This document shows, one piece after another, positions 1-64,000 of a stretch of 64,000 nucleotides of DNA. The stretch is from Flavobacterium sp. (lineage in GTDB: Bacteria; Bacteroidota; Bacteroidia; Flavobacteriales; Flavobacteriaceae): assembly GCA_044349645.1 (NCBI GenBank), contig JBIKQP010000001.1; one strand, given 5' to 3'. Numbering within the stretch: the stretch's first letter is position 1; each line of letters begins with the position of its first letter. Under the pieces are notes generated by a model. That model ran no database searches and was not told the DNA's origin. It worked only from the letters and a program-made list of their open reading frames with translations. A program made the position numbers and the translations under genes.

Positions 1-1
1 T

Positions 2-1066
2 TTAATCAATTCTGCAATTGCCTTTTATTTGCCTGGAGCTGGATTTTTAATTATTCCATTATTTTTCAGTTTGTTTATGTTGGCTTATTTTGTCACTACC
101 CAAAAAACAAATCCGATACTGAATTTAATTTTGAGTATTCCATCTTTAATAATTATTGTTCCTTTTATTTTAATGTTTCCAATAGGATTAGGGTTAAAAA
201 TATTGGCTGGAAGTGCAATGTTAACTGTTTTGGTTTTTGGTTTGTTGTTACCAATATTTGGATCGTTTCCTAGAAAAGGTTTTTGGGCATTGGTATTATT
301 TTTAATATCAATTGGGTTTTTCATAAAGGCTAGTTTCAATTCTGGTTATGATGAAGGAACTGCAAAACCAAACAGCTTGCTTTATGTTTATAATGCCGAT
401 ACTAAAAAAGCGGTTTGGACTACCTATGATTTAAATTTAGACTCTTGGACGAAAATGTACTTGGGCGAAAATCCAAAAGAGGCAACCGAATTAAACAAGA
501 ATCCCTTGTTTAGCAAATATAATTCGGGATTTACTTATTTAGCTGAAGCTGATGTAAAAGAGATAAGCGAGCCTTCAATTATGTTTTTACGGGATAGTAT
601 TGCGGGCTCTCAACATTATTATAAGATAAGAATTACTCCAAATCGACCAGTAAATCGATACGATGTTTTTGCCAATGAAAAATTGACTTTTTATAATTTA
701 AAGGCAAATGGGGCTTCGGCTTTAGACCAAAAAGGGAGCATTTATAAACGAAGAGGGAAGAAATTAGTTAGCTATTATGTTGTGGATAATGAGCCTTTGG
801 AATTACAATTTTCTATTCCTGTTAATTCGGTTATTGAAATGGATTTAATGGAAAGTTCCTTTGATTTAATTAGCAATCCAAAATTCAAAATTGCAAAAAG
901 ATTGCCTTGGATGATGCCAAAGCCATTTGTATTGAATGATGCTGTTGTGATTCAAAAGAAGATTGTTCCATCCAATGCGGTTCGAAAATCAGATTATTTC
1001 AAATCTAGGAATTTGACTTCAAAAGATAGTTTGACAGTTAGTATTGATACTTTAAAAACCAGATAA
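2..1066 (+). CDS. C-terminal part of a membrane-anchored M28-family (M20/M25/M40 clan) peptidase, 5'-truncated by the window edge
   Basis: Frame is open from base 2. Several TM helices are followed by a soluble domain (KPNSLLY...W.T.D...W), as in the C-termini of flavobacterial M28 peptidases. The catalytic domain is outside the window. Confidence 0.6.
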   Translation, partial: LINSAIAFYLPGAGFLIIPLFFSLFMLAYFVTTQKTNPILNLILSIPSLIIIVPFILMFPIGLGLKILAGSAMLTVLVFGLLLPIFGSFPRKGFWALVLFLISIGFFIKASFNSGYDEGTAKPNSLLYVYNADTKKAVWTTYDLNLDSWTKMYLGENPKEATELNKNPLFSKYNSGFTYLAEADVKEISEPSIMFLRDSIAGSQHYYKIRITPNRPVNRYDVFANEKLTFYNLKANGASALDQKGSIYKRRGKKLVSYYVVDNEPLELQFSIPVNSVIEMDLMESSFDLISNPKFKIAKRLPWMMPKPFVLNDAVVIQKKIVPSNAVRKSDYFKSRNLTSKDSLTVSIDTLKTR

Positions 1067-1131
1067 ATTTAAGACAAGAATAAAAAAGGAACCGAACACA
1101 ATTTGTGATGAAATAATTGGGATGTTTTTTC

Positions 1132-1210
1132 TGCCACAGATTTATAGGATTAAATTGATTTTATATATCATACGAAAAATAATCTGTGCTTATCTGTGAA
1201 ATCTGTGGCA
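1132..1210. repeat. REP-like intergenic inverted repeat built of 9-10 nt units
   Basis: tgccacagattt (1132-1143) pairs with aaatctgtggca (1199-1210). The right arm holds three tandem atctgtg units. Confidence 0.7.
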
Positions 1211-1271
1211 AAAATATATTTATTCTGACGTTTCAAAAATATAGAAATCAAATAGGTTACAAATAATAATA

Positions 1272-2075
1272 ATGACAAAAATTAGTATTCTTGGTTGCGG
1301 TTGGTTGGGATTGCCTTTGGCGAAAGCCTTAATAGGAAATGGGTTTTCGGTAAAGGGGTCGACGACTTCTTCTGAAAAAATAGTGAGAATTGAACAGGCA
1401 GGAATAACTCCTTTTTTAATCGAAATAGAGGAAAGCGGTATTAATGGTGATGTAGATCAATTCTTGTCTGAGAGCCAGTTTTTAATAATTAATATTCCAC
1501 CTAAATTAAGAGGAAATTCCACTGAAAATTTTGTTTCTAAAATAGAATACATACTTCCATTTATTGAAAAAGCGGGAATAAAAAAAGTAATTTTCGTGAG
1601 TTCTACTTCTGTTTATTCTGATGAAGAAAAAGTTGTAACTGAAGAAACCATTCCAAATCCAGATACCGAAAGTGGCAAACAATTGCTAGAATGCGAGAAA
1701 CTTTTTCAAGAAAATTCTCATTTTGAAACTACCATTTTACGTTTTGGAGGGCTCATTGGCGAAGACCGTCATCCGGTTTATTTTTTAGCCGGGAGAAGTG
1801 ATATTGAAAACCCTGATGCACCAATAAATTTGATTCATCAAGAGGATTGCATTGGAATTATTTTAAAAATTATTGATAGTAATTGTTGGGCAGAAACGTT
1901 CAATGCTGTTGCCCCTTTTCATCCAAGTCGTGAAGAGTATTATTCAAAAAAAGCAAAAGATTATAATTTGGAACCTCCTATCTTTACGCATTCAAAACCA
2001 TCAATTGGTAAAACCATTTTATCTGATAAATTGGAGAATGCTTTGAAATACCAATTTAAAAAAGGAAGTTTATAA
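1272..2075 (+). CDS. NAD-dependent epimerase/SDR (YeeZ-like)
   Basis: GCGWLG Rossmann motif, SSTSVY, LRFGGLIG. Confidence 0.85.
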   Translation: MTKISILGCGWLGLPLAKALIGNGFSVKGSTTSSEKIVRIEQAGITPFLIEIEESGINGDVDQFLSESQFLIINIPPKLRGNSTENFVSKIEYILPFIEKAGIKKVIFVSSTSVYSDEEKVVTEETIPNPDTESGKQLLECEKLFQENSHFETTILRFGGLIGEDRHPVYFLAGRSDIENPDAPINLIHQEDCIGIILKIIDSNCWAETFNAVAPFHPSREEYYSKKAKDYNLEPPIFTHSKPSIGKTILSDKLENALKYQFKKGSL

Positions 2076-3002
2076 TTGATACAAAAATTAAAATCGAAAT
2101 TTCATTCGAAAATCACTTCAATAGGGTTGCCAATTTTGGCACTTTGTTGGGTTAGTTTTTTTTGGGGAACTACTTGGATTGCATCAAAAGAAGGTGTGAA
2201 GTACATGCCAGCGTTACAGCTTGCAGCTATTCGTCAATTTTTAGGTGCCACCTTATACTTGTCTTATTTTTTATTTAAGAAAACTCCTTGGCCGAAAGGC
2301 AAACAATGGAAAACCATTATCATTTTGAGTATTTTAAATTTTGTTTTAAGCAATGGTTTAAGCACTTGGGGAGTGAAATATATCAGCAGTGGTTTGGGAG
2401 CAATTATTGGCGCTTTGGTTCCGCTTTGGGTAGTAATTATTAGTTTGTTTAGAGGAGAAAAATTAGTAAAATTGGCTATTGTGGGATTGGTTGTAGGGTT
2501 TGCTGGAGTATGTGTAATTTTCTCTGAACATCTAAGTGATTTCTTGATTTTTGATTTCCGATTTGGCATAATAATATCGGTAATATCCACTTTAACTTGG
2601 GCTTTTGCCACATTATATACAAAGAAAAAAGCGGCAAGTTTTAACCCTTATTTTAGTTTGGGAATCCAAATGTTTATTTCAAGTATTTTCCTTTTTGCGT
2701 ATTTGGGTGCTACGGGATCGGCAGTAAGTTTATCAACTATACCAGTTATTTCGTGGGTTTCAATTGGTTATTTGGTGATTTTTGGATCGGTGCTCACCTT
2801 CATAGCTTATATTTATGCGTTACAACATTTGCCTGCAGAAATTAATAGTATTTACGCTTATATCAATCCAATAATTGCGGTTCTTTTAGGGGCTTATATT
2901 TTTGGCGAACCATTATCGTTAGCAATTGCAATTGGTGGAACAGTCACTTTATTCGGACTTTATTTAGTTAATAGATCCTTTCAAAATTCTAAAAAAGCAT
3001 AA
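2076..3002 (+). CDS. DMT/EamA family transporter
   Basis: About 10 TM segments, WGTTW and YAYINPIIAVLLG motifs. TTG start is uncertain. Confidence 0.9.
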   Translation: MIQKLKSKFHSKITSIGLPILALCWVSFFWGTTWIASKEGVKYMPALQLAAIRQFLGATLYLSYFLFKKTPWPKGKQWKTIIILSILNFVLSNGLSTWGVKYISSGLGAIIGALVPLWVVIISLFRGEKLVKLAIVGLVVGFAGVCVIFSEHLSDFLIFDFRFGIIISVISTLTWAFATLYTKKKAASFNPYFSLGIQMFISSIFLFAYLGATGSAVSLSTIPVISWVSIGYLVIFGSVLTFIAYIYALQHLPAEINSIYAYINPIIAVLLGAYIFGEPLSLAIAIGGTVTLFGLYLVNRSFQNSKKA

Positions 3003-3037
3003 AAAAATCCCATTTTGAAATACAAAATGGGATTTTT
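3003..3037. terminator. Bidirectional intrinsic terminator
   Basis: aaaaatcccattttg-aaata-caaaatgggattttt between convergent genes. Confidence 0.85.
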
Positions 3038-3057
3038 AAATTTATATAAATTGGTTA

Positions 3058-5121
3058 TTACCAAATTTTTACTCTTTTTTCAGGAGCAACATACATTGAG
3101 TCACCTTCTTTAATGTTAAATGCAGAATAGAAAGCATCAACGTTTTGAATTGGCACATAAGCGCGGTACATTCCTGGAGAATGCGGATCTGTTTTTACTT
3201 GATTTTTCAACGCTTCGTCTCTCATTTTAGATCTCCAAATTGTAGACCAAGAGATAAAAAATCGCTGTTCAGGAGTATAACCATCAATTAAACCTGGATT
3301 TCCATTTTCTTTCAAATACAATTGTAATCCGTCGTAAGCAGCATTCACCCCACCTAAATCACCAATGTTTTCTCCTAATGTAAATTTACCATCTACGTGA
3401 GTTCCTGGCAATGGTTCTAATGCAGAATATTGATCAGCAAGTGCGTTACCTAAATTGGTAAACTTTGATAAATCTTCAGCTGTCCACCAGTCAATTAAAT
3501 TTCCATCTGCATTATAAGTTGCTCCTTGATCGTCAAAACCATGAGAAATTTCATGCCCGATTACTCCACCAATTCCACCGTAATTTACAGCTTCGTCTGC
3601 TTGGTAATTGTAAAATGGCGGTTGTAATATTGCCGCTGGGAATACAATTTCGTTGTAAGAAGGATTGTAGTAAGCGTTTACCGTTTGAGGAGACATTCCC
3701 CATTCTGATTTATCAACAGGCTTACCTAATTTATCTAATTCTTTCGCCCAACGCCAGTTAGAAATATTTCTTATGTTTTGAAAATAGCTTCCACCATCTT
3801 CAGGACTTTTAACAACTAAAGCAGAGTAATCTTCCCATTTATCAGGGTAACCTATTTTTATTGTTAATTTATTCAACTTTTCAACCGCTTTTGCTTTAGT
3901 TTCAGCCGACATCCAAGTCAAATTATTGATTCTAATTTCATAGGCTCTCATTACGTTTTTAATCATCTTCATCGCTTTTTCTTTAGCTTCAGCGGGGAAC
4001 ATTTTTTCAACGTATAATTTTCCTAAAGCTTCTCCAACCGTTCCATTAACAACTTGTAAAGCTTTTTCCTGACGTGGTCTTTGTTTTAAAGCTCCCGTTA
4101 AAGTTTTTCCGTAAAACTCCCAGTTTGCAGTTTCAATAGTTGTAGATAATTGACTTGAAGCTCCTCTTAACAACATCCAACGCATGTACGCTTTCCAATC
4201 GTCAACTTTATTCTCAGTGAATAAAGTTTGTAATGAACTCATGTATCTTGGTTGAGAAACGATAATAGTATCAATTTTAGCAATTCCGATTCCTTCGATA
4301 TAAGTGTTCCAATCAATTGAAGGAAGCATTTTTTGCAAATCGGCAATTGCAGTTGGATTGTATTGTTTTTTACTATCTCTACGCTCCACACGGTCCAATC
4401 TTGGTTTAGACATTTGGATTTCTAAAGCAAGAATTTTCTCAGCATTTGCTTTAGCTTGTTCTGGAGATTCATTTAAGAATTGTAACATTTTTGCAACGTG
4501 AAGAACATATTTCTCGCGTTTTTCTTTAGAATCTTTATCTTCAGATACGTAGTAATCACGGTCTGGCAATCCTAAACTACCTGGACCAACACTTACTACA
4601 TTTCGATTACTATTTTTTTCATCGGCTCCAATTCCGATTCCAAAAAACCCAACACCTCCGCCTTGAGCTTCTGTTTCCATCATCAATTTTTCTAAATCTT
4701 TGATGTTTTTCACCGCATTAATTTTCGCTAAATAAGGTGCTAGTGGAGTAATTCCTTGTTTGTTTCTTGCCACTGTATCCATGGCGGCTTTGTACATAAT
4801 AATCGCTTTACCTTGATCGGTATTTGATTTATATTTTGGATTTTTTGATGCCTCTTTCAAAATAGCTAAGGCATCTTTATCAGTGTTTTGACGTAATTCA
4901 TCAAAACTTCCCCAACGCGTTTTGTCAGCAGGAATTTCCGTGTTTTTTAACCAAGTTCCATTCACAAATTTGAAAAAATCTTCACTTGGCTTTACCGATT
5001 TATCCATAAAAGGAACGTTTATTCCAGGCGTTTTTTGCGGGGCTTCTTTTTGTGCATTTGCCGATAATCCAATTAGGGCTGGAATAACGTACAACAATGT
5101 CTTATTAAAATTAAGTTTCAT
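3058..5121 (-). CDS. M13 family (neprilysin/PepO-like) zinc metalloendopeptidase
   Basis: VNAYY, HEISH (HEXXH), GENIGD, DPHSP motifs and a signal peptide. Confidence 0.95.
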   Translation of the reverse strand: MKLNFNKTLLYVIPALIGLSANAQKEAPQKTPGINVPFMDKSVKPSEDFFKFVNGTWLKNTEIPADKTRWGSFDELRQNTDKDALAILKEASKNPKYKSNTDQGKAIIMYKAAMDTVARNKQGITPLAPYLAKINAVKNIKDLEKLMMETEAQGGGVGFFGIGIGADEKNSNRNVVSVGPGSLGLPDRDYYVSEDKDSKEKREKYVLHVAKMLQFLNESPEQAKANAEKILALEIQMSKPRLDRVERRDSKKQYNPTAIADLQKMLPSIDWNTYIEGIGIAKIDTIIVSQPRYMSSLQTLFTENKVDDWKAYMRWMLLRGASSQLSTTIETANWEFYGKTLTGALKQRPRQEKALQVVNGTVGEALGKLYVEKMFPAEAKEKAMKMIKNVMRAYEIRINNLTWMSAETKAKAVEKLNKLTIKIGYPDKWEDYSALVVKSPEDGGSYFQNIRNISNWRWAKELDKLGKPVDKSEWGMSPQTVNAYYNPSYNEIVFPAAILQPPFYNYQADEAVNYGGIGGVIGHEISHGFDDQGATYNADGNLIDWWTAEDLSKFTNLGNALADQYSALEPLPGTHVDGKFTLGENIGDLGGVNAAYDGLQLYLKENGNPGLIDGYTPEQRFFISWSTIWRSKMRDEALKNQVKTDPHSPGMYRAYVPIQNVDAFYSAFNIKEGDSMYVAPEKRVKIW

Positions 5122-5192
5122 AATTAGTTACTATTTAGTTAGACTTCAAAAATATTGATTATTTTTTAAATAATTATTAAAAGAGTATAAAT

Positions 5193-5229
5193 AAAAAAAC
5201 CCAACTTCATTTATCAGATTGGGATTTTT
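5193..5229 (-). terminator. Probable intrinsic terminator
   Basis: Imperfect cccaa...ttggg stem with flanking A/T runs, just downstream of the 5248..7785 gene. Confidence 0.5.
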
Positions 5230-5247
5230 ATTTTGGAATAGTAATAG

Positions 5248-7785
5248 TTAGTTTTTTATAATCCTTTTCGTTATGCTTTTATTCTCTGAAATAATTTTCG
5301 CAAAATAAACACCAGCGGAAACATCAGAAATATCAAATAAAAAGCTGCTTTGATTATTTTCAAATTCGGATTTAGAATAGATTATTTTACCAATTAAATC
5401 ATATACTATAATTGTTTTTGGGGTAATTGTTCCCATTGAAATATTAAAAATTCCTTTATTTGGGTTTGGATAAATAGCAATATTTTCCATTTCAAAAGTC
5501 TCGTTTGCAAGACTACTTTGAGTAGGAATATTACATTGCCATGCGCCTCTTCCATAGGTACCAGCAATTATTTTATTATCTACTAAATTAATTTCTAAAT
5601 CGGTTACTGAAACATTTGGTAAATTATCATCAAAATTTGCCCATGTTGCCATAGAATCATCTTTGTAAAATACTCCAAGTGTAGTACCCACATATAGTGG
5701 ATTTAAAGAATTTTGTCCTTGATGAACAATTATGTTTTTCCCAATTGCAGGTAATCCAGGCGCAATTGCTGAAAATGAATTTCCTCCATCAGTAGATACA
5801 AATGCATCCCCCGATGTTCCTGAAGTGGTGATATAAATAATTTCACCATTTGATGAATGTACAGTTATTGAGGTGATTCTAGATAATGCAGTGTATAAAA
5901 GTGAAAAAGAAATTCCTCTGTCGGTACTTTTGTATATTTGATTTGATTTTGAAATATACATAATGTCATTGTTACTAGGATCAACTGAAATTAGATTTAT
6001 ATTAACGGTTGAATCACCTATAGTTGATGGATTTCTTAATATCCAAACATTATTTGTTAATCTATATAAATCATTATAACCTGCAAAAACTTCACCAACA
6101 CTATTCACTCTCAACGGAGTTACCCATTCCCCTTGTATAGAGGTTCCATTAACTGTTGGTGCAGGAGTATACCTACGAACAGGGTTGGTTAAGGAAGTAA
6201 TTCCATAAAAAGAGATTCCATTTTGAACAAAACCATAGGCTTTATTATTATTTGAAGGGTCGATAGCATTGTCCATACCGTCACCACCATGATAACTTTG
6301 CCAAAGATTATTATTTAGGAAAAATCCACCATTGTCTTGAAGACCTCCAGTAATTTTTGAAGAAGTTTGTTTTGAAACAGATATTTTATAAAATTGACCA
6401 ATTTGTGCTTGTCCTGTAATATCATTAAATACTAATCCGCCATCTTCCGAAACATATATCCCACCATCACTTCCGCAATACAATTTATTATTTATGAATT
6501 TTAGAAAATGAATATCAGCATGAGTAAAACTTGATGAGTAAGTACTCCAGCTATTTAATTTAGTAGCCGTTGCTCCTCCGTCAGTAGAACCCCAAACATT
6601 AAGACATCCCGAGTAAAGTTCATTTGCATTTGTTTGAGACACACAAAAAGCTAAATCATACCAGGCTTGCGTGCTTTCAAAAATATCTGCTGTTAATCCA
6701 GCATTGACAAAGGTTATACCCGCATCTGTTGACTTATAAATTCCTTGAAAAGCATAATTTGGACTTGTTCCAGCAGAAAGGCAATAAACAATATTTGGAT
6801 CTGCTGCAGTAACATCAAATATCAATCTGCCCGAATTTGCTGGCAATCCTGCGACTCCAGTATTTAAAAAAGTAGCTCCTGAATCAATAGATTTATAAAA
6901 TTTATTACGAGAACTAACATAAACTACTGTTGGGTCATTTGGTTTTATTCTTAAAGTCCCTTGAGTAAAGTTTCCTGACAATTGGTTTGTCCAACTTGTA
7001 CCGCCATTAAGTGTTCTATATAATCCTGTGCTGGTTGCACACCATAACATTTGACTGTTTGTTGGGTTTATTAATATATCGCCAGCGCCTTTAAACGAAT
7101 TATTAAATGTTAATCCAGTAGTTGACCAAGTTATACCCCCATTAACAGACTTTAATACTCCAACAGAGTAAGAATCGGAAGCGTCTTTATCTCCAGTTGA
7201 TATATAAATTATATTTGAATTATTAGGATCAATGGCGATTCCTGAAACACCAATTTGTGGTAAATAATCAGATAAGGGTGTCCAGGATTCTCCGGCATTG
7301 GTTGACTTCCAAATTCCTCCGGATGGAGCTCCAAAGTAGATTGTATTTGGGTTTAATGGGTCTACGCATACCACATTTATTCTTCCTCTTGCTTGAGTAG
7401 ATTGTGGAGATGCATTTTGTATTGGCCCGATAGGCGTCCAATTACAAGGAGGAAGCGATCTGAGTAAGCTGTTATTATTTAATTTTGCTTGGTTTTTTTG
7501 CTCCCATGCTGTCCAAAGTTCTTGCGCCGAAATTACATACCCTTGGTCATTGGTTGCATTTTTCCAATGTTCTACCCAGCGCATAAAAGGTTTGTACCCA
7601 CTTCCTTTTCGGTTTTTATCATGAAAAGACCAATAAGTGTTAAATGAATTTACTAATTCTGCCAGCGTTTTTTCGTTATTATTACGATTTTCAGTTAATT
7701 CATCCATCCAAGGAGCGGAAGGATTAAATTGTGAAAATCCTAAAAAAGTGCATAAAATGGCTGATATAAGTAGTATTTTTTTCAT
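5248..7785 (-). CDS. BNR/Asp-box (sortilin/VPS10-like) beta-propeller protein with T9SS type A C-terminal sorting domain
   Basis: Many SxDxGxxW/F Asp boxes. C-terminal IAIYPNP...GVYF..I......KRIIKN. Signal peptide. Confidence 0.9.
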   Translation of the reverse strand: MKKILLISAILCTFLGFSQFNPSAPWMDELTENRNNNEKTLAELVNSFNTYWSFHDKNRKGSGYKPFMRWVEHWKNATNDQGYVISAQELWTAWEQKNQAKLNNNSLLRSLPPCNWTPIGPIQNASPQSTQARGRINVVCVDPLNPNTIYFGAPSGGIWKSTNAGESWTPLSDYLPQIGVSGIAIDPNNSNIIYISTGDKDASDSYSVGVLKSVNGGITWSTTGLTFNNSFKGAGDILINPTNSQMLWCATSTGLYRTLNGGTSWTNQLSGNFTQGTLRIKPNDPTVVYVSSRNKFYKSIDSGATFLNTGVAGLPANSGRLIFDVTAADPNIVYCLSAGTSPNYAFQGIYKSTDAGITFVNAGLTADIFESTQAWYDLAFCVSQTNANELYSGCLNVWGSTDGGATATKLNSWSTYSSSFTHADIHFLKFINNKLYCGSDGGIYVSEDGGLVFNDITGQAQIGQFYKISVSKQTSSKITGGLQDNGGFFLNNNLWQSYHGGDGMDNAIDPSNNNKAYGFVQNGISFYGITSLTNPVRRYTPAPTVNGTSIQGEWVTPLRVNSVGEVFAGYNDLYRLTNNVWILRNPSTIGDSTVNINLISVDPSNNDIMYISKSNQIYKSTDRGISFSLLYTALSRITSITVHSSNGEIIYITTSGTSGDAFVSTDGGNSFSAIAPGLPAIGKNIIVHQGQNSLNPLYVGTTLGVFYKDDSMATWANFDDNLPNVSVTDLEINLVDNKIIAGTYGRGAWQCNIPTQSSLANETFEMENIAIYPNPNKGIFNISMGTITPKTIIVYDLIGKIIYSKSEFENNQSSFLFDISDVSAGVYFAKIISENKSITKRIIKN

Positions 7786-7936
7786 ATTGCTTTTATTTTA
7801 CTCAAAATTAGTCAATTTTTTTCAAATAAATAATTAAACAAAGCAATTACCTATTAATATTGTTAAATTATAGTAAATGGATCTTAAAAATAAATTCTAG
7901 TGTGTTTAACTTTTGTAAATTTGTAAAAAAATTTCA

Positions 7937-8602
7937 ATGCTATCTTTTTTCAAAAAATACAAGTGGTTTTTGGTTATTGTAATCGTGCTTTCTGCAATCA
8001 TTTTAACCTTATTTTATTTGGCTTTAAAGCCAAAGAAAATGCTACCAATTTATAATCCTTCGATGGTAAATCCGGAATTGGTAGATTCTACAGTACAATA
8101 TATTAGTAAATACCATTCTATTGCAAATTTTTCATTTACCAATCAAAACGGGAAAATAATTACTCAAAAAGACTATGAGGGAAAAATTTATGTAGCCGAT
8201 TTTTTCTTCACTACTTGCGGTTCTATTTGTCCAAAAATGACAACTAATTTAGTTGAAGTTCAAAAAGCATTTATTAATAATCCTAAAGTGATGTTACTAT
8301 CGCACACTGTTTTTCCTGAAACAGATAGCGTTGCAGTTTTAAAAGAATATGCTAAAAAAAATGGAGTGATTGACAACAAATGGAATTTAGTTACTGGCGA
8401 TAAAAAGCAAATTTATGCTATGGCGAGAAAGTCCTATTTGGCAGTAAAACTGGGCAAACCCGAAGAATTATACGATATGGTTCACACCGAAAACTTTGTA
8501 TTGGTCGATTCAAAAAGAAGGGTAAGAGGTTTTTATGACGGAACGAAAAAAGAAGATATCGAAAGATTGATCGAAGACATCAATTTTTTATGTACTCAAT
8601 AA
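7937..8602 (+). CDS. SCO family protein
   Basis: FFFTTCGSICP (CxxxC), conserved His in VHTENF, N-terminal TM helix. Confidence 0.92.
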   Translation: MLSFFKKYKWFLVIVIVLSAIILTLFYLALKPKKMLPIYNPSMVNPELVDSTVQYISKYHSIANFSFTNQNGKIITQKDYEGKIYVADFFFTTCGSICPKMTTNLVEVQKAFINNPKVMLLSHTVFPETDSVAVLKEYAKKNGVIDNKWNLVTGDKKQIYAMARKSYLAVKLGKPEELYDMVHTENFVLVDSKRRVRGFYDGTKKEDIERLIEDINFLCTQ

Positions 8603-8638
8603 CAAGGGAATTTCTAAACCCTAAAAATGTCATAAAAC

Positions 8639-8703
8639 TGATAATTATCATTTGATTGAATAATTTTATATTTACTTTTGTAATCTAAATTCAATCTAAA
8701 TAA
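8639..8703 (+). promoter_or_regulatory. feoA promoter with candidate Fur-type operator(s)
   Basis: -7 box TACTTTTG at 8673-8680. Palindrome TGATAATTATCA at 8639-8650. Repeat aatctaaat at 8682-8690 and 8693-8701. Confidence 0.5.
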
Positions 8704-8706
8704 GGT

Positions 8707-8949
8707 TTGCGAACTACAATAAATTCTCTCAAAAAAGGCGAAACGGCAATTATCAAGGATTTTGATATTGACTCTATTCCATTGAAGCTACTGGAAATGG
8801 GGTGTTTGCCGGGAAATACGGTCCAGTTACTTCAGATTGCTCCTTTTGGAGATCCACTTTATTTAAATATTAATGGCTCACATCTTGCAATTCGAATAGA
8901 AACTGCAAATGAAATTGAGGTTGAAATTCTAAACGCCAACTCAAAATGA
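8707..8949 (+). CDS. feoA: Ferrous iron transport protein A
   Basis: LLEMGCLPG...APFGDP motif, TTG start, overlaps feoB. Confidence 0.92.
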   Translation: MRTTINSLKKGETAIIKDFDIDSIPLKLLEMGCLPGNTVQLLQIAPFGDPLYLNINGSHLAIRIETANEIEVEILNANSK

Positions 8950-11045
8950 GCAGTAACAATATAAATGTCGCTTTAATAGGAAATCCAAATACGGGTAAAA
9001 CCTCTGTTTTTAATGAATTGACAGGTTTGAACCAGCAAGTTGGTAATTACCCCGGAATTACTGTTGAAAAAAAGATTGGTTTTTGTAAATTAACCTCCAA
9101 AATAAAAGCTAATATCCTCGATTTACCCGGGACTTACAGTTTGAATGCCAGTTCAATCGATGAAAATGTGGTGATTGAATTGCTATTAAATAAAAACGAT
9201 AAATTATTTCCCGATGTTGCTCTTGTTGTTACAGATGTTGAAAATTTGAAACGTAATTTACTGCTTTTCACCCAAATTAAAGACCTTGAAATACCTACGA
9301 TATTAGTCATAAATATGGCGGATAGAATGAAATTCAAAGGCATTTCACTCGATATTCCATATTTAGAAGAGCAATTTAAAACAAAAATTGCCTTGATAAG
9401 TACAAGAAATGGAAACGGAATTGAAGAATTGAAAGAGTTAATAATCAATTACAAGTCCCTTTCTACAGAGCCTTGTTTGAATGCATCATCCATAGATCCC
9501 GACTATTTTGAAACGTTACAAAAAACATTTCCAACGCAATTGCTTTATAAATTGTGGCTTGTAATCACTCAGGATGTGAACTTTTTAAATTTGGATAGAA
9601 ATGAAATTCAAAATTCCTATACCAAATCACATTCCGATTTGAAGCGATTGCAACAAAAGGAAACTATAAAAAGATACCAATTTATAAATGACATTTTAAA
9701 AGTTGGACTTACTATCGATTCTTCGATTGCAAAAGATTTTCGAAGCAAATTAGATCGAGTTTTAACACATAAATTTTGGGGTTATTGCATCTTTTTAGGG
9801 ATTTTATTTTTCATTTTTCAATCTATTTTCGAATGGTCGAAAGTCCCAATGGAATTTATAGACACCACTTTTGCAGATCTTAGTTTGTATGCAAGTGAAT
9901 CTCTACCGGCCGGGGTTTTAACCAATTTAATTTCACAAGGAATAATTCCAGGAATTGGGGGAATTTTAATTTTTATACCACAAATAGCTTTCTTATTTAT
10001 GTTTATTTCTATTTTAGAAGAAAGTGGTTACATGAGCCGAGTGGTATTTTTAATGGATAAATTAATGAGAAGGTTTGGCCTTTCGGGGAAAAGCGTTATT
10101 CCATTAATTTCTGGAACTGCTTGTGCTATTCCTGCAATTATGGCTACAAGAAACATTGAAAATTGGAAGGAAAGATTAATTACCATTCTCGTTACGCCAT
10201 TCACCACATGTTCTGCAAGATTACCAGTTTATGCTATTATTATTGCCTTAGTTATTCCTGATACACGAGTTTTTGGAGTTTTCAATTTGCAAGGATTAAC
10301 TTTAATGTTGCTTTATCTTTTGGGATTTGGAATGGCGATTTTCTCAGCTTATATTTTAAATAAAATTCTAAAAATTAAAGGCAAAACATTTTTTGTAGTT
10401 GAAATGCCAAACTATAAATTGCCAATGTTCAAGAATGTCGCTATCAATGTGATTGAAAAAACGCGTTCGTTTATTTTTGGAGCTGGCAAAATAATTCTTG
10501 CCATTTCAATTGTATTATGGTTTTTGGCATCTTATGGTCCAGGAAAGAAATTCAATGATGCCGAGACGATTATTACGGCTGAAAATACAAATAGCACGTT
10601 ATCAAAATTAGAATTGAAGGATAAAGTAGCCGCATATAAATTAGAAAATTCTTACATTGGAATAATGGGAAAAGCGATAGAACCTGCTATTTCACCTTTG
10701 GGTTACGATTGGAAAATTGGGATTGCCATTATCAGTTCATTTGCCGCAAGGGAAGTTTTTGTGGGTACTTTAGCTACTATTTATAGCGTTGGAGATAACG
10801 GAAATGACACTACTATAAAAAACAAAATGGGTGCCGAAATTAACCCTGAAACTGGAGCTAAAATATTCAATTTTGCAACCGGAATTTCATTATTACTTTT
10901 TTATGCTTTTGCCATGCAATGTGCTAGTACCTTGGCGATTACTAAAAAAGAAACTAACACTTGGAAATGGCCTTTGGCACAACTTGTTTTCATGAGTGGA
11001 CTGGCTTATATTGTAGCTTTCCTAGCATTTCAAATTTTAAAATAA
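8946..11045 (+). CDS. feoB: Ferrous iron transport protein B
   Basis: GNPNTGKT, NYPGITVE, DLPGTYSL and NMAD G-motifs. LEESGYMSR and CSARLPVY gate motifs. Confidence 0.97.
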   Translation: MSSNNINVALIGNPNTGKTSVFNELTGLNQQVGNYPGITVEKKIGFCKLTSKIKANILDLPGTYSLNASSIDENVVIELLLNKNDKLFPDVALVVTDVENLKRNLLLFTQIKDLEIPTILVINMADRMKFKGISLDIPYLEEQFKTKIALISTRNGNGIEELKELIINYKSLSTEPCLNASSIDPDYFETLQKTFPTQLLYKLWLVITQDVNFLNLDRNEIQNSYTKSHSDLKRLQQKETIKRYQFINDILKVGLTIDSSIAKDFRSKLDRVLTHKFWGYCIFLGILFFIFQSIFEWSKVPMEFIDTTFADLSLYASESLPAGVLTNLISQGIIPGIGGILIFIPQIAFLFMFISILEESGYMSRVVFLMDKLMRRFGLSGKSVIPLISGTACAIPAIMATRNIENWKERLITILVTPFTTCSARLPVYAIIIALVIPDTRVFGVFNLQGLTLMLLYLLGFGMAIFSAYILNKILKIKGKTFFVVEMPNYKLPMFKNVAINVIEKTRSFIFGAGKIILAISIVLWFLASYGPGKKFNDAETIITAENTNSTLSKLELKDKVAAYKLENSYIGIMGKAIEPAISPLGYDWKIGIAIISSFAAREVFVGTLATIYSVGDNGNDTTIKNKMGAEINPETGAKIFNFATGISLLLFYAFAMQCASTLAITKKETNTWKWPLAQLVFMSGLAYIVAFLAFQILK

Positions 11046-11052
11046 CTACCAA

Positions 11053-11172
11053 ATGGCACAAGAAATAATTGCTTTTATCGCTTTAGGATTGGCGCTGGGT
11101 TATTTAACAAAGAAATTCTTTTTTAAGAAAAGCACCTCTAAAAAGTGCGGTCCAAACGATTGTGGCTGCTAG
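11053..11172 (+). CDS. FeoB-associated Cys-rich small membrane protein (39 aa, not in ORF track)
   Basis: MAQEIIAFIALGLALGYLTKKFFFKKSTSKKCGPNDCGC*, 7 nt after the feoB stop. Confidence 0.85.
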   Translation: MAQEIIAFIALGLALGYLTKKFFFKKSTSKKCGPNDCGC

Positions 11173-11249
11173 TAATTTTTTTATTAACAATCCGTAAAAT
11201 TCTCTTTTTTGAAGTTATACAAAACCAACTTATTCTGTAAGTTTGTAGT

Positions 11250-12524
11250 ATGTATGCTTTAGTCGATTGTAACAATTTTTATGCTTCCTGCGAACGTGTT
11301 TTTCAACCGAAACTCAACGGAAAACCAGTTGTGATATTATCCAATAACGATGGATGTGTGATTTCCAGAAGCAACGAAGCTAAGGCGGCTGGCGTTCCAA
11401 TGGGCGTTCCATTATTTCAAATTAAAGACTTAGTAAAAGAAAAAAACATTGCTGTTTTTTCTTCAAATTATGTGCTATATGGGGATTTAAGTAATCGTGT
11501 AATGAAAATATTAGCACAGTTTACACCCAATTTAGAAATTTATAGCATTGACGAAGCGTTTCTCAATTTTGATGGAATGGCAATTCCAAATTACGATTCG
11601 TATGGAATTGAAATGAAAAGCAGAATTCAAAAATGGGTTGGAATTCCTGTTTGCGTTGGTTTTGCACCTACCAAAGCATTGGCAAAAGTAGCCAACAAAA
11701 TTGCCAAAAAATTTCAAGATCGCACTTCTGGAGTGTACACCATCGATACCGACGAAAAAAGAATTAAAGCCCTGAAATGGACTAAAATTGAAGACGTTTG
11801 GGGCATTGGAAATAGAACAACTAAGAAAGCGAAACTTCGAAATATCAATACCGCTTTCGATTTTATTCAGCCCCATCAAGAGCCTTGGATTCGAAAAGAG
11901 CTTGGCGTGGTAGGGCTTCGTTTAAAATACGAATTGGAAGGAAAATCGGTATTGGAGTTAGAGCCTATTCCAAACGCAAAAAAAAGCATTGCCACAACAA
12001 GAAGTTTTCCAAAACAAATTGCCGATTTCGATTTACTGCGAGAGCGAGTGGCTACTTTTGCTGCTATTTGTGCTGAGAAATTGAGGAACCAAAATTCGTG
12101 TTGTCACACTATTATTGTGATGTTGGTTATCGATAGACATACCGTTAAAACGTCAAAATACTATTTCAACATGGCGGTTACTTTGCCATTTGCAACCAAT
12201 TCTACCTTAACTATTTCCAATATTGCAATAGATATATTAAAAAAATTGCTTCACGGAAATGAAAATGTAAAGTTTAAAAAAGCAGGTGTAATAGTAACCG
12301 AATTCATTCCTGAAGATCAAAAGCAATTCCAATTATTTGAAGAAGAAAACCCGAAACACTTGGCTTTAATGCGATCGATGGATTTTCTGAATAAAAAAAT
12401 GGGCGATAAAAAAGTTAAACTGGCATCACAAAATTTAAATCTTACTTGGAACATGCGACAAAATCATTTGTCTCCAAAATACACTACTAATTTCAACGAT
12501 ATTCTTGAGGTAAAATGTCAATAA
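11250..12524 (+). CDS. umuC: Y-family DNA polymerase V catalytic subunit (UmuC-like)
   Basis: DCNNFYASCE, SNNDGC, YSIDEAF motifs and C-terminal W.MRQ..LSPKYTT. Confidence 0.92.
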   Translation: MYALVDCNNFYASCERVFQPKLNGKPVVILSNNDGCVISRSNEAKAAGVPMGVPLFQIKDLVKEKNIAVFSSNYVLYGDLSNRVMKILAQFTPNLEIYSIDEAFLNFDGMAIPNYDSYGIEMKSRIQKWVGIPVCVGFAPTKALAKVANKIAKKFQDRTSGVYTIDTDEKRIKALKWTKIEDVWGIGNRTTKKAKLRNINTAFDFIQPHQEPWIRKELGVVGLRLKYELEGKSVLELEPIPNAKKSIATTRSFPKQIADFDLLRERVATFAAICAEKLRNQNSCCHTIIVMLVIDRHTVKTSKYYFNMAVTLPFATNSTLTISNIAIDILKKLLHGNENVKFKKAGVIVTEFIPEDQKQFQLFEEENPKHLALMRSMDFLNKKMGDKKVKLASQNLNLTWNMRQNHLSPKYTTNFNDILEVKCQ

Positions 12525-12955
12525 AGAAAAACAACAAACTCACTTTTTTTCTTCCTGATTTTGAAAGTGATTTAAGAATTCCTTTCGTAAAAGAAGGCGT
12601 TTCGGCAGGATTTCCATCTCCAGCTGCCGATTTTATGGAAACAAGTATCGACTTAAATAAAGAGTTAAGCGAAAATCCATTGGCTACTTTTTACATAAAA
12701 GTGAAAGGGAATTCTATGATTGATGCCGGTATAAACGACAAAGATGTGTTAGTTGTTGACCGAAGTTTAGAACCTCAAAACAACAAAATCGCTATTTGTT
12801 TTATAGACGGAGAATTCACCGTAAAGCGAATACTTGTAGAGCAAGATTGCCTTTATTTAATGCCGGAAAATCCTAATTATTCTCCAATAAAAGTGACCGA
12901 AGAAAACCAATTGATTATTTGGGGAATGGTTACCTATGTGATCAAGAAACTGTAG
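12515..12955 (+). CDS. umuD: S24 autoproteolytic subunit (UmuD-like)
   Basis: SAGFPSPAAD cleavage site, GNSM catalytic Ser, FTVKR catalytic Lys. Confidence 0.92.
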   Translation: MSIKKNNKLTFFLPDFESDLRIPFVKEGVSAGFPSPAADFMETSIDLNKELSENPLATFYIKVKGNSMIDAGINDKDVLVVDRSLEPQNNKIAICFIDGEFTVKRILVEQDCLYLMPENPNYSPIKVTEENQLIIWGMVTYVIKKL

Positions 12956-12974
12956 TTACTGAAAAGGTGAAATA

Positions 12975-14771
12975 CTAGTCATTCAACTTCAAAACCGCCA
13001 TAAATGCTTCTTGAGGGATCTCAACGTTTCCAACTAATCGCATTCGTTTTTTACCTTTTTTCTGTTTTTCCAATAATTTGCGTTTACGGGAAATATCACC
13101 ACCGTAACACTTGGCAGTAACGTCTTTACGCAAGGCTTTTATAGTTTCACGAGCAATAATTTTTGCGCCAATTGCTGCTTGAATAGGAATATCAAATTGC
13201 TGTCTTGGGATCAATTCACGAAGTTTTTCACACATTTTTTTACCAATGTTGTACGCATTACTTTCATGAATTAACGCCGAAAGTGCATCTACAGATTGTG
13301 CGTTTAACAACACATCTAGCTTAACTAATTTCGAAGTTCGCATACCAATTGGCGAGTAATCAAAAGAAGCATAACCTTTAGAAACAGTTTTCAATCGATC
13401 GTAAAAATCAAATACTATTTCTGCCAATGGCATATCAAAATTCAATTCTACACGTTCCGTGGTTAAGTACGTTTGATTGGTAATTACCCCTCTTTTTTCA
13501 ATACACAAACTCATTACATTACCCACAAAATCAGCTTTGGTAATTATGGTTGCCTTGATATATGGCTCTTCTACGCGTTCCAATTTCGATGGTTCTGGTA
13601 GATCCGACGGATTATTAACTACAATTGGTGTTTCGGGTTCTTTTTTGGTGTAAGCCAAGTAAGAAACGTTAGGAACCGTCGTAATCACAGTCATATCAAA
13701 CTCACGTTCCAAGCGTTCTTGAATAATTTCCATGTGCAACATTCCTAAGAATCCACAACGGAAACCAAAACCTAAAGCGGCAGAACTTTCAGCAGCAAAA
13801 ACCAATGAAGCATCGTTCAATTGTAATTTTTCCATGGAATTTCGCAATTCCTCAAAATCTTCCGTATCTACAGGATAAATTCCAGCAAAAACCATCGGTT
13901 TCACGTCTTCAAATCCGGTAATCATATTGGTAGTTGGCGTTTTTGCATCAGTTAAAGTATCTCCTACTTTTACTTCTTTTGCTTCTTTTATACCAGAAAT
14001 TAAATAGCCCACATCACCAGCAGAAATAACCTGTTTTGGGACTTGATTTAATTTCAAAGTACCAATTTCATCCGCAAAATACTCGTTTCCGGTAGCCATG
14101 AATTTTATTTTCTGCCCTTTTTTAATTTGTCCGTTTTTCACTCGAAAAATAACTTCAATTCCACGAAAAGGATTGTAGTGTGAGTCAAAAATTAAGGCTT
14201 GTAATGGTTCGTCAACGTTTCCTTTTGGAGGAGGAATTCTTTCAATAATGGCTGCCAAAATATTCTCTACACCCAAACCAGTTTTACCCGAAGCGTGAAT
14301 AATTTCGTCTATTTTACAGCCCAATAAATCCACAATATCATCGCTAACCTCTTCAGGATTAGCACTTGGTAAATCTACTTTATTTAAAACAGGAATAATC
14401 TCTAAGTCGTTTTCAAGCGCTAAATACAAATTAGATATCGTTTGTGCTTGAATACTTTGTGCAGCATCAACAATCAAAAGCGCGCCTTCACAAGCGGCAA
14501 TAGATCGAGAAACTTCATAGGAAAAATCAACGTGGCCGGGAGTATCAATCAAATTCAAAATATAATCTTCGCCTTTGTATTTGTACTCCATTTGAATCGC
14601 GTGACTTTTTATGGTAATCCCACGCTCGCGCTCCAAGTCCATATTATCCAGCAATTGCGCCTTCTCCTCACGAGCCGTAACCGTTTGGGTAGCCCCCAAT
14701 AATCGGTCAGCAAGCGTACTTTTTCCGTGGTCAATGTGTGCAATAATGCAAAAATTCCTTATGTGTTTCAT
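12975..14771 (-). CDS. lepA: Elongation factor 4
   Basis: [42 protein letters not shown]. Confidence 0.99.
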
Positions 14772-14795
14772 GCTTTGTTAGTGTCAATTTTATTT

Positions 14796-14880
14796 GGCGT
14801 GACCACAAGGGTCGGGCTATTCGCTCTATCTTTTGTTCCGCTTTCGCTACACAAAAGGATGCCGCTTCTATCCCTCACGC
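14796..14880 (+). ncRNA. Structured intergenic element, Flavo-1-like
   Basis: GC-rich with nested helices gcgtga/tcacgc, gacc/ggtc and atcttttgt/acaaaaggat. Resemblance to Flavo-1 is from memory and needs a covariance-model search. Confidence 0.55.
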
Positions 14881-14890
14881 AATTAATTTG

Positions 14891-14898
14891 CAAATATA
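14891..14898 (-). promoter_or_regulatory. Bacteroidota -7 promoter element for lepA
   Basis: TATATTTG on the minus strand (TAnnTTTG). Confidence 0.6.
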
Positions 14899-14997
14899 GT
14901 TTAAATTCAGCACTTTCAAATAGTTGAAATTGGTCTTTATGATATATTCTATTTTCTATTCTCTTAAAACCGCTATCTTTGCAAAAATATTTCAATT

Positions 14998-15990
14998 ATG
15001 CCGAAAATAGGCAACATAATATTACCCGATTTCCCTTTGCTTCTCGCTCCTATGGAAGATGTAAGCGATCCGCCATTTCGTAGATTGTGCAAGCAACACG
15101 GAGCCGATTTAATGTATTCTGAATTTATTTCTTCCGAAGGGTTAATTCGTGATGCTATTAAAAGTCGGATGAAATTGGATATTTTCGATTATGAACGCCC
15201 TGTTGGAATTCAAATTTTTGGCGGTGACGAAGAAGCCATGGCGCTTTCCTCAAAAATTGTTAGCACTGTAAACCCCGATATTATTGATATTAATTTTGGT
15301 TGTCCCGTAAAAAAAGTCGTTTGCAAAGGTGCCGGAGCTGGGGTTCTAAAAGATGTTGATTTGATGATTCGATTAACGCAAGCCGTTATTGATAGTACCG
15401 ATTTACCAGTAACCGTAAAAACGCGTTTGGGCTGGGACGATTCTTCTATAAACATTGATGAGGTTGCGGAACGCTTGCAGGACATTGGCGTGGCAGCCTT
15501 AAGCATTCATGCTAGAACTCGCGCCCAAATGTACAAAGGCCATTCGGACTGGTCGCACATTGCCAGAGTGAAAAATAACCCTAGAATTACCATGCCGATA
15601 TTCGGAAACGGCGACATCGATTCTCCTGAAAAAGCTCTAAAATTTAAAAATGAATATGGTGTTGACGGAATTATGATTGGTCGCGCTGCCATTGGTTACC
15701 CATGGATTTTTAACGAAATAAAACACTATTTAGAAACCGGAGAACATTTAGAAAAACCCACTGTTGTTAACCGCGTGGAAGCAGTTAGAAATCACCTAAC
15801 TTGGGCAATGGATTGGAAAGGCGAAAGACTTGGAATTGTAGAAACCAGACCGCATTATGCCAATTATTTTAAAGGAATTCAATCGTTTAAAGAACACCGT
15901 CAGAAATTAGTAACGCTAAGCACTCCTGAGGAATTATTTGCTGCCTTAAATGAAATTGAAGACGTTTATGCAAATTATCAGTTTGTATAA
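14998..15990 (+). CDS. dusB: tRNA-dihydrouridine synthase B
   Basis: LAPMEDVSD, DINFGCP, HARTR, GNGDI, MIGRAA. Confidence 0.93.
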   Translation: MPKIGNIILPDFPLLLAPMEDVSDPPFRRLCKQHGADLMYSEFISSEGLIRDAIKSRMKLDIFDYERPVGIQIFGGDEEAMALSSKIVSTVNPDIIDINFGCPVKKVVCKGAGAGVLKDVDLMIRLTQAVIDSTDLPVTVKTRLGWDDSSINIDEVAERLQDIGVAALSIHARTRAQMYKGHSDWSHIARVKNNPRITMPIFGNGDIDSPEKALKFKNEYGVDGIMIGRAAIGYPWIFNEIKHYLETGEHLEKPTVVNRVEAVRNHLTWAMDWKGERLGIVETRPHYANYFKGIQSFKEHRQKLVTLSTPEELFAALNEIEDVYANYQFV

Positions 15991-15991
15991 A

Positions 15992-17191
15992 TTATTCCAA
16001 TAACTTTTTACTCACTCGGCTACTCGCAATCAACGAGGCAATAAAGCCCAAAGAGATGATAGTTCCTAAAACAATTACCACATTTTTATACAAGAAATCC
16101 ACAGGATAGGCTAGTGAAGGCGTAATCATAATTACTTCAAATTGCTGTTGGATTAACACCAAAATAACCCCAATTGAAAGTCCAAAAAGTCCACCCAAAA
16201 CACTTAATAATGTTCCTTGAAGTAAGAAAATTTTTCTTAAATCTTTTACTTCTGTACCTAAGTTATAAAGCGTTTTTAAATTACCGCGTTTGTCTAAAAT
16301 CATCATGATAATGGCGCCAGCAAGTGTAAATAACGTTAGAATAATTACAAGGGTAAACAACAAATAAATCGCAGTATTTTCAGTATTGAGCATTTTATAC
16401 AAAGCATCATTGAGTTGCGCTCTGTTTTTAATGGTAATTTTATTGTTGAAGATGCTTTGTAGCTGCTCTTTTACTTTATTTTCATCGGCATTGGGTTTTA
16501 ATTTTAATTCCAATGTCGTGATTTGGTTGGGTTGAAATCCAAGTAATTCTCGAGCCACATCAATATCTGCAAAGACATATTTAGAATCTAAATCTTCACT
16601 TACGGCATAAATTCCCACGGGGTTTAAACCGATTTTTACAAACGCATCGTCAGGATTTTCAATAGTGCCTTTTCCTGGTTTTGGGGCAAATACCTCAAAT
16701 GGATTATTGAAGTCGAAAATTCCAAGCGATAACTTTTGGGAAATTCCAAATCCCACTACTACTTGCGAAGTGTTTGGACTTAGCCATTGTCCGTTGAACA
16801 AGCTTTTTTGAACGTTGCTCACTTTGGTAAAGTCAGCATCTACGCCTTTCAAATAAGAAAATTGTTCTTTGCCATCAAACATAAATAGCGCTCGTTCCTC
16901 CACTATTTTACTGAAAGATGCTATGCCATCAATTGCATTAATTTTTTGCTCTTGTATTGGTGAAATGGTATAGGATTTTCCTAAAGTGCTATTGATTTTT
17001 AAATCGGGATCGAAGTCATTACTGAACGACAAACTGAAATTTACCAACCCGCTAAAAATCGATAATACTACAAATAAAACCATCGAGCTTACAATAATTC
17101 CAAGCGAAGCAATACCATTAATAATGTTGATTGCATTATTTTTATTGGCACTTTTCAGGTAGCGCTTGGCTATGTAATAAGGGAAGTTCAA
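15992..17191 (-). CDS. LolC/E-like (FtsX-family) ABC transporter permease
   Basis: IAKRYL start, one TM + periplasmic domain + three TMs. Confidence 0.85.
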   Translation of the reverse strand: MNFPYYIAKRYLKSANKNNAINIINGIASLGIIVSSMVLFVVLSIFSGLVNFSLSFSNDFDPDLKINSTLGKSYTISPIQEQKINAIDGIASFSKIVEERALFMFDGKEQFSYLKGVDADFTKVSNVQKSLFNGQWLSPNTSQVVVGFGISQKLSLGIFDFNNPFEVFAPKPGKGTIENPDDAFVKIGLNPVGIYAVSEDLDSKYVFADIDVARELLGFQPNQITTLELKLKPNADENKVKEQLQSIFNNKITIKNRAQLNDALYKMLNTENTAIYLLFTLVIILTLFTLAGAIIMMILDKRGNLKTLYNLGTEVKDLRKIFLLQGTLLSVLGGLFGLSIGVILVLIQQQFEVIMITPSLAYPVDFLYKNVVIVLGTIISLGFIASLIASSRVSKKLLE

Positions 17192-17192
17192 T

Positions 17193-17585
17193 TTAGGTTG
17201 CTCTTCGTTTTTCTAAAAGATCGCGGTTTTCGATCGGATTTTCTTTTGCCGCCAAGGCGTTATCAATCTTTTCGATATAGTCTAGGGAATCGTCAATGAA
17301 GAAAGTTAGGTTAGGCACTTTTCTCAATTGCAGTCGAACGCGTTGAGACAAATCGTGTTTTATTAATTTGGTATTGGATTTTATAGCGGCCAATGTTTCT
17401 GCAGCTTTTTCTTGTGGAAAAATACTTAAATGCACGGTTGCAACCGATAAATCAGAAGTCACAACCACTTTTGATACGGAAATAATCAAGTTGGAAATTC
17501 CATTTTTACGAATTTCACCTTGCAAAATATCCACCAAATCGTTTTGGATTACGCCACCTATTTTTTTCTGTCTATTTGTTTCCAT
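17193..17585 (-). CDS. rbfA: 30S ribosome-binding factor A
   Basis: VTSDLSVA and LRKVPNLTFFIDDS motifs. Start moved to METNRQKK (17585), just downstream of a TATTTTTG -7 box. Confidence 0.95.
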   Translation of the reverse strand: METNRQKKIGGVIQNDLVDILQGEIRKNGISNLIISVSKVVVTSDLSVATVHLSIFPQEKAAETLAAIKSNTKLIKHDLSQRVRLQLRKVPNLTFFIDDSLDYIEKIDNALAAKENPIENRDLLEKRRAT

Positions 17586-17676
17586 AGTGCAAAAATACAA
17601 TTTTTTTGAGTTCTAGCGTTTCAAAGGTGCAAAGCGATAAAGTTTTTTATCTTTGTTGGATCAAATTGCATTTAAA

Positions 17677-18078
17677 ATGAGAAAAATTGAACACATTGGA
17701 ATTGCGGTAAACAGCCTTGAAGATTCGAATTTGGTATTCGAAAAACTCTTTGGTGCCCCAGCTTATAAATCGGAAATAGTAGAAAGTGAAGGCGTGAAAA
17801 CTTCCTTTTTTATGAATGGTCCTAACAAAATTGAATTGTTGGAAGCTACGAATCCGGAGAGTCCAATTGCTAAATTCCTAGAAAAAAAGGGTGAAGGCAT
17901 TCATCACATCGCCTTTGATGTGGAAGACATTGTTTCAGAAATAGCGCGATTAAAAGCGGAAGGGTTTGTGGTTTTAAACGAAGTTCCCAAGAAAGGCGCC
18001 GACAACAAACTGGTTGCTTTTCTTCATCCAAAAACCACCAATGGCGTTTTGATTGAGCTTTGTCAAGAAATGAAGTAA
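17677..18078 (+). CDS. mce: Methylmalonyl-CoA epimerase
   Basis: IEHIGIAV, IELLE, GEGIHHIAF, FLHPK..NGVLIELCQ. Confidence 0.93.
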   Translation: MRKIEHIGIAVNSLEDSNLVFEKLFGAPAYKSEIVESEGVKTSFFMNGPNKIELLEATNPESPIAKFLEKKGEGIHHIAFDVEDIVSEIARLKAEGFVVLNEVPKKGADNKLVAFLHPKTTNGVLIELCQEMK

Positions 18079-18178
18079 TTGGATTGAAGGTTTGTATTTA
18101 TTCGGAAAGTAATCCTTAATCCCTTTCAAAAAGATTTGCAGAGAATCAAAAATAGTAGTAATATTGCACCTCGTTAAA

Positions 18179-18252
18179 GGTCCTATAGCTCATTCGGTTA
18201 GAGCAACTGACTCATAATCAGTAGGTGCTTGGTTCGATTCCAAGTGGGACCA
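18179..18252 (+). tRNA. tRNA with CAT anticodon, most likely tRNA-Ile2 (lysidine-modified)
   Basis: Acceptor GGTCCTA/TGGGACC, anticodon arm ACTGA-CTCATAA-TCAGT, T-loop GGTTCGATTCC, discriminator A. CCA not encoded. G1-C72 pair and no GGG/CCC anticodon stem argue against fMet. Confidence 0.93.
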
Positions 18253-18261
18253 CAAGAATTG

Positions 18262-18292
18262 AAAGACTTCACAGCAATGTGAGGTCTTTTTT
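18262..18292 (+). terminator. Intrinsic terminator after the tRNA
   Basis: aaagacttcaca-gcaa-tgtgaggtcttt followed by a T run. Confidence 0.85.
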
Positions 18293-18351
18293 GTTTAAAT
18301 AGTTTGCACAAATTGAAAAAATTAGATTTATGTATTTTAAATATTGTTTTG

Positions 18352-18386
18352 TAAACGTTTAATAGATAAATTCATACGTTAACTAA
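18352..18386 (+). promoter_or_regulatory. Conserved upstream tandem site (LytTR-like), copy 1
   Basis: taaacgtttaatagataaattcatacgttaactaa, 31/35 identical to copy 2. Two ACGTT half-sites 21 nt apart. Confidence 0.65.
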
Positions 18387-18455
18387 GTTTATTGTTTTTA
18401 TTACCTTAATGTAAAAATAGATTATTAGCTTTGAGTTAAATTAATAATAAAAAAA

Positions 18456-19004
18456 ATGAAAATAAAACTTTTAACATTAGCTGCTTTTTTTATTTGTGCC
18501 TTTTATTTGATTCCTCAAAATAGTTATTCTCAAGAGAATGACGCCTTGAATTCGAATAAAATTATCGATTCTCTTTATAAAATTAATCAAAGAAATATTA
18601 TTTTGATTAATCAGATTTCATTTCGTAATAAAGAAAATTTTGAAGGAAATAATTTGGATGTTCTTAACATTGACACAAAGGAGATATATGGATATAATTC
18701 CATGTCTGAAAACACTTTTCTATTCATATCATTTGGTTCTAAAACATTGCCTCTAAAATACAAGTCAGGAGATAAAAAAATCAAAATAAGTGTATTGAGT
18801 CAAAATAAAATAATTGTTAGTAAAAGTTATTTTTGGATGCCAGAATATGATGGAAATTATTACATCTACTTTCCTTTAGAAAGTAAATATTTTAGTTGCA
18901 CTGCTCCAAAAACTACTGTTAAGATAGAATTAATCGAAGATAAAACTAAAGCAATAGTTTCTACTGAAGTTGTCAAATACGACACCTATTGTGAAACAGA
19001 TTAA
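18456..19004 (+). CDS. Hypothetical secreted protein
   Basis: 182-aa ORF with signal peptide, -7 box TAGCTTTG at 18426-18433 and a downstream terminator. Confidence 0.75.
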   Translation: MKIKLLTLAAFFICAFYLIPQNSYSQENDALNSNKIIDSLYKINQRNIILINQISFRNKENFEGNNLDVLNIDTKEIYGYNSMSENTFLFISFGSKTLPLKYKSGDKKIKISVLSQNKIIVSKSYFWMPEYDGNYYIYFPLESKYFSCTAPKTTVKIELIEDKTKAIVSTEVVKYDTYCETD

Positions 19005-19042
19005 TTGCAAAGCCAAAATGGGAATAGCTGTTCTATTAAAAC

Positions 19043-19076
19043 AAAGTTGAGCAAAATCGAATGCTCAACTTTTTTT
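19043..19076. terminator. Intrinsic terminator between convergent islet genes
   Basis: aaagttgagca-N8-tgctcaacttt followed by a T run. Confidence 0.8.
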
Positions 19077-19123
19077 ATTTAATTATTGAATTTTTTGAAA
19101 AAGGAAATTGAGTTTCAATTCTA

Positions 19124-19511
19124 TTAAAATACCTTAATATTAATAATTTTTCTTTCCGTATTTTCATCCATACAAATGATCATTACATATTTATTTAATG
19201 CCGGTTTAGCTCGTTGGTCGTAAATTGATTCCATTATTACTTTATCACTTTTTTTGTATAATGTATATATATGATGTGTGCGAGTATTCATCATGTAATT
19301 GTTTATTGAACTTAAATTGTTTGAAAAATTGAACTGTATCTAATTTTGTAATATTTAAGTCAAACTTATTAATTAACTGTTTAACTGATGCCGAGTCGCG
19401 TTTCCATAAATCGTTTAATTCATAGAAGTTTCCGGCTTTTCTAATTGGAATTTGACCTAATGATAAATTAGAAAATAAAATAAAACAGAGAATTGAGATA
19501 AACTTTTTCAT
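19124..19511 (-). pseudogene. Frameshifted secreted hypothetical protein
   Basis: Signal-peptide ORF from ATG 19511 stops at 19245, right after a (TA)n/A7 tract. A shifted frame continues SDKVIMESIYDQRAKP...IINIKVF* to 19124. Confidence 0.55.
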
Positions 19512-19528
19512 AAAATAAAAATTAAAAA

Positions 19529-20158
19529 TCACTCCTTTACACACCTAACAAAGTAACCCATTATCCAACTGGTGGAATAGTTCATTAAATTGTCTATTCC
19601 TTTAGATAGATTATAATAACGAGTGTCATCTTCTAGGGTTTCGGAATTTTTTGACCACCAAGTACAAGAATCTTCTAATCCGCCAAATCCTACATCACGC
19701 AATCCACCGGGTAAGGCATTAAATCCATAGGCATCGTCTAGTTTTTTTTCTTCACCCCAAGCGGTAGCCGATTTTAATTTGGCACCAGCCACTTCAGCTC
19801 CCCCCAATTCGGCAGTTAGAATTTCCCAATCTTTATCACTTGGCAATCGCCAGCCTTTTGGTGCTAAGCCTCTAGGGTCATACAAAGCAAAGCGGTTGTA
19901 AAGCTTTCCGTAAATTTTTCCGTTTTTAGTGTCCATTTCATAGTAACACCAAGCGGGTTGTTTTGTAAAGCCAGCTTTTTGCCATTGATCTGCAGTTTGC
20001 GCTTGCTGAATTACATTCCCGTTTCGAAATTTACTAACATTTAAATTCTCACTCATCCAGGTTTGATTTCCTATTTTCACTTCTTTTTGTGCCGAAATAC
20101 TATTGCTTAATAAAAGTACCACTCCAACAACCAATGTATAAATTTTAATTCTTTTCAT
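19529..20158 (-). CDS. Fibrobacter succinogenes major paralogous domain (FISUMP/Fib_succ_major) protein
   Basis: VKIGNQTWMSENL, YGKLYN, LAPKGWRLPS..DW, GFNALPGG, C-terminal VRCVKE. Confidence 0.9.
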   Translation of the reverse strand: MKRIKIYTLVVGVVLLLSNSISAQKEVKIGNQTWMSENLNVSKFRNGNVIQQAQTADQWQKAGFTKQPAWCYYEMDTKNGKIYGKLYNRFALYDPRGLAPKGWRLPSDKDWEILTAELGGAEVAGAKLKSATAWGEEKKLDDAYGFNALPGGLRDVGFGGLEDSCTWWSKNSETLEDDTRYYNLSKGIDNLMNYSTSWIMGYFVRCVKE

Positions 20159-20254
20159 AATTAACCAATTTAAATTATTTCTATTTTCAATTAACGAAAA
20201 AAGAGTTGGTTTTATTATTTATAAAGTAGCGAAATAGGAGGGAGAATAAGAATT

Positions 20255-20289
20255 TAAACGTTTAATAACGAAATACATACGTTAACTAA
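20255..20289 (+). promoter_or_regulatory. Conserved upstream tandem site (LytTR-like), copy 2
   Basis: taaacgtttaataacgaaatacatacgttaactaa. -7 box TAAATTTG at 20328-20335. Confidence 0.65.
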
Positions 20290-20359
20290 ATAAATAATAT
20301 ATTCGTATTTATTATAAATAAATATGTTAAATTTGACAAACAATCAAAAAGCAAAAATT

Positions 20360-20566
20360 ATGAAAAAAATCTTAATCATGTCATTATTGACTATTGCATT
20401 ACTAAACGTTGGATGCAACAAAAAAACTTCTTCTTCTTCTGAAACTTCAGCTAGTTCTTCTGAAAAAAAATGTCCAAACGGATGTGATGGAGGAACACAC
20501 CCTAATGAAAATTTTCCAGACGAAATGGTTACATGCAATACATGTGATTTGTCGTTTAATAAATAA
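20360..20566 (+). CDS. Small lipoprotein with Ser-rich linker and CxxxC...CxxC module
   Basis: MKK..LLNVG-C lipobox, CPNGCDGG...CNTC. Start moved to ATG 20360, downstream of the promoter. Confidence 0.75.
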   Translation: MKKILIMSLLTIALLNVGCNKKTSSSSETSASSSEKKCPNGCDGGTHPNENFPDEMVTCNTCDLSFNK

Positions 20567-20629
20567 AAAAGACAATATCTGATTAAGTATTAATTTTAAT
20601 TAAGAGCTTAACTTTTGTAACTCTTTTTA

Positions 20630-20667
20630 ATTAATTAGTTGTTTATTTTTATAAACAACTAATTAAT
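20630..20667. repeat. Perfect 17-bp inverted repeat
   Basis: attaattagttgtttat-tttt-ataaacaactaattaat. Confidence 0.75.
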
Positions 20668-20683
20668 ACATAAGTAAACTAAA
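20665..20683 (+). promoter_or_regulatory. Partial copy 3 of the islet upstream site
   Basis: aatacataagtaaactaaa matches the promoter-proximal half of copies 1 and 2. A degenerate -7 box TAATTTTT at 20721 is at the same spacing. Confidence 0.5.
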
Positions 20684-20747
20684 TTATAAGTTTTTTCTTA
20701 ATTATATAATATATAATTATTAATTTTTTAAAAATTAAATTAAAATT

Positions 20748-21026
20748 ATGAAGAAAATTTCAATATTAAGTTTAGCATTATTTACTTTTTATAGTTGTGG
20801 CCCAAGCGCTTGCGATTGTCTGGATATAGTAGATAATAAAGTCCCTTATTTTGGAAATAACGGAACAAGTCATGCAAAGAAAACGGCTGATTGTTATGAA
20901 AAATTTTCTGATGAAGAGTATAGAAAATATACAGGAGCAGATGAATGGGAAAAGCAGGCAAAACATGCAGAAAGACTTCAGCCAATCGCTAGATCAAAAA
21001 TGATAAAAGAGTGTAATGAAAATTAA
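20748..21026 (+). CDS. Small Cys-patterned lipoprotein
   Basis: Lipobox FYS-C17. Cys at 22, 24, 49, 89. Confidence 0.8.
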   Translation: MKKISILSLALFTFYSCGPSACDCLDIVDNKVPYFGNNGTSHAKKTADCYEKFSDEEYRKYTGADEWEKQAKHAERLQPIARSKMIKECNEN

Positions 21027-21330
21027 TAAAATTAGTTTACTTTCTTTAGGTTTCTTAATTATAGCAAGTTGTTCAAAACCAACTTATTGTGAATGTGAGA
21101 CTATTTCAAGAGATGCAATTGTTGCTTCAGTTGGATTGCCAAGAGATGTTAATATTGACAAATTAGAAGATTGTGCTGAAAAGGTAAAAGAAGATATTAA
21201 TCTTAATTTACCCGCAAGTCAAATTTCAATTGATTATATTCAACAGGTTTCGTATGAAATGTGCAAACAAGGATATTATGAAGGGAAAGGAAGAGATTAC
21301 AAAAAATATTACAATACAGATAAACAGTAA
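21016..21330 (+). CDS. Small Cys-patterned lipoprotein
   Basis: Lipobox IAS-C19. Cys at 25, 27, 53, 83. Overlaps the previous gene. Confidence 0.8.
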   Translation: MKINKISLLSLGFLIIASCSKPTYCECETISRDAIVASVGLPRDVNIDKLEDCAEKVKEDINLNLPASQISIDYIQQVSYEMCKQGYYEGKGRDYKKYYNTDKQ

Positions 21331-21335
21331 TCCAT

Positions 21336-21584
21336 ATGAAAAATTTTTCGGCTTTTTTGGCATTCATATTAATAATAGGAACATGGAATTATTTTCCATA
21401 TTCTTATTTTTGTTTAGATTATCCTTTAACAGGGTGTGATGCATCATCCTTCTGGTGGAACTTACCGAAAGAAGCATATCAATACAAAGGGATTAGATGG
21501 GGATCTTATTTTATTACTAATTTTATAGTTACTTTGATCATACTTTTTGTTTTTAATGGTTTAAATAGCAAGAAGGAGCAGTAA
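21336..21584 (+). CDS. Small two-TM membrane protein
   Basis: Two hydrophobic segments flank an aromatic loop with Cx7C. Starts 5 nt after the previous stop. Confidence 0.7.
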   Translation: MKNFSAFLAFILIIGTWNYFPYSYFCLDYPLTGCDASSFWWNLPKEAYQYKGIRWGSYFITNFIVTLIILFVFNGLNSKKEQ

Positions 21585-21756
21585 TAAAAATTGATTATTT
21601 TAACTTTATATGAATCAAACTTTTAAATTCAGATTAATTCAAAAAAATGTCTTGATTAAATAATCTGATTTTAACATAAAAGTTGTTAATCAATATCTCT
21701 ACAATCTCAAAAATTCTTAACTTTATTTTTCTATATTTGATGTAAAATCATTTTAA

Positions 21757-24630
21757 ATGAAAGCATCATTTTCTTTTGTATTTGTTCTAATCACTTCGTT
21801 TGTTTTAGGACAAAATCTCAATCAATATGTAAACCCTTTTATAGGAACTGGCGGTCACGGCCACACGTTTCCGGGCGCAACGCTTCCTTTTGGAATGGTG
21901 CAATTGTCACCCGATACCCGAATTGATGGTAGTTGGGACGGTTGTTCAGGCTACCACTATTCTGACGCGATCATTTATGGCTTTTCACACACCCATTTAA
22001 ACGGAACGGGTTGTTCTGATTTTGGCGATATCATGATCACGCCATTCATGGGAAAAGCATCACTGGATAATAAAGTCTATTCTTCGAAATTTTCTCATCA
22101 AAATGAAAAAGCAAGCGCCGGATTTTATGCGGTGAAATTAGACAAGCACAATATCGATGTTCGTTTAACGGCTTCAACTCGCATTGGTTTTCATGAATAT
22201 ACTTTTAATACTGCCGGTCAAGCCAATGTGGTACTTGACTTAAATCACCGCGATTTATTGTTGGGTGGCGAAGTTCATATAATCAATAGCACCACAATCG
22301 AAGTGAGAAGAGAAAGCGAAGCTTGGGCAAAAAACCAAATTGTATTTGCTCGAATAGAGTTTAGCGCACCTATGAAAGTTACTGATATTCGTAGTAACGG
22401 CGATTACATGCATTCCCCAGAAAACGAATATATCAGGGGAACGCAAACGGCAATTTGCTTTTCCAAACAAGTAAAAAAAGGAGAAAAAATCCTCGTGAAA
22501 GTATCGCTATCGCCAACGGGATATGAAGGTGCAAAACTAAATAGTTCTGAAATTAAAGGCTGGGATTTTGAAAAAGTAAAAAAAGAAGCCGAACAAAAAT
22601 GGGATTCAGAATTGTCGAAAATCCAAATTACATCTGACAATAAAGACAAAAAAACGATTTTCTATACTGCCTTGTACCACACGATGATGCAGCCCAATAT
22701 TGCCCAAGATTTAGATAGGAAATACCGAGGAAGAGATAACAAAATTCATGTTGCCGAAGGATTTGATTACTATTCTGTATTCTCCCTTTGGGATACCTTT
22801 CGCGCTGCTCACCCGCTTTACACGTTAATTGACAAAAAACGAACTGCCGATTTTATCAATACATTTTTAAAACAATACGAACAGGGTGGAAGATTGCCCG
22901 TTTGGGAATTGGCTTCCAATGAAACCGATTGTATGATTGGCTACCACTCCGTTTCGGTTATGGCCGATGCGATGGCAAAAGGCATCAAAGGGTTCGATTA
23001 CGAAAAGTGTTTTGAAGCAGCCAAACATTCAGCAATGCTAGATCATTTAGGATTGGACGCTTATAAACGACAAGGCTTTATTTCGATGGACGACGAACAC
23101 GAAAGCGTTTCCAAAACGTTGGAATATGCTTACGACGATTGGTGTATTGCACAAATGGCCGAAATTTTGAACAAAAAAGAAGACTACAATTATTTCATGA
23201 AACGTTCTCAAAGTTGGAAAAATGTCTTCGATTGGAATGCTGGTTTCATGCGACCAAAGAAAAATGGTGGTTGGAACAAGCCATTCGATCCTAGGGAAAT
23301 CAATAATAATTTTACCGAAGGGAACTCGTGGCAATATTCGTTTTTCGTACCTCAAGACATTCCTGGGATGATTGAAGCCTACGGCGGTGCTGCAAAATTT
23401 GAGGCCAAGCTCGACGAAATGTTCAATAGCGAAAGTAAAACTACCGGTCGTGAGCAAGCCGATGTTACGGGATTAATAGGCCAATACGCCCATGGAAACG
23501 AGCCGAGTCATCACATGGCGTATTTGTACAATTATGTTGGTAAACCTGAAAAAACGACCGAAAAAGTGCATTTCATTTTAGATAATTTCTATAAAAATAC
23601 CCCTGATGGATTAATAGGAAATGAAGACTGTGGCCAAATGAGTGCATGGTATGTGTTGAGTTCAATGGGGATTTATGCCGTTACACCGGGTGAAGAAAAA
23701 TGGGAAAGCAATGAGCCTATATTTGATACAATAAAAATTAAAGACGAAAGTGAGATTGATTTAGTTGACTACAAAAGAGAATATGTAAATGGAATTTCCA
23801 ATAAAATTTTCATTCTTGGAAAAAAATTAAAAGAAGAAATGATACAAAGTAGAAGTGCGATGGGTTATCAATTTACAAAATCGATTCAAAATAGTAAATT
23901 TAAACCAATTGTTCCGGCTCCACTAATTCAAGCGGAAGGCAAGTCGTTTAAAGATAAAATGGCGATTGAAATTGTGTCACAAAATCCAACAGATAAAATA
24001 TACTATTATATTGAAAGAAAAAATGAAGACAAATCTGCTAAAATTTGGGAGATCTACCATGGACAAATAATTATCGAATCCAATACGGAGATTATTGCTA
24101 AATCTCAAAATGAGAATGGCAATAGCGCGACAGTTTCAGCAAGATTCTATAAAAAACCATCCAATTATACCATCGAGATAAAATCTAAATTCAATCCGCA
24201 ATATACTGCTGGTGGCGATGAAGGAATTATAGACGGAATTAACGGAACTGAAAACTGGAGAAAAGGCGAGTGGCAAGGGTATCAAAGTCAGGATTTTGAA
24301 GCGATAATCAATTTGCAAACCGAGAAAAACGTTTCGAATTTCAGTGCGACTTTTCTACAAGATTCGGGTTCGTGGATTTTAATGCCAACAAAAGTGGATT
24401 ATTTTGTTTCGAATGACAACGTGAATTTTACTTTGGTGGGAACTGTCACCAATAGTATTAGTCCAAAATACTCGGTAAACAAAATCCAAAATTTCGAATT
24501 TAAAGCTGCTCAAGAGCTAAAAGCAAAATACGTTAAAGTGAAAGCCTACAATTTTGGCAAACTTCCCGATTGGCATCTAGGCGCTGGTGGTGACGCTTTT
24601 ATTTTTATTGATGAAATAACCATTAAGTAA
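21757..24630 (+). CDS. GH92 alpha-mannosidase with C-terminal Fn3-associated and F5/8-type (discoidin-like) domains
   Basis: VNPFIGT, PFGMVQLSPDT, SLWDTFR, YAHGNEPSHH, GNEDCGQMSAWY and C-terminal FIDEI. Confidence 0.93.
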   Translation: MKASFSFVFVLITSFVLGQNLNQYVNPFIGTGGHGHTFPGATLPFGMVQLSPDTRIDGSWDGCSGYHYSDAIIYGFSHTHLNGTGCSDFGDIMITPFMGKASLDNKVYSSKFSHQNEKASAGFYAVKLDKHNIDVRLTASTRIGFHEYTFNTAGQANVVLDLNHRDLLLGGEVHIINSTTIEVRRESEAWAKNQIVFARIEFSAPMKVTDIRSNGDYMHSPENEYIRGTQTAICFSKQVKKGEKILVKVSLSPTGYEGAKLNSSEIKGWDFEKVKKEAEQKWDSELSKIQITSDNKDKKTIFYTALYHTMMQPNIAQDLDRKYRGRDNKIHVAEGFDYYSVFSLWDTFRAAHPLYTLIDKKRTADFINTFLKQYEQGGRLPVWELASNETDCMIGYHSVSVMADAMAKGIKGFDYEKCFEAAKHSAMLDHLGLDAYKRQGFISMDDEHESVSKTLEYAYDDWCIAQMAEILNKKEDYNYFMKRSQSWKNVFDWNAGFMRPKKNGGWNKPFDPREINNNFTEGNSWQYSFFVPQDIPGMIEAYGGAAKFEAKLDEMFNSESKTTGREQADVTGLIGQYAHGNEPSHHMAYLYNYVGKPEKTTEKVHFILDNFYKNTPDGLIGNEDCGQMSAWYVLSSMGIYAVTPGEEKWESNEPIFDTIKIKDESEIDLVDYKREYVNGISNKIFILGKKLKEEMIQSRSAMGYQFTKSIQNSKFKPIVPAPLIQAEGKSFKDKMAIEIVSQNPTDKIYYYIERKNEDKSAKIWEIYHGQIIIESNTEIIAKSQNENGNSATVSARFYKKPSNYTIEIKSKFNPQYTAGGDEGIIDGINGTENWRKGEWQGYQSQDFEAIINLQTEKNVSNFSATFLQDSGSWILMPTKVDYFVSNDNVNFTLVGTVTNSISPKYSVNKIQNFEFKAAQELKAKYVKVKAYNFGKLPDWHLGAGGDAFIFIDEITIK

Positions 24631-24632
24631 TT

Positions 24633-24674
24633 TTTTTGTGAAACGCTGTATTTGCTTTGTGTAACTTTGTAAAA
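24633..24674 (+). repeat. Short periodic (ctttgtg-type) intergenic repeat containing a -7 box
   Basis: tttgtgaaa-cgctgtatttg-ctttgtgta-actttgtaa. TAACTTTG at 24662-24669. Confidence 0.45.
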
Positions 24675-24680
24675 CAAATT

Positions 24681-25442
24681 ATGAAAATCGCCTTAATCCA
24701 AGCGCCATTACTTTGGGAAAATCCAAAACAAAATCGGAGTTATTTCGAAGACAAAATCAATTCCATTACTGAAAATGTAGATTTGATTGTCCTTCCAGAA
24801 ATGTTCACCACCGGGTTTACCATGAATCCAAAATCCGTTGCCGAAACGATGCAAGGGGAAACTGTTTTGTGGATACAAGCATTGGCGAAAGCCAAAAATT
24901 CGGCAATAACAGGAAGCTTGGTAATTGAAGAAAATGGGAATTTCTATAATCGGTTGGTGTTTGTTTTTCCATCAGGCGAAATGAATACCTATGATAAAAA
25001 ACACTTGTTTTCTCTTGCTGGAGAGGATAAAACGTATACTTCTGGAGTTGAAAAACTATTAATTGATTACAAAGGATTTAAGATTTGTACGCTCATTTGC
25101 TACGATTTGCGATTTCCGGTTTTTGCAAGAAATACCGAAGATTACGATCTATTAATTTATGTTGCCAATTGGCCCAAACCAAGAATTAACGCTTGGGATG
25201 CCTTAATAAAAGCGCGCGCTATTGAAAACATGTGTTATACCATTGGGGTAAATAGAATTGGCGAAGATCCCAATAAACATAATTATCCAGGGCACTCTCA
25301 AGTGATTGACGAATTAGGAAATTACCTGATTGAACCTCAAGAAAACGAAGGCGTTTTTATTACTACTTTAAATAAAAACTCATTGGTTGCAACCCGAAAA
25401 AAGTTTGGCTTTTTGAACGATCGTGATGCTTTTTCAATCTAG
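24681..25442 (+). CDS. Nitrilase-family amidohydrolase (omega-amidase YafV-like)
   Basis: E-K-C triad in LPEMFTTGF, YDKKHLF, ICYDLRFP. ARAIEN. Confidence 0.92.
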   Translation: MKIALIQAPLLWENPKQNRSYFEDKINSITENVDLIVLPEMFTTGFTMNPKSVAETMQGETVLWIQALAKAKNSAITGSLVIEENGNFYNRLVFVFPSGEMNTYDKKHLFSLAGEDKTYTSGVEKLLIDYKGFKICTLICYDLRFPVFARNTEDYDLLIYVANWPKPRINAWDALIKARAIENMCYTIGVNRIGEDPNKHNYPGHSQVIDELGNYLIEPQENEGVFITTLNKNSLVATRKKFGFLNDRDAFSI

Positions 25443-25443
25443 T

Positions 25444-27042
25444 TTATCTGAATAAATCAAAAGTTTGATCTACATCCCAATTGGCACGAACATCAATTTC
25501 TTTTGGAAAATAAATCACTTCTTCGGGCTGTCGTCTTTCTAAGAAATTCCCAGAATCCCATTCTTTATTTCCATTGGCATCATAAATTACCCGGAGGGTA
25601 TATTTCGCAGGTTCTAAAAACATAAAATCTGCAAAATTGACTTTGTCTAAAAATTCAGAAGCAACCACATCGCCTCTATCGTTGGTTAATTGAACAATAA
25701 CCGGAAATTGTTTTACATTGGATAAATTAACCCTTAAATTCCCATAATCAGTGGTGTTTCTTGTATTTACCTTGTAGGATAAGGTATCGTTTTTTTGACC
25801 TATATAATCGGTTAATGCGCCCGGAAGCAACTGAAATTTATAACTTTGTAAAGGCTCTTTTGGAAAATCAAATTTTAATTCCTGATTATAAACATCGTAA
25901 CTTGTGGTAAACTTCACATTCACAGAATCTTTATCGGTAATCTTAATTTTAGATTCGTCAAATTTCACTAACGGGCGAGTGGAAAAAATTGCAAACAAAT
26001 CTATTTTCGATAACCCCAAGCTCGTTTTTGCAGAAAAACTTAAAGAGTCTTTCTTCTGTTCTGTTTTCTTAAATGTATACGATTTATTGTAATTTTCATT
26101 GGCAATAGCCAAATTTAAAGAATCTGCTTTTATCGGTTTATACCAAACTTGAACCGAATCTTTAGAAGGAAATTTGGTTACAATAGTTGGTATAATTTCC
26201 TTCCCTTTTTTAAGAACTACTTTCATGTTTTTCGGATTTCCTTCATAACCCAAAATCAATTTATTTCCAGTCGTTTGAAAAGGTTTTACAGTTTTAAAAG
26301 GCAAAACTTCTTTGAATAATTTCAATTCAAATAGGCTGTCATTTGGAATAGTAACCAACTGTTTTCTGAATCCAATTTTATCGTCTTTCGGATTGAATTT
26401 GTTATTGCTATTAGCATCCTTCATTGCCACCAAAAGGTATTTTCCTGCTTTTACATTCTCAATCTCAAAGGTTTTCAAACTGTCCAAAGTATTGGTAATA
26501 TATCTCGGCACCGATTTATAAACTACCGAATCAGTAAATTTTTCATTCACCTCATACAACATCACCGATACAAAAGAATCCTCTTTTTTATTCAACGCAT
26601 CTTTAATCGTTCCACCCACTTTTAACGAATCGATATAGCTACCCGTAGAAAAAATATACTTGAACTGGTTGTAAGGATTCCCCTCATTATTGTCCTCGAT
26701 ACTTTGCCCGAAATTGAAACTGTAAGTTGTATTTTCTTGTAAAGTATCTTTAATTTTAATGTTAATTATTTTGGTCGCATTAAGCGGTGAAACCTCAGGA
26801 TTGTATTTCAATGGTGGCGAAACAATCAGCTGTTTGTTTAGGTTTTTTAATTTTACGTATTCGTTAAATGTCAAATTTATTTCCTTTGCCTTAAAATTCA
26901 CGCTTAAATTTTTTGGAAAACTCGCTTTCAAAACGGGTGCAATAGTATCTTTTAACCCGCCAGTAATATAGCCGCGTTTAGCGCAACCAATTACAGTCAG
27001 CGCCAATAAAATAAAAATATACCTGATTTTGTTTTTCAACAT
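25444..27042 (-). CDS. Ig-like (Big_5) domain lipoprotein
   Basis: Lipobox VIG-CAKRG..TGG.KD..AP, N-terminal Ig-like segment, C-terminal D.NGN..WD.G. Confidence 0.8.
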   Translation of the reverse strand: MLKNKIRYIFILLALTVIGCAKRGYITGGLKDTIAPVLKASFPKNLSVNFKAKEINLTFNEYVKLKNLNKQLIVSPPLKYNPEVSPLNATKIINIKIKDTLQENTTYSFNFGQSIEDNNEGNPYNQFKYIFSTGSYIDSLKVGGTIKDALNKKEDSFVSVMLYEVNEKFTDSVVYKSVPRYITNTLDSLKTFEIENVKAGKYLLVAMKDANSNNKFNPKDDKIGFRKQLVTIPNDSLFELKLFKEVLPFKTVKPFQTTGNKLILGYEGNPKNMKVVLKKGKEIIPTIVTKFPSKDSVQVWYKPIKADSLNLAIANENYNKSYTFKKTEQKKDSLSFSAKTSLGLSKIDLFAIFSTRPLVKFDESKIKITDKDSVNVKFTTSYDVYNQELKFDFPKEPLQSYKFQLLPGALTDYIGQKNDTLSYKVNTRNTTDYGNLRVNLSNVKQFPVIVQLTNDRGDVVASEFLDKVNFADFMFLEPAKYTLRVIYDANGNKEWDSGNFLERRQPEEVIYFPKEIDVRANWDVDQTFDLFR

Positions 27043-27112
27043 GCGTTTCTAAATTTGATTACACAAATTAACAATTATATTTTCTGTATTCGAAATCTTT
27101 TGACTTTTTATT

Positions 27113-27181
27113 AGGAGCTAATCCGGCTATCATTCCAAATCCTCGCTAAAAAGCTCGGGATTTTCCCTTCTATCCGGGCTA
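27113..27181 (+). ncRNA. Second structured intergenic element, related to 14796-14880
   Basis: Shares GGCTAT...ATC-hairpin-GGAT...CTTCTATCC. Helices agc/gct, ccgg/ccgg and aaatcc/ggattt. Confidence 0.5.
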
Positions 27182-27187
27182 AAAAAC

Positions 27188-27218
27188 AAAAAAAATCCCC
27201 GTTTCTCAACAGGGATTT
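27188..27218 (-). terminator. Terminator of the RND operon
   Basis: aaatccc...gggattt stem followed by a T run on the minus strand. Confidence 0.7.
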
Positions 27219-27229
27219 AATTTATATAT

Positions 27230-30200
27230 TTAGTTTCCGTTTGCTAATCTTCTGTCTCGCAACCAATACTTAGTTCGTTTAACCAAGTAGAACATCACCG
27301 GAACCATTACTAAAGTTAATACCGTAGCATAAGTCAATCCGAAGATAATCGTCCAGGCCAATGGCCCCCAGAAAACTACGTTGTCACCTCCAACATAAAT
27401 ATGCGGATTTAAATTGGTTACCAACGAGAAGAAGTCAAAATTCAAACCTATCGCCAAAGGAATCAATCCTAAAATTGCCGTTAATGCCGTTAATAATACC
27501 GGACGCAAACGAGATTTCCCCGATTGGATAATTACATCTTTAATTTCAGCAATAGTTAAATCATCGTGCGATGTTTGTTTGTTTTCACTCACTTTTTCGT
27601 CCATCAATAACACAAAGAAATCCATTAATACGATTCCGTTTTTCACTACAATTCCCGAAAGGGCAATAATTCCCATCATCGTCATCAAGATTACGAAATC
27701 CATTCCGGCAAATACATATCCGTAGAAAACACCACTGAAACTTAGTAAAACGGTGAACATGATAATCGCAGTTTTCGAAATAGAATTAAACTGCAACACA
27801 ATGATAATCGTAATACTTGCTAAAGCTAATAGTAAGGCGCCAAATAAGAAGCCAGAATCTTTTTTCTGTTGTTCTTGTTCCCCAGAGAAAGAATAGGTAA
27901 TATCGCCTGCCATTTTATAATTGGCTCCTTTTAATGAAGCTTCAATTTGTTTGGTAATTCCGTCACCATTATAACCGGTTATAACGTTAGAATAAATCGT
28001 CATGATTCTTTTTGAATTCTTACGTTTTATTTGGTTGAACGTGAATTTTTTCTCTGTTGTTGCCAAAGCCGAAATCGGAACTTGAACAATTTGTCCGTTG
28101 TTTTGATTTCTAAAAGTTACCGGCTGATTAAACAACACACTTTCGTTTTTACGCTGGTCTTCCTGTAAACGCATCACAATATTGTAATCGTCTTTTCCTT
28201 CTTTATAAGTCGAAATTTCTTGTCCGTAAATCGCTCTACGCATTGTAAATCCTAGTTGGCCTGTCGTAGCACCTAAACTTCCAATACCTACACGATCTAC
28301 ATTTACTTCCATTTCTGGACTTTCTTTGTTCACATCGATATTCAATTTTTCAATTCCTTCAATGTTTTTCGAATTGATGAATGCAATCACTTTTTTTGCT
28401 TCAACCAACATTTCATCATAGTTAGTTCCCGACAATTGCAAACTGATTGGATATCCTGAAGGAGGTCCGTTAGAATCTTTCTCCACGATAATTTTTGCAC
28501 CAGCAATCGCTTTTACTTTCGAACGAATTTCTTCTAAAATGTCGCTTGTATTTACGTCTTTTCTGAATTTATATTCAGTGAAATTCACTGTTACTTTTCC
28601 TTTATAAGGCGTTTCCGATTGATTCCCAGAATCTACATTTGGATTCCCAGCGCCTTTTCCAACTTGTGAAACGATACTTTCGGCCAAATAATTTTCATCA
28701 TTTTCAACGTATTTTGCTAAAATGGCAATCACTTGTTTTTCAACAAATAAATTAGCTTTATTCGTTTTTTCAATTTCTGTTCCTTGCGGATATTCTATGT
28801 AAACTATCGCTTGGTTCGGTATATTCTTTGGGAAAAACAAAGTTTCTCTAGGAAACAACGTCAATAATACAACCGAAAAAATTAATAATCCAATAATCCC
28901 AACTAAGGCAATTAAAGATTTTTTTCCTGTTAGGATTTTACTAAGGAATACTTGGTATTTTTTCTCTAATCCAGGGAAGAAACTGTGTTGGAAATCCTGA
29001 GTCCATTTGAAAATATACAAATGATAAGCCCACATCAACACTAAAGCAATTATGATTAAATGCCCAATAGCTTTCATCCAAACGGTATTGGAAATATTCC
29101 CTGGAATTACAAATAACAATCCTGAAACGATGAAAATAATTGTGTATTTCTTCAATGCTTTTTTAGAGATATTTCTATCTTCAATATCCATAAAACCACC
29201 AGTCATAGCGGCATTAATTACCATCGCTACGAATAAGGAAGCTCCTAATACACATGATAAAGTGATAGGGAAATAAACCATAAATTTACCAACTGTTCCA
29301 GGCCATAAAGCCAATGGAATAAAAGCCGCTAGAGTCGTAGCCGTTGATGAAATTACTGGCCAAGCGATTTCGCCAATACCAATTTTTGAAGCTTCAATTC
29401 GCCCTAAGCCTTTTTTCATGTTGGCAAAAACGTTATCCACTACAACAATTCCATCGTCAACTAGTAATCCTAATCCCATTACTAATCCAAATAAAACCAT
29501 CGTATTCAATGTGTAACCAAAAGCGGATAATATCGCAAATGCCATTAACATGGAAAGTGGAATTGCAGCCCCAACGAAAAGGGAGTTTCTCAATCCCATG
29601 GTGAACATCAATACAATCATTACTAGGATAATTCCAAAAATGATGTGGTTGGACAATTCGCTTACTTGGTGCTCCACTTTGCTAGATTCGTCATTGGTCA
29701 TTTTGACACTCAAATCTTTTGGCAAAACATTTTCTTGCGCTTTTGCAACAATTTCTTTCACCTGATCCAACGCCGAAATCATATTTTGACCGGCGCGCTT
29801 TTTGACATTCAACATCACGACTTCCTTACCACTTTCACGAGCATAAGTCGTTTTTTCTTTTTCCTTGAAATTGATTACAGCAATGTCTTTTAGGTAAACT
29901 GTTCCTCCAAAAGATTTCACCACTACGTTTTCAAGGTCTTTAGGGTTTTTGATTTCACCCACAATTCGAATATTATTTCGAGATCCTTGTGAAATTAAAT
30001 TTCCTCCAGAAAGTGTCATATTTTCATATTTCACCGCATTTTGAATGTCGTCAAAACTTACTTTCGCAGCATTCATTTTGAATACGTCAATCGCAATTTC
30101 AACCTCTTTATCATCTACACCAAGGATGTCTACTTTTTTTACTTCCGGGATATTTTCTATCTCGTCTTTAAGGTATTCACCGTATTTTTTTAGTTGTTGA

Positions 30201-30688
30201 GTAGTATAATTTCCTTTCAAGTTAATATTTAATATCGGCACTTCTTCCGAAATATTAATATTAAAAATACTTGGTTCTACCTTGCTACCGTTGTCAAGAT
30301 TTGGCCAATCGGTATCGGCTTTCGCCATATCGGTTTTATCTTTTATTCGTATTTTGGCTTCCTCTATTGAAACATTTTGCTCAAATTCAACGACCACAAT
30401 TCCGTAATCTTGAAACGAACTTGAGGTAACTTTGGTTACACCAGAAATATTTTTAAACTGATCTTCTAAAGGTTTTACAACTAATTTTTCAACGTCCTCA
30501 GAGGAATTTCCTGGGAAAACTGATGAAACGTAAATTTTGTTTTCTAAAATCTCTGGGAAATTTTCACGCGGCATATTGATATAGGCCATCGTTCCCATTA
30601 CCACAATAATAAAAGTTAGAATGTAAACCGTAATTCGGTTATCTACCGCCCAACTTGAAATGCTAAATTCTTTTTTTTGATGACTCAT
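27230..30688 (-). CDS. RND (AcrB/D/F-type) efflux permease
   Basis: GLLVDDGIVVVDN, GIVVKNGIV, RLRPVLLT. 1152 aa with a duplicated TM/periplasmic layout. Confidence 0.95.
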   Translation of the reverse strand: MSHQKKEFSISSWAVDNRITVYILTFIIVVMGTMAYINMPRENFPEILENKIYVSSVFPGNSSEDVEKLVVKPLEDQFKNISGVTKVTSSSFQDYGIVVVEFEQNVSIEEAKIRIKDKTDMAKADTDWPNLDNGSKVEPSIFNINISEEVPILNINLKGNYTTQQLKKYGEYLKDEIENIPEVKKVDILGVDDKEVEIAIDVFKMNAAKVSFDDIQNAVKYENMTLSGGNLISQGSRNNIRIVGEIKNPKDLENVVVKSFGGTVYLKDIAVINFKEKEKTTYARESGKEVVMLNVKKRAGQNMISALDQVKEIVAKAQENVLPKDLSVKMTNDESSKVEHQVSELSNHIIFGIILVMIVLMFTMGLRNSLFVGAAIPLSMLMAFAILSAFGYTLNTMVLFGLVMGLGLLVDDGIVVVDNVFANMKKGLGRIEASKIGIGEIAWPVISSTATTLAAFIPLALWPGTVGKFMVYFPITLSCVLGASLFVAMVINAAMTGGFMDIEDRNISKKALKKYTIIFIVSGLLFVIPGNISNTVWMKAIGHLIIIALVLMWAYHLYIFKWTQDFQHSFFPGLEKKYQVFLSKILTGKKSLIALVGIIGLLIFSVVLLTLFPRETLFFPKNIPNQAIVYIEYPQGTEIEKTNKANLFVEKQVIAILAKYVENDENYLAESIVSQVGKGAGNPNVDSGNQSETPYKGKVTVNFTEYKFRKDVNTSDILEEIRSKVKAIAGAKIIVEKDSNGPPSGYPISLQLSGTNYDEMLVEAKKVIAFINSKNIEGIEKLNIDVNKESPEMEVNVDRVGIGSLGATTGQLGFTMRRAIYGQEISTYKEGKDDYNIVMRLQEDQRKNESVLFNQPVTFRNQNNGQIVQVPISALATTEKKFTFNQIKRKNSKRIMTIYSNVITGYNGDGITKQIEASLKGANYKMAGDITYSFSGEQEQQKKDSGFLFGALLLALASITIIIVLQFNSISKTAIIMFTVLLSFSGVFYGYVFAGMDFVILMTMMGIIALSGIVVKNGIVLMDFFVLLMDEKVSENKQTSHDDLTIAEIKDVIIQSGKSRLRPVLLTALTAILGLIPLAIGLNFDFFSLVTNLNPHIYVGGDNVVFWGPLAWTIIFGLTYATVLTLVMVPVMFYLVKRTKYWLRDRRLANGN

Positions 30689-30692
30689 TTTA

Positions 30693-31832
30693 TTAGAAAT
30701 TAAGTTTCATTCCTTCTGATACTGTTTTTACTCCGTCGCCAACTAATAATGTTTTTGGCTCTAATCCGCTTAAAATTTCAGTGAAATTATCAGATGTTTT
30801 ACCCACTTTTACAATTACCTTTTTTGCAATTCCTGTTTTGTCTTTCACTGAGGTAACTTCAAAAACAAATTGGTTTCCATCAGCGTCCTCTTGAATCACA
30901 TTAGAAGGAACTACAACTGCTTTTGCACTTGTGTAATCAGTAATTTTTAGTTTTGCCACCTGGTTTGGGCGCAATAAATTATCGGTATTTGGAACGGAAA
31001 CTTCAATTCCAAAACTTCTATTATTTGGATTGATGTTGTTTCCAACTTGACGAATTTTTCCATTAAAAGATTTTCCTAAAGAAGCTAAATAAACGCTTAC
31101 TTGAGTTCCTACTTTTAATTTTCCAATGTAACTTTCAGGAACGGTTGTTGAAACGAACATGTTATTTAAATTTACAATTCTCATCAATCCTTGACCAGGT
31201 CCAACTACTTGTCCTCTTTCAGCAATTAACTCGTCGATTACACCGTTAAATGGAGCAATAATTCTAGTTTTTGCCAATTGTGCTTTCATTTGATTAACTG
31301 CTTTTTGCTGGCTAACCATATTCGTTTGTGCTTGTAAATATTGAATTTCAGAACCAATTTTTTGATCCCATAAACGTTTTTGTCTTTCGAAGGTTGTTTT
31401 TGCTAAAGCCAATTGGTTTTCTAATTGTGCCAATTGCTGACTTAATCCGCCATCGTCAATAGTTCCTAAAACCTGACCTTTGCTCACTTTTTGCCCTGCA
31501 ATTACATTTACCGTATTTAAAATTCCAGCAAATTGTGGGTAAATAATTAAATTCTCTTTTGTGTTTACATTTCCTTGAACTTCTAAATAATGACTGAAAA
31601 CAGTGTCTTTTACCGTTTCCACAGAAACTAACGCTTCTTCTGTTTTTTTCATGTCCAATTCTGCTATAGCATTATCAAGTTGTGTTAATTGCGTTTGCAA
31701 TTCTGCTCTTTTTGCTTTTATAGAAACCAAGTTTTTTGAAGCAATTAATGAATCAATATTGGCGTTTTCTTCTTTTTTTCCGCAAGAGAATAAAATTGCG
31801 GAGAATGTTGCGATTAAAATTATTTTTTTCAT
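30693..31832 (-). CDS. RND efflux periplasmic adaptor (MFP) lipoprotein
   Basis: LFS-C lipobox, lipoyl half-motifs (V.KGQVL, I.APFNG) flanking a coiled hairpin. Confidence 0.93.
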   Translation of the reverse strand: MKKIILIATFSAILFSCGKKEENANIDSLIASKNLVSIKAKRAELQTQLTQLDNAIAELDMKKTEEALVSVETVKDTVFSHYLEVQGNVNTKENLIIYPQFAGILNTVNVIAGQKVSKGQVLGTIDDGGLSQQLAQLENQLALAKTTFERQKRLWDQKIGSEIQYLQAQTNMVSQQKAVNQMKAQLAKTRIIAPFNGVIDELIAERGQVVGPGQGLMRIVNLNNMFVSTTVPESYIGKLKVGTQVSVYLASLGKSFNGKIRQVGNNINPNNRSFGIEVSVPNTDNLLRPNQVAKLKITDYTSAKAVVVPSNVIQEDADGNQFVFEVTSVKDKTGIAKKVIVKVGKTSDNFTEILSGLEPKTLLVGDGVKTVSEGMKLNF

Positions 31833-31852
31833 TTTTAAAGGTTTTTTCTTGA

Positions 31853-33193
31853 TTATTTTTTATTAATTACTTTTTCTAAACTTGCTTTTTTATTGATAAC
31901 ATTCACCATCGATTGAAGGTAATTTTGTTGTGCAGCATACAATTGTCGTTGCGCCTCACTAAAGTCGAAACTTGAAGATAATCCTTCTTTAAATTTAATC
32001 CCTTGCTTTTTCTCGATACGCTCGGCTAAATTCAAATTGGTTTTTGCTGTTGCAAATGCTTCAATGCTAAATTCATATTCGCTTTTGGCATTTGCATATT
32101 GTAATTTTAACTTTTGTTCTGTTTCCGTAAGTTGTGTTTTTGCTTTTTCAAATGCAATTTTTGCTTGTTGTGTTCTAGCAGTTCTAGCAAAACTGCTGAA
32201 TATTGGCAAATTTAAACTAATTCCCATATTGGAATAATTCAACCATTTTTGGTTGCTGGTGAAAAATTGAAATTGATTTCCAAATGCATTATATCCCACA
32301 TTTACAATTGCTGCTAAAGAAGGTAAAGCTTTAGTTTTTTGTAGTTTTAATTCTAAATTGCGTTGCTCTTGAAAATTCAACGCCATTTGGTAATAGATGT
32401 TTTGTGATGGGTTAAATTCTCCTTGTGAAAATGCCGCGTCTAGATTTTTAACCGCAAGAATATCTAATTTATCGGTTAGTTTTAATTCGTCTTCAATATT
32501 TAATCCTAAAGAGATTTTCAACATGTTTAAGGCGATTTCTCTAAGTCTTTTAACGTTATTCAAATTACTATTAATTGTTGAAAGGGTAATTTGAAGTTGC
32601 TCCACATTTTCTTCCTCTATTAGACCGTTTTTAAATGTTTCTTTGGTATCGAATAATGTTTTTTCAAGAATGCCTTTGTTTTTTTCTAAAATCAAAATGC
32701 TTTCTTCAGCTAGTAATACATTTCCGTATGCGTTGATTACCATTTCTTTAACTTCCTGATCCGTTTTTTCTTTCGAATTTTGGTAAAATTTCAAATACGT
32801 TTTGGAAGCTTGAAGTGCTACAATATAAGATCCGTCAAATAATAACTGACTCAATGTGGTTCTAGCGTTCATATTGTGTTTTGTACCGAAAGCTACTTCT
32901 GCAAATTCCCCTGGATTTCCTCCAAAAAACTGAGCCGGAATAAGTGATTTTTGTAGTTCAAAGTTGTTTTGATAGTCTAAACTCGCATTTATTTGCGGAA
33001 GCCCCATTGCAGTGGTTTCCCACTTTTTACTTTTTGCAGCAGCAATATCTCTTTTGGCATTTATGGCTTCATAATTATTGCTTAATGCATAATTAATGGC
33101 TTCGTCTAAACTAAACGAGTTGCTTTTTGGTTTTTCTTGTGCATTTGCAATAAAAGCAAAAGACAATACACTAATAAAAATTAATTTTTTCAT
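31853..33193 (-). CDS. TolC-family outer membrane efflux protein
   Basis: SLDEAINYAL..N, duplicated OEP repeats, operon context. Confidence 0.93.
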   Translation of the reverse strand: MKKLIFISVLSFAFIANAQEKPKSNSFSLDEAINYALSNNYEAINAKRDIAAAKSKKWETTAMGLPQINASLDYQNNFELQKSLIPAQFFGGNPGEFAEVAFGTKHNMNARTTLSQLLFDGSYIVALQASKTYLKFYQNSKEKTDQEVKEMVINAYGNVLLAEESILILEKNKGILEKTLFDTKETFKNGLIEEENVEQLQITLSTINSNLNNVKRLREIALNMLKISLGLNIEDELKLTDKLDILAVKNLDAAFSQGEFNPSQNIYYQMALNFQEQRNLELKLQKTKALPSLAAIVNVGYNAFGNQFQFFTSNQKWLNYSNMGISLNLPIFSSFARTARTQQAKIAFEKAKTQLTETEQKLKLQYANAKSEYEFSIEAFATAKTNLNLAERIEKKQGIKFKEGLSSSFDFSEAQRQLYAAQQNYLQSMVNVINKKASLEKVINKK

Positions 33194-33789
33194 TTTTTTT
33201 CAATGTTCAATAATTGTTTTTCTAATTCTGCAATTCCTGCTGGCGTAGCAATTGCTCTGGTGTGATACTCTAATATTTGTAATTCTAATTCTTGACCTTC
33301 TTTTTCAGAAATGGTTTGTTCTTTAATACTGAATAGTAAATTGTAGTAAAATTTCACAAAGGTTTCTACGGGAATTTCTTTTCTGTAAAGTCCTTGAGCA
33401 ATTCCCTTTTCAATATTATTTTTGAATAAAATATTACATTCATTCATTTCTTTTGCCATTACTTTTTCAAAAATCGAAGGGTAGTGTTTTTTTAATTGAT
33501 AAACGGGAGAGGTATCAGCCGCCTTGAACATATCCTTAAACATCCTTCTGATTTTATAGTTTTCTTCAATTGCGTTGTTGTTTTCAGCAACTATTTGATC
33601 AACAATTTCATGAATTTCTGAATGAATCATGTCAGTAATTTCCTCAATCAAAATTTCTTTATTGCTAAAAAACTTGTAGATGGTTTTTTTAGAAATGCAC
33701 ATTTCTCCCGCTATATCATCCATAGTGACGCTCTTGAAACCAAGTCTCATGAACAAATCGCTAGCTTTAGACATAATTTTCTCTCTCAT
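33190..33789 (-). CDS. TetR/AcrR family transcriptional regulator
   Basis: GFKSVTMDDIAGEMCISKKTIYKFFSNKE helix-turn-helix. Confidence 0.95.
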   Translation of the reverse strand: MREKIMSKASDLFMRLGFKSVTMDDIAGEMCISKKTIYKFFSNKEILIEEITDMIHSEIHEIVDQIVAENNNAIEENYKIRRMFKDMFKAADTSPVYQLKKHYPSIFEKVMAKEMNECNILFKNNIEKGIAQGLYRKEIPVETFVKFYYNLLFSIKEQTISEKEGQELELQILEYHTRAIATPAGIAELEKQLLNIEKK

Positions 33790-33816
33790 TTGATAGGGGA
33801 AATTTTAAATTTGGCG

Positions 33817-33856
33817 CAAACTTACAACGGAAACTTTGAATACCAAAACAGTTTCC
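33817..33856 (-). promoter_or_regulatory. tetR-efflux operon promoter with candidate TetR operator
   Basis: -7 box TAAGTTTG (33824-33817). Inverted repeat GGAAACT-N14-AGTTTCC (33829-33856). Confidence 0.55.
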
Positions 33857-33982
33857 CAGTATTTACAATTATTTAACATTTAAGAAAGTTTATAGTTCGA
33901 ATAATTTTGAGTTTCTTTGTAGGGTACAAATGTTATAAGCACTTCCAATTATAATTTTTAAACACTTAACAAATTAAGATTC

Positions 33983-34957
33983 ATGCATTCTATTAATCAG
34001 TATCAAGAATTTATTGCAGACTATTTAGAATCTCAATATGAAACTAAAGAGCCAAGAAATCTTTATGAACCCATTCACTATATTTTAGGATTAGGCGGAA
34101 AAAGAATGCGCCCGGTTTTAACATTAATGAGCGCTGAAGTATTTGATGCCGATTATAAAAAAGCTTTGCCAGCCGCACTTGCCGTTGAAGTTTTTCATAA
34201 TTTTTCGCTTATTCATGATGACATTATGGACGATGCTCCTTTACGAAGAGGAAATGTTACAGTTCATGAAAAGTGGGACATTAATACAGGAATTCTCTCC
34301 GGTGATGCCATGTTAATTTTAGCCTATCAATATTTTGAAAAATACGAGCCTGCCATTTTCAGGGAATTAGCAAAACTATTTAGTAAAACGGCGTTGGAAG
34401 TTTGTGAAGGCCAACAATGGGATGTAGATTTTGAAACTCGAACTGATGTTTCAATTCCGGAATACCTGAAAATGATTCAATATAAAACAGCTGTTTTGGT
34501 TGCTGCTGCAATGAAAATGGGTGCAATAATCGCCGAAACTTCTGAAGATAATGCCAACTTAATTTATGATTTCGGTTTGAATTTAGGATTAGCATTTCAA
34601 TTACAAGACGATTATTTAGACGCTTTTGGGAATCCAGAAACCTTTGGAAAACAAGTTGGTGGAGATATTATTGAAAACAAAAAAACCTATTTGTATCTAA
34701 AAGCACTTGAATTTGCATCAAATGATCAAGCCAAGAAATTAGTTGAATTATTTTCAATTCACCCACAAGATAGTTCCGATAAAATTGAAGCAGTAAAAGA
34801 AATATTTGTTGCTTCTGGTGCAGCTCAAGAAACAAAAAATGCGATTCAAGATTTTACTTTCAAAGCTTTTGATACGCTAAAAGACATTAGTATTGACAAT
34901 GATAAAAAGGAAATGCTAAGAGCGTTTGGTGAAAATTTAATGGGGCGAAAAGTTTAA
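33983..34957 (+). CDS. Polyprenyl diphosphate (GGPP/FPP) synthase
   Basis: GGKRMRP, FARM HDDIMD..RRG, SARM FQLQDDYLD. Confidence 0.95.
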   Translation: MHSINQYQEFIADYLESQYETKEPRNLYEPIHYILGLGGKRMRPVLTLMSAEVFDADYKKALPAALAVEVFHNFSLIHDDIMDDAPLRRGNVTVHEKWDINTGILSGDAMLILAYQYFEKYEPAIFRELAKLFSKTALEVCEGQQWDVDFETRTDVSIPEYLKMIQYKTAVLVAAAMKMGAIIAETSEDNANLIYDFGLNLGLAFQLQDDYLDAFGNPETFGKQVGGDIIENKKTYLYLKALEFASNDQAKKLVELFSIHPQDSSDKIEAVKEIFVASGAAQETKNAIQDFTFKAFDTLKDISIDNDKKEMLRAFGENLMGRKV

Positions 34958-34962
34958 TTTTA

Positions 34963-35325
34963 ATGAATTCAAAAACATTTATTGCACCAATAAACTCAGA
35001 TGTACTTCTTAATGAAGCTTCAAACGACAATTTATATTCCAAATTAATAGAGCAAATCAACAAAGATTTTAATTTGGCAAATGAGCCAATTGATTTTCCT
35101 ATGTCAATTTCAGCGGATGAATTGAAAGGGGAATTACACGAAAAAATCTATCGATTAATTCAATATAAATTCGCAGAATACTTGAATTTATTATATATAA
35201 TTGATGTTCCCGAAGATCAAATAAAGAAACTTGACGGATCAGATTTGGTAATTTTATCCGAGCAAGTTTCTTTTTTGATATTGAAAAGAGAATGGATGAA
35301 AGTGTGGTTTCGAAATAACTATTAG
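34963..35325 (+). CDS. Conserved hypothetical protein
   Basis: 120-aa ORF 5 nt after the previous stop. LLYIIDVPE...REWMKVW. Confidence 0.8.
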   Translation: MNSKTFIAPINSDVLLNEASNDNLYSKLIEQINKDFNLANEPIDFPMSISADELKGELHEKIYRLIQYKFAEYLNLLYIIDVPEDQIKKLDGSDLVILSEQVSFLILKREWMKVWFRNNY

Positions 35326-35370
35326 TTATTTTATTAATTAAAACCATTTCTAAATTTACAGTTCAAAAAT

Positions 35371-36138
35371 CTATTTATCATTGATTAAAAATGGTGTTTT
35401 CCCGTCTGTCACTATTATTTTTGTATTAGGTGATTTTGACAATTCGTTGAAAGCATCTATACTTCTTAATTTTAAAATTTCATTAGTTAAACCTTCAGAA
35501 AGTATTTTTTGAGCATCTCGAGTTCCTTTTGCTTCAATAATTTTTCGTTCAGCTTCAAATTTTTCTTGTTGTAAAACGAACTCCATTCTCATTGCATCTT
35601 GTTCTGCCTGTAATTTATTTTCTATTGATTTAGAAAGACCAACAGGAAGCTGTATGCTTTTCATTAAAACGGATTCAATAATAACTCCTTTACTGAATAA
35701 ATTATCAGCCATTCTTTTTCTAATATCAGATTCTATTTCTGATCTTTTTCCAGAATGCATGTCTTTTGCAAAGTATTGCGAACATACATCAGCAGATGCT
35801 GATCTAAATACATTTGCAATTATTCCTTCATAATTCATCCCAAGATTATTTACAATCTTAACCACCTCGTTTTTTTCCAATCTATATAAAATAGAAATTT
35901 GAGAAGTAATGCTTAATCCTTCTTTGCTAGGCAAATTTAAACTCAATTCTAAGTTCCTTGTTTGAATTGAAGTACGAACAATTTTTGAAGTAAATGGATT
36001 AAAAAAAACGGGGCCTTGAGGATAAACCTCTTCCGAAAGTTTCCCTAATCTTTGCTTTAAACCAACCTCACCAGGTTTAATAGTTACACAACTAACAACC
36101 CCAAAACTAATTAACAATAATAAAATAGCTTTTTTCAT
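35371..36138 (-). CDS. SPFH/prohibitin family protein
   Basis: IKPGEVG, SKEGL, IENKLQAEQ, EAKG coiled tail. Confidence 0.9.
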   Translation of the reverse strand: MKKAILLLLISFGVVSCVTIKPGEVGLKQRLGKLSEEVYPQGPVFFNPFTSKIVRTSIQTRNLELSLNLPSKEGLSITSQISILYRLEKNEVVKIVNNLGMNYEGIIANVFRSASADVCSQYFAKDMHSGKRSEIESDIRKRMADNLFSKGVIIESVLMKSIQLPVGLSKSIENKLQAEQDAMRMEFVLQQEKFEAERKIIEAKGTRDAQKILSEGLTNEILKLRSIDAFNELSKSPNTKIIVTDGKTPFLINDK

Positions 36139-36498
36139 AATATTTAAATTTAATAATAAAGCAAATTTAAAATTATTAATTCATAAATTTTTATTTATAT
36201 ATATAATGATAATTATAAAAAGTATTTATTTAAATTAACGGCATTGTTAATGTTGATTATTCCATAGTACAATCCTAAATGAAGTTTTTTAAACTCAAAA
36301 ATTTTGTAATTGAAGTTTAAGGATAAATAAGGTAATGAAGTAAATGAGGAGTCTTTATTTTTCAATTTAACTTATCAAACAACCGAAAATATTTGTCAGC
36401 CATTGACAAAAAAATAGTTTTAAACTCAAAAATAGAGGCCCAAAATGTAACTTATTAATTATATTATAATGGAGAAAAGTTGAAAGAGATATATAAAA

Positions 36499-37113
36499 CT
36501 AAAATAAACCGTTTAATTCAGCGTCTATTTTATTAATGATCATTCCTAAATCTTCAGGATTATTTACAAAATCGATATTATCGACTTCAATAATAACCAG
36601 TTTACCTTTGTTATAGTTAGAAACCCAAGCTTCGTATCTTTCGTTCAATCGATTTAAATATTCAATAGAAATTGAATTCTCATATTCGCGTCCTCGCTTG
36701 TGAATTTGTGAAACCAAATTTGGAATAGAACTTCTCAAATAAATTAGCATATCTGGCGGGGCAACAAGCCCTTCCATTAGATCAAAAAGAGAGCTGTAAT
36801 TTTGAAAATCTCTATTGGTCATCAACCCCATAGCGTGAAGGTTGGGAGCAAAAATATGAGCATCTTCGTAGATAGTTCTATCCTGAATTATTTTTTTACC
36901 GCTTTCGCGAATTTGAAGAACTTGTCTGAAACGACTATTCAAGAAATAGATTTGTAAATTGAACGACCAACGTTCCATTTGGTGGTAGAAATCATCTAAA
37001 TAGGGGTTGTCAACTACGTCTTCAAAGTGAGGTTCCCACTTAAAATGCTTTGCTAACAAGCGAGTTAATGATGTTTTTCCCGCTCCTATATTTCCTGCTA
37101 TAGCTATGTGCAT
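36499..37113 (-). CDS. Deoxynucleoside kinase
   Basis: GNIGAGKT P-loop, QDRTIYED, RGREYE lid. Confidence 0.95.
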   Translation of the reverse strand: MHIAIAGNIGAGKTSLTRLLAKHFKWEPHFEDVVDNPYLDDFYHQMERWSFNLQIYFLNSRFRQVLQIRESGKKIIQDRTIYEDAHIFAPNLHAMGLMTNRDFQNYSSLFDLMEGLVAPPDMLIYLRSSIPNLVSQIHKRGREYENSISIEYLNRLNERYEAWVSNYNKGKLVIIEVDNIDFVNNPEDLGMIINKIDAELNGLF

Positions 37114-37907
37114 TACGGTAATAGTATTTTATAATTCTTAATTTGTCGATTGGTAAAAATAGATAAAATTTGGTCTTTGTAAATAAAATATTCAAAGCTT
37201 TTATTAACATTTTGAACTTCCATAGTTTTATTTGATTTAAAATCTAGAAAATACAACTGTTCTCCCTTTGAAAATAAAATCAAATCGGAATTTACAATTT
37301 GAATTTTATCAAAATCCGGCACTTTCCTAATTAGTTTAATTTCACCAAATAAGTTACAAGAATACCAATTTAAATCTTTATCAATCCATTGAAAATTATT
37401 AAAATCGGATTCATAATGTTTGAAATTACCTGGTAAAGGGGTTGAAATAAATTTGAAATCTTCATTTGAATAATTATAAAGTCCAATTTTTTGAGATATT
37501 GTATCGTAAAACCATAATTTATTTTGAGCCGCAATTCCTACAGCGCTTGTAATTATAGAGGCTTTATTGATATTTGAAAACGATATTTGTTGAATTTCAT
37601 TTAACTGATTATCTAATAAAACCACTGAATTAAAACCCTCAAAGAACACTGCAATTTTCAGTGGATTTTTGATATCAATTTTTAAAATTTCACCTAAAAT
37701 AACGTTTTTATATTGCCAAATTTGATCTCCATTTTTCTTGAATAAAATGTCATTTTCTTCATAATATTGATTAGACAAAACATCAATGCCTAAAAAACGA
37801 CTTGCCGAAATAGGTTCAGAGGATACTAAATTGGCTTTAGTAATTTGACCTTGGCAGGAAAATACTAAAAAAAGTAATAGTATGCGTATTTGAATAAATG
37901 ATTTCAT
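37113..37907 (-). CDS. Hypothetical secreted protein or lipoprotein
   Basis: 264-aa ORF with an N-terminal signal. TAATG overlap with the kinase gene. Confidence 0.75.
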   Translation of the reverse strand: MKSFIQIRILLLFLVFSCQGQITKANLVSSEPISASRFLGIDVLSNQYYEENDILFKKNGDQIWQYKNVILGEILKIDIKNPLKIAVFFEGFNSVVLLDNQLNEIQQISFSNINKASIITSAVGIAAQNKLWFYDTISQKIGLYNYSNEDFKFISTPLPGNFKHYESDFNNFQWIDKDLNWYSCNLFGEIKLIRKVPDFDKIQIVNSDLILFSKGEQLYFLDFKSNKTMEVQNVNKSFEYFIYKDQILSIFTNRQIKNYKILLP

Positions 37908-38078
37908 TAAATGCTAAATTACAATATATGTTTGTAGTTATTCATTTTTCTTTCTATTTTTTTAACATAAAATTTGTAACTTTAATTATTCTAATTCGTC
38001 ATATTTGCACGCAATATTTAAACTATTTAGTAATTAGTAAGTCTAAAATTTAATTTACATTATATAAAACCCCTATTT

Positions 38079-38999
38079 ATGTTAAGAAAAGTAGTATTAT
38101 CATTTGTATTTAGTGCGTTAGCATTTGCAAATGTTCAAGCGCAAGAGTTCCAAGGAATCGCCGTCTATGAGTCAAAAACAAGCACTTCTGATTTCAAAAC
38201 CCGTTTTGAAGGAAACAAAGACATGACTCCGGATATGCAAAAAATGATTGAAGAAAGAATGAAAAAAATGTTTGAGAAAACATTTATCCTTAATTTTTCA
38301 AAAACAACCTCCATTTATAAAGAAGAAGAAAAATTAGATGCTCCAGGTCAAGGTGGTCAAGGTGGAGGAATGAGAATGATGAGCTCAATGATGGGTGGTG
38401 GTGGAACCAATTTTAAGAATGTAAAAGACAAAACCTATTCTGTAGATAAAGAGTTTATGGGAAAAGAATTTTTAGTGAAAGATTCATTACCAAATTATGC
38501 TTGGAAATTGGAAGGCGAAACTAAATTAATTGGAGGTTATACTTGTTTTAAAGCGACTTGCGTTCGACCTGTAAGCCAAACCGATTTTAGAAATTTCAGA
38601 CCAAAAAAGGAAGAAAAGAAAAAAGAAGAAGCTACGGATGAGGCCAAGAAACCAGAGGGCGAAGCAAAGAAAACCAACTTCATGGAAGACTTTGAATTAC
38701 CAAAAGAAGTAACCATTACTGCATGGTATACACCGGAAATTCCAATCAGCCAAGGACCAGAAAATTACTGGGGATTACCAGGATTAATTCTAGAAGTTAG
38801 CGATGGGAAAACCGTTGTTTTATGTTCTAAAATTGTAATGAACTCTAAAGAAAAAGTAGAAATTAAAGCACCAACCAATGGAAAAGTAATTTCTCAAAAA
38901 GAGTATGACGAAACCGTAACCAAGAAAATGGAAGAGTTTAGACAAATGAACCAAGGAAGAGGTGGAAATGGAACGATGCAAATCCGAATGGGACGTTAA
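38079..38999 (+). CDS. GLPGLI family protein
   Basis: AWYTPEIP...GP..YWGLPGLIL and a signal peptide. Confidence 0.95.
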   Translation: MLRKVVLSFVFSALAFANVQAQEFQGIAVYESKTSTSDFKTRFEGNKDMTPDMQKMIEERMKKMFEKTFILNFSKTTSIYKEEEKLDAPGQGGQGGGMRMMSSMMGGGGTNFKNVKDKTYSVDKEFMGKEFLVKDSLPNYAWKLEGETKLIGGYTCFKATCVRPVSQTDFRNFRPKKEEKKKEEATDEAKKPEGEAKKTNFMEDFELPKEVTITAWYTPEIPISQGPENYWGLPGLILEVSDGKTVVLCSKIVMNSKEKVEIKAPTNGKVISQKEYDETVTKKMEEFRQMNQGRGGNGTMQIRMGR

Positions 39000-39028
39000 T
39001 TCATATAAAGTAAATACAAAAAATCATA

Positions 39029-41752
39029 ATGAAAAAAACCCTCCTACTATTATTATTTATTTCTTCAGTTTCATTTTCACAAATCGTAAAATTTGAGGGT
39101 GTTGTTCAAGACGTTGGAAAAACGCCACTTGAAATGGCTAACGTTATGGCTGTAAATACAGCTACCAAAGCAATGGATTCCTATGCAATTACCAATGATA
39201 AAGGAAAATATTTATTGAATTTAAAACCGAATTCAAGTTATTCGATTAAAGTTAGTTATTTAGGAATGCAAACGAAAGAGCTATTTATTTCTACGTCTAC
39301 TTTAAACATGAATCAAAATATTACTTTGGAATCGGGAGGAATTGAGCTTGAAGGAGTGGAAATTGTTCGTGAAATGCCAGTTTCTATAAAAGGAGATACC
39401 ATAGTTTACAATGCCGATTCCTTTAAATCCGGAACCGAAAGAAAATTAGAAGATGTATTAAAAAAATTACCAGGAGTAGAAGTCAACGCTGATGGTGAAA
39501 TAGAAGTTGAGGGAAAAAAGGTTACTAAATTAATGGTGGAAGGAAAAGACTTTTTTGATGGTGATACTAAATTAGGAGTTAAAAATATTCCCGCAGATGC
39601 AATTGATAAAATCCAAGTTTTAAGAAATTTCAATGATGTTTCTGCCTTGAAAGGACTAGAAAATGGCGATGAGAACATCGGAATGAACATCAAACTAAAA
39701 TCAGGAAAAAAGAATTTTTGGTTTGGAGATATAAATGCTGGTGGAGGAAAGGAAAATCAAAATACACGATATATTGCTAATCCGAAGCTATTTTATTATA
39801 GTCCAAAATACAGCGTTAATTTTATTGCCAATTATAATAATATTGGAGAACTTCCATTTACAGTTCAGGATTATTTCAAATTTACGGGAGGATTCAGAAG
39901 TATGATGAGAAAAGGAGGAACAAATTTCAATTTATCTTCCAATGATTTAGGAATTTCATTGCTTAGAAATAATAGAGCAAAGGAAATCGAAACAAAATTT
40001 GGTGCAACCAATTTTTCGTATAATGTAACTAAAGCCTGGAGTTTAAGCGGATTTGCAATTGTTTCTTCAACACTTACAGACTTAGAAACGGTTTCTCAAA
40101 ATAACAGAGCCGACCAAATCAGCACTTTAGGAACGGTAAATACCACCCAAAAAACTAAAGAAGCTGCAAGTCAAATAAGTAGTTTAGGGCTTTTTAAATT
40201 AAGTTCTAGCTATAAACCAAATGCCAACCTTCAGTTTGATTATGATGTGTTACTTAAAAATTCTAAACAAGACGAAAACAATAGTTTGTTTACACAATCA
40301 TTCGCAACTGCAACAAACGGAACACCACCTGCAATTCCTGACCAAAACATTTCCTCATTCAAGCAGCAAGATCCGGTTACACTAACTCAGAATCTGAGCT
40401 TGTATTATACAAAAAGTGATAAAAGTGTTTTCGATATTGAAATCCAACATTTATATCAAGATGAAGACCCTTTTTATAATGCCAATTTAGGTCAGAATCC
40501 ATTTCCGATTTTGGGATTACAAACACAAAACAGATATAATATCAATCAAACCCGATTTATTAAAACAAATAAATTGGACGCTAAAATTGATTACTACTAT
40601 ATGTTAACGCCAAAAAGCAATATTAATTTTACTTTTGGAAACACTTATTCAATTCAAAATTTTAATTCTCATATTTTCCAAATTTTGGATAACGGAACTA
40701 CTAACGACTTGAATTCAGCAGATAAAAATAACAATGTAATGTATTTTTTTAATGACTCCTTTTTAGGGCTTCATTACAAATTTATTACAGGTAAATTTAC
40801 TTTTAACCCAGGTTTTTCAGCACATTACTACAAAACGTACAATGAGCAATTAGGTACAAAAGTGAACGATAATTTCTATCGATTATTACCTGACGTATAT
40901 GCTTTATATCAAATTAAAAAAGCTGAAACTTTAACTTACAATTACTCAATTAATAACGATTTTACAGATATTAATAGGTTTACTGCAGGTTATACATTCA
41001 CAAACTATAACTCTTTATTTCAAGGAAATAGAAACTTAGAAAATGCTATGTCCGAAAGTCACTCTTTACGTTATTTTAAATATAACATGTTCAACTTTGA
41101 AAACATATCAGCTAATGTTAGTTATATTAAACGTATAAATGCAATTAAGTCAAGTGCATTTTTTACAGGGATTAACCAAGTCTCTACCGCAATAAATTCA
41201 AATTTTGCCGATGAAACACTTTCTGGAAATGCATTCTACGGCAGATCATTTGCAAAAAATTATAAAGCTTCATTTAATTTGGCGGCAAACCGATCTATTT
41301 TCAACAATATTCAAAACGGCCTTTTTGTAACAACAGAATCTCTAACACAAAATTATACTGTAAAAGTAGCTACCAATTATAAAAATTTACCGAACTTAGA
41401 ATTAGGATATTCTCTAACAATCAATGACTATATCGGGACTAAGTTTTTCACTGATAGACCATCGGCTAGATTGGATTATTTCTTCTTAGATAGTTTCTCT
41501 TTTGTTTCAGAATACGAGTACTATCATTACACCAATAACAATAAAACGGTTAATAATGAATACGACTTTTTAAGCGCAAGTTTGATTTATCAAAAAACAA
41601 AAGAAAGTAAGTTGGAGTATAAAATTGCCGTTACCAACCTTTTAAATACAAATATTCTAAACGACGATAGTTTCACTCAGTTCTCAACCAGAACTTCACA
41701 GTATACCGTTCAACCGAGGTATATTATTTTTAGTTTGAAATATAATTTATAA
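39029..41752 (+). CDS. Outer-membrane beta-barrel protein with N-terminal carboxypeptidase-regulatory-like domain (TonB-dependent-receptor-like)
   Basis: TNDKGKY...SYLGM, LKKLPGVEV plug-like segment, C-terminal LKYNL. Confidence 0.85.
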   Translation: MKKTLLLLLFISSVSFSQIVKFEGVVQDVGKTPLEMANVMAVNTATKAMDSYAITNDKGKYLLNLKPNSSYSIKVSYLGMQTKELFISTSTLNMNQNITLESGGIELEGVEIVREMPVSIKGDTIVYNADSFKSGTERKLEDVLKKLPGVEVNADGEIEVEGKKVTKLMVEGKDFFDGDTKLGVKNIPADAIDKIQVLRNFNDVSALKGLENGDENIGMNIKLKSGKKNFWFGDINAGGGKENQNTRYIANPKLFYYSPKYSVNFIANYNNIGELPFTVQDYFKFTGGFRSMMRKGGTNFNLSSNDLGISLLRNNRAKEIETKFGATNFSYNVTKAWSLSGFAIVSSTLTDLETVSQNNRADQISTLGTVNTTQKTKEAASQISSLGLFKLSSSYKPNANLQFDYDVLLKNSKQDENNSLFTQSFATATNGTPPAIPDQNISSFKQQDPVTLTQNLSLYYTKSDKSVFDIEIQHLYQDEDPFYNANLGQNPFPILGLQTQNRYNINQTRFIKTNKLDAKIDYYYMLTPKSNINFTFGNTYSIQNFNSHIFQILDNGTTNDLNSADKNNNVMYFFNDSFLGLHYKFITGKFTFNPGFSAHYYKTYNEQLGTKVNDNFYRLLPDVYALYQIKKAETLTYNYSINNDFTDINRFTAGYTFTNYNSLFQGNRNLENAMSESHSLRYFKYNMFNFENISANVSYIKRINAIKSSAFFTGINQVSTAINSNFADETLSGNAFYGRSFAKNYKASFNLAANRSIFNNIQNGLFVTTESLTQNYTVKVATNYKNLPNLELGYSLTINDYIGTKFFTDRPSARLDYFFLDSFSFVSEYEYYHYTNNNKTVNNEYDFLSASLIYQKTKESKLEYKIAVTNLLNTNILNDDSFTQFSTRTSQYTVQPRYIIFSLKYNL

Positions 41753-41835
41753 CAAATATAACCTCGATATAAATTATACAAAATTGCTTCTTTGTAACAA
41801 TTTGATTACTTTTGAGGCAACATAAAAAAGGTATT

Positions 41836-42924
41836 ATGAGCATTGCTAAACACAATTGGACGAAAGAAGAAATTATCGCGATATACAACAAACCTATGAT
41901 GGATTTGCTTTTTGAAGCAGCTTCTATTCATAGAAAATCTCACGACCCAAACGTTGTACAAGTCTCTACTTTGTTATCTATTAAAACAGGTGGATGCCCA
42001 GAAGATTGCGGATATTGTCCTCAAGCAGCTAGGTATCATACGGAAATTGAAGGAAACGATTTAATGTCGGTGAGCCAAGTAAAAGCCCAAGCTTTAAGAG
42101 CAAAATCTAGTGGTTCATCACGCGTTTGTATGGGTGCAGCATGGAGAAATGTGAAAGACGGACCTGAATTTGACCAAGTTTTAGAAATGGTTCGAACCAT
42201 CAATAAATTGGATATGGAAGTTTGTTGCACGTTGGGAATGATTACTGAAAACCAAGCCCATCGTTTAGCAGAAGCTGGTTTATATGCTTACAATCACAAC
42301 CTAGATACCTCTGAAGAATACTATAAAGAAGTGATTTCTACACGCGGTTTTGAAGATCGTATTCAAACTATAGAAAATGTTCGTAAAACCAACGTAACCG
42401 TTTGTAGTGGAGGAATCATTGGAATGGGCGAATCTATAGAAGATCGTGCAGGAATGTTAGTTGCACTTTCTACTTTAAATCCGCAACCAGAATCGGTGCC
42501 AATAAATGCATTAGTTGCAGTAGAAGGAACGCCATTAGAAGAAGAAAAACCAGTTGAAATTTGGGAAATGATCCGAATGGTTGCAACCACAAGAATCGTT
42601 ATGCCTGAAACTCAAGTGCGTCTTTCTGCAGGGAGAATGAACATGAGCCGTGAAGGACAAGCGATGTGTTTCTTTGCTGGTGCCAATTCTATTTTTGCTG
42701 GCGATAAATTATTGACCACTCCTAACCCAGATGTGAACGAAGACATGAAAATGTTTGAAACATTAGGTTTAATTCCTCAAAAGCCATTTGTAAAAGTGTC
42801 TCAACCTACTACTGTTGAAGCCGAAGATTCTCAATATAAATCGTTAGGAGAAAAGCCAAAATGGTCAAGACCAGGACATAAAATCGAAAAGAATTTAGAG
42901 GCCTCAGGAAAAACAAATGCCTAG
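41836..42924 (+). CDS. bioB: Biotin synthase
   Basis: CPEDCGYC radical SAM motif, YNHNLDT, VRLSAGR, GANSIF. Start moved to ATG 41836. Confidence 0.97.
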   Translation: MSIAKHNWTKEEIIAIYNKPMMDLLFEAASIHRKSHDPNVVQVSTLLSIKTGGCPEDCGYCPQAARYHTEIEGNDLMSVSQVKAQALRAKSSGSSRVCMGAAWRNVKDGPEFDQVLEMVRTINKLDMEVCCTLGMITENQAHRLAEAGLYAYNHNLDTSEEYYKEVISTRGFEDRIQTIENVRKTNVTVCSGGIIGMGESIEDRAGMLVALSTLNPQPESVPINALVAVEGTPLEEEKPVEIWEMIRMVATTRIVMPETQVRLSAGRMNMSREGQAMCFFAGANSIFAGDKLLTTPNPDVNEDMKMFETLGLIPQKPFVKVSQPTTVEAEDSQYKSLGEKPKWSRPGHKIEKNLEASGKTNA

Positions 42925-42961
42925 TTTTTTGTTTCTATTCTCAATAGACAATCAATAAATT

Positions 42962-43450
42962 TTGGAAAATAATTCTCATAAAACCTATTCCATTCAGGAA
43001 GCCCAATCCAAGTTAGAGAATTATTGTGCCTATCAGGAGCGTTGTCATAAAGAAGTAGTTGAAAAACTTCGAGAAATGAAAATGATTCCACAGGTTATCG
43101 ATTTGATAATTGTGCACCTAATTGATCAAAATTTTCTAAACGAAGAACGATTTGCCTGCAGTTTTGCAAGAGGAAAACACCGAATTAAATATTGGGGAAA
43201 TATTAGAATTGTAAACGAATTGAAGTTCCGAAATATCTCTTCCTACAATATTAAAACCGCACTTAAAGAAATATCTGAAGAGGAATATTATACCAATTTT
43301 CATTTTATTGCAGATCGCCATTGGCAAACAATGAAAGAGAATGATAGTTTAAAAAAGCGAAAAAAATTCTGTGATTTCTTACTCCGAAAAGGATTTGAAA
43401 GCAACATGGTTTATGAAAAAGTGAAAGACTTGGAACGCGATTCCAAATAG
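42962..43450 (+). CDS. recX: Regulatory protein RecX
   Basis: YCAYQERC, FLNEERFA, FLLRKGFE. Confidence 0.9.
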   Translation: MENNSHKTYSIQEAQSKLENYCAYQERCHKEVVEKLREMKMIPQVIDLIIVHLIDQNFLNEERFACSFARGKHRIKYWGNIRIVNELKFRNISSYNIKTALKEISEEEYYTNFHFIADRHWQTMKENDSLKKRKKFCDFLLRKGFESNMVYEKVKDLERDSK

Positions 43451-43481
43451 ATTTTTGTCTATCCTCTTTTATCTCAAAAAC

Positions 43482-44654
43482 TTACAAACTCAACAATACA
43501 CTTACCGCATTTCCACCAAAACCAACGGCATTCACCAAGATTTTTTTAAATGGTTTTTTTTGGGTTTTTGATCCCGCTTCCGCAAATGGAACTCCGATAA
43601 AAGTTTGATTTTGTAACATCAAAATTGCCATTTCAATACTTAACATTCCTGAGGCCCCAAAAGTATGACCGATTTTCCATTTATTGGTAGTTAACAAAGG
43701 AAGTTCTTCTCCAAATATTTTTTGAATCGCTTTGTATTCCGATAAATCGCCTTTAATAGTTCCCGGAGCGTGCATTACAACTACATCAACATCTGATAAT
43801 TTAGTATTTTCCAAAGCCATTTTCATCGATTTTTGAAAGCAAGTAGCCTCCGCAGAAACAGAAACATTGTGTTCTAAAATTTCTGTTGCATAACCAATTC
43901 CTTCAATAACAGCGATAGTTTTTTCAGTTCTTCCAATTTCAAGACAACAAACAGCAGCACCTTCGCCTAAAACAAGGGAGCTTTGTTTTTTATTTAGGTC
44001 CAAGGCGCGGCAAGGGAATTCATCATTATTTTTAGAATAAATTTTTAATGCTCGCATTTGAGCAATCGTAAAATTGGTTAAAGGAGCTTCGCTACCACCA
44101 ACCAAAAATTTATCAGCCATACCAGATTTTAACCAAGCTACTCCATTTAATAATGCGTGTAAAGCGGTTGAGCAGGTTATAGAATGTGAAATTTCTGGAC
44201 CTTCACTTTGTAAATCATGAGAAACCCACGATGAGATATTTCCAAGAGTAGTTGTTGGTGATGCCAGAGGTTCTACTTTCCCAGATTGGATGAAATCCAA
44301 ATGATGCTTTTCGAATAATTCCGTTGCGCCACGTGAAGATCCTATATTGATTCCAAAAGTAGCATTGTCCTGCCATCCTGCTTTCTCAATCGCTTTTCGG
44401 GAGGCAGCTATTGCAAATAAAACAGAATTATCGAGTGATTTGTATTTATTATCTGACTTTTTTAATTCACTTATTTGTTTTTTTGAATCAGAATTTAAAG
44501 GGGCAATAGCTGTATTTTGATTCCCAATAGTAGTTTCAATAAAGCAATGATTATCACTCATATAGTTTTGCCAAATAGAATTAGGATCATTTCCTAACCC
44601 AGAAATGGAAGCGATGGCTGTAATTGAAATCGTTTTTGGCAAAGTTGTTCTCAT
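43482..44654 (-). CDS. FabB/FabF-type beta-ketoacyl synthase in the biotin cluster
   Basis: C161 (ITCST), H295 (MHAPGT), H330 (IGHTFGASG), LGEGAA, GFGGN. Confidence 0.9.
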   Translation of the reverse strand: MRTTLPKTISITAIASISGLGNDPNSIWQNYMSDNHCFIETTIGNQNTAIAPLNSDSKKQISELKKSDNKYKSLDNSVLFAIAASRKAIEKAGWQDNATFGINIGSSRGATELFEKHHLDFIQSGKVEPLASPTTTLGNISSWVSHDLQSEGPEISHSITCSTALHALLNGVAWLKSGMADKFLVGGSEAPLTNFTIAQMRALKIYSKNNDEFPCRALDLNKKQSSLVLGEGAAVCCLEIGRTEKTIAVIEGIGYATEILEHNVSVSAEATCFQKSMKMALENTKLSDVDVVVMHAPGTIKGDLSEYKAIQKIFGEELPLLTTNKWKIGHTFGASGMLSIEMAILMLQNQTFIGVPFAEAGSKTQKKPFKKILVNAVGFGGNAVSVLLSL

Positions 44655-44663
44655 TAAAATTAA

Positions 44664-44702
44664 ACCGTAAAGGTCGCAAAGTTTTTCGCAATGTTCACAA
44701 AG
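44664..44702. repeat. cgcaaag-type periodic intergenic repeat, copy A
   Basis: accgtaaaggtcgcaaagtttttcgcaatgttcacaaag. Confidence 0.65.
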
Positions 44703-44718
44703 AAAGTGAACATTTATC

Positions 44719-45990
44719 TTAAACTATATCCAATGCATTTTCAACTACAGTATATATTTTTTGGAGTTGTTCGTCCTCAATAACGTAAGGCGGTAAAATA
44801 TAAACAATATTTCCTACTGGCCTTAAAATAACTCCGTTTTCAATGAAAAAATCATAGAGTTTGTTTCGCAAAGTTCCGTAATAACTTGCTTGGTATTCGG
44901 TTTTTATTTCTAATGCAAAAATTACTCCCAAAACTCTCGTAGTAGCAACTTTAGGATGATTTTTAATGTGTGTTTGAAATGCCAAATGACTTTGATTTAC
45001 TCTAGCGATATTGGCTTGCATTTCATCAGTATCTAAAAGGGCTAAACTAGCCAATGCTGCTGCACATCCTGTTGGATTTGCAGTAAATGTATGCCCGTGA
45101 AACAAAGCTTTATTGATGTCATCACTGTAAAAAGCTTCAAATAACACTTCTGTAAATGTGGTAATTGCCATTGGAATTGTCCCGCCTGTTAACGCTTTCG
45201 ACAAACACATCATATCCGGTTGGGCAACTAAATAATCACAAGCAAACGTTTTTCCGGTTTTCCCAAAGCCGGTCATCACTTCGTCGGCAATGGTTAAAAC
45301 TTTATTTTCTTTACAAATTCCAATTAATATATCGAGTTCTTTCGGCTCATACATCACCATTCCCGCAGCACCTAAAACCAAAGGTTCAAAAATAAATGCT
45401 GCACAATTATTGTTTTTTATGGCTTGAGCCAATGCTTGAAAACTTGCTTCTTCCTGCCCTTTTACGGGAACAGGAATACGAACGACGTCTATAAACATTC
45501 CTTCGAAGGCCTGAGTGTAAAATGATATTCCACTTGCCGCCATTGCTGCAAATGTATCTCCGTGAAAAGCATTTTCAAAAGCGATCATGGTAGTTTTCTT
45601 TTCTCCTTTATTGAAAAAATACTGCAATGCCACTTTTATCGCCACTTCAACTGATGTTGATCCATTATCGGAAAAGAAAATTTTATTTTGATTTTTAGGT
45701 AAGATTTTAATTAGTTTTTCAGATAAAATTACTGCTGGTTCATGGGTGAATCCACCAAACAATACGTGTTCTAAAGTAGTTAATTGCTTATAAATAGCAT
45801 CAGCGATAATGGTGTTGGAATGCCCAAATGGATTGACCCACCAAGATGCAATGGCATCAATATATTCTTTATTGGAATCATCCCAAAGCAATGCTCCTTG
45901 GCCTTTCACAATTGCAATAGGTGGTTTTGAAGTTTTATGCTGCGTGTAAGGATGCCAAATATGAAGCCCGTCTCTTTCGGTTAATTCCAT
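44719..45990 (-). CDS. bioA: Adenosylmethionine-8-amino-7-oxononanoate aminotransferase
   Basis: WHPYTQ, SWWVN..GH, FHGDT, DEVMTGFGKTG, SKALTGG, HGHTFTANP. Confidence 0.97.
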   Translation of the reverse strand: MELTERDGLHIWHPYTQHKTSKPPIAIVKGQGALLWDDSNKEYIDAIASWWVNPFGHSNTIIADAIYKQLTTLEHVLFGGFTHEPAVILSEKLIKILPKNQNKIFFSDNGSTSVEVAIKVALQYFFNKGEKKTTMIAFENAFHGDTFAAMAASGISFYTQAFEGMFIDVVRIPVPVKGQEEASFQALAQAIKNNNCAAFIFEPLVLGAAGMVMYEPKELDILIGICKENKVLTIADEVMTGFGKTGKTFACDYLVAQPDMMCLSKALTGGTIPMAITTFTEVLFEAFYSDDINKALFHGHTFTANPTGCAAALASLALLDTDEMQANIARVNQSHLAFQTHIKNHPKVATTRVLGVIFALEIKTEYQASYYGTLRNKLYDFFIENGVILRPVGNIVYILPPYVIEDEQLQKIYTVVENALDIV

Positions 45991-46019
45991 TTAATAATTA
46001 TTGTTTTCTATTTTTATTG

Positions 46020-46640
46020 CTATTTAAATTCTAATAATTTTTCGCGAAATAAATCAGCGTATTCAGCAATCACATTTTTATCAAAATAAGGTTCATCGTT
46101 AATTCTACCAATGAATTTTAGTTTCGAATAATTCAAAATTAACGATTCGGTAGCCTTATTTTCATTGCCATTAAAAATAATTCCTGCAATAGTGAGGCCT
46201 CTGTTTTTTATGGCTTCAATTGTTAAAAGTGTATGATTGATACTTCCTAAATAGTGCCTTGAAACAATTATAATTTTGTAGTCCGGCTGAACCAAGTCGA
46301 TAACAAAATCGGAATTATTTAAAGGAACCAAAACACCACCAGCGCCTTCCACTACCAAATGATTTTTAGTTTTTGGTTCGATGATATTTTTTAAATCGAT
46401 TGTAATTCCGTCTAATTCTGCTGCTAAATTCGGACTTGCGGGTGTATTTAATTTATAGCTATTTTCGTGAATAACCGATTTTTCATTAGAAATGTAATTC
46501 TGAATTTTATGGCTATCAGAATTATCCAAATCTCCAGCTTGAACGGGTTTCCAATAATCGGACTCAAGCGCTTCGGTAATAATTGCTGAAGCGATTGTTT
46601 TCCCTACATCGGTTGATATTCCAGTAATAAATAATTTCAT
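46020..46640 (-). CDS. bioD: Dethiobiotin synthetase
   Basis: TGISTDVGKT, WKPVQAG, VEGAGG, LGSINHT. Start moved to ATG 46640. Confidence 0.96.
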   Translation of the reverse strand: MKLFITGISTDVGKTIASAIITEALESDYWKPVQAGDLDNSDSHKIQNYISNEKSVIHENSYKLNTPASPNLAAELDGITIDLKNIIEPKTKNHLVVEGAGGVLVPLNNSDFVIDLVQPDYKIIIVSRHYLGSINHTLLTIEAIKNRGLTIAGIIFNGNENKATESLILNYSKLKFIGRINDEPYFDKNVIAEYADLFREKLLEFK

Positions 46641-46652
46641 AATTAATAATTT

Positions 46653-46690
46653 ACCGCAAAGTTCGCAAAGAAATTGCAAAGTTCGCAAGG
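46653..46690. repeat. cgcaaag-type periodic intergenic repeat, copy B
   Basis: accgcaaagttcgcaaagaaattgcaaagttcgcaagg. Confidence 0.7.
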
Positions 46691-46709
46691 TAATTGGTGT
46701 TAATATTGA

Positions 46710-47864
46710 TTAAAATAATATTGTAGCAAGTATTTGCAACACTTCTGAGATTTCTTCTTTTGAATTGTAACTGTGCAAACAAAAACGAAGCCTTTCTTGT
46801 CCTTCAGGAACTGTTGGCGATAAAATAGCTTTTACATCAAATCCTTTTCCTTGGAGCTGGTTTGCAATGTTTTTTACTTTTTGATTACCCGGAATAATCG
46901 CACTTTGAATCGCCGATTTACTTCTCACAAAAAGAGGATTTAAACCCAATTGTTTTTTTTCTTGATTGAAATGAATTACGTTTTTTCTAAGTTTTTGAAG
47001 CGCTTCTTTTTCGGTTTGCAAATACTGATAAGCAATTAAAATGGTTGCTACCGAATGAGGCGAAAGGCCTGTTGTGTAAATAAAACTCCTAGCAAAATTG
47101 ACTAAGTAATCAATTAGTTTTTGACTTCCTAAAATGGCTGCTCCATGACAACCCAATCCTTTTCCAAAAGTCATAATTCTTGCAAAAACCGAATCTTGCA
47201 ACCCGACCATTTGAACTAATCCTTCGCCATTATCGCCAAAAACACCCAAGGCATGTGCTTCGTCAACAACCAAATAGCAGTTGTATTTTTCACAAATTTG
47301 AACAAGTTCTTCCAAGTTAGGAGTATCGCCATCCATTGAAAAAACACTTTCTGTAACCACAAAAATGGTTGAAGGTTGTTGGTTTTCGGGAGTTAGTTTA
47401 AGAATTATTCGTTCTAAATCTTCGAAATCGTTATGTTGAAATTTGTATGATTTGGCATTAGATAATTGGATTCCGTCTCGAATGGACGCGTGTGCTAATT
47501 CGTCGAATAGAATTAAATCATTGCGTTGCGGAACGGAACTAAAAAATCCCACATTGGCATCGTAACCAGAATTAAATAGTAAAGCACTTTCCGATTGGTG
47601 AAATTTTGCAATATAGTTTTCTGCTACTTGATAAACGATATGATTTCCAGATAATAACCTGGATCCTGTTGCTCCGTTTTGTAAAATATTATTTTCAATT
47701 AAAAAGGAATGCGTTCCAGTAAAAATAGCTTCAGATTTAGAAAATCCCAAGTAATCATTGGAAGCAAAATCGATTAAATTATTAGGCAATGCCAATTTCC
47801 GCAAAGAATTATTTTGCTCACGATGCTCTAATTTTAATGCTACTGATTTTGGAATTCTTTTCAT
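46710..47864 (-). CDS. bioF: 8-amino-7-oxononanoate synthase
   Basis: FASNDYLG, SGYDAN, HASI, ESVFSMDGD, DEAHA, TFGKG, plus cluster context. Confidence 0.93.
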   Translation of the reverse strand: MKRIPKSVALKLEHREQNNSLRKLALPNNLIDFASNDYLGFSKSEAIFTGTHSFLIENNILQNGATGSRLLSGNHIVYQVAENYIAKFHQSESALLFNSGYDANVGFFSSVPQRNDLILFDELAHASIRDGIQLSNAKSYKFQHNDFEDLERIILKLTPENQQPSTIFVVTESVFSMDGDTPNLEELVQICEKYNCYLVVDEAHALGVFGDNGEGLVQMVGLQDSVFARIMTFGKGLGCHGAAILGSQKLIDYLVNFARSFIYTTGLSPHSVATILIAYQYLQTEKEALQKLRKNVIHFNQEKKQLGLNPLFVRSKSAIQSAIIPGNQKVKNIANQLQGKGFDVKAILSPTVPEGQERLRFCLHSYNSKEEISEVLQILATILF

Positions 47865-47930
47865 AAGGATACAAAAGTAAGCAACTTTATTTTGTTGTTA
47901 TTTCTAAATAAATATTGTTTTTTAGTATTT

Positions 47931-47963
47931 AATTATTGTTTATCAATAATTTAATTATATTTG
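47931..47963 (+). promoter_or_regulatory. Promoter with palindromic operator for the DUF2975-HTH pair
   Basis: AATTATTG-N5-CAATAATT (47931-47951) just upstream of the -7 box TATATTTG (47956-47963). Confidence 0.55.
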
Positions 47964-47986
47964 TAGCAACTTTAAAATAAAAAAAG

Positions 47987-48490
47987 ATGAGAAAATTAAT
48001 TTTTTTAAAAACCATAGTGGATTATGTTTGGATAATGTCAATTATCGCTTTACCATTATTAATTTTGTTTATTGGTTTTGCTTTATTTTCAAATGAACCA
48101 ATTGATATTCCAATAAATATTTCTGGAATTAATATAAATGCAACAACTTCATTTGGCAAAATAGGATTGGTATTTAGTATGGTAAATTTTGTAATTATAC
48201 TTTTTGCAATTTATAATTTCAAATCGCTTTTAGATAATTTCAGAAAAAAAATAATTTTTGAGTCTGAATCATTCCTATTATTAGATAAAATAGGAAATTT
48301 GGTTATTCTTTCGGCAAGTTTGTATTTAATTTCAGACTTATTAGGTGCTTTTTCAAATAGTACTATTTCAATAAATTTAGGTTTTGGACCCTTTTTATAT
48401 TTGATGGCGCTTGGGCTATTTTTCAAAGTGTTATCCGAAGTTTTTATTATTGGAAAACGAATTAAAGAAGATAGCGAACTAACTATATAA
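47987..48490 (+). CDS. DUF2975 membrane protein
   Basis: Four TMs, C-terminal G..IKEDSELTI, paired with a Cro/C1 HTH gene. Confidence 0.85.
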   Translation: MRKLIFLKTIVDYVWIMSIIALPLLILFIGFALFSNEPIDIPINISGININATTSFGKIGLVFSMVNFVIILFAIYNFKSLLDNFRKKIIFESESFLLLDKIGNLVILSASLYLISDLLGAFSNSTISINLGFGPFLYLMALGLFFKVLSEVFIIGKRIKEDSELTI

Positions 48491-48492
48491 CT

Positions 48493-48702
48493 ATGGCAAT
48501 TATTATAAATGTAGATGTAATGCTCGCCAAACGGAAAATGCGTTCTAATGAATTGGCAGATTCAATTGGGATAACGACGGCAAATTTGTCAATATTAAAA
48601 ACAGGTAAAGCTAGAGCAATTCGTTTTTCAACCTTAGAAATGATCTGTAAAGTATTGGACTGTCAGCCTGGAGATATTATGGAATATGTGAGTGATAAAT
48701 AA
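48493..48702 (+). CDS. Cro/C1 (YozG-like) HTH regulator
   Basis: LSILKTGKARAIRFSTL..IC..LDCQPGDI. Confidence 0.92.
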   Translation: MAIIINVDVMLAKRKMRSNELADSIGITTANLSILKTGKARAIRFSTLEMICKVLDCQPGDIMEYVSDK

Positions 48703-48708
48703 GTTTAT

Positions 48709-49650
48709 TTATTTTTTCAAATGGTCCAACATGTCTTTTGTCATGCTTGAAATGTCGAATTTATGATTCCAATTCCAATCTTCTCTTGCTGCACTATCGT
48801 CAATGCTTGCTGGCCAACTATCTGCAATTTTTTGACGGAAGTCAGGGTGATAAGTAATGGTAAATTCTGGGATGTGTTTCTTAATTTCTTCAGCAATTTC
48901 TGTTGGAGTAAAACTCATTGCGGCTAAATTGTAGGAAGAGCGAATTTTAATTTGCTCTTTTGGACTTTGCATAATTTGGATAGTTGCAGCAATCGCATCG
49001 TCCATATACATCATAGGCATTTTGGTTTCCGAAGATAAAAAGCAATCGTATTTTTTCTTAGCAATAGCTTTGTGAAATATATCAACTGCATAATCTGTAG
49101 TTCCGCCACCAGGAGGCGAAGACCAGCTAATTAAACCAGGATATCGAATACTTCTCACATCTACGCCATAGATATTGTGATAATATTCGCACCATCTTTC
49201 TCCCGCTTGTTTACTAATTCCGTAAACCGTACTCGGTTCCATAATAGTATATTGAGGGGTATTTTCTCTTGGAGTGGTAGGTCCAAAAACGGCAATACTA
49301 GAAGGCCAAAAAATTTTTTTAATTTTTCCAGCTTTTGCCAAATTCAACACGTGAAAAAGAGAATTCATATTTAAATCCCAAGCAAATGCTGGGTTTTTTT
49401 CCGCTGTTGCCGATAATAAGGCGGCCATTAAATAAACTTCATCAATTTGGTGCACTTCTACAAGATGTTGAATTTGATTAAAATCCAATGCGTTGATGAC
49501 TTCAAATGGCCCAGAATTTACCACATCGATATTTAATTTTCTAATATCGGAAGCAATTACGTTTTCTACACCATAAATTCCACGTAATTTCTGTGTTAAC
49601 TCAGTTCCGATTTGTCCGCAAGCACCGATAATTAGAATTTTTGTAGCCAT
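48709..49650 (-). CDS. L-threonine 3-dehydrogenase (SDR/epimerase type)
   Basis: GACGQIG, ALLSATAE, YGISK, PGGGTTDY, IADSWP. Confidence 0.9.
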   Translation of the reverse strand: MATKILIIGACGQIGTELTQKLRGIYGVENVIASDIRKLNIDVVNSGPFEVINALDFNQIQHLVEVHQIDEVYLMAALLSATAEKNPAFAWDLNMNSLFHVLNLAKAGKIKKIFWPSSIAVFGPTTPRENTPQYTIMEPSTVYGISKQAGERWCEYYHNIYGVDVRSIRYPGLISWSSPPGGGTTDYAVDIFHKAIAKKKYDCFLSSETKMPMMYMDDAIAATIQIMQSPKEQIKIRSSYNLAAMSFTPTEIAEEIKKHIPEFTITYHPDFRQKIADSWPASIDDSAAREDWNWNHKFDISSMTKDMLDHLKK

Positions 49651-49769
49651 TTGATAAATTTAGACTACAAATATAGCAATTTCGGATTTTAAAATCATTT
49701 TTATGAGAATTATTCAAAATTCGTATTTCTTGAATTACCTTTGTAACTTTGTATCAAATAATTATATAG

Positions 49770-50342
49770 ATGAAACTGCAAAATACGGTTCTTTTAATAG
49801 CGCTTTTAGTACTTTTTTCTTGTCATAACAATAAGGAGCAACGACTAATTGAAAACGCTAAAGATGCTAAAAAGAAAGAAACGATCTTTAATAATATTAA
49901 TAAAGGATGGAATTTTAATGCCAATCCAATAAATCCTGCCGCTCAAGGATTGGTCTCTATGTGGCCGGAATGGCGTGGTTTTTTATTGGAATTAAATAGC
50001 AAACCAAAAAGTACCATTGGAGCATTCCAGAAAAAAGCCAAAGAACTTTCAAAAAAAGTACTTGAGTTGAATAATAATATTCCTATGGCGTACAGTAAAC
50101 CGGAAGTAAAAAGCCGTATTGCTGTATTGATTTGTAAAATAAATTCACTTAATCTTTACATCAATTTAGATGAAATTCCTGACGATAAAGTGGTTGCGTT
50201 GGTAATTGAAATTAACATCGAATTGATATCACTTCAAAAACAATTAGATGAAATTGTGAGAAAAAGCACCATTCCTAGAGAAGAAGGAGAATCTGATTTG
50301 ATTCAAATGTTAGATACTTCAAGAGCCATTCCAACCCGATAA
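49770..50342 (+). CDS. Hypothetical lipoprotein
   Basis: LFS-C lipobox, upstream of mfd. Confidence 0.8.
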   Translation: MKLQNTVLLIALLVLFSCHNNKEQRLIENAKDAKKKETIFNNINKGWNFNANPINPAAQGLVSMWPEWRGFLLELNSKPKSTIGAFQKKAKELSKKVLELNNNIPMAYSKPEVKSRIAVLICKINSLNLYINLDEIPDDKVVALVIEINIELISLQKQLDEIVRKSTIPREEGESDLIQMLDTSRAIPTR

Positions 50343-50355
50343 AATTATATTTTAG

Positions 50356-53300
50356 TTGAGCAAATCAGTAGTAGTAGGGAAATTTGACAAAGCCACCAAG
50401 GTCAGTCAAATTGCAGAAGTTTTACAACAATCAGAAAATAAAATTCACCTTAAGGGGTTAATTGGGTCTTCGTTATCGTTTGTTGTAAACTCTCTTTTTT
50501 ATAAAACCGAACTTCCATTTTTGTTAATTTTTGAGGATAAAGAAGCCGCCGCTTATTATTTAAACGACCTTGAACAATTAATTGGCGATAAAGAGGTGTT
50601 ATTTTATCCGGGTTCTTTTAGAAATCCATACCAAGTAGAAGAGGTTGATAATGCTAATGTTTTGCTTCGCGCTGAGGTTTTGAACCGCATCAATTCTCGA
50701 AAAAAACCTGCTATAATTGTTACTTATCCCGAATCGTTATTTGAAAAAGTAGTGACAAAAAAAGAGTTGGAAAAGAACACTTTGAAAGTGGCCGTGGGAG
50801 ATAAAATTTCAATTGATTTTATAAACGAAGTCCTTTTTGAATATGAATTTAAAAGGGTCGATTTTATCACAGAACCTGGCGAATTTTCTGTTCGAGGTGG
50901 AATAATTGATGTTTTTTCTTTTTCAAATGACAACCCGTACCGAATAGAATTTTTTGGAAATGAGGTGGATTCTATTCGAAGTTTTGATGTGGAAACGCAA
51001 CTATCAATTGAAAAAAAGAATAAAATCACGATCATTCCAAATGTAGAAAATAAGTTTTTTCAAGAAGACCGCGAGAGTTTTTTGGATTATATTTCCTCGA
51101 ATACGACTCTTTTTATTCAAAATACGGATGCGCTAATTTCAAAATTGGACTCCTTATTTGCTAAAGCAGAAGAAGCCTACAGTAAATTATCAGGAACGGT
51201 AAAACACCTAGCGCCCGAGCAACTATTTTTAAACCAAAAAGCATTTCTAAAAAAAGCACTCGATTTTAATGTAGTTGAATTGGGTTCCAAAGCTATTTTT
51301 AATTCCAACAAAACTTTTGAATTTCATATTCTTCCTCAGCCGTCTTTTAATAAGCAGTTTGATTTATTGCTAAATAACCTAAATGAAAATCATTTTAATG
51401 GAATAAAAAATTATTTATTTTGTTCCAATGATGCTCAGGCAAAACGCTTTCACGATATTTTTCAAACCTTGGATGAAGCCAATCACGAAAGTATTAGAAA
51501 ACAATATGACACCATAAAATTGCCATTATTTCAAGGATTTATTGACGAGGAACTTCAAATTGCGTGTTATACCGATCATCAAATTTTTGAGCGATATCAT
51601 AAATTCAGCATCAAAAATGGTTATGCTAAAAAGCAAACAATTACTCTTCAAGAATTGACCAATTTATCGGTTGGAGATTATGTTACTCATATTGATCACG
51701 GAATTGGGAAGTTTGGTGGCTTGCAAAAAATCCAAGTGGAAGGCAAAACCCAAGAAGCAATTAAGCTGGTTTATGCCGATAATGATATTGTTTATGTGAG
51801 TATACACTCACTTTATAAAATTTCAAAATTCAACGGAAAAGACGGCACTCCTCCTAAAATTTACAAATTAGGATCGAATGCTTGGAAGGTATTAAAACAA
51901 AAAACGAAAGCCCGAGTTAAGCACATTGCGTTCAATTTAATTCAATTGTATGCTAAGCGAAGATTGGAAAAAGGATTTCAATTTAAACCTGATAGTTATT
52001 TGCAATTAGAGCTTGAAAGTTCATTTATTTATGAAGACACACCCGACCAAAATAAAGCCACTCAAGAGGTAAAAGCCGATATGGAAAGCGACCGTCCTAT
52101 GGATCGATTAGTATGCGGTGACGTAGGTTTTGGGAAAACAGAAGTGGCTATTCGAGCTGCATTTAAAGCTGTAGATAATGGAAAACAAGTGGCTGTTTTG
52201 GTGCCAACAACCATTTTGGCGTACCAACATTTCCGAACATTTTCCGAAAGGTTAAAAGACATGCCGGTTTCTGTTGGCTATTTAAACCGATTTAGAACAG
52301 CGAAACAAAAAGCAGAAACGCTGAAAGATTTGGAAGACGGAAAACTAGATATTTTAATTGGAACCCATCAATTGGTAAACAAAAATGTAGTTTTTAAAGA
52401 TTTAGGATTACTGATTGTTGATGAGGAACAAAAATTTGGAGTAAATGTAAAAGACAAGCTAAAAACCATTGCTGCCAATATTGATACGCTCACCTTAACC
52501 GCAACCCCAATCCCGAGAACGTTACAGTTTTCATTAATGGCTGCACGAGATTTATCAGTAATTACTACACCTCCGCCCAATCGTTATCCTATTGAAACTA
52601 ACGTGATTGGGTTTAGCGAAGAATTAATTCGTGACGCGATATCCTATGAAATTCAAAGAAACGGACAAGTTTTCTTTGTCAATAATAGAATAGAAAACAT
52701 TAAAGAAGTTGCCGGAATGATCCAGAGATTGGTACCAAACGCAAGAGTTGGAATTGGTCATGGCCAAATGGATGGCAAGAAATTAGAAGAATTAATGTTG
52801 GCTTTTATGAACGGCGAATTCGATGTTTTAGTCGCTACGACCATCATCGAAAGTGGTTTGGATGTTCCAAATGCCAATACGATTTTTATTAATAACGCCA
52901 ATAATTTTGGAGTTTCCGATTTACATCAAATGAGAGGTCGAGTAGGGCGTAGCAACAAAAAAGCGTTTTGTTATTTCATCTGTCCACCGTATTCCGCAAT
53001 GACCGACGATGCCAGAAAACGAATCCAAGCGTTAGAGCAGTATAGCGAATTGGGAGGTGGATTAAATATTGCCATGAAAGACCTTGAAATTCGTGGTGCA
53101 GGAGATTTATTGGGAGGCGAACAAAGCGGTTTCATTAACGAAATTGGTTTTGAAACCTATCAAAAAATTATGAATGAAGCCATTGACGAATTGAAGGAAA
53201 ACGAATTCAAAGAGTTGTATTCTGAAGAAAATAAAGATGTTGAAAAAACCTATGTGAAAGACCTCCAACTCGATACCGATTTCGAATTGTTGTTCCCAGA

Positions 53301-53712
53301 TGAATACATCAATAATATTACCGAGCGCCTTAAATTGTACAATGAATTGAGCGTAATTAAAGACGAAAACGGATTATTAGAATTTGAAAACAAACTTATT
53401 GATCGCTTCGGTCCATTACCAAAACAAGCCATTTCACTGTTGAATAGCATCAAAATAAAATGGGTTGCAACGCAATTAGGAATTGAAAAATTGGTAATGA
53501 AACAAGGTAAAATGATTTGCTATTTTGTTTCCGACCAACAATCGAGTTATTACCAATCTGGGCGATTCAGCCAAGTATTGCAATTTGTGCAAACTCAGTC
53601 AAAATTGTGTACCATGAAGGAAAAACAAACTCCAAATGGATTACGATTATTACTAACTTTTGAAAACGTAAAATCAATAAATAAGGCCTTGGAATTGATT
53701 CAGATGATATAA
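50356..53712 (+). CDS. mfd: Transcription-repair coupling factor
   Basis: UvrB-like N-terminus, HIDHGIG RID, GDVGFGKT, DEEQKFG, TATPIPRTL, QMRGRVGR. Confidence 0.98.
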   Translation: MSKSVVVGKFDKATKVSQIAEVLQQSENKIHLKGLIGSSLSFVVNSLFYKTELPFLLIFEDKEAAAYYLNDLEQLIGDKEVLFYPGSFRNPYQVEEVDNANVLLRAEVLNRINSRKKPAIIVTYPESLFEKVVTKKELEKNTLKVAVGDKISIDFINEVLFEYEFKRVDFITEPGEFSVRGGIIDVFSFSNDNPYRIEFFGNEVDSIRSFDVETQLSIEKKNKITIIPNVENKFFQEDRESFLDYISSNTTLFIQNTDALISKLDSLFAKAEEAYSKLSGTVKHLAPEQLFLNQKAFLKKALDFNVVELGSKAIFNSNKTFEFHILPQPSFNKQFDLLLNNLNENHFNGIKNYLFCSNDAQAKRFHDIFQTLDEANHESIRKQYDTIKLPLFQGFIDEELQIACYTDHQIFERYHKFSIKNGYAKKQTITLQELTNLSVGDYVTHIDHGIGKFGGLQKIQVEGKTQEAIKLVYADNDIVYVSIHSLYKISKFNGKDGTPPKIYKLGSNAWKVLKQKTKARVKHIAFNLIQLYAKRRLEKGFQFKPDSYLQLELESSFIYEDTPDQNKATQEVKADMESDRPMDRLVCGDVGFGKTEVAIRAAFKAVDNGKQVAVLVPTTILAYQHFRTFSERLKDMPVSVGYLNRFRTAKQKAETLKDLEDGKLDILIGTHQLVNKNVVFKDLGLLIVDEEQKFGVNVKDKLKTIAANIDTLTLTATPIPRTLQFSLMAARDLSVITTPPPNRYPIETNVIGFSEELIRDAISYEIQRNGQVFFVNNRIENIKEVAGMIQRLVPNARVGIGHGQMDGKKLEELMLAFMNGEFDVLVATTIIESGLDVPNANTIFINNANNFGVSDLHQMRGRVGRSNKKAFCYFICPPYSAMTDDARKRIQALEQYSELGGGLNIAMKDLEIRGAGDLLGGEQSGFINEIGFETYQKIMNEAIDELKENEFKELYSEENKDVEKTYVKDLQLDTDFELLFPDEYINNITERLKLYNELSVIKDENGLLEFENKLIDRFGPLPKQAISLLNSIKIKWVATQLGIEKLVMKQGKMICYFVSDQQSSYYQSGRFSQVLQFVQTQSKLCTMKEKQTPNGLRLLLTFENVKSINKALELIQMI

Positions 53713-53714
53713 TT

Positions 53715-54374
53715 TTATAACATTTTCAAATCCTTAATCACTCTAAAAGCAATATCTACTTCGTCATCGCTAACTAAAATAGTGAATTCATTCGAGGTTG
53801 AAATCACTTCATTTATTATAATTCCTTCCCAAGCCAAACGCTGAAAAATAAAGTAATAAATCCCTGGAATTACTGTATTTTCTTTAGGTAATTTTATCGT
53901 TATGGAAGCTAGATTTTCTAGTTTTTGGATTTGCTTTTCAGTTGCAAAATGTTTTTCTACTAAATGTTCGACACTTTGACTCACAATGATATTGGTTTCG
54001 CTAACCCCTTTTGATGAGGTATAAAATATATCGGGATTGCTGTTGATTTCCGAAATTAAATCGGCTTGCTTGGTCAAAATGGTGCTTGAAACGGCAAACG
54101 TATAATCAATTAAAGAAGACCGAACGGTGATTTCACCCAAGTTTTTCATCACTTTTGAAATCTTGTGATTCAATCTAAAATCCAAATCTACTGAAAGTCG
54201 TTTTAGCGCCATTACTATCGCACCTTGTTTGACATCTTTCCCAAATTCCGATTCTAATTCAATCATCATATTTCTCGATAATGAAGTTAAATTTATAATA
54301 TTTTGGGATAAAGCACTTAATAAAAAAGGCTTTGTTTTGATGTAATTTTCTACAATTGAAGATACGGTTTTCAT
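53715..54374 (-). CDS. Stand-alone ACT-domain protein with a helical N-terminus (no kinase domain)
   Basis: PGIYYFIF..LAWEGI.I.EVIST.NEFTILV ACT-like repeat. 219 aa, no amino-acid-kinase motifs. Confidence 0.75.
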   Translation of the reverse strand: MKTVSSIVENYIKTKPFLLSALSQNIINLTSLSRNMMIELESEFGKDVKQGAIVMALKRLSVDLDFRLNHKISKVMKNLGEITVRSSLIDYTFAVSSTILTKQADLISEINSNPDIFYTSSKGVSETNIIVSQSVEHLVEKHFATEKQIQKLENLASITIKLPKENTVIPGIYYFIFQRLAWEGIIINEVISTSNEFTILVSDDEVDIAFRVIKDLKML

Positions 54375-54439
54375 TTTTTAATGATGTTTAAATGCGACGC
54401 AAATGTATCAATAAAAAACAAATTGTTATAAATATAACA

Positions 54440-54799
54440 TTAAAAAAAATAAAATGCGTCTTTTAAATGTTCTATTTTAAATCCTTTACCTTCTCTGTGA
54501 AGTGCAATAATATCAAAGCGAACTTCCACTTCAAGATCATTTGAAATTACATATTCGTTGATGGCTTTAACTAAGAGTTGGATTTTTTTGGGTTTAACAA
54601 AATCCTGAGGCAAACCAAAATCGATGCTGGAGCGGGTTTTTACTTCTACAACGGCCAAGATATTTTCTTTTTTGGCGATAATATCTATTTCTGCTTTTTG
54701 AAAAGTCCAATTGGTTTCAATAATTGAATAGCCATTTTTTTCTAAAAATTCAACGGCCAATTCTTCACCTAATTTTCCTAAATCGTTATGATCGGCCAT
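54440..54799 (-). CDS. YraN (UPF0102) family protein
   Basis: GKLGEELA, EIDIIA, VEVKTR, RFDII. Confidence 0.93.
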   Translation of the reverse strand: MADHNDLGKLGEELAVEFLEKNGYSIIETNWTFQKAEIDIIAKKENILAVVEVKTRSSIDFGLPQDFVKPKKIQLLVKAINEYVISNDLEVEVRFDIIALHREGKGFKIEHLKDAFYFF

Positions 54800-54816
54800 T
54801 AAATTGTGGTTAAGTT

Positions 54817-55770
54817 TTAATACTTCAAGATTGTTTCTTTATCGTTAATTTCTAAACTCACTTTTCTACCAAAAATAAGAGTATTATTATCATGTATATG
54901 TCCTGCCGGAAAATCAAAAACTATTGGAAAATTATATTTTTTGGTAATATCCAAAATAATTTCATGGGCATTTTTCCCCCATGGAATTTCATTATCGTGC
55001 ATTTTTATAAAACTTCCCACAACTAATCCTTGTAAACCATCAAAGCAGCCGCACCGTTTTAAGCTCAGCATCATTCGATCGATATGGTATAAATATTCAT
55101 CTAAATCTTCAATAAATAGGATTTTTCCTTTGCAATCAACTTGCGATTCAGATCCCATCATACTGTATAAAATAGATAAATTTCCGCCCACTAATTCGCC
55201 TTCAGCAACTCCTAATCTGTTCTTATTTTGACAAGGAACTGAATATTTTAAGTTTTCGCCAAAGAGTGCTTTTCGCAAAGTTTCCTCAACTTTAGCCGAT
55301 GCTTTCTCCACATTTACAGGCATAATCCCATGAATTGTCGCTACTCCCAGCGTGTTCAAATGACTGTGAATAACGGTTACATCACTAAATCCAATAATCC
55401 ATTTTGGGTTTGCTTTAAATTTTGAAAAATCAACTAATTCAACCATTCTTGCTGTTCCATAACCACCACGAACGCACCAAACTGCCTTTATATTTGGATT
55501 ATCAATCATTTCTTGAAAATCGGCTGCTCTTTGTTCGTCGGTTCCTGCCAATTGGTGATTATCCAGACCAATTGTTTTACCAATCACCACATTCAATCCC
55601 CAGCTTTTAGCCAAATTAATTGCCGGTTTTAAGTTGTCAACAATATTTTTTCGGGCGGTTGCCACAATTGCAATAGTATCTCCTTTTTGTAAATTTGGTG
55701 GTATGATCATAGTTGTTTGCGCTTGAAGTTGGGAAACCAAAAAGAATAGCAATAAATAAATTCTAAGCAT
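54817..55770 (-). CDS. S66 LD-carboxypeptidase
   Basis: RGGYG, GFSDVT, GGNLS, FIED, AGH. Confidence 0.93.
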   Translation of the reverse strand: MLRIYLLLFFLVSQLQAQTTMIIPPNLQKGDTIAIVATARKNIVDNLKPAINLAKSWGLNVVIGKTIGLDNHQLAGTDEQRAADFQEMIDNPNIKAVWCVRGGYGTARMVELVDFSKFKANPKWIIGFSDVTVIHSHLNTLGVATIHGIMPVNVEKASAKVEETLRKALFGENLKYSVPCQNKNRLGVAEGELVGGNLSILYSMMGSESQVDCKGKILFIEDLDEYLYHIDRMMLSLKRCGCFDGLQGLVVGSFIKMHDNEIPWGKNAHEIILDITKKYNFPIVFDFPAGHIHDNNTLIFGRKVSLEINDKETILKY

Positions 55771-55864
55771 TTTTTGGTGTTTTTATATAGTTTCAAATTC
55801 AAAACAAATTAACAAATAAACAATAACAACTGCAAAGTTTTCAAATGCATAATTATAATAAAAG

Positions 55865-56548
55865 TTATGAATGGGACATTGCCATACAAACGATGCTAAT
55901 TTTGGCTCCCGGGATTTTTAATAAGGCTCTTCCACATGCTTCTAATGTCGCGCCCGTTGTTAACACATCATCAATTAATAGGAAGTGTTTGTTATGGTCA
56001 TTTTCAGTAAAAGTAACATCAAAGAGAGAATCAATAACCGATGTCCTTCCCAATAAATCCTTTTTCACCTGTGTTTTTGAATATACATTTCTTTGTAATA
56101 ACGAATCAATATAGTTGATTTCTAACTTATTTGCTATAGCAATTCCAAAATTGGAAACTTGGTTGTAACCTCTTTCACGAAGTCGTTTTTTATGAAGCGG
56201 AACTGGAATAACTGCGTCAAAATGTGTTGAAATTGGCAATAAAATCAGCTCCTCCGAAATCCAATCTCCAATAACGGTTCCTACTTCTTGATGCCCGTGG
56301 TATTTTAATCCGTGGATAATTTCTTGGACAATTCCTTTTTTATGAAAATAAAATAACGCCGAAACATGTTCCACAGGGATTTTTCCGTAAAATTTCATAA
56401 ACGCTTCATTTTCTTCATTTAAAAAATGTTGTGTCAATGGGATTTCATGACGGCAAGAGGAACAAATTATGTTTTCTTCAGACAATAAAAACCCTTTACA
56501 ACCAAGACAAACTTTCGGAAAAAATAAATTAATGAGGTTATTTACCAT
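55865..56548 (-). CDS. ComF family phosphoribosyltransferase-like protein
   Basis: N-terminal CxxC...CxxC, PVPLH..R..ERGYNQ, LIDDVLTTGAT. Confidence 0.93.
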   Translation of the reverse strand: MVNNLINLFFPKVCLGCKGFLLSEENIICSSCRHEIPLTQHFLNEENEAFMKFYGKIPVEHVSALFYFHKKGIVQEIIHGLKYHGHQEVGTVIGDWISEELILLPISTHFDAVIPVPLHKKRLRERGYNQVSNFGIAIANKLEINYIDSLLQRNVYSKTQVKKDLLGRTSVIDSLFDVTFTENDHNKHFLLIDDVLTTGATLEACGRALLKIPGAKISIVCMAMSHS

Positions 56549-56645
56549 CTATTTTGAGATTAATCTATAAAAATAACGAAAAGTAACGCTCAAAGTACAT
56601 TTATTATGCATTTATTAATTTCACTTTTTATATTTTTGCAACATT

Positions 56646-58187
56646 ATGGCAAAACAAGAAGATTTATTTAAAAATGTAGTTTCGCACGCAAAAGAATACG
56701 GATTTATTTTTCCGTCAAGCGAAATTTACGATGGTTTGAGTGCAGTTTATGATTATGCTCAAAACGGTATTGAATTAAAGAAAAACATCAGAGAATATTG
56801 GTGGAAATCGATGGTGCAAATGAATGAAAATATTGTAGGTCTTGACGCTGCAATATTAATGCACCCCACTACTTGGAAGGCTTCTGGCCACGTAGACGCC
56901 TTTAACGACCCATTAATTGACAATAAAGATTCGAAAAGAAGATATAGAGCCGACGTATTGATTGAAGATTATGCTGAAAAGCTTAATCAAAAAGCGGAGA
57001 AGGAAATCGAGAAAGCGAGTGTTCGTTTTGGAGATGCTTTTAACCGTGAAGAATTTGTTTCCACAAATGCCAGAGTGATAGAATATTTGTCAAAGAAAAA
57101 TGAAGTTTTGGCTCGAATGGCAAGATCATTAGAAAATGAAGATCTTGACGATGTGAAAGCTTTAATTGAAGAATTAGAAATTGCATGCCCTGAATCAGGT
57201 TCTAGAAATTGGACCGAAGTACGTCAGTTTAACTTAATGTTCGGAACAAAATTAGGCGCTTCTGCAGATACCGCAATGGATTTATATTTACGTCCTGAAA
57301 CGGCTCAAGGAATTTTTGTGAATTTCTTAAATGTTCAAAAATCAGGGCGAATGAAAATTCCTTTTGGAATAGCACAAACTGGAAAAGCATTTAGAAATGA
57401 GATTGTTGCAAGACAATTTATTTTCCGTATGCGGGAATTTGAACAAATGGAGATGCAGTTTTTTGTGAAACCTGGTGATGAAATGAAATGGTACGAACAT
57501 TGGAAAAACACCCGATTAAGTTGGCACCTTTCATTAGGATTAGGAAAAGAAAACTACCGTTTTCACGATCATGAAAAATTAGCGCATTATGCCAATGCTG
57601 CCGCAGATATTGAATTTAATTTTCCTTTTGGTTTCAAAGAATTAGAAGGAATTCACTCTCGTACCGATTTCGATTTGAAAGCACACGAGAAATTTTCAGG
57701 TAAGAAATTACAATATTTTGATCCCGAAACTAATGCCAATTATACACCTTATGTGGTGGAAACCTCGGTAGGATTGGACAGAATGTTTTTAGCTATTTTT
57801 TCAAACTCTTTGAAAGAGGAAACATTAGAAGATGGTTCAGTGAGAACAGTTTTACAATTACCAGCAGTTTTAGCTCCAACAAAAGCAGCTATTTTTCCAT
57901 TGGTTAAAAAAGATGGATTACCGGAAATTGCTCATCAAATTATTGACGATTTGAAATGGGATTTCAATGTTTCTTATGATGAGAAAGACGCTGTAGGAAG
58001 ACGCTATAGAAGACAAGATGCGCTTGGAACTCCATTTTGCATTACAGTTGATCACCAAACAGTAGAAGACCAAACGGTAACCATTCGTCATAGAGATACA
58101 ATGAAACAGGACCGAGTTAAAATTTCAGATTTAAAAGGAATAATTGAAAATGAAGTTTCTATGAAAAACTGGTTGATGAAAATGTAG
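56646..58187 (+). CDS. glyQS: Glycine-tRNA ligase (alpha2 type)
   Basis: YLRPETAQG, FRNEI, FRMREFEQME, LAHYA, GRRYRRQD. Confidence 0.97.
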   Translation: MAKQEDLFKNVVSHAKEYGFIFPSSEIYDGLSAVYDYAQNGIELKKNIREYWWKSMVQMNENIVGLDAAILMHPTTWKASGHVDAFNDPLIDNKDSKRRYRADVLIEDYAEKLNQKAEKEIEKASVRFGDAFNREEFVSTNARVIEYLSKKNEVLARMARSLENEDLDDVKALIEELEIACPESGSRNWTEVRQFNLMFGTKLGASADTAMDLYLRPETAQGIFVNFLNVQKSGRMKIPFGIAQTGKAFRNEIVARQFIFRMREFEQMEMQFFVKPGDEMKWYEHWKNTRLSWHLSLGLGKENYRFHDHEKLAHYANAAADIEFNFPFGFKELEGIHSRTDFDLKAHEKFSGKKLQYFDPETNANYTPYVVETSVGLDRMFLAIFSNSLKEETLEDGSVRTVLQLPAVLAPTKAAIFPLVKKDGLPEIAHQIIDDLKWDFNVSYDEKDAVGRRYRRQDALGTPFCITVDHQTVEDQTVTIRHRDTMKQDRVKISDLKGIIENEVSMKNWLMKM

Positions 58188-58203
58188 AGATAAGAGTATA
58201 AAG

Positions 58204-58243
58204 TTATAAAAAAGGCACTTCGATCGAAGTGCCTTTTTTATAA
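58204..58243. terminator. Bidirectional terminator, perfect 40-bp palindrome
   Basis: ttataaaaaaggcacttcga|tcgaagtgccttttttataa between convergent genes. Confidence 0.9.
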
Positions 58244-58245
58244 GA

Positions 58246-58782
58246 TTAAAATCGGTAGCCTATAAGAAAATCGCCTCTAAAAATCGCGTCTGGCTTATCA
58301 CTTCCTCCAATTGTTCTTCCAACTCCAGCAAGGATTTCAAATACAAACCCGCTAGAATTAAACCATTTTTTACCTATTCCAAGTCCTAAAGCACCTGCTG
58401 AGTAGGATTTTGAAAATTCTGAGTTTAACATTGAGGGAGAATATTTACCCGATACATATTTACCAAATCCTTCAACAAAAAAACCTTGCGCACCATATTC
58501 TTTAGTTTCTTGAAAATAAAAACGTGCAAATGGAGTAACAGAAAATTCTTCGTCATAACTACTTTTACTATCAAGACTTATCAATACTGAGGTACCGTAA
58601 GTAAAATCTTTTGAGTAAATGTATTCGTAGGTCCCTTCTAATATTGGACCACCAAGAAGGTGAATAGCGCCAATTTTTAGTTCATGTTTTCTACTAAAAA
58701 CAGAAACTTTGTCTTTGTCTTTTTCTTGTGCGAATCCAAAAGCTGAAACAAATAACACGATAATAATTAGAATATTTTTCAT
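58246..58782 (-). CDS. Small outer-membrane beta-barrel protein (DUF3575-like)
   Basis: Signal peptide, alternating beta strands, C-terminal IGYRF. Start moved to ATG 58782. Confidence 0.75.
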   Translation of the reverse strand: MKNILIIIVLFVSAFGFAQEKDKDKVSVFSRKHELKIGAIHLLGGPILEGTYEYIYSKDFTYGTSVLISLDSKSSYDEEFSVTPFARFYFQETKEYGAQGFFVEGFGKYVSGKYSPSMLNSEFSKSYSAGALGLGIGKKWFNSSGFVFEILAGVGRTIGGSDKPDAIFRGDFLIGYRF

Positions 58783-58834
58783 AAATAATTGTTTAAATTC
58801 GAACAAATCTAATTCTTTTAATAAAACAAGAATG

Positions 58835-59254
58835 TTAAATTGCTTCTAAATTTTCAATAAAAGATTTTGAGTATTCTTTTATTTGATTACGTACTTTTCG
58901 GAATTCAGCAATTAATTCTTTTGCGCTTCCTGATGCTTTTGACGGATCTTCAAAGCTATGGTGAATAGTCTTGGTTTGTGAAGGGAAAAACGGACAAGAT
59001 TCCTTGGCATTGTCACAAACAGTAATTACATAATCAAAATTAATATTGGAATATTCATCAACATGGTTGGAAGTGTTTTTTGAAATGTCAATTCCATCTT
59101 CTGCCATGATGCCAACAGCAAACGGATTGAGGCCATGAATTTCTACACCAGCGCTAAAAACTTCTACTTTTTCTTTACTAAAATATTTCAAATAACCATG
59201 CGCCATCTGACTTCTACAAGAATTTCCAGTGCAAAGAACTAAGATTTTTTTCAT
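58835..59254 (-). CDS. arsC: Thioredoxin-coupled (LMW-PTP fold) arsenate reductase
   Basis: CTGNSCRSQMA P-loop, TVCD...ESCP, FEDP. Start at ATG 59254. Confidence 0.9.
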   Translation of the reverse strand: MKKILVLCTGNSCRSQMAHGYLKYFSKEKVEVFSAGVEIHGLNPFAVGIMAEDGIDISKNTSNHVDEYSNINFDYVITVCDNAKESCPFFPSQTKTIHHSFEDPSKASGSAKELIAEFRKVRNQIKEYSKSFIENLEAI

Positions 59255-59376
59255 ACCAATAACCATAATAAATTAATAATTGTAAACCTGGCATCAAACC
59301 CAAAATACAGATTTAACGCCGTGAGACCAATTGTGATAATTATAGGTTTTTTATATTTTATAATTACATCTTTCAT
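59251..59376 (-). CDS. 41-aa hydrophobic peptide in the ars operon (not in ORF track)
   Basis: MKDVIIKYKKPIIITIGLTALNLYFGFDARFTIINLLWLLV*. A-rich leader and ATGA overlap with arsC. Confidence 0.7.
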   Translation of the reverse strand: MKDVIIKYKKPIIITIGLTALNLYFGFDARFTIINLLWLLV

Positions 59377-59389
59377 ATTTTATTTAATT

Positions 59390-59893
59390 TTAACAACATC
59401 CCGACTCTGGTGAGCAAGAACTGTTTTGAATGTTATTTATTTTTACTTTTGGTTTTGGAGTTCCACACGATTCACCTCTTCCTATAGCTTTACATTGAGT
59501 TTTATCGGAAATTAGTTTTACAATTATTTCGTCGTTTATTATTTCAAAATCTTGTGGAAGCATTTGACGTGTTTCAAAAAGATCGTTTCCAAATTCGATT
59601 TTTACAATACTATTTGGATTTAAGGGAAGCGTTTTTTCAACTAAATCAATAATTGATATTGCTTTTGAAACCTGCATAGATCGTTCAATTTCATTAGTAT
59701 TTGGCTCCCAAAGTTGGAGAATTACTTCTGTCCAAGCATTCATTTTTCCGCCACAATCTACGGCTGTAATGTTTGCTTGTTTGATTTCAGTTATATGAAA
59801 AGAAGGATTTACTTTTTGATTTTTTGAAAATTCAAATTGCAAATGAAGTCCGGGATTTTCAGCCAATTGTGTTTTAAATTCGTTCCAATTCAT
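59390..59893 (-). CDS. DUF6428 family ars-associated protein
   Basis: FHITEIK, VDCGG, QLWEP, C-terminal CSPESGCC. Start moved to ATG 59893. Confidence 0.8.
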   Translation of the reverse strand: MNWNEFKTQLAENPGLHLQFEFSKNQKVNPSFHITEIKQANITAVDCGGKMNAWTEVILQLWEPNTNEIERSMQVSKAISIIDLVEKTLPLNPNSIVKIEFGNDLFETRQMLPQDFEIINDEIIVKLISDKTQCKAIGRGESCGTPKPKVKINNIQNSSCSPESGCC

Positions 59894-59904
59894 GACGTAT
59901 AATT

Positions 59905-60231
59905 TTAACAACATTCATTAGAACTGCTGTTGGTTTGTAAAATAGTGATAAAACTTTGAAGCATTTTAAGTGTACTTTCATTCAAGCAATAACAAATTGA
60001 GTTACCTGAAATAGTGCCTTTGATTACTCCTGCTTTTTTTAATTCCGATAAATGTTTAGAAACTGTAGACTGAGACAAGGGTAAGAATTCTACAATGTCA
60101 CCACAAATGCATGTAGGTGAATTGATTAAAAAATTTACGATTTCCAAACGTGCTGGATGCCCAAATGCTTTCAGGATTTGGGACATTTCAATTGTTTCCT
60201 CTGAGAAACCTACTTTTTTTGTTATTCCCAT
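59905..60231 (-). CDS. arsR: ArsR/SmtB family regulator
   Basis: KAFGHPARL, CICGDI, LSQSTVSKHL, C-terminal CC. Confidence 0.93.
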   Translation of the reverse strand: MGITKKVGFSEETIEMSQILKAFGHPARLEIVNFLINSPTCICGDIVEFLPLSQSTVSKHLSELKKAGVIKGTISGNSICYCLNESTLKMLQSFITILQTNSSSNECC

Positions 60232-60249
60232 ATCGCAATATTACGATAT
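60230..60249. promoter_or_regulatory. Candidate ArsR operator
   Basis: ATATCG-CAATATTA-CGATAT palindrome overlapping the arsR start codon. Confidence 0.7.
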
Positions 60250-60299
60250 AGATTTTAATATTAAAAACTTCAAATGAGATTTAACATTAATTTAATTTC

Positions 60300-60331
60300 A
60301 AAAAAAATCCCGACCGGTTATGGTCAGGATT
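60300..60331 (-). terminator. Terminator after thiL
   Basis: Minus strand aatcctgacc-ataacc-ggtcgggatt followed by a T run. Confidence 0.8.
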
Positions 60332-60341
60332 AATATCTTAT

Positions 60342-61391
60342 TTATTCTTCAGAAATAGCATCCCAACCTCGAGCTTTTAATGGGATTTTAGTATTCGCAC
60401 GGGTAACTAAATGAACTCCTTCACTTTCAGAAGTCATGTGACCAATGATGGTGAAATTTGGATTTCCTTTAATTTTTTCGAAATCTTCGATAGCAATGGT
60501 AAAAAGCAATTCGTAGTCTTCACCACCATTTATCGCAACCGTTGTTGCATCAATATTAAATTCTTCACACACATTAATCAATTGAGGATCGAGCGGTAAT
60601 TTGTCTTCATATAAATTACAGCCCACTTTTGATTGTTTGCATATGTGCATAATTTCTGATGACAATCCATCTGAAATATCAATCATAGCTGTTGGTTTTA
60701 TTTCCAAGGCATGCAATAAAGTACGAATGTCTTTTCGAGCTTCAGGACGCAATTGACGTTCAATTAAGTAAGTATAAGCTTCTAAATCTGGTTGAGAATT
60801 TGGGTTTACCTGGAACACTTGTTTTTCACGTTCTAAAACTTGTAATCCCATATAGGCAGCTCCAATATCACCTGAAACTACCAATAAATTAGTTTCTTTG
60901 GCACCATTTCTATATACCAATTCATTTGCATCAGCTTCGCCAATTGCGGTGATACTTATTATCAATCCTTTTTGTGATGAAGTAGTATCTCCGCCAATAA
61001 CATCAACATTGTATTCTTGTGAAGCAACTGTAATTCCGTCAAATAATTCCTCCAATGCTTCTAGTGGGAATCTATTCGAAACAGCAACTGAAACAGTAAT
61101 TTGAGTTGCTTTAGCATTCATCGCACAAATGTCGGAAACATTGGCAACCACCGCTTTATAACCCAAATGTTTCAGTGGCATGTAAGCCAAATCAAAATGA
61201 ACGCCTTCAATTAATAAATCCGTAGAAACTACTATTTTTTTATCAGCAAAGTCTAAAACAGCAGCATCATCACCAATTCCTTTTAAGGTAGAAGAATGAT
61301 TTATTTTAAAGTTTTTGGTCAAATGTTCAATAAGTCCAAATTCACCTAATTGCGAAATACTAGTTCTTTGTGGGTTTTTATCTTCGATCAT
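60342..61391 (-). CDS. thiL: Thiamine-monophosphate kinase
   Basis: GEFGLI, GIGDDAA, EGVHF, NVSDICAM, GGDT, DISDGL, GGEDYELLF. Confidence 0.96.
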   Translation of the reverse strand: MIEDKNPQRTSISQLGEFGLIEHLTKNFKINHSSTLKGIGDDAAVLDFADKKIVVSTDLLIEGVHFDLAYMPLKHLGYKAVVANVSDICAMNAKATQITVSVAVSNRFPLEALEELFDGITVASQEYNVDVIGGDTTSSQKGLIISITAIGEADANELVYRNGAKETNLLVVSGDIGAAYMGLQVLEREKQVFQVNPNSQPDLEAYTYLIERQLRPEARKDIRTLLHALEIKPTAMIDISDGLSSEIMHICKQSKVGCNLYEDKLPLDPQLINVCEEFNIDATTVAINGGEDYELLFTIAIEDFEKIKGNPNFTIIGHMTSESEGVHLVTRANTKIPLKARGWDAISEE

Positions 61392-62720
61392 TTATTCCAA
61401 TTCTTTTTTAGTAATTACTTTATTCCAAAGTTCCTTACCTTGAACATCAAACAAAGTCAATTTTAGTTGTCGGTTCGCTTTATTCCCAGAAAAAGAAAGG
61501 ATTCCAAAATTATTTTGAGCAAATAAACTTCCTTCTACCCTGTTCTTATTCATATCATCTTTATAGGAATTTCCAACTCCAGAAGTTAATGGTGAAACCG
61601 TCCAATCGTACAATGGATAATTATTTTCGCGATTTAGTTTTGATAATTCAGAAAAATGACGGTCACCGGTAAGAAATAAAACGCCTTTAATTTTATTAGC
61701 CTCAATTTCAGAGAGTAACTTTTGTTTTTCTTTCGGATAGTTTTCATAATTTTCGAATCTTGCGGTTGGATTTATAACTTGTCCACCTATAACAATAACC
61801 TTAAAAGCAGCTTTTGAACTTGACAATGCATCAATTAACCATTCGAATTGTGTGGATCCAATGATGGTTTTTTCACCTGTTAAGCGATCGTTTGGTGATT
61901 TAAAAAAACGGTCGTCAAGCAAGAAAAATTGCGCATCCCCCCAATTGAAAGTAGAATAAATTCCTTCCTTTTGATTAGCATCAGTTCCATAGGTTTTATT
62001 TGCCCAAAAGTTTTTAAATGCATTTTGAGTTTCATATTTGAAATAAAAGCTTCGATCTCCATCGTTTGGTCCAAAATCATGATCGTCCCAAATGGCAAAA
62101 TTTTGGCTACTTGCTAATAAAGGTTGTAATTCTTTGATTGATCTTGAGTGCGTATAGCGGTGGTATATTCCTGTTTTACTGTCCCAATCTGCCTCACGCA
62201 AATAGACATTATCGCCACCCCAAAGCATGATATTTGGTTTTTTAGAATGGATACTTTCAAAAATTTGATACCCACTTCCGTATCCTTTTCCAGGGCGATC
62301 AACAGATTCTTCATTAATGTAATTACAACTTCCGAAGGCTACCGTAAAATCCGGAGCATCTTCTCGCCAAAGCCATAATTTTTTTGATGAAAATGTAGTT
62401 TCATATGGCAGTATTATTTTTTTACCGTCTAGAAAAACATCATAGTGATATTGTTTACCAGGCTGTAATTTATTTAAAACAATATGATTGGTAAATCCAG
62501 TACTAATTTCAGATTTATAAGTATCAGAAGAGAATTTATCATTTGGGGCATTAATTGCAAAATATTCAATTTCAACTAAAGCTTCTTTAGTGGTTTGCAA
62601 CCAAATCATGGCTTCTTTCATTTCGCAATATCCTACCATTGGACCCGATTGAAGTAAATTATTTTGTGAAAACGAAACAGTGAATAGAAACAAAAATAGG
62701 GTATTTAGTATTTTTTTCAT
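61392..62720 (-). CDS. PhoD-family alkaline phosphatase/phosphodiesterase
   Basis: FGSCN, GDNVY, WDDHD, LDDR, TGDRH. Start moved to ATG 62720. Confidence 0.9.
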   Translation of the reverse strand: MKKILNTLFLFLFTVSFSQNNLLQSGPMVGYCEMKEAMIWLQTTKEALVEIEYFAINAPNDKFSSDTYKSEISTGFTNHIVLNKLQPGKQYHYDVFLDGKKIILPYETTFSSKKLWLWREDAPDFTVAFGSCNYINEESVDRPGKGYGSGYQIFESIHSKKPNIMLWGGDNVYLREADWDSKTGIYHRYTHSRSIKELQPLLASSQNFAIWDDHDFGPNDGDRSFYFKYETQNAFKNFWANKTYGTDANQKEGIYSTFNWGDAQFFLLDDRFFKSPNDRLTGEKTIIGSTQFEWLIDALSSSKAAFKVIVIGGQVINPTARFENYENYPKEKQKLLSEIEANKIKGVLFLTGDRHFSELSKLNRENNYPLYDWTVSPLTSGVGNSYKDDMNKNRVEGSLFAQNNFGILSFSGNKANRQLKLTLFDVQGKELWNKVITKKELE

Positions 62721-62800
62721 TTTATTTTTAAATTTCAACAAAGTTACAATCTTATTATTAAATTAATGGAAATTTTAAATGAACAAATTAACTGAGGTTT

Positions 62801-63352
62801 TTAAAAATAAACCCTAATAAAAGGCATCATTGCACTGGAATAAACAGAATCCGTTTCTTTGAAAAGCAAATTATATCGAATTCCAACAAACATATTGTTA
62901 GATCCATAGCCACCACCTAAAAATAAACCCGTGTTCCAAAAATTATCTGTTTTATCAGGGCCACCAATCATGACTAAAGTTCTATTTACCCTTAATTGTT
63001 CCAATTCAATAGATATTTGAAACTCTTCTATTGGATTGAATAACGAAATTAAACTCAATCCATAAATTGATGAAGAAAAGTCACCTTTAGAAGAAACAAA
63101 ACTACCTTGAAGTCCAATTCCAGCAGCTGCTTTTGGGTTAAACCGATAAATGGCTCCTGGCGCTAAATTTACTTCTGTAAATTGAGAACTTATATTTAAA
63201 CCAAAACCACCTCCAAATTGAACATTTTGCCAAAAATTTTGAGATGAGCGTACAACATTTCCCGAAGGTTGTGAATACAACACGCTCGAAAATATAAGAG
63301 TTAAAAAAGTAAATTTCATTTTCGACACTATGAAAAAGTAAGATTTTCTCAT
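62801..63352 (-). CDS. Hypothetical outer-membrane beta-barrel-like protein
   Basis: Signal peptide, Gly-rich beta strands, C-terminal RVYF. The true start may be 63319. Confidence 0.7.
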   Translation of the reverse strand: MRKSYFFIVSKMKFTFLTLIFSSVLYSQPSGNVVRSSQNFWQNVQFGGGFGLNISSQFTEVNLAPGAIYRFNPKAAAGIGLQGSFVSSKGDFSSSIYGLSLISLFNPIEEFQISIELEQLRVNRTLVMIGGPDKTDNFWNTGLFLGGGYGSNNMFVGIRYNLLFKETDSVYSSAMMPFIRVYF

Positions 63353-63464
63353 CTATTTTAAAAATTTGATTAATAAAACATAAAAGTATCTAAAATATTT
63401 AATATTATATTTCATTTATTGTACTTTTGCGTAACTATTTTACAAATCAGGACATTCAAAAATT

Positions 63465-64000
63465 ATGGATAGGTTTTCCTTTTTAAATGCAGCGCACACC
63501 GAATTTTTCGCACAACTATATGATCAATATTTAGAAAACCCCGATAGCGTTGAGCCATCATGGAGAAGCTTTTTTCAAGGTTTCGACTTTGGAATGAGTT
63601 CTTCAAACGGAGAAATCGCAACCGAGGGCTCTCTTTTAACTTCATCTGAAGGGCAAGATTTCAGTGCTGTTTCTGCAAAACTTCAAAAAGAATTTCAAGT
63701 ATTAAAATTAATTGAAGCCTATAGAACAAGAGGACATTTATTTACTAAAACAAATCCTGTTCGCGATAGAAGAACTTATTCTCCAACATTAGAAATAGAA
63801 AATTTTGGTTTAAACCAATCCGATTTAAACACTGTTTTTGATGCAGCTAAATTAATCAATATTGCTCCTTGTAGTTTAACTGATATTATTGCTCACTTAG
63901 ATAAAATTTACTGCCAGCACATTGGTGTTGAATACATGTACATCAGAAAACCTGAGGTAATTCAATGGATTCAAGAAAAATTAGGAGTTAATGATAACAC
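63465..64000 (+). CDS. sucA: 2-oxoglutarate dehydrogenase E1, 3'-truncated by the window edge (not in ORF track)
   Basis: MDRFSFLNAAHTEFFAQLYDQYLENPDSVEPSWRSFFQGFDFG...LIEAYRTRGH...YCQHIGVEYMYI. -7 box TACTTTTG at 63422-63429. Confidence 0.95.
   Translation, partial: MDRFSFLNAAHTEFFAQLYDQYLENPDSVEPSWRSFFQGFDFGMSSSNGEIATEGSLLTSSEGQDFSAVSAKLQKEFQVLKLIEAYRTRGHLFTKTNPVRDRRTYSPTLEIENFGLNQSDLNTVFDAAKLINIAPCSLTDIIAHLDKIYCQHIGVEYMYIRKPEVIQWIQEKLGVNDN

Follow-up and report, generated by a model that had tools for sequence, protein, structure and literature searches.

Organization of the biotin locus

The window analysed here, a 64,000-nucleotide stretch of DNA from a lake Flavobacterium assembly that is 89% complete, carries a minus-strand biotin operon of four consecutive, co-oriented genes, namely bioF, bioD, bioA and, last, a gene for a divergent β-ketoacyl synthase (KAS), separated by gaps of 21, 29 and 64 nt. 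The bioB gene forms a separate transcription unit that is convergent with this operon and lies 0.56 kb from KAS. The features of the locus are:

47872-47880, minus strand: putative promoter-like box TTACTTTTG of the Bacteroidota TAnnTTTG type, read from the sequence, 7 nt upstream of the bioF ATG
46710-47864, minus strand: bioF, 8-amino-7-oxononanoate synthase, first gene of the operon (TIGR00858, 356 bits; PF00155)
46020-46688, minus strand: bioD, dethiobiotin synthase (TIGR00347, 129 bits against a cut-off of 83; PF13500)
44719-45990, minus strand: bioA, adenosylmethionine-8-amino-7-oxononanoate transaminase (TIGR00508, 536 bits against a cut-off of 405)
43482-44654, minus strand: KAS, divergent FabF-like β-ketoacyl synthase of 390 aa (PF00109 and PF02801), candidate condensing enzyme for the pimelate arm
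42962-43450, plus strand: recX, between bioB and KAS and convergent with KAS
41836-42924, plus strand: bioB, biotin synthase (TIGR00433, 404 bits); open reading frame as listed, 41812-42924
41806-41814, plus strand: second copy of this promoter-like 9-mer TTACTTTTG, upstream of bioB, read from the sequence

The listed open reading frame of bioB begins at a TTG at position 41812, which lies within the promoter-like TTACTTTTG box, and the true start is likely the ATG at 41836, judging from the 362 aa that it gives, as in relatives. A scan of the locus for sigma-70 promoters and terminators performed no better than on shuffled sequence. Freshwater metatranscriptome contigs that are 95-99% identical to the window span parts of bioF, bioD and bioA as well as KAS from 44017 to 44450; these are counted only as compatible with expression, since RNA libraries can hold DNA and the contigs give neither strand nor transcript ends. 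The initial annotation had described KAS as the last gene of a co-oriented bioF-bioD-bioA-KAS run with bioB about 0.6 kb away, in agreement with the open reading frames and their Pfam and NCBIfam assignments. It had also noted that bioC, bioH, bioG, bioW and bioI are missing from the window, and this holds for the whole genome, where likewise none was found above threshold.

KAS as a divergent FabF-like condensing enzyme

KAS was assigned to its family by Pfam and NCBIfam profiles, and its residues were mapped with HMMER (phmmer against solved FabF structures) and MAFFT. On the NCBIfam fabF model TIGR03150 it scores 153 bits, which is below the equivalog cut-off of 493.75, and a protein atlas search gave only generic names for Bacteroidota β-ketoacyl synthases. 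In the search for KAS among relatives, its orthologues reach 229 bits or more and FabF paralogues 116 bits or less. The AF2 model of KAS has a pLDDT of 95.9, and its best Foldseek matches are FabF structures, with TM scores of 0.86-0.90 and 20-25% identity in the structural alignments. KAS and FabF (E. coli FabF; PDB 1KAS, 2GFW) have in common the thiolase-type KAS I/II fold, a Cys-His-His triad, a catalytic Lys and the Phe of the GFGG gate; they differ in the back gate, the HGTST motif and the hydrophobic pocket positions. The residues that matter most for these comparisons are encoded as follows:

44331-44333, minus strand: Arg108 codon, on the back-gate Ile108 of FabF
44172-44174, minus strand: catalytic Cys161 codon, aligned with the active-site Cys of FabF; invariant in 139/139 family representatives
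43770-43772, minus strand: catalytic His295 codon, within HAPGT (HGTST in FabF); the His is invariant in the family
43680-43682, minus strand: catalytic Lys325 codon, invariant in 139/139 family representatives
43665-43667, minus strand: catalytic His330 codon, invariant in 139/139 family representatives

The intact Cys161-His295-His330 triad reported in the initial annotation was found at these places, as was the change of the FabF motif NSFGFGG to NAVGFGG (residues 375-381), in which the GFGG gate with Phe379 is kept and invariant in the family. Pro297 and Gly298 of the HAPGT motif are family-specific replacements of the FabF Thr and Ser. A chain-length factor or a KSQ-type, non-condensing ketosynthase is not indicated, as the active-site Cys161 is unreplaced in every one of the 139 representatives. 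Judged by its sequence, KAS is a catalytically intact, divergent FabF-like condensing enzyme.

Arg108 and the acyl pocket

In E. coli FabF, I108 and F202 gate the acyl pocket at a mid-pocket position, at about C7-C8 of the bound chain (PMC9006962). KAS has Arg108 and Met200 at this back gate. The placement of Arg108 on Ile108 had first been made by hand alignment, and it was reproduced both by phmmer against solved FabF structures, where GSSRG of KAS aligns to GSGIG, and by MAFFT against the housekeeping FabF of the same genome, where Arg108 falls on Ile109 of that protein. Conservation of the Arg of the SSRG motif, which the initial annotation had named as a point to check, is complete among the 139 family representatives, and two homologues from outside the order keep it as GSSRG and GSARG. 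Further family-specific polar residues (S132, T135, T136, S158, T160 and Q199) are found where FabF has hydrophobic or small ones, so that the hydrophobic acyl pocket with an Ile108/Phe202 back gate that typifies FabF is not what KAS has. From these alignments the side chain of Arg108 would face into the acyl pocket; it could also be that the equally invariant Glu115 pairs with Arg108, which would then simply plug the pocket.

Pimelate routes in the genome

Profile and homologue searches found no BioC, BioG, BioH, BioW, P450 or BioE in the 89% complete genome. Apart from KAS, the genome has a single KAS I/II, the housekeeping FabF, encoded by a separate gene (C21:563-1816). A search for a BioZ elsewhere gave three FabH-like genes: two are true fabH, and the third (C12:14436-15494) is divergent, scoring 200 bits where the cut-off is 249, and lies away from the bio genes. 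No source of a glutaryl thioester was identified in the genome: none of its four acyl-CoA dehydrogenases is assigned by NCBIfam to glutaryl-CoA dehydrogenase, and the best match to lysine 6-transaminase (TIGR03251) reaches 105 bits against a cut-off of 521. KAS is the only candidate in this genome for making the seven-carbon pimelate arm of biotin.

Distribution and synteny among relatives

The family was followed through 301 Flavobacteriales genomes, which are related to one another, 111 with bioB and 190 without. Of the bioB-positive genomes, KAS is present in 80, BioE in 18 and a BioC-like gene in 8, and the other 5 have bioB and lack bioD, so that KAS accounts for 80 of the 106 genomes with a fuller biotin pathway. 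KAS, BioE and the BioC-like gene are mutually exclusive (0/301 genomes have two of the three), every KAS-positive genome has bioB, and KAS is found in none of the 190 genomes without it. Three genomes of the same genus keep bioB and lack both KAS and bioD; the two that were inspected also have no bioF or bioA near bioB. KAS directly follows bioA in 79 of the 80 related loci, with bioF kept upstream of bioD-bioA-KAS in 76. Bio operons are also where members at 35-48% identity are found, one of which belongs to a different class of the phylum; in distant lineages the bioA stop codon overlaps the KAS start. The synteny and the anti-correlation with other pimelate routes that the initial annotation had proposed to look for were both found, the former nearly universal and reaching distant members, the latter with KAS never alongside BioC or BioE and confined to bioB genomes.

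Several neighbouring genes were considered as partners of KAS. In some Flavobacterium loci, further genes (PD-(D/E)XK_3, DUF2007, TraB/GumN, a sigma-70 factor and a membrane protein) separate bioF from bioD; they are not conserved and were rejected as partners, and the extra open reading frames at the out-of-class locus have no informative family. Dedicated ACP, FabG-like and FabZ-like genes were found neither in the window nor as conserved neighbours across the 80 related loci. For BioE, the first candidate locus turned out to be a BioF-like paralogue outside any bio operon, and another locus (L094) shows the published bioL/bioE-bioF-bioD layout.

Comparison with known systems

The closest functional parallel is BioZ, a 3-ketoacyl-ACP synthase of biotin synthesis in alpha-proteobacteria that has been characterised at the bench (PMC7645780, PMC8024396), where the carboxylate of the glutaryl group is held at the tunnel's inner end by S84, R147 and S287 (PMC8024396), and whose product, keto-pimeloyl-ACP, feeds into type II fatty acid synthesis according to the authors of the BioZ work (PMC12915131). 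Like KAS, BioZ is a condensing enzyme whose gene sits among the bio genes in genomes without BioC/BioH. The proposed likeness extends to a primer with a free omega-carboxylate, met by an Arg and two Ser in BioZ and by an invariant Arg with Ser/Thr in KAS, and to a product, 3-oxopimeloyl-ACP, that would be finished by FAS II. The resemblance is convergent as opposed to homologous, because BioZ is a KAS III enzyme with a FabH fold and a Cys-His-Asn triad (ACP_syn_III), whereas KAS is of the KAS I/II type with a FabF fold and a Cys-His-His triad (PF00109/PF02801). The glutaryl-CoA used by BioZ comes from lysine catabolism, for which the KAS genome offers no identified counterpart, and the KAS family is known here from sequence, as opposed to biochemistry.

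Another example is the Desulfovibrio vulgaris bio cluster DVU2558-2565, where an RB-TnSeq-supported proposal has pimeloyl-ACP made from malonyl-ACP without methyl esters, possibly by enzymes with less hydrophobic active sites (PMC10102598). Its FabF-like DVU2563 is, like KAS, a FabF-annotated ketosynthase in the bio cluster of an organism without bioC or bioH; compared by description and not by sequence, the Desulfovibrio cluster adds a dedicated ACP, a FabG-like reductase, FabZ-like dehydratases and a nitroreductase-like protein, while the flavobacterial clusters have only KAS. In Weeksellaceae, the BioE-BioL route relies on a ferritin-like diiron oxygenase that cleaves long acyl chains oxidatively at C7-C8 (PMC12704756, PMC12915131). 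BioE fills the same gap in the same order, with 18 genomes of the sample as opposed to 80 for KAS and no overlap, and its gene lies beside bioF. It is unrelated to KAS both in chemistry and as a protein, being about 207 aa long with no Pfam family.

A proposed role for KAS in pimelate synthesis

The sequences themselves show the gene order around KAS, its distribution among genomes, the intactness of its catalytic residues and an invariant Arg where FabF has Ile108. KAS is probably a condensing enzyme devoted to biotin synthesis, extending an acyl thioester whose omega-carboxy group is unmasked to give 3-oxopimeloyl-ACP, in convergence with BioZ. We infer its substrate, the binding of the carboxylate by Arg108 and the recruitment of housekeeping enzymes for the reductive steps. 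In this model, an enzyme derived from the FabF (KAS II) fold would supply the pimeloyl thioester for BioF in Flavobacteriia that lack BioC/BioH, BioW/BioI, BioZ and BioE. Cys161 would be loaded with an acyl thioester bearing a free omega-carboxylate, which Arg108, at the back-gate position about C7-C8 deep, would bind with the aid of the invariant Ser, Thr and Gln residues. Decarboxylation of malonyl-ACP by the His295/His330/Lys325/Phe379 machinery would then give 3-oxopimeloyl-ACP, which housekeeping FabG, FabZ and FabI would reduce to pimeloyl-ACP for the successive action of BioF, BioA, BioD and BioB. The idea that a FabF-fold enzyme elongates a dicarboxylic chain had been put forward in the initial annotation, and it is partly supported, by synteny, the exclusivity of routes, the invariance of the Arg and its Ile108 position; it has more precedent than that annotation implied, given the genetic support for pimelate synthesis free of methyl esters by a FabF-like ketosynthase in the Desulfovibrio bio cluster (PMC10102598).

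Within this preferred role, the primer may, as a tentative assignment, be glutaryl-ACP or glutaryl-CoA extended in one round, as with BioZ. Priming by malonyl-ACP followed by two rounds is a more doubtful possibility. It is somewhat unlikely that KAS alone carries out both condensations, malonyl to 3-oxoglutaryl and glutaryl to 3-oxopimeloyl, with Arg108 and the polar pocket holding the carboxylate of malonyl-ACP and with the reductions left to housekeeping FabG, FabZ and FabI. Such malonyl priming would explain the persistence of KAS in streamlined genomes, as the family is also present in genomes of 1.1-2 Mb, and a single extra enzyme would then suffice for de novo pimelate synthesis free of methyl esters, with BioC, BioH and lysine-derived glutaryl-CoA all dispensable. 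Two points of chemistry count against particular primers: the free end of 3-oxoglutaryl-ACP in the malonyl-first variant is a β-keto acid, which is prone to decarboxylation, and the usual primers of FabF-type enzymes are acyl-ACPs as opposed to the acyl-CoA of a CoA-primed reaction.

An alternative that we consider improbable has KAS in biotin synthesis with another chemistry, namely malonyl-ACP priming or decarboxylation, supply of an odd-chain precursor for later oxidation, or CoA-ACP acyl transfer of imported pimelate. Linkage and phyletic pattern indicate a role in biotin synthesis and not the chemistry itself, and the invariant Pro297 stands where the phosphopantetheine pocket of FabF has Thr305, so that the handling of the carrier may differ from that of FabF. 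However, every residue required for decarboxylative Claisen condensation is invariant, the position of the Arg fits a diacid of C5-C7 length, and neither an oxygenase (P450, BioE) nor a BioW-type ligase was found that would complete such routes.

More improbable still is that KAS elongates masked intermediates within a cryptic BioC/BioH-like methyl-ester pathway, merely outdoing FabF, with an unrecognised methyltransferase and esterase encoded elsewhere. The esterases of this pathway are very diverse (BioH, BioG, BioK, BioJ and BioV; PMC12915131), and several alpha/beta hydrolases and SAM methyltransferases of generic type are encoded in the genome, where the top BioH-like match reaches 70 bits and the top BioC-like protein 55 bits. 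The latter is nevertheless clearly MenG/UbiE, with 260 bits on that model, and was rejected. BioC was below its cut-off in all 80 KAS-positive genomes and in six complete genomes in which all candidates were scored, no methyltransferase or hydrolase is conserved beside KAS in the 80 loci, and the invariant cationic Arg with its polar neighbours suits a free carboxylate better than an ester.

That KAS is an ordinary paralogue of fatty-acid or secondary metabolism, lying beside the bio genes by inheritance in Flavobacteriia and with no role in biotin synthesis, is highly improbable: although many Flavobacterium genomes have extra FabF-like paralogues (about 100-116 bits) and gene order can be inherited within a single order, KAS is confined to bioB genomes and is missing along with bioD from the three same-genus genomes that keep only bioB, its linkage persists both into another class of the phylum and down to 35% identity, with KAS translationally coupled to bioA, and its pocket is polar and cationic as opposed to lipophilic.

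Implications for biotin synthesis in Flavobacteriales

Synthesis of the pimelate arm differs by lineage, with four established routes (BioC/BioH, BioI/BioW, BioZ and BioE) and a fifth, genetically supported one in the Desulfovibrio cluster. No description of a KAS route of the flavobacterial biotin operon was found among open-access papers and bioRxiv preprints. Most biotin-making Flavobacteriales have none of the four established routes, among them fish pathogens (for example F. psychrophilum) and lineages that abound in lakes and the sea. If the proposed role is correct, a single gene would fill this gap, representing a second, independent turn of a fatty-acid condensing enzyme to dicarboxylate handling, here from the FabF fold. 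KAS would then also offer a compact component for producing biotin or pimelate, and predictions of biotin auxotrophy made from the genomes of aquatic Bacteroidota would be corrected.

The biotin locus and its surroundings

Four minus-strand ORFs were called head to tail in the order bioF-bioD-bioA-KAS, as the initial annotation had read them, where KAS denotes a FabF-like beta-ketoacyl synthase, and they are separated by gaps of 21, 29 and 64 nt.

Features of the biotin locus in the window
46710-47864, minus strand, bioF (clear assignment by Pfam and NCBIfam)
46020-46688, minus strand, bioD (clear assignment by Pfam and NCBIfam)
44719-45990, minus strand, bioA (clear assignment by Pfam and NCBIfam)
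43482-44654, minus strand, beta-ketoacyl synthase (KAS), 390 aa, both ketoacyl-synthase domains (Pfam)
42962-43450, plus strand, recX, convergent to KAS

The bioB gene lies on the opposite strand 0.56 kb past KAS with recX in between; bioB and recX both run towards the operon. By tblastn, recX is found on the opposite strand downstream of KAS in 57 of 80 related loci, mostly within a few hundred bases (its ORF cluster spans 61 of the 80), and it is a stable neighbour, though probably unrelated in role. The listed bioB ORF opens at a TTG (41812) inside a promoter-like TTACTTTTG box, while the ATG at 41836 gives a protein of 362 aa, the same as in relatives, so that the true start probably lies 8 codons further downstream than listed. 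The identical 9-mer TTACTTTTG, a Bacteroidota TAnnTTTG-type box, is located just 5' of both bioF (47872-47880, minus strand) and bioB (41806-41814, plus strand), and AAATATAATT-like stretches are common to the two upstream regions farther 5'; the two genes may share a promoter or operator element, or the AT-rich DNA may have produced the match by chance.

The genome (2.0 Mb, 57 contigs, 89% complete) has Flavobacterium species and freshwater MAGs as its nearest named relatives, and the stretch is present in lake-water metagenomes. Freshwater metatranscriptome contigs that are 95-99% identical to the window span parts of bioF, bioD, bioA and KAS, the KAS part (44017-44450) including an unchanged codon for Arg108 (44333-44331). 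RNA libraries may contain DNA, and these contigs are therefore only compatible with transcription.

A bounded family with the FabF fold

In a profile search no NCBIfam model takes in the KAS, whose 153 bits on the fabF equivalog model fall short of the 494 required. Its AlphaFold2 model, of very high confidence and built from 110 family members (pLDDT 95.9, pTM 0.95), has FabF structures as top Foldseek matches (TM 0.86-0.90, 20-25% identity); the sole other KAS I/II gene in the genome, on contig C21, is a normal FabF. When 1.84 billion cluster representatives were searched exhaustively with phmmer, 415 matched with E <= 1e-30, the best 150 of these all scoring at least 241 bits. Among relatives, KAS orthologues score at least 229 bits and FabF paralogues at most 116, so the family is sharply bounded. 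In one orthologue (G292:C40:16091-17226), immediately 5' of bioB, the coding sequence falls into two overlapping frames, through a sequencing error or because the gene is a frameshifted pseudogene.

The acyl pocket

In an alignment of 139 full-length representatives, one per 50%-identity cluster, the Cys161-His295-His330 triad that had been described as intact is invariant, as are the other condensation residues, Lys325 and Gly-Phe-Gly 378-380. It had also been proposed that an arginine occupies the position of FabF Ile108, and this placement was recovered both by phmmer against solved FabFs, where GSSRG falls over GSGIG, and by MAFFT with the genome's own FabF; Arg108 is present in 139/139 representatives. 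The FabF partner position Phe202 aligns with Met200 of the KAS. Further family-specific replacements of hydrophobic or small FabF residues at near-invariant positions are S132 (FabF Ile), T135 (Met), T136 (Ile), S158 (Val), T160 (Ala), Q199 (Gly), F195 (Ala) and E115 (Gln), and the phosphopantetheine-pocket motif HGTST of FabF becomes HAPGT. By homology, Arg108 would be directed into the acyl pocket, with the family-specific residues lining it. In E. coli FabF, Ile108 and Phe202 form a gate roughly C7-C8 down the acyl pocket; the I108F mutant is reported to limit elongation to short chains, and a glutaryl-ACP methyl ester on the cysteine approximates a C7 acid in length (PMC9006962).

Synteny and distribution of the KAS

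Linkage to bioF, bioA and bioD was borne out in the 80 best KAS loci of named genomes (F. psychrophilum, F. hydatis, Zobellia, Cellulophaga and Galbibacter among them), where the order bioF-bioD-bioA-KAS occurs in 76 and KAS directly follows bioA in 79. At 36-38% identity, representatives still lie in bio operons, bioB-bioF-bioD-bioA-KAS being one arrangement, where genes overlap by 4 nt. No further gene is consistently linked to KAS in the related loci, whether an ACP, reductase, dehydratase, methyltransferase, esterase or CoA-transferase. Many Flavobacterium bio operons (loci L014-L091) are interrupted by insertions of 0.5-3.7 kb between bioF and bioD; DUF2007, TraB/GumN, a sigma-70 factor and a PD-(D/E)XK_3 nuclease-family gene are among the inserted genes. 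The operon of the window lacks any such insertion. In one genome from another class of Bacteroidota (G405), a 519-aa ORF outside any Pfam family lies between bioB and bioF (L098:3367-4926, plus strand), and two more small ORFs lie between bioA and KAS.

Among 301 evenly drawn genomes of Flavobacteriales, which are related so that counts are not independent events, and with only top candidates per genome scored in some searches, bioB is above cut-off in 111, a KAS orthologue is found in 80, a BioE-like protein in 18 (all within one family) and a BioC-like protein at E <= 1e-25 in 8, only 1 of them above the curated cut-off. All 80, 18 and 8 lie within the 111 bioB-positive genomes, and the anti-correlation predicted for KAS holds, with no genome of the 301 having two of the three; apart from five genomes described below, those with bioB (106) thus each have exactly one. 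KAS occurs in 0/190 genomes of this sample without bioB. In the remaining five bioB-positive genomes (G215:C1:783795-784712, G235:C1:2800428-2801345, G051, G096 and G251), which are without KAS, bioD was looked for and not found, and the three neighbourhoods fetched (L095-L097) hold no other bio gene near bioB; these seemingly bioB-only organisms could turn scavenged dethiobiotin into biotin. Three of the five, in which KAS and bioD are thus missing together, belong to the window's genus, where 20 of the 24 other genomes retain KAS. Outside the order, orthologues are rare (2 genomes in a 301-genome sample of Bacteroidota); both are in bio clusters, keep the arginine (GSSRG, GSARG) and occur in genomes where BioC was not found.

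Known pimelate routes

Four routes to pimelate have been established, BioC/BioH, BioI/BioW, BioZ and BioE (PMC12704756, PMC12915131). The window had been noted to lack bioC, bioH, bioG, bioW and bioI; searches of the whole genome, at its 89% completeness, found neither these nor BioE, and the absences are repeated in relatives that are 99-100% complete. Top matches reach 55 of the 185 bits required for BioC (TIGR02072) and 70 of the 207 required for BioH (TIGR01738), BioW has nothing over cut-off, and BioG (PF04301) and cytochrome P450 have no match. The top BioC-like protein is clearly MenG/UbiE and was rejected as BioC. There is likewise no match to a 207-aa BioE-type protein recovered from a Weeksellaceae-like genome, whose locus (a MocR-type bioL divergent from bioE-bioF-bioD, then bioB-bioA) has the published layout (PMC12704756). 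Three FabH-like genes are present, none near bio genes: two are true fabH, and the third (G000:C12:14436-15494; L011:1498-2556, minus strand) is a divergent 352-aa protein with 200 bits against a 249 cut-off on the KAS III subfamily model.

Proposed role of the KAS

The FabH-type BioZ joins glutaryl-CoA to malonyl-ACP, and its residues S84, R147 and S287 at the tunnel bottom are believed to neutralise the free carboxylate (PMC8024396). Among FabF-type enzymes the nearest precedent comes from Desulfovibrio vulgaris, whose extended bio cluster supports biotin-free growth only with the FabF-like KAS DVU2563, a dedicated ACP and the FabG-like and FabZ-like genes all present; it is proposed to make pimeloyl-ACP from malonyl-ACP with no methyl ester, perhaps by way of less hydrophobic active sites (PMC10102598). 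The flavobacterial KAS, on which a full-text search of open-access papers and bioRxiv preprints found no paper, is likewise predicted to be a candidate biotin-dedicated ketosynthase, but a solitary one with a FabF fold. It is probably a dedicated condensing enzyme for an unmasked omega-carboxylate primer with 3-oxopimeloyl-ACP as product, because it is confined to bioB genomes and missing with bioD in the bioB-only genomes of its genus, never co-occurs with BioC or BioE, keeps its condensation residues and has a pocket that is cationic and polar as deep as a C5-C7 diacid would reach.

Some other role in biotin synthesis, which would equally place the gene in the operon, is unlikely given that pocket. 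Service in a cryptic methyl-ester pathway is less probable still; the pocket suits a free carboxylate better than an ester, and neither a methyltransferase nor an esterase consistently accompanies the gene. That the KAS is a fatty acid synthesis paralogue unrelated to biotin is very improbable in view of its confinement to bioB genomes.

For the dedicated condensing enzyme, two primers are candidates. A glutaryl thioester matches the depth of Arg108 and the BioZ precedent, but no clear source of it was found in the window's genome, and the family thrives in genomes of 1.1-2 Mb. Malonyl, extended in two rounds, requires no outside primer, but this route goes via 3-oxoglutaryl-ACP, a beta-keto acid at its free end. 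With either, the KAS would accept a primer with a free omega-carboxylate and yield 3-oxopimeloyl-ACP, from which housekeeping reductive enzymes may complete the pimeloyl chain, much as the keto-pimeloyl-ACP product of BioZ is described by its authors as going into type II fatty acid synthesis (PMC12915131).
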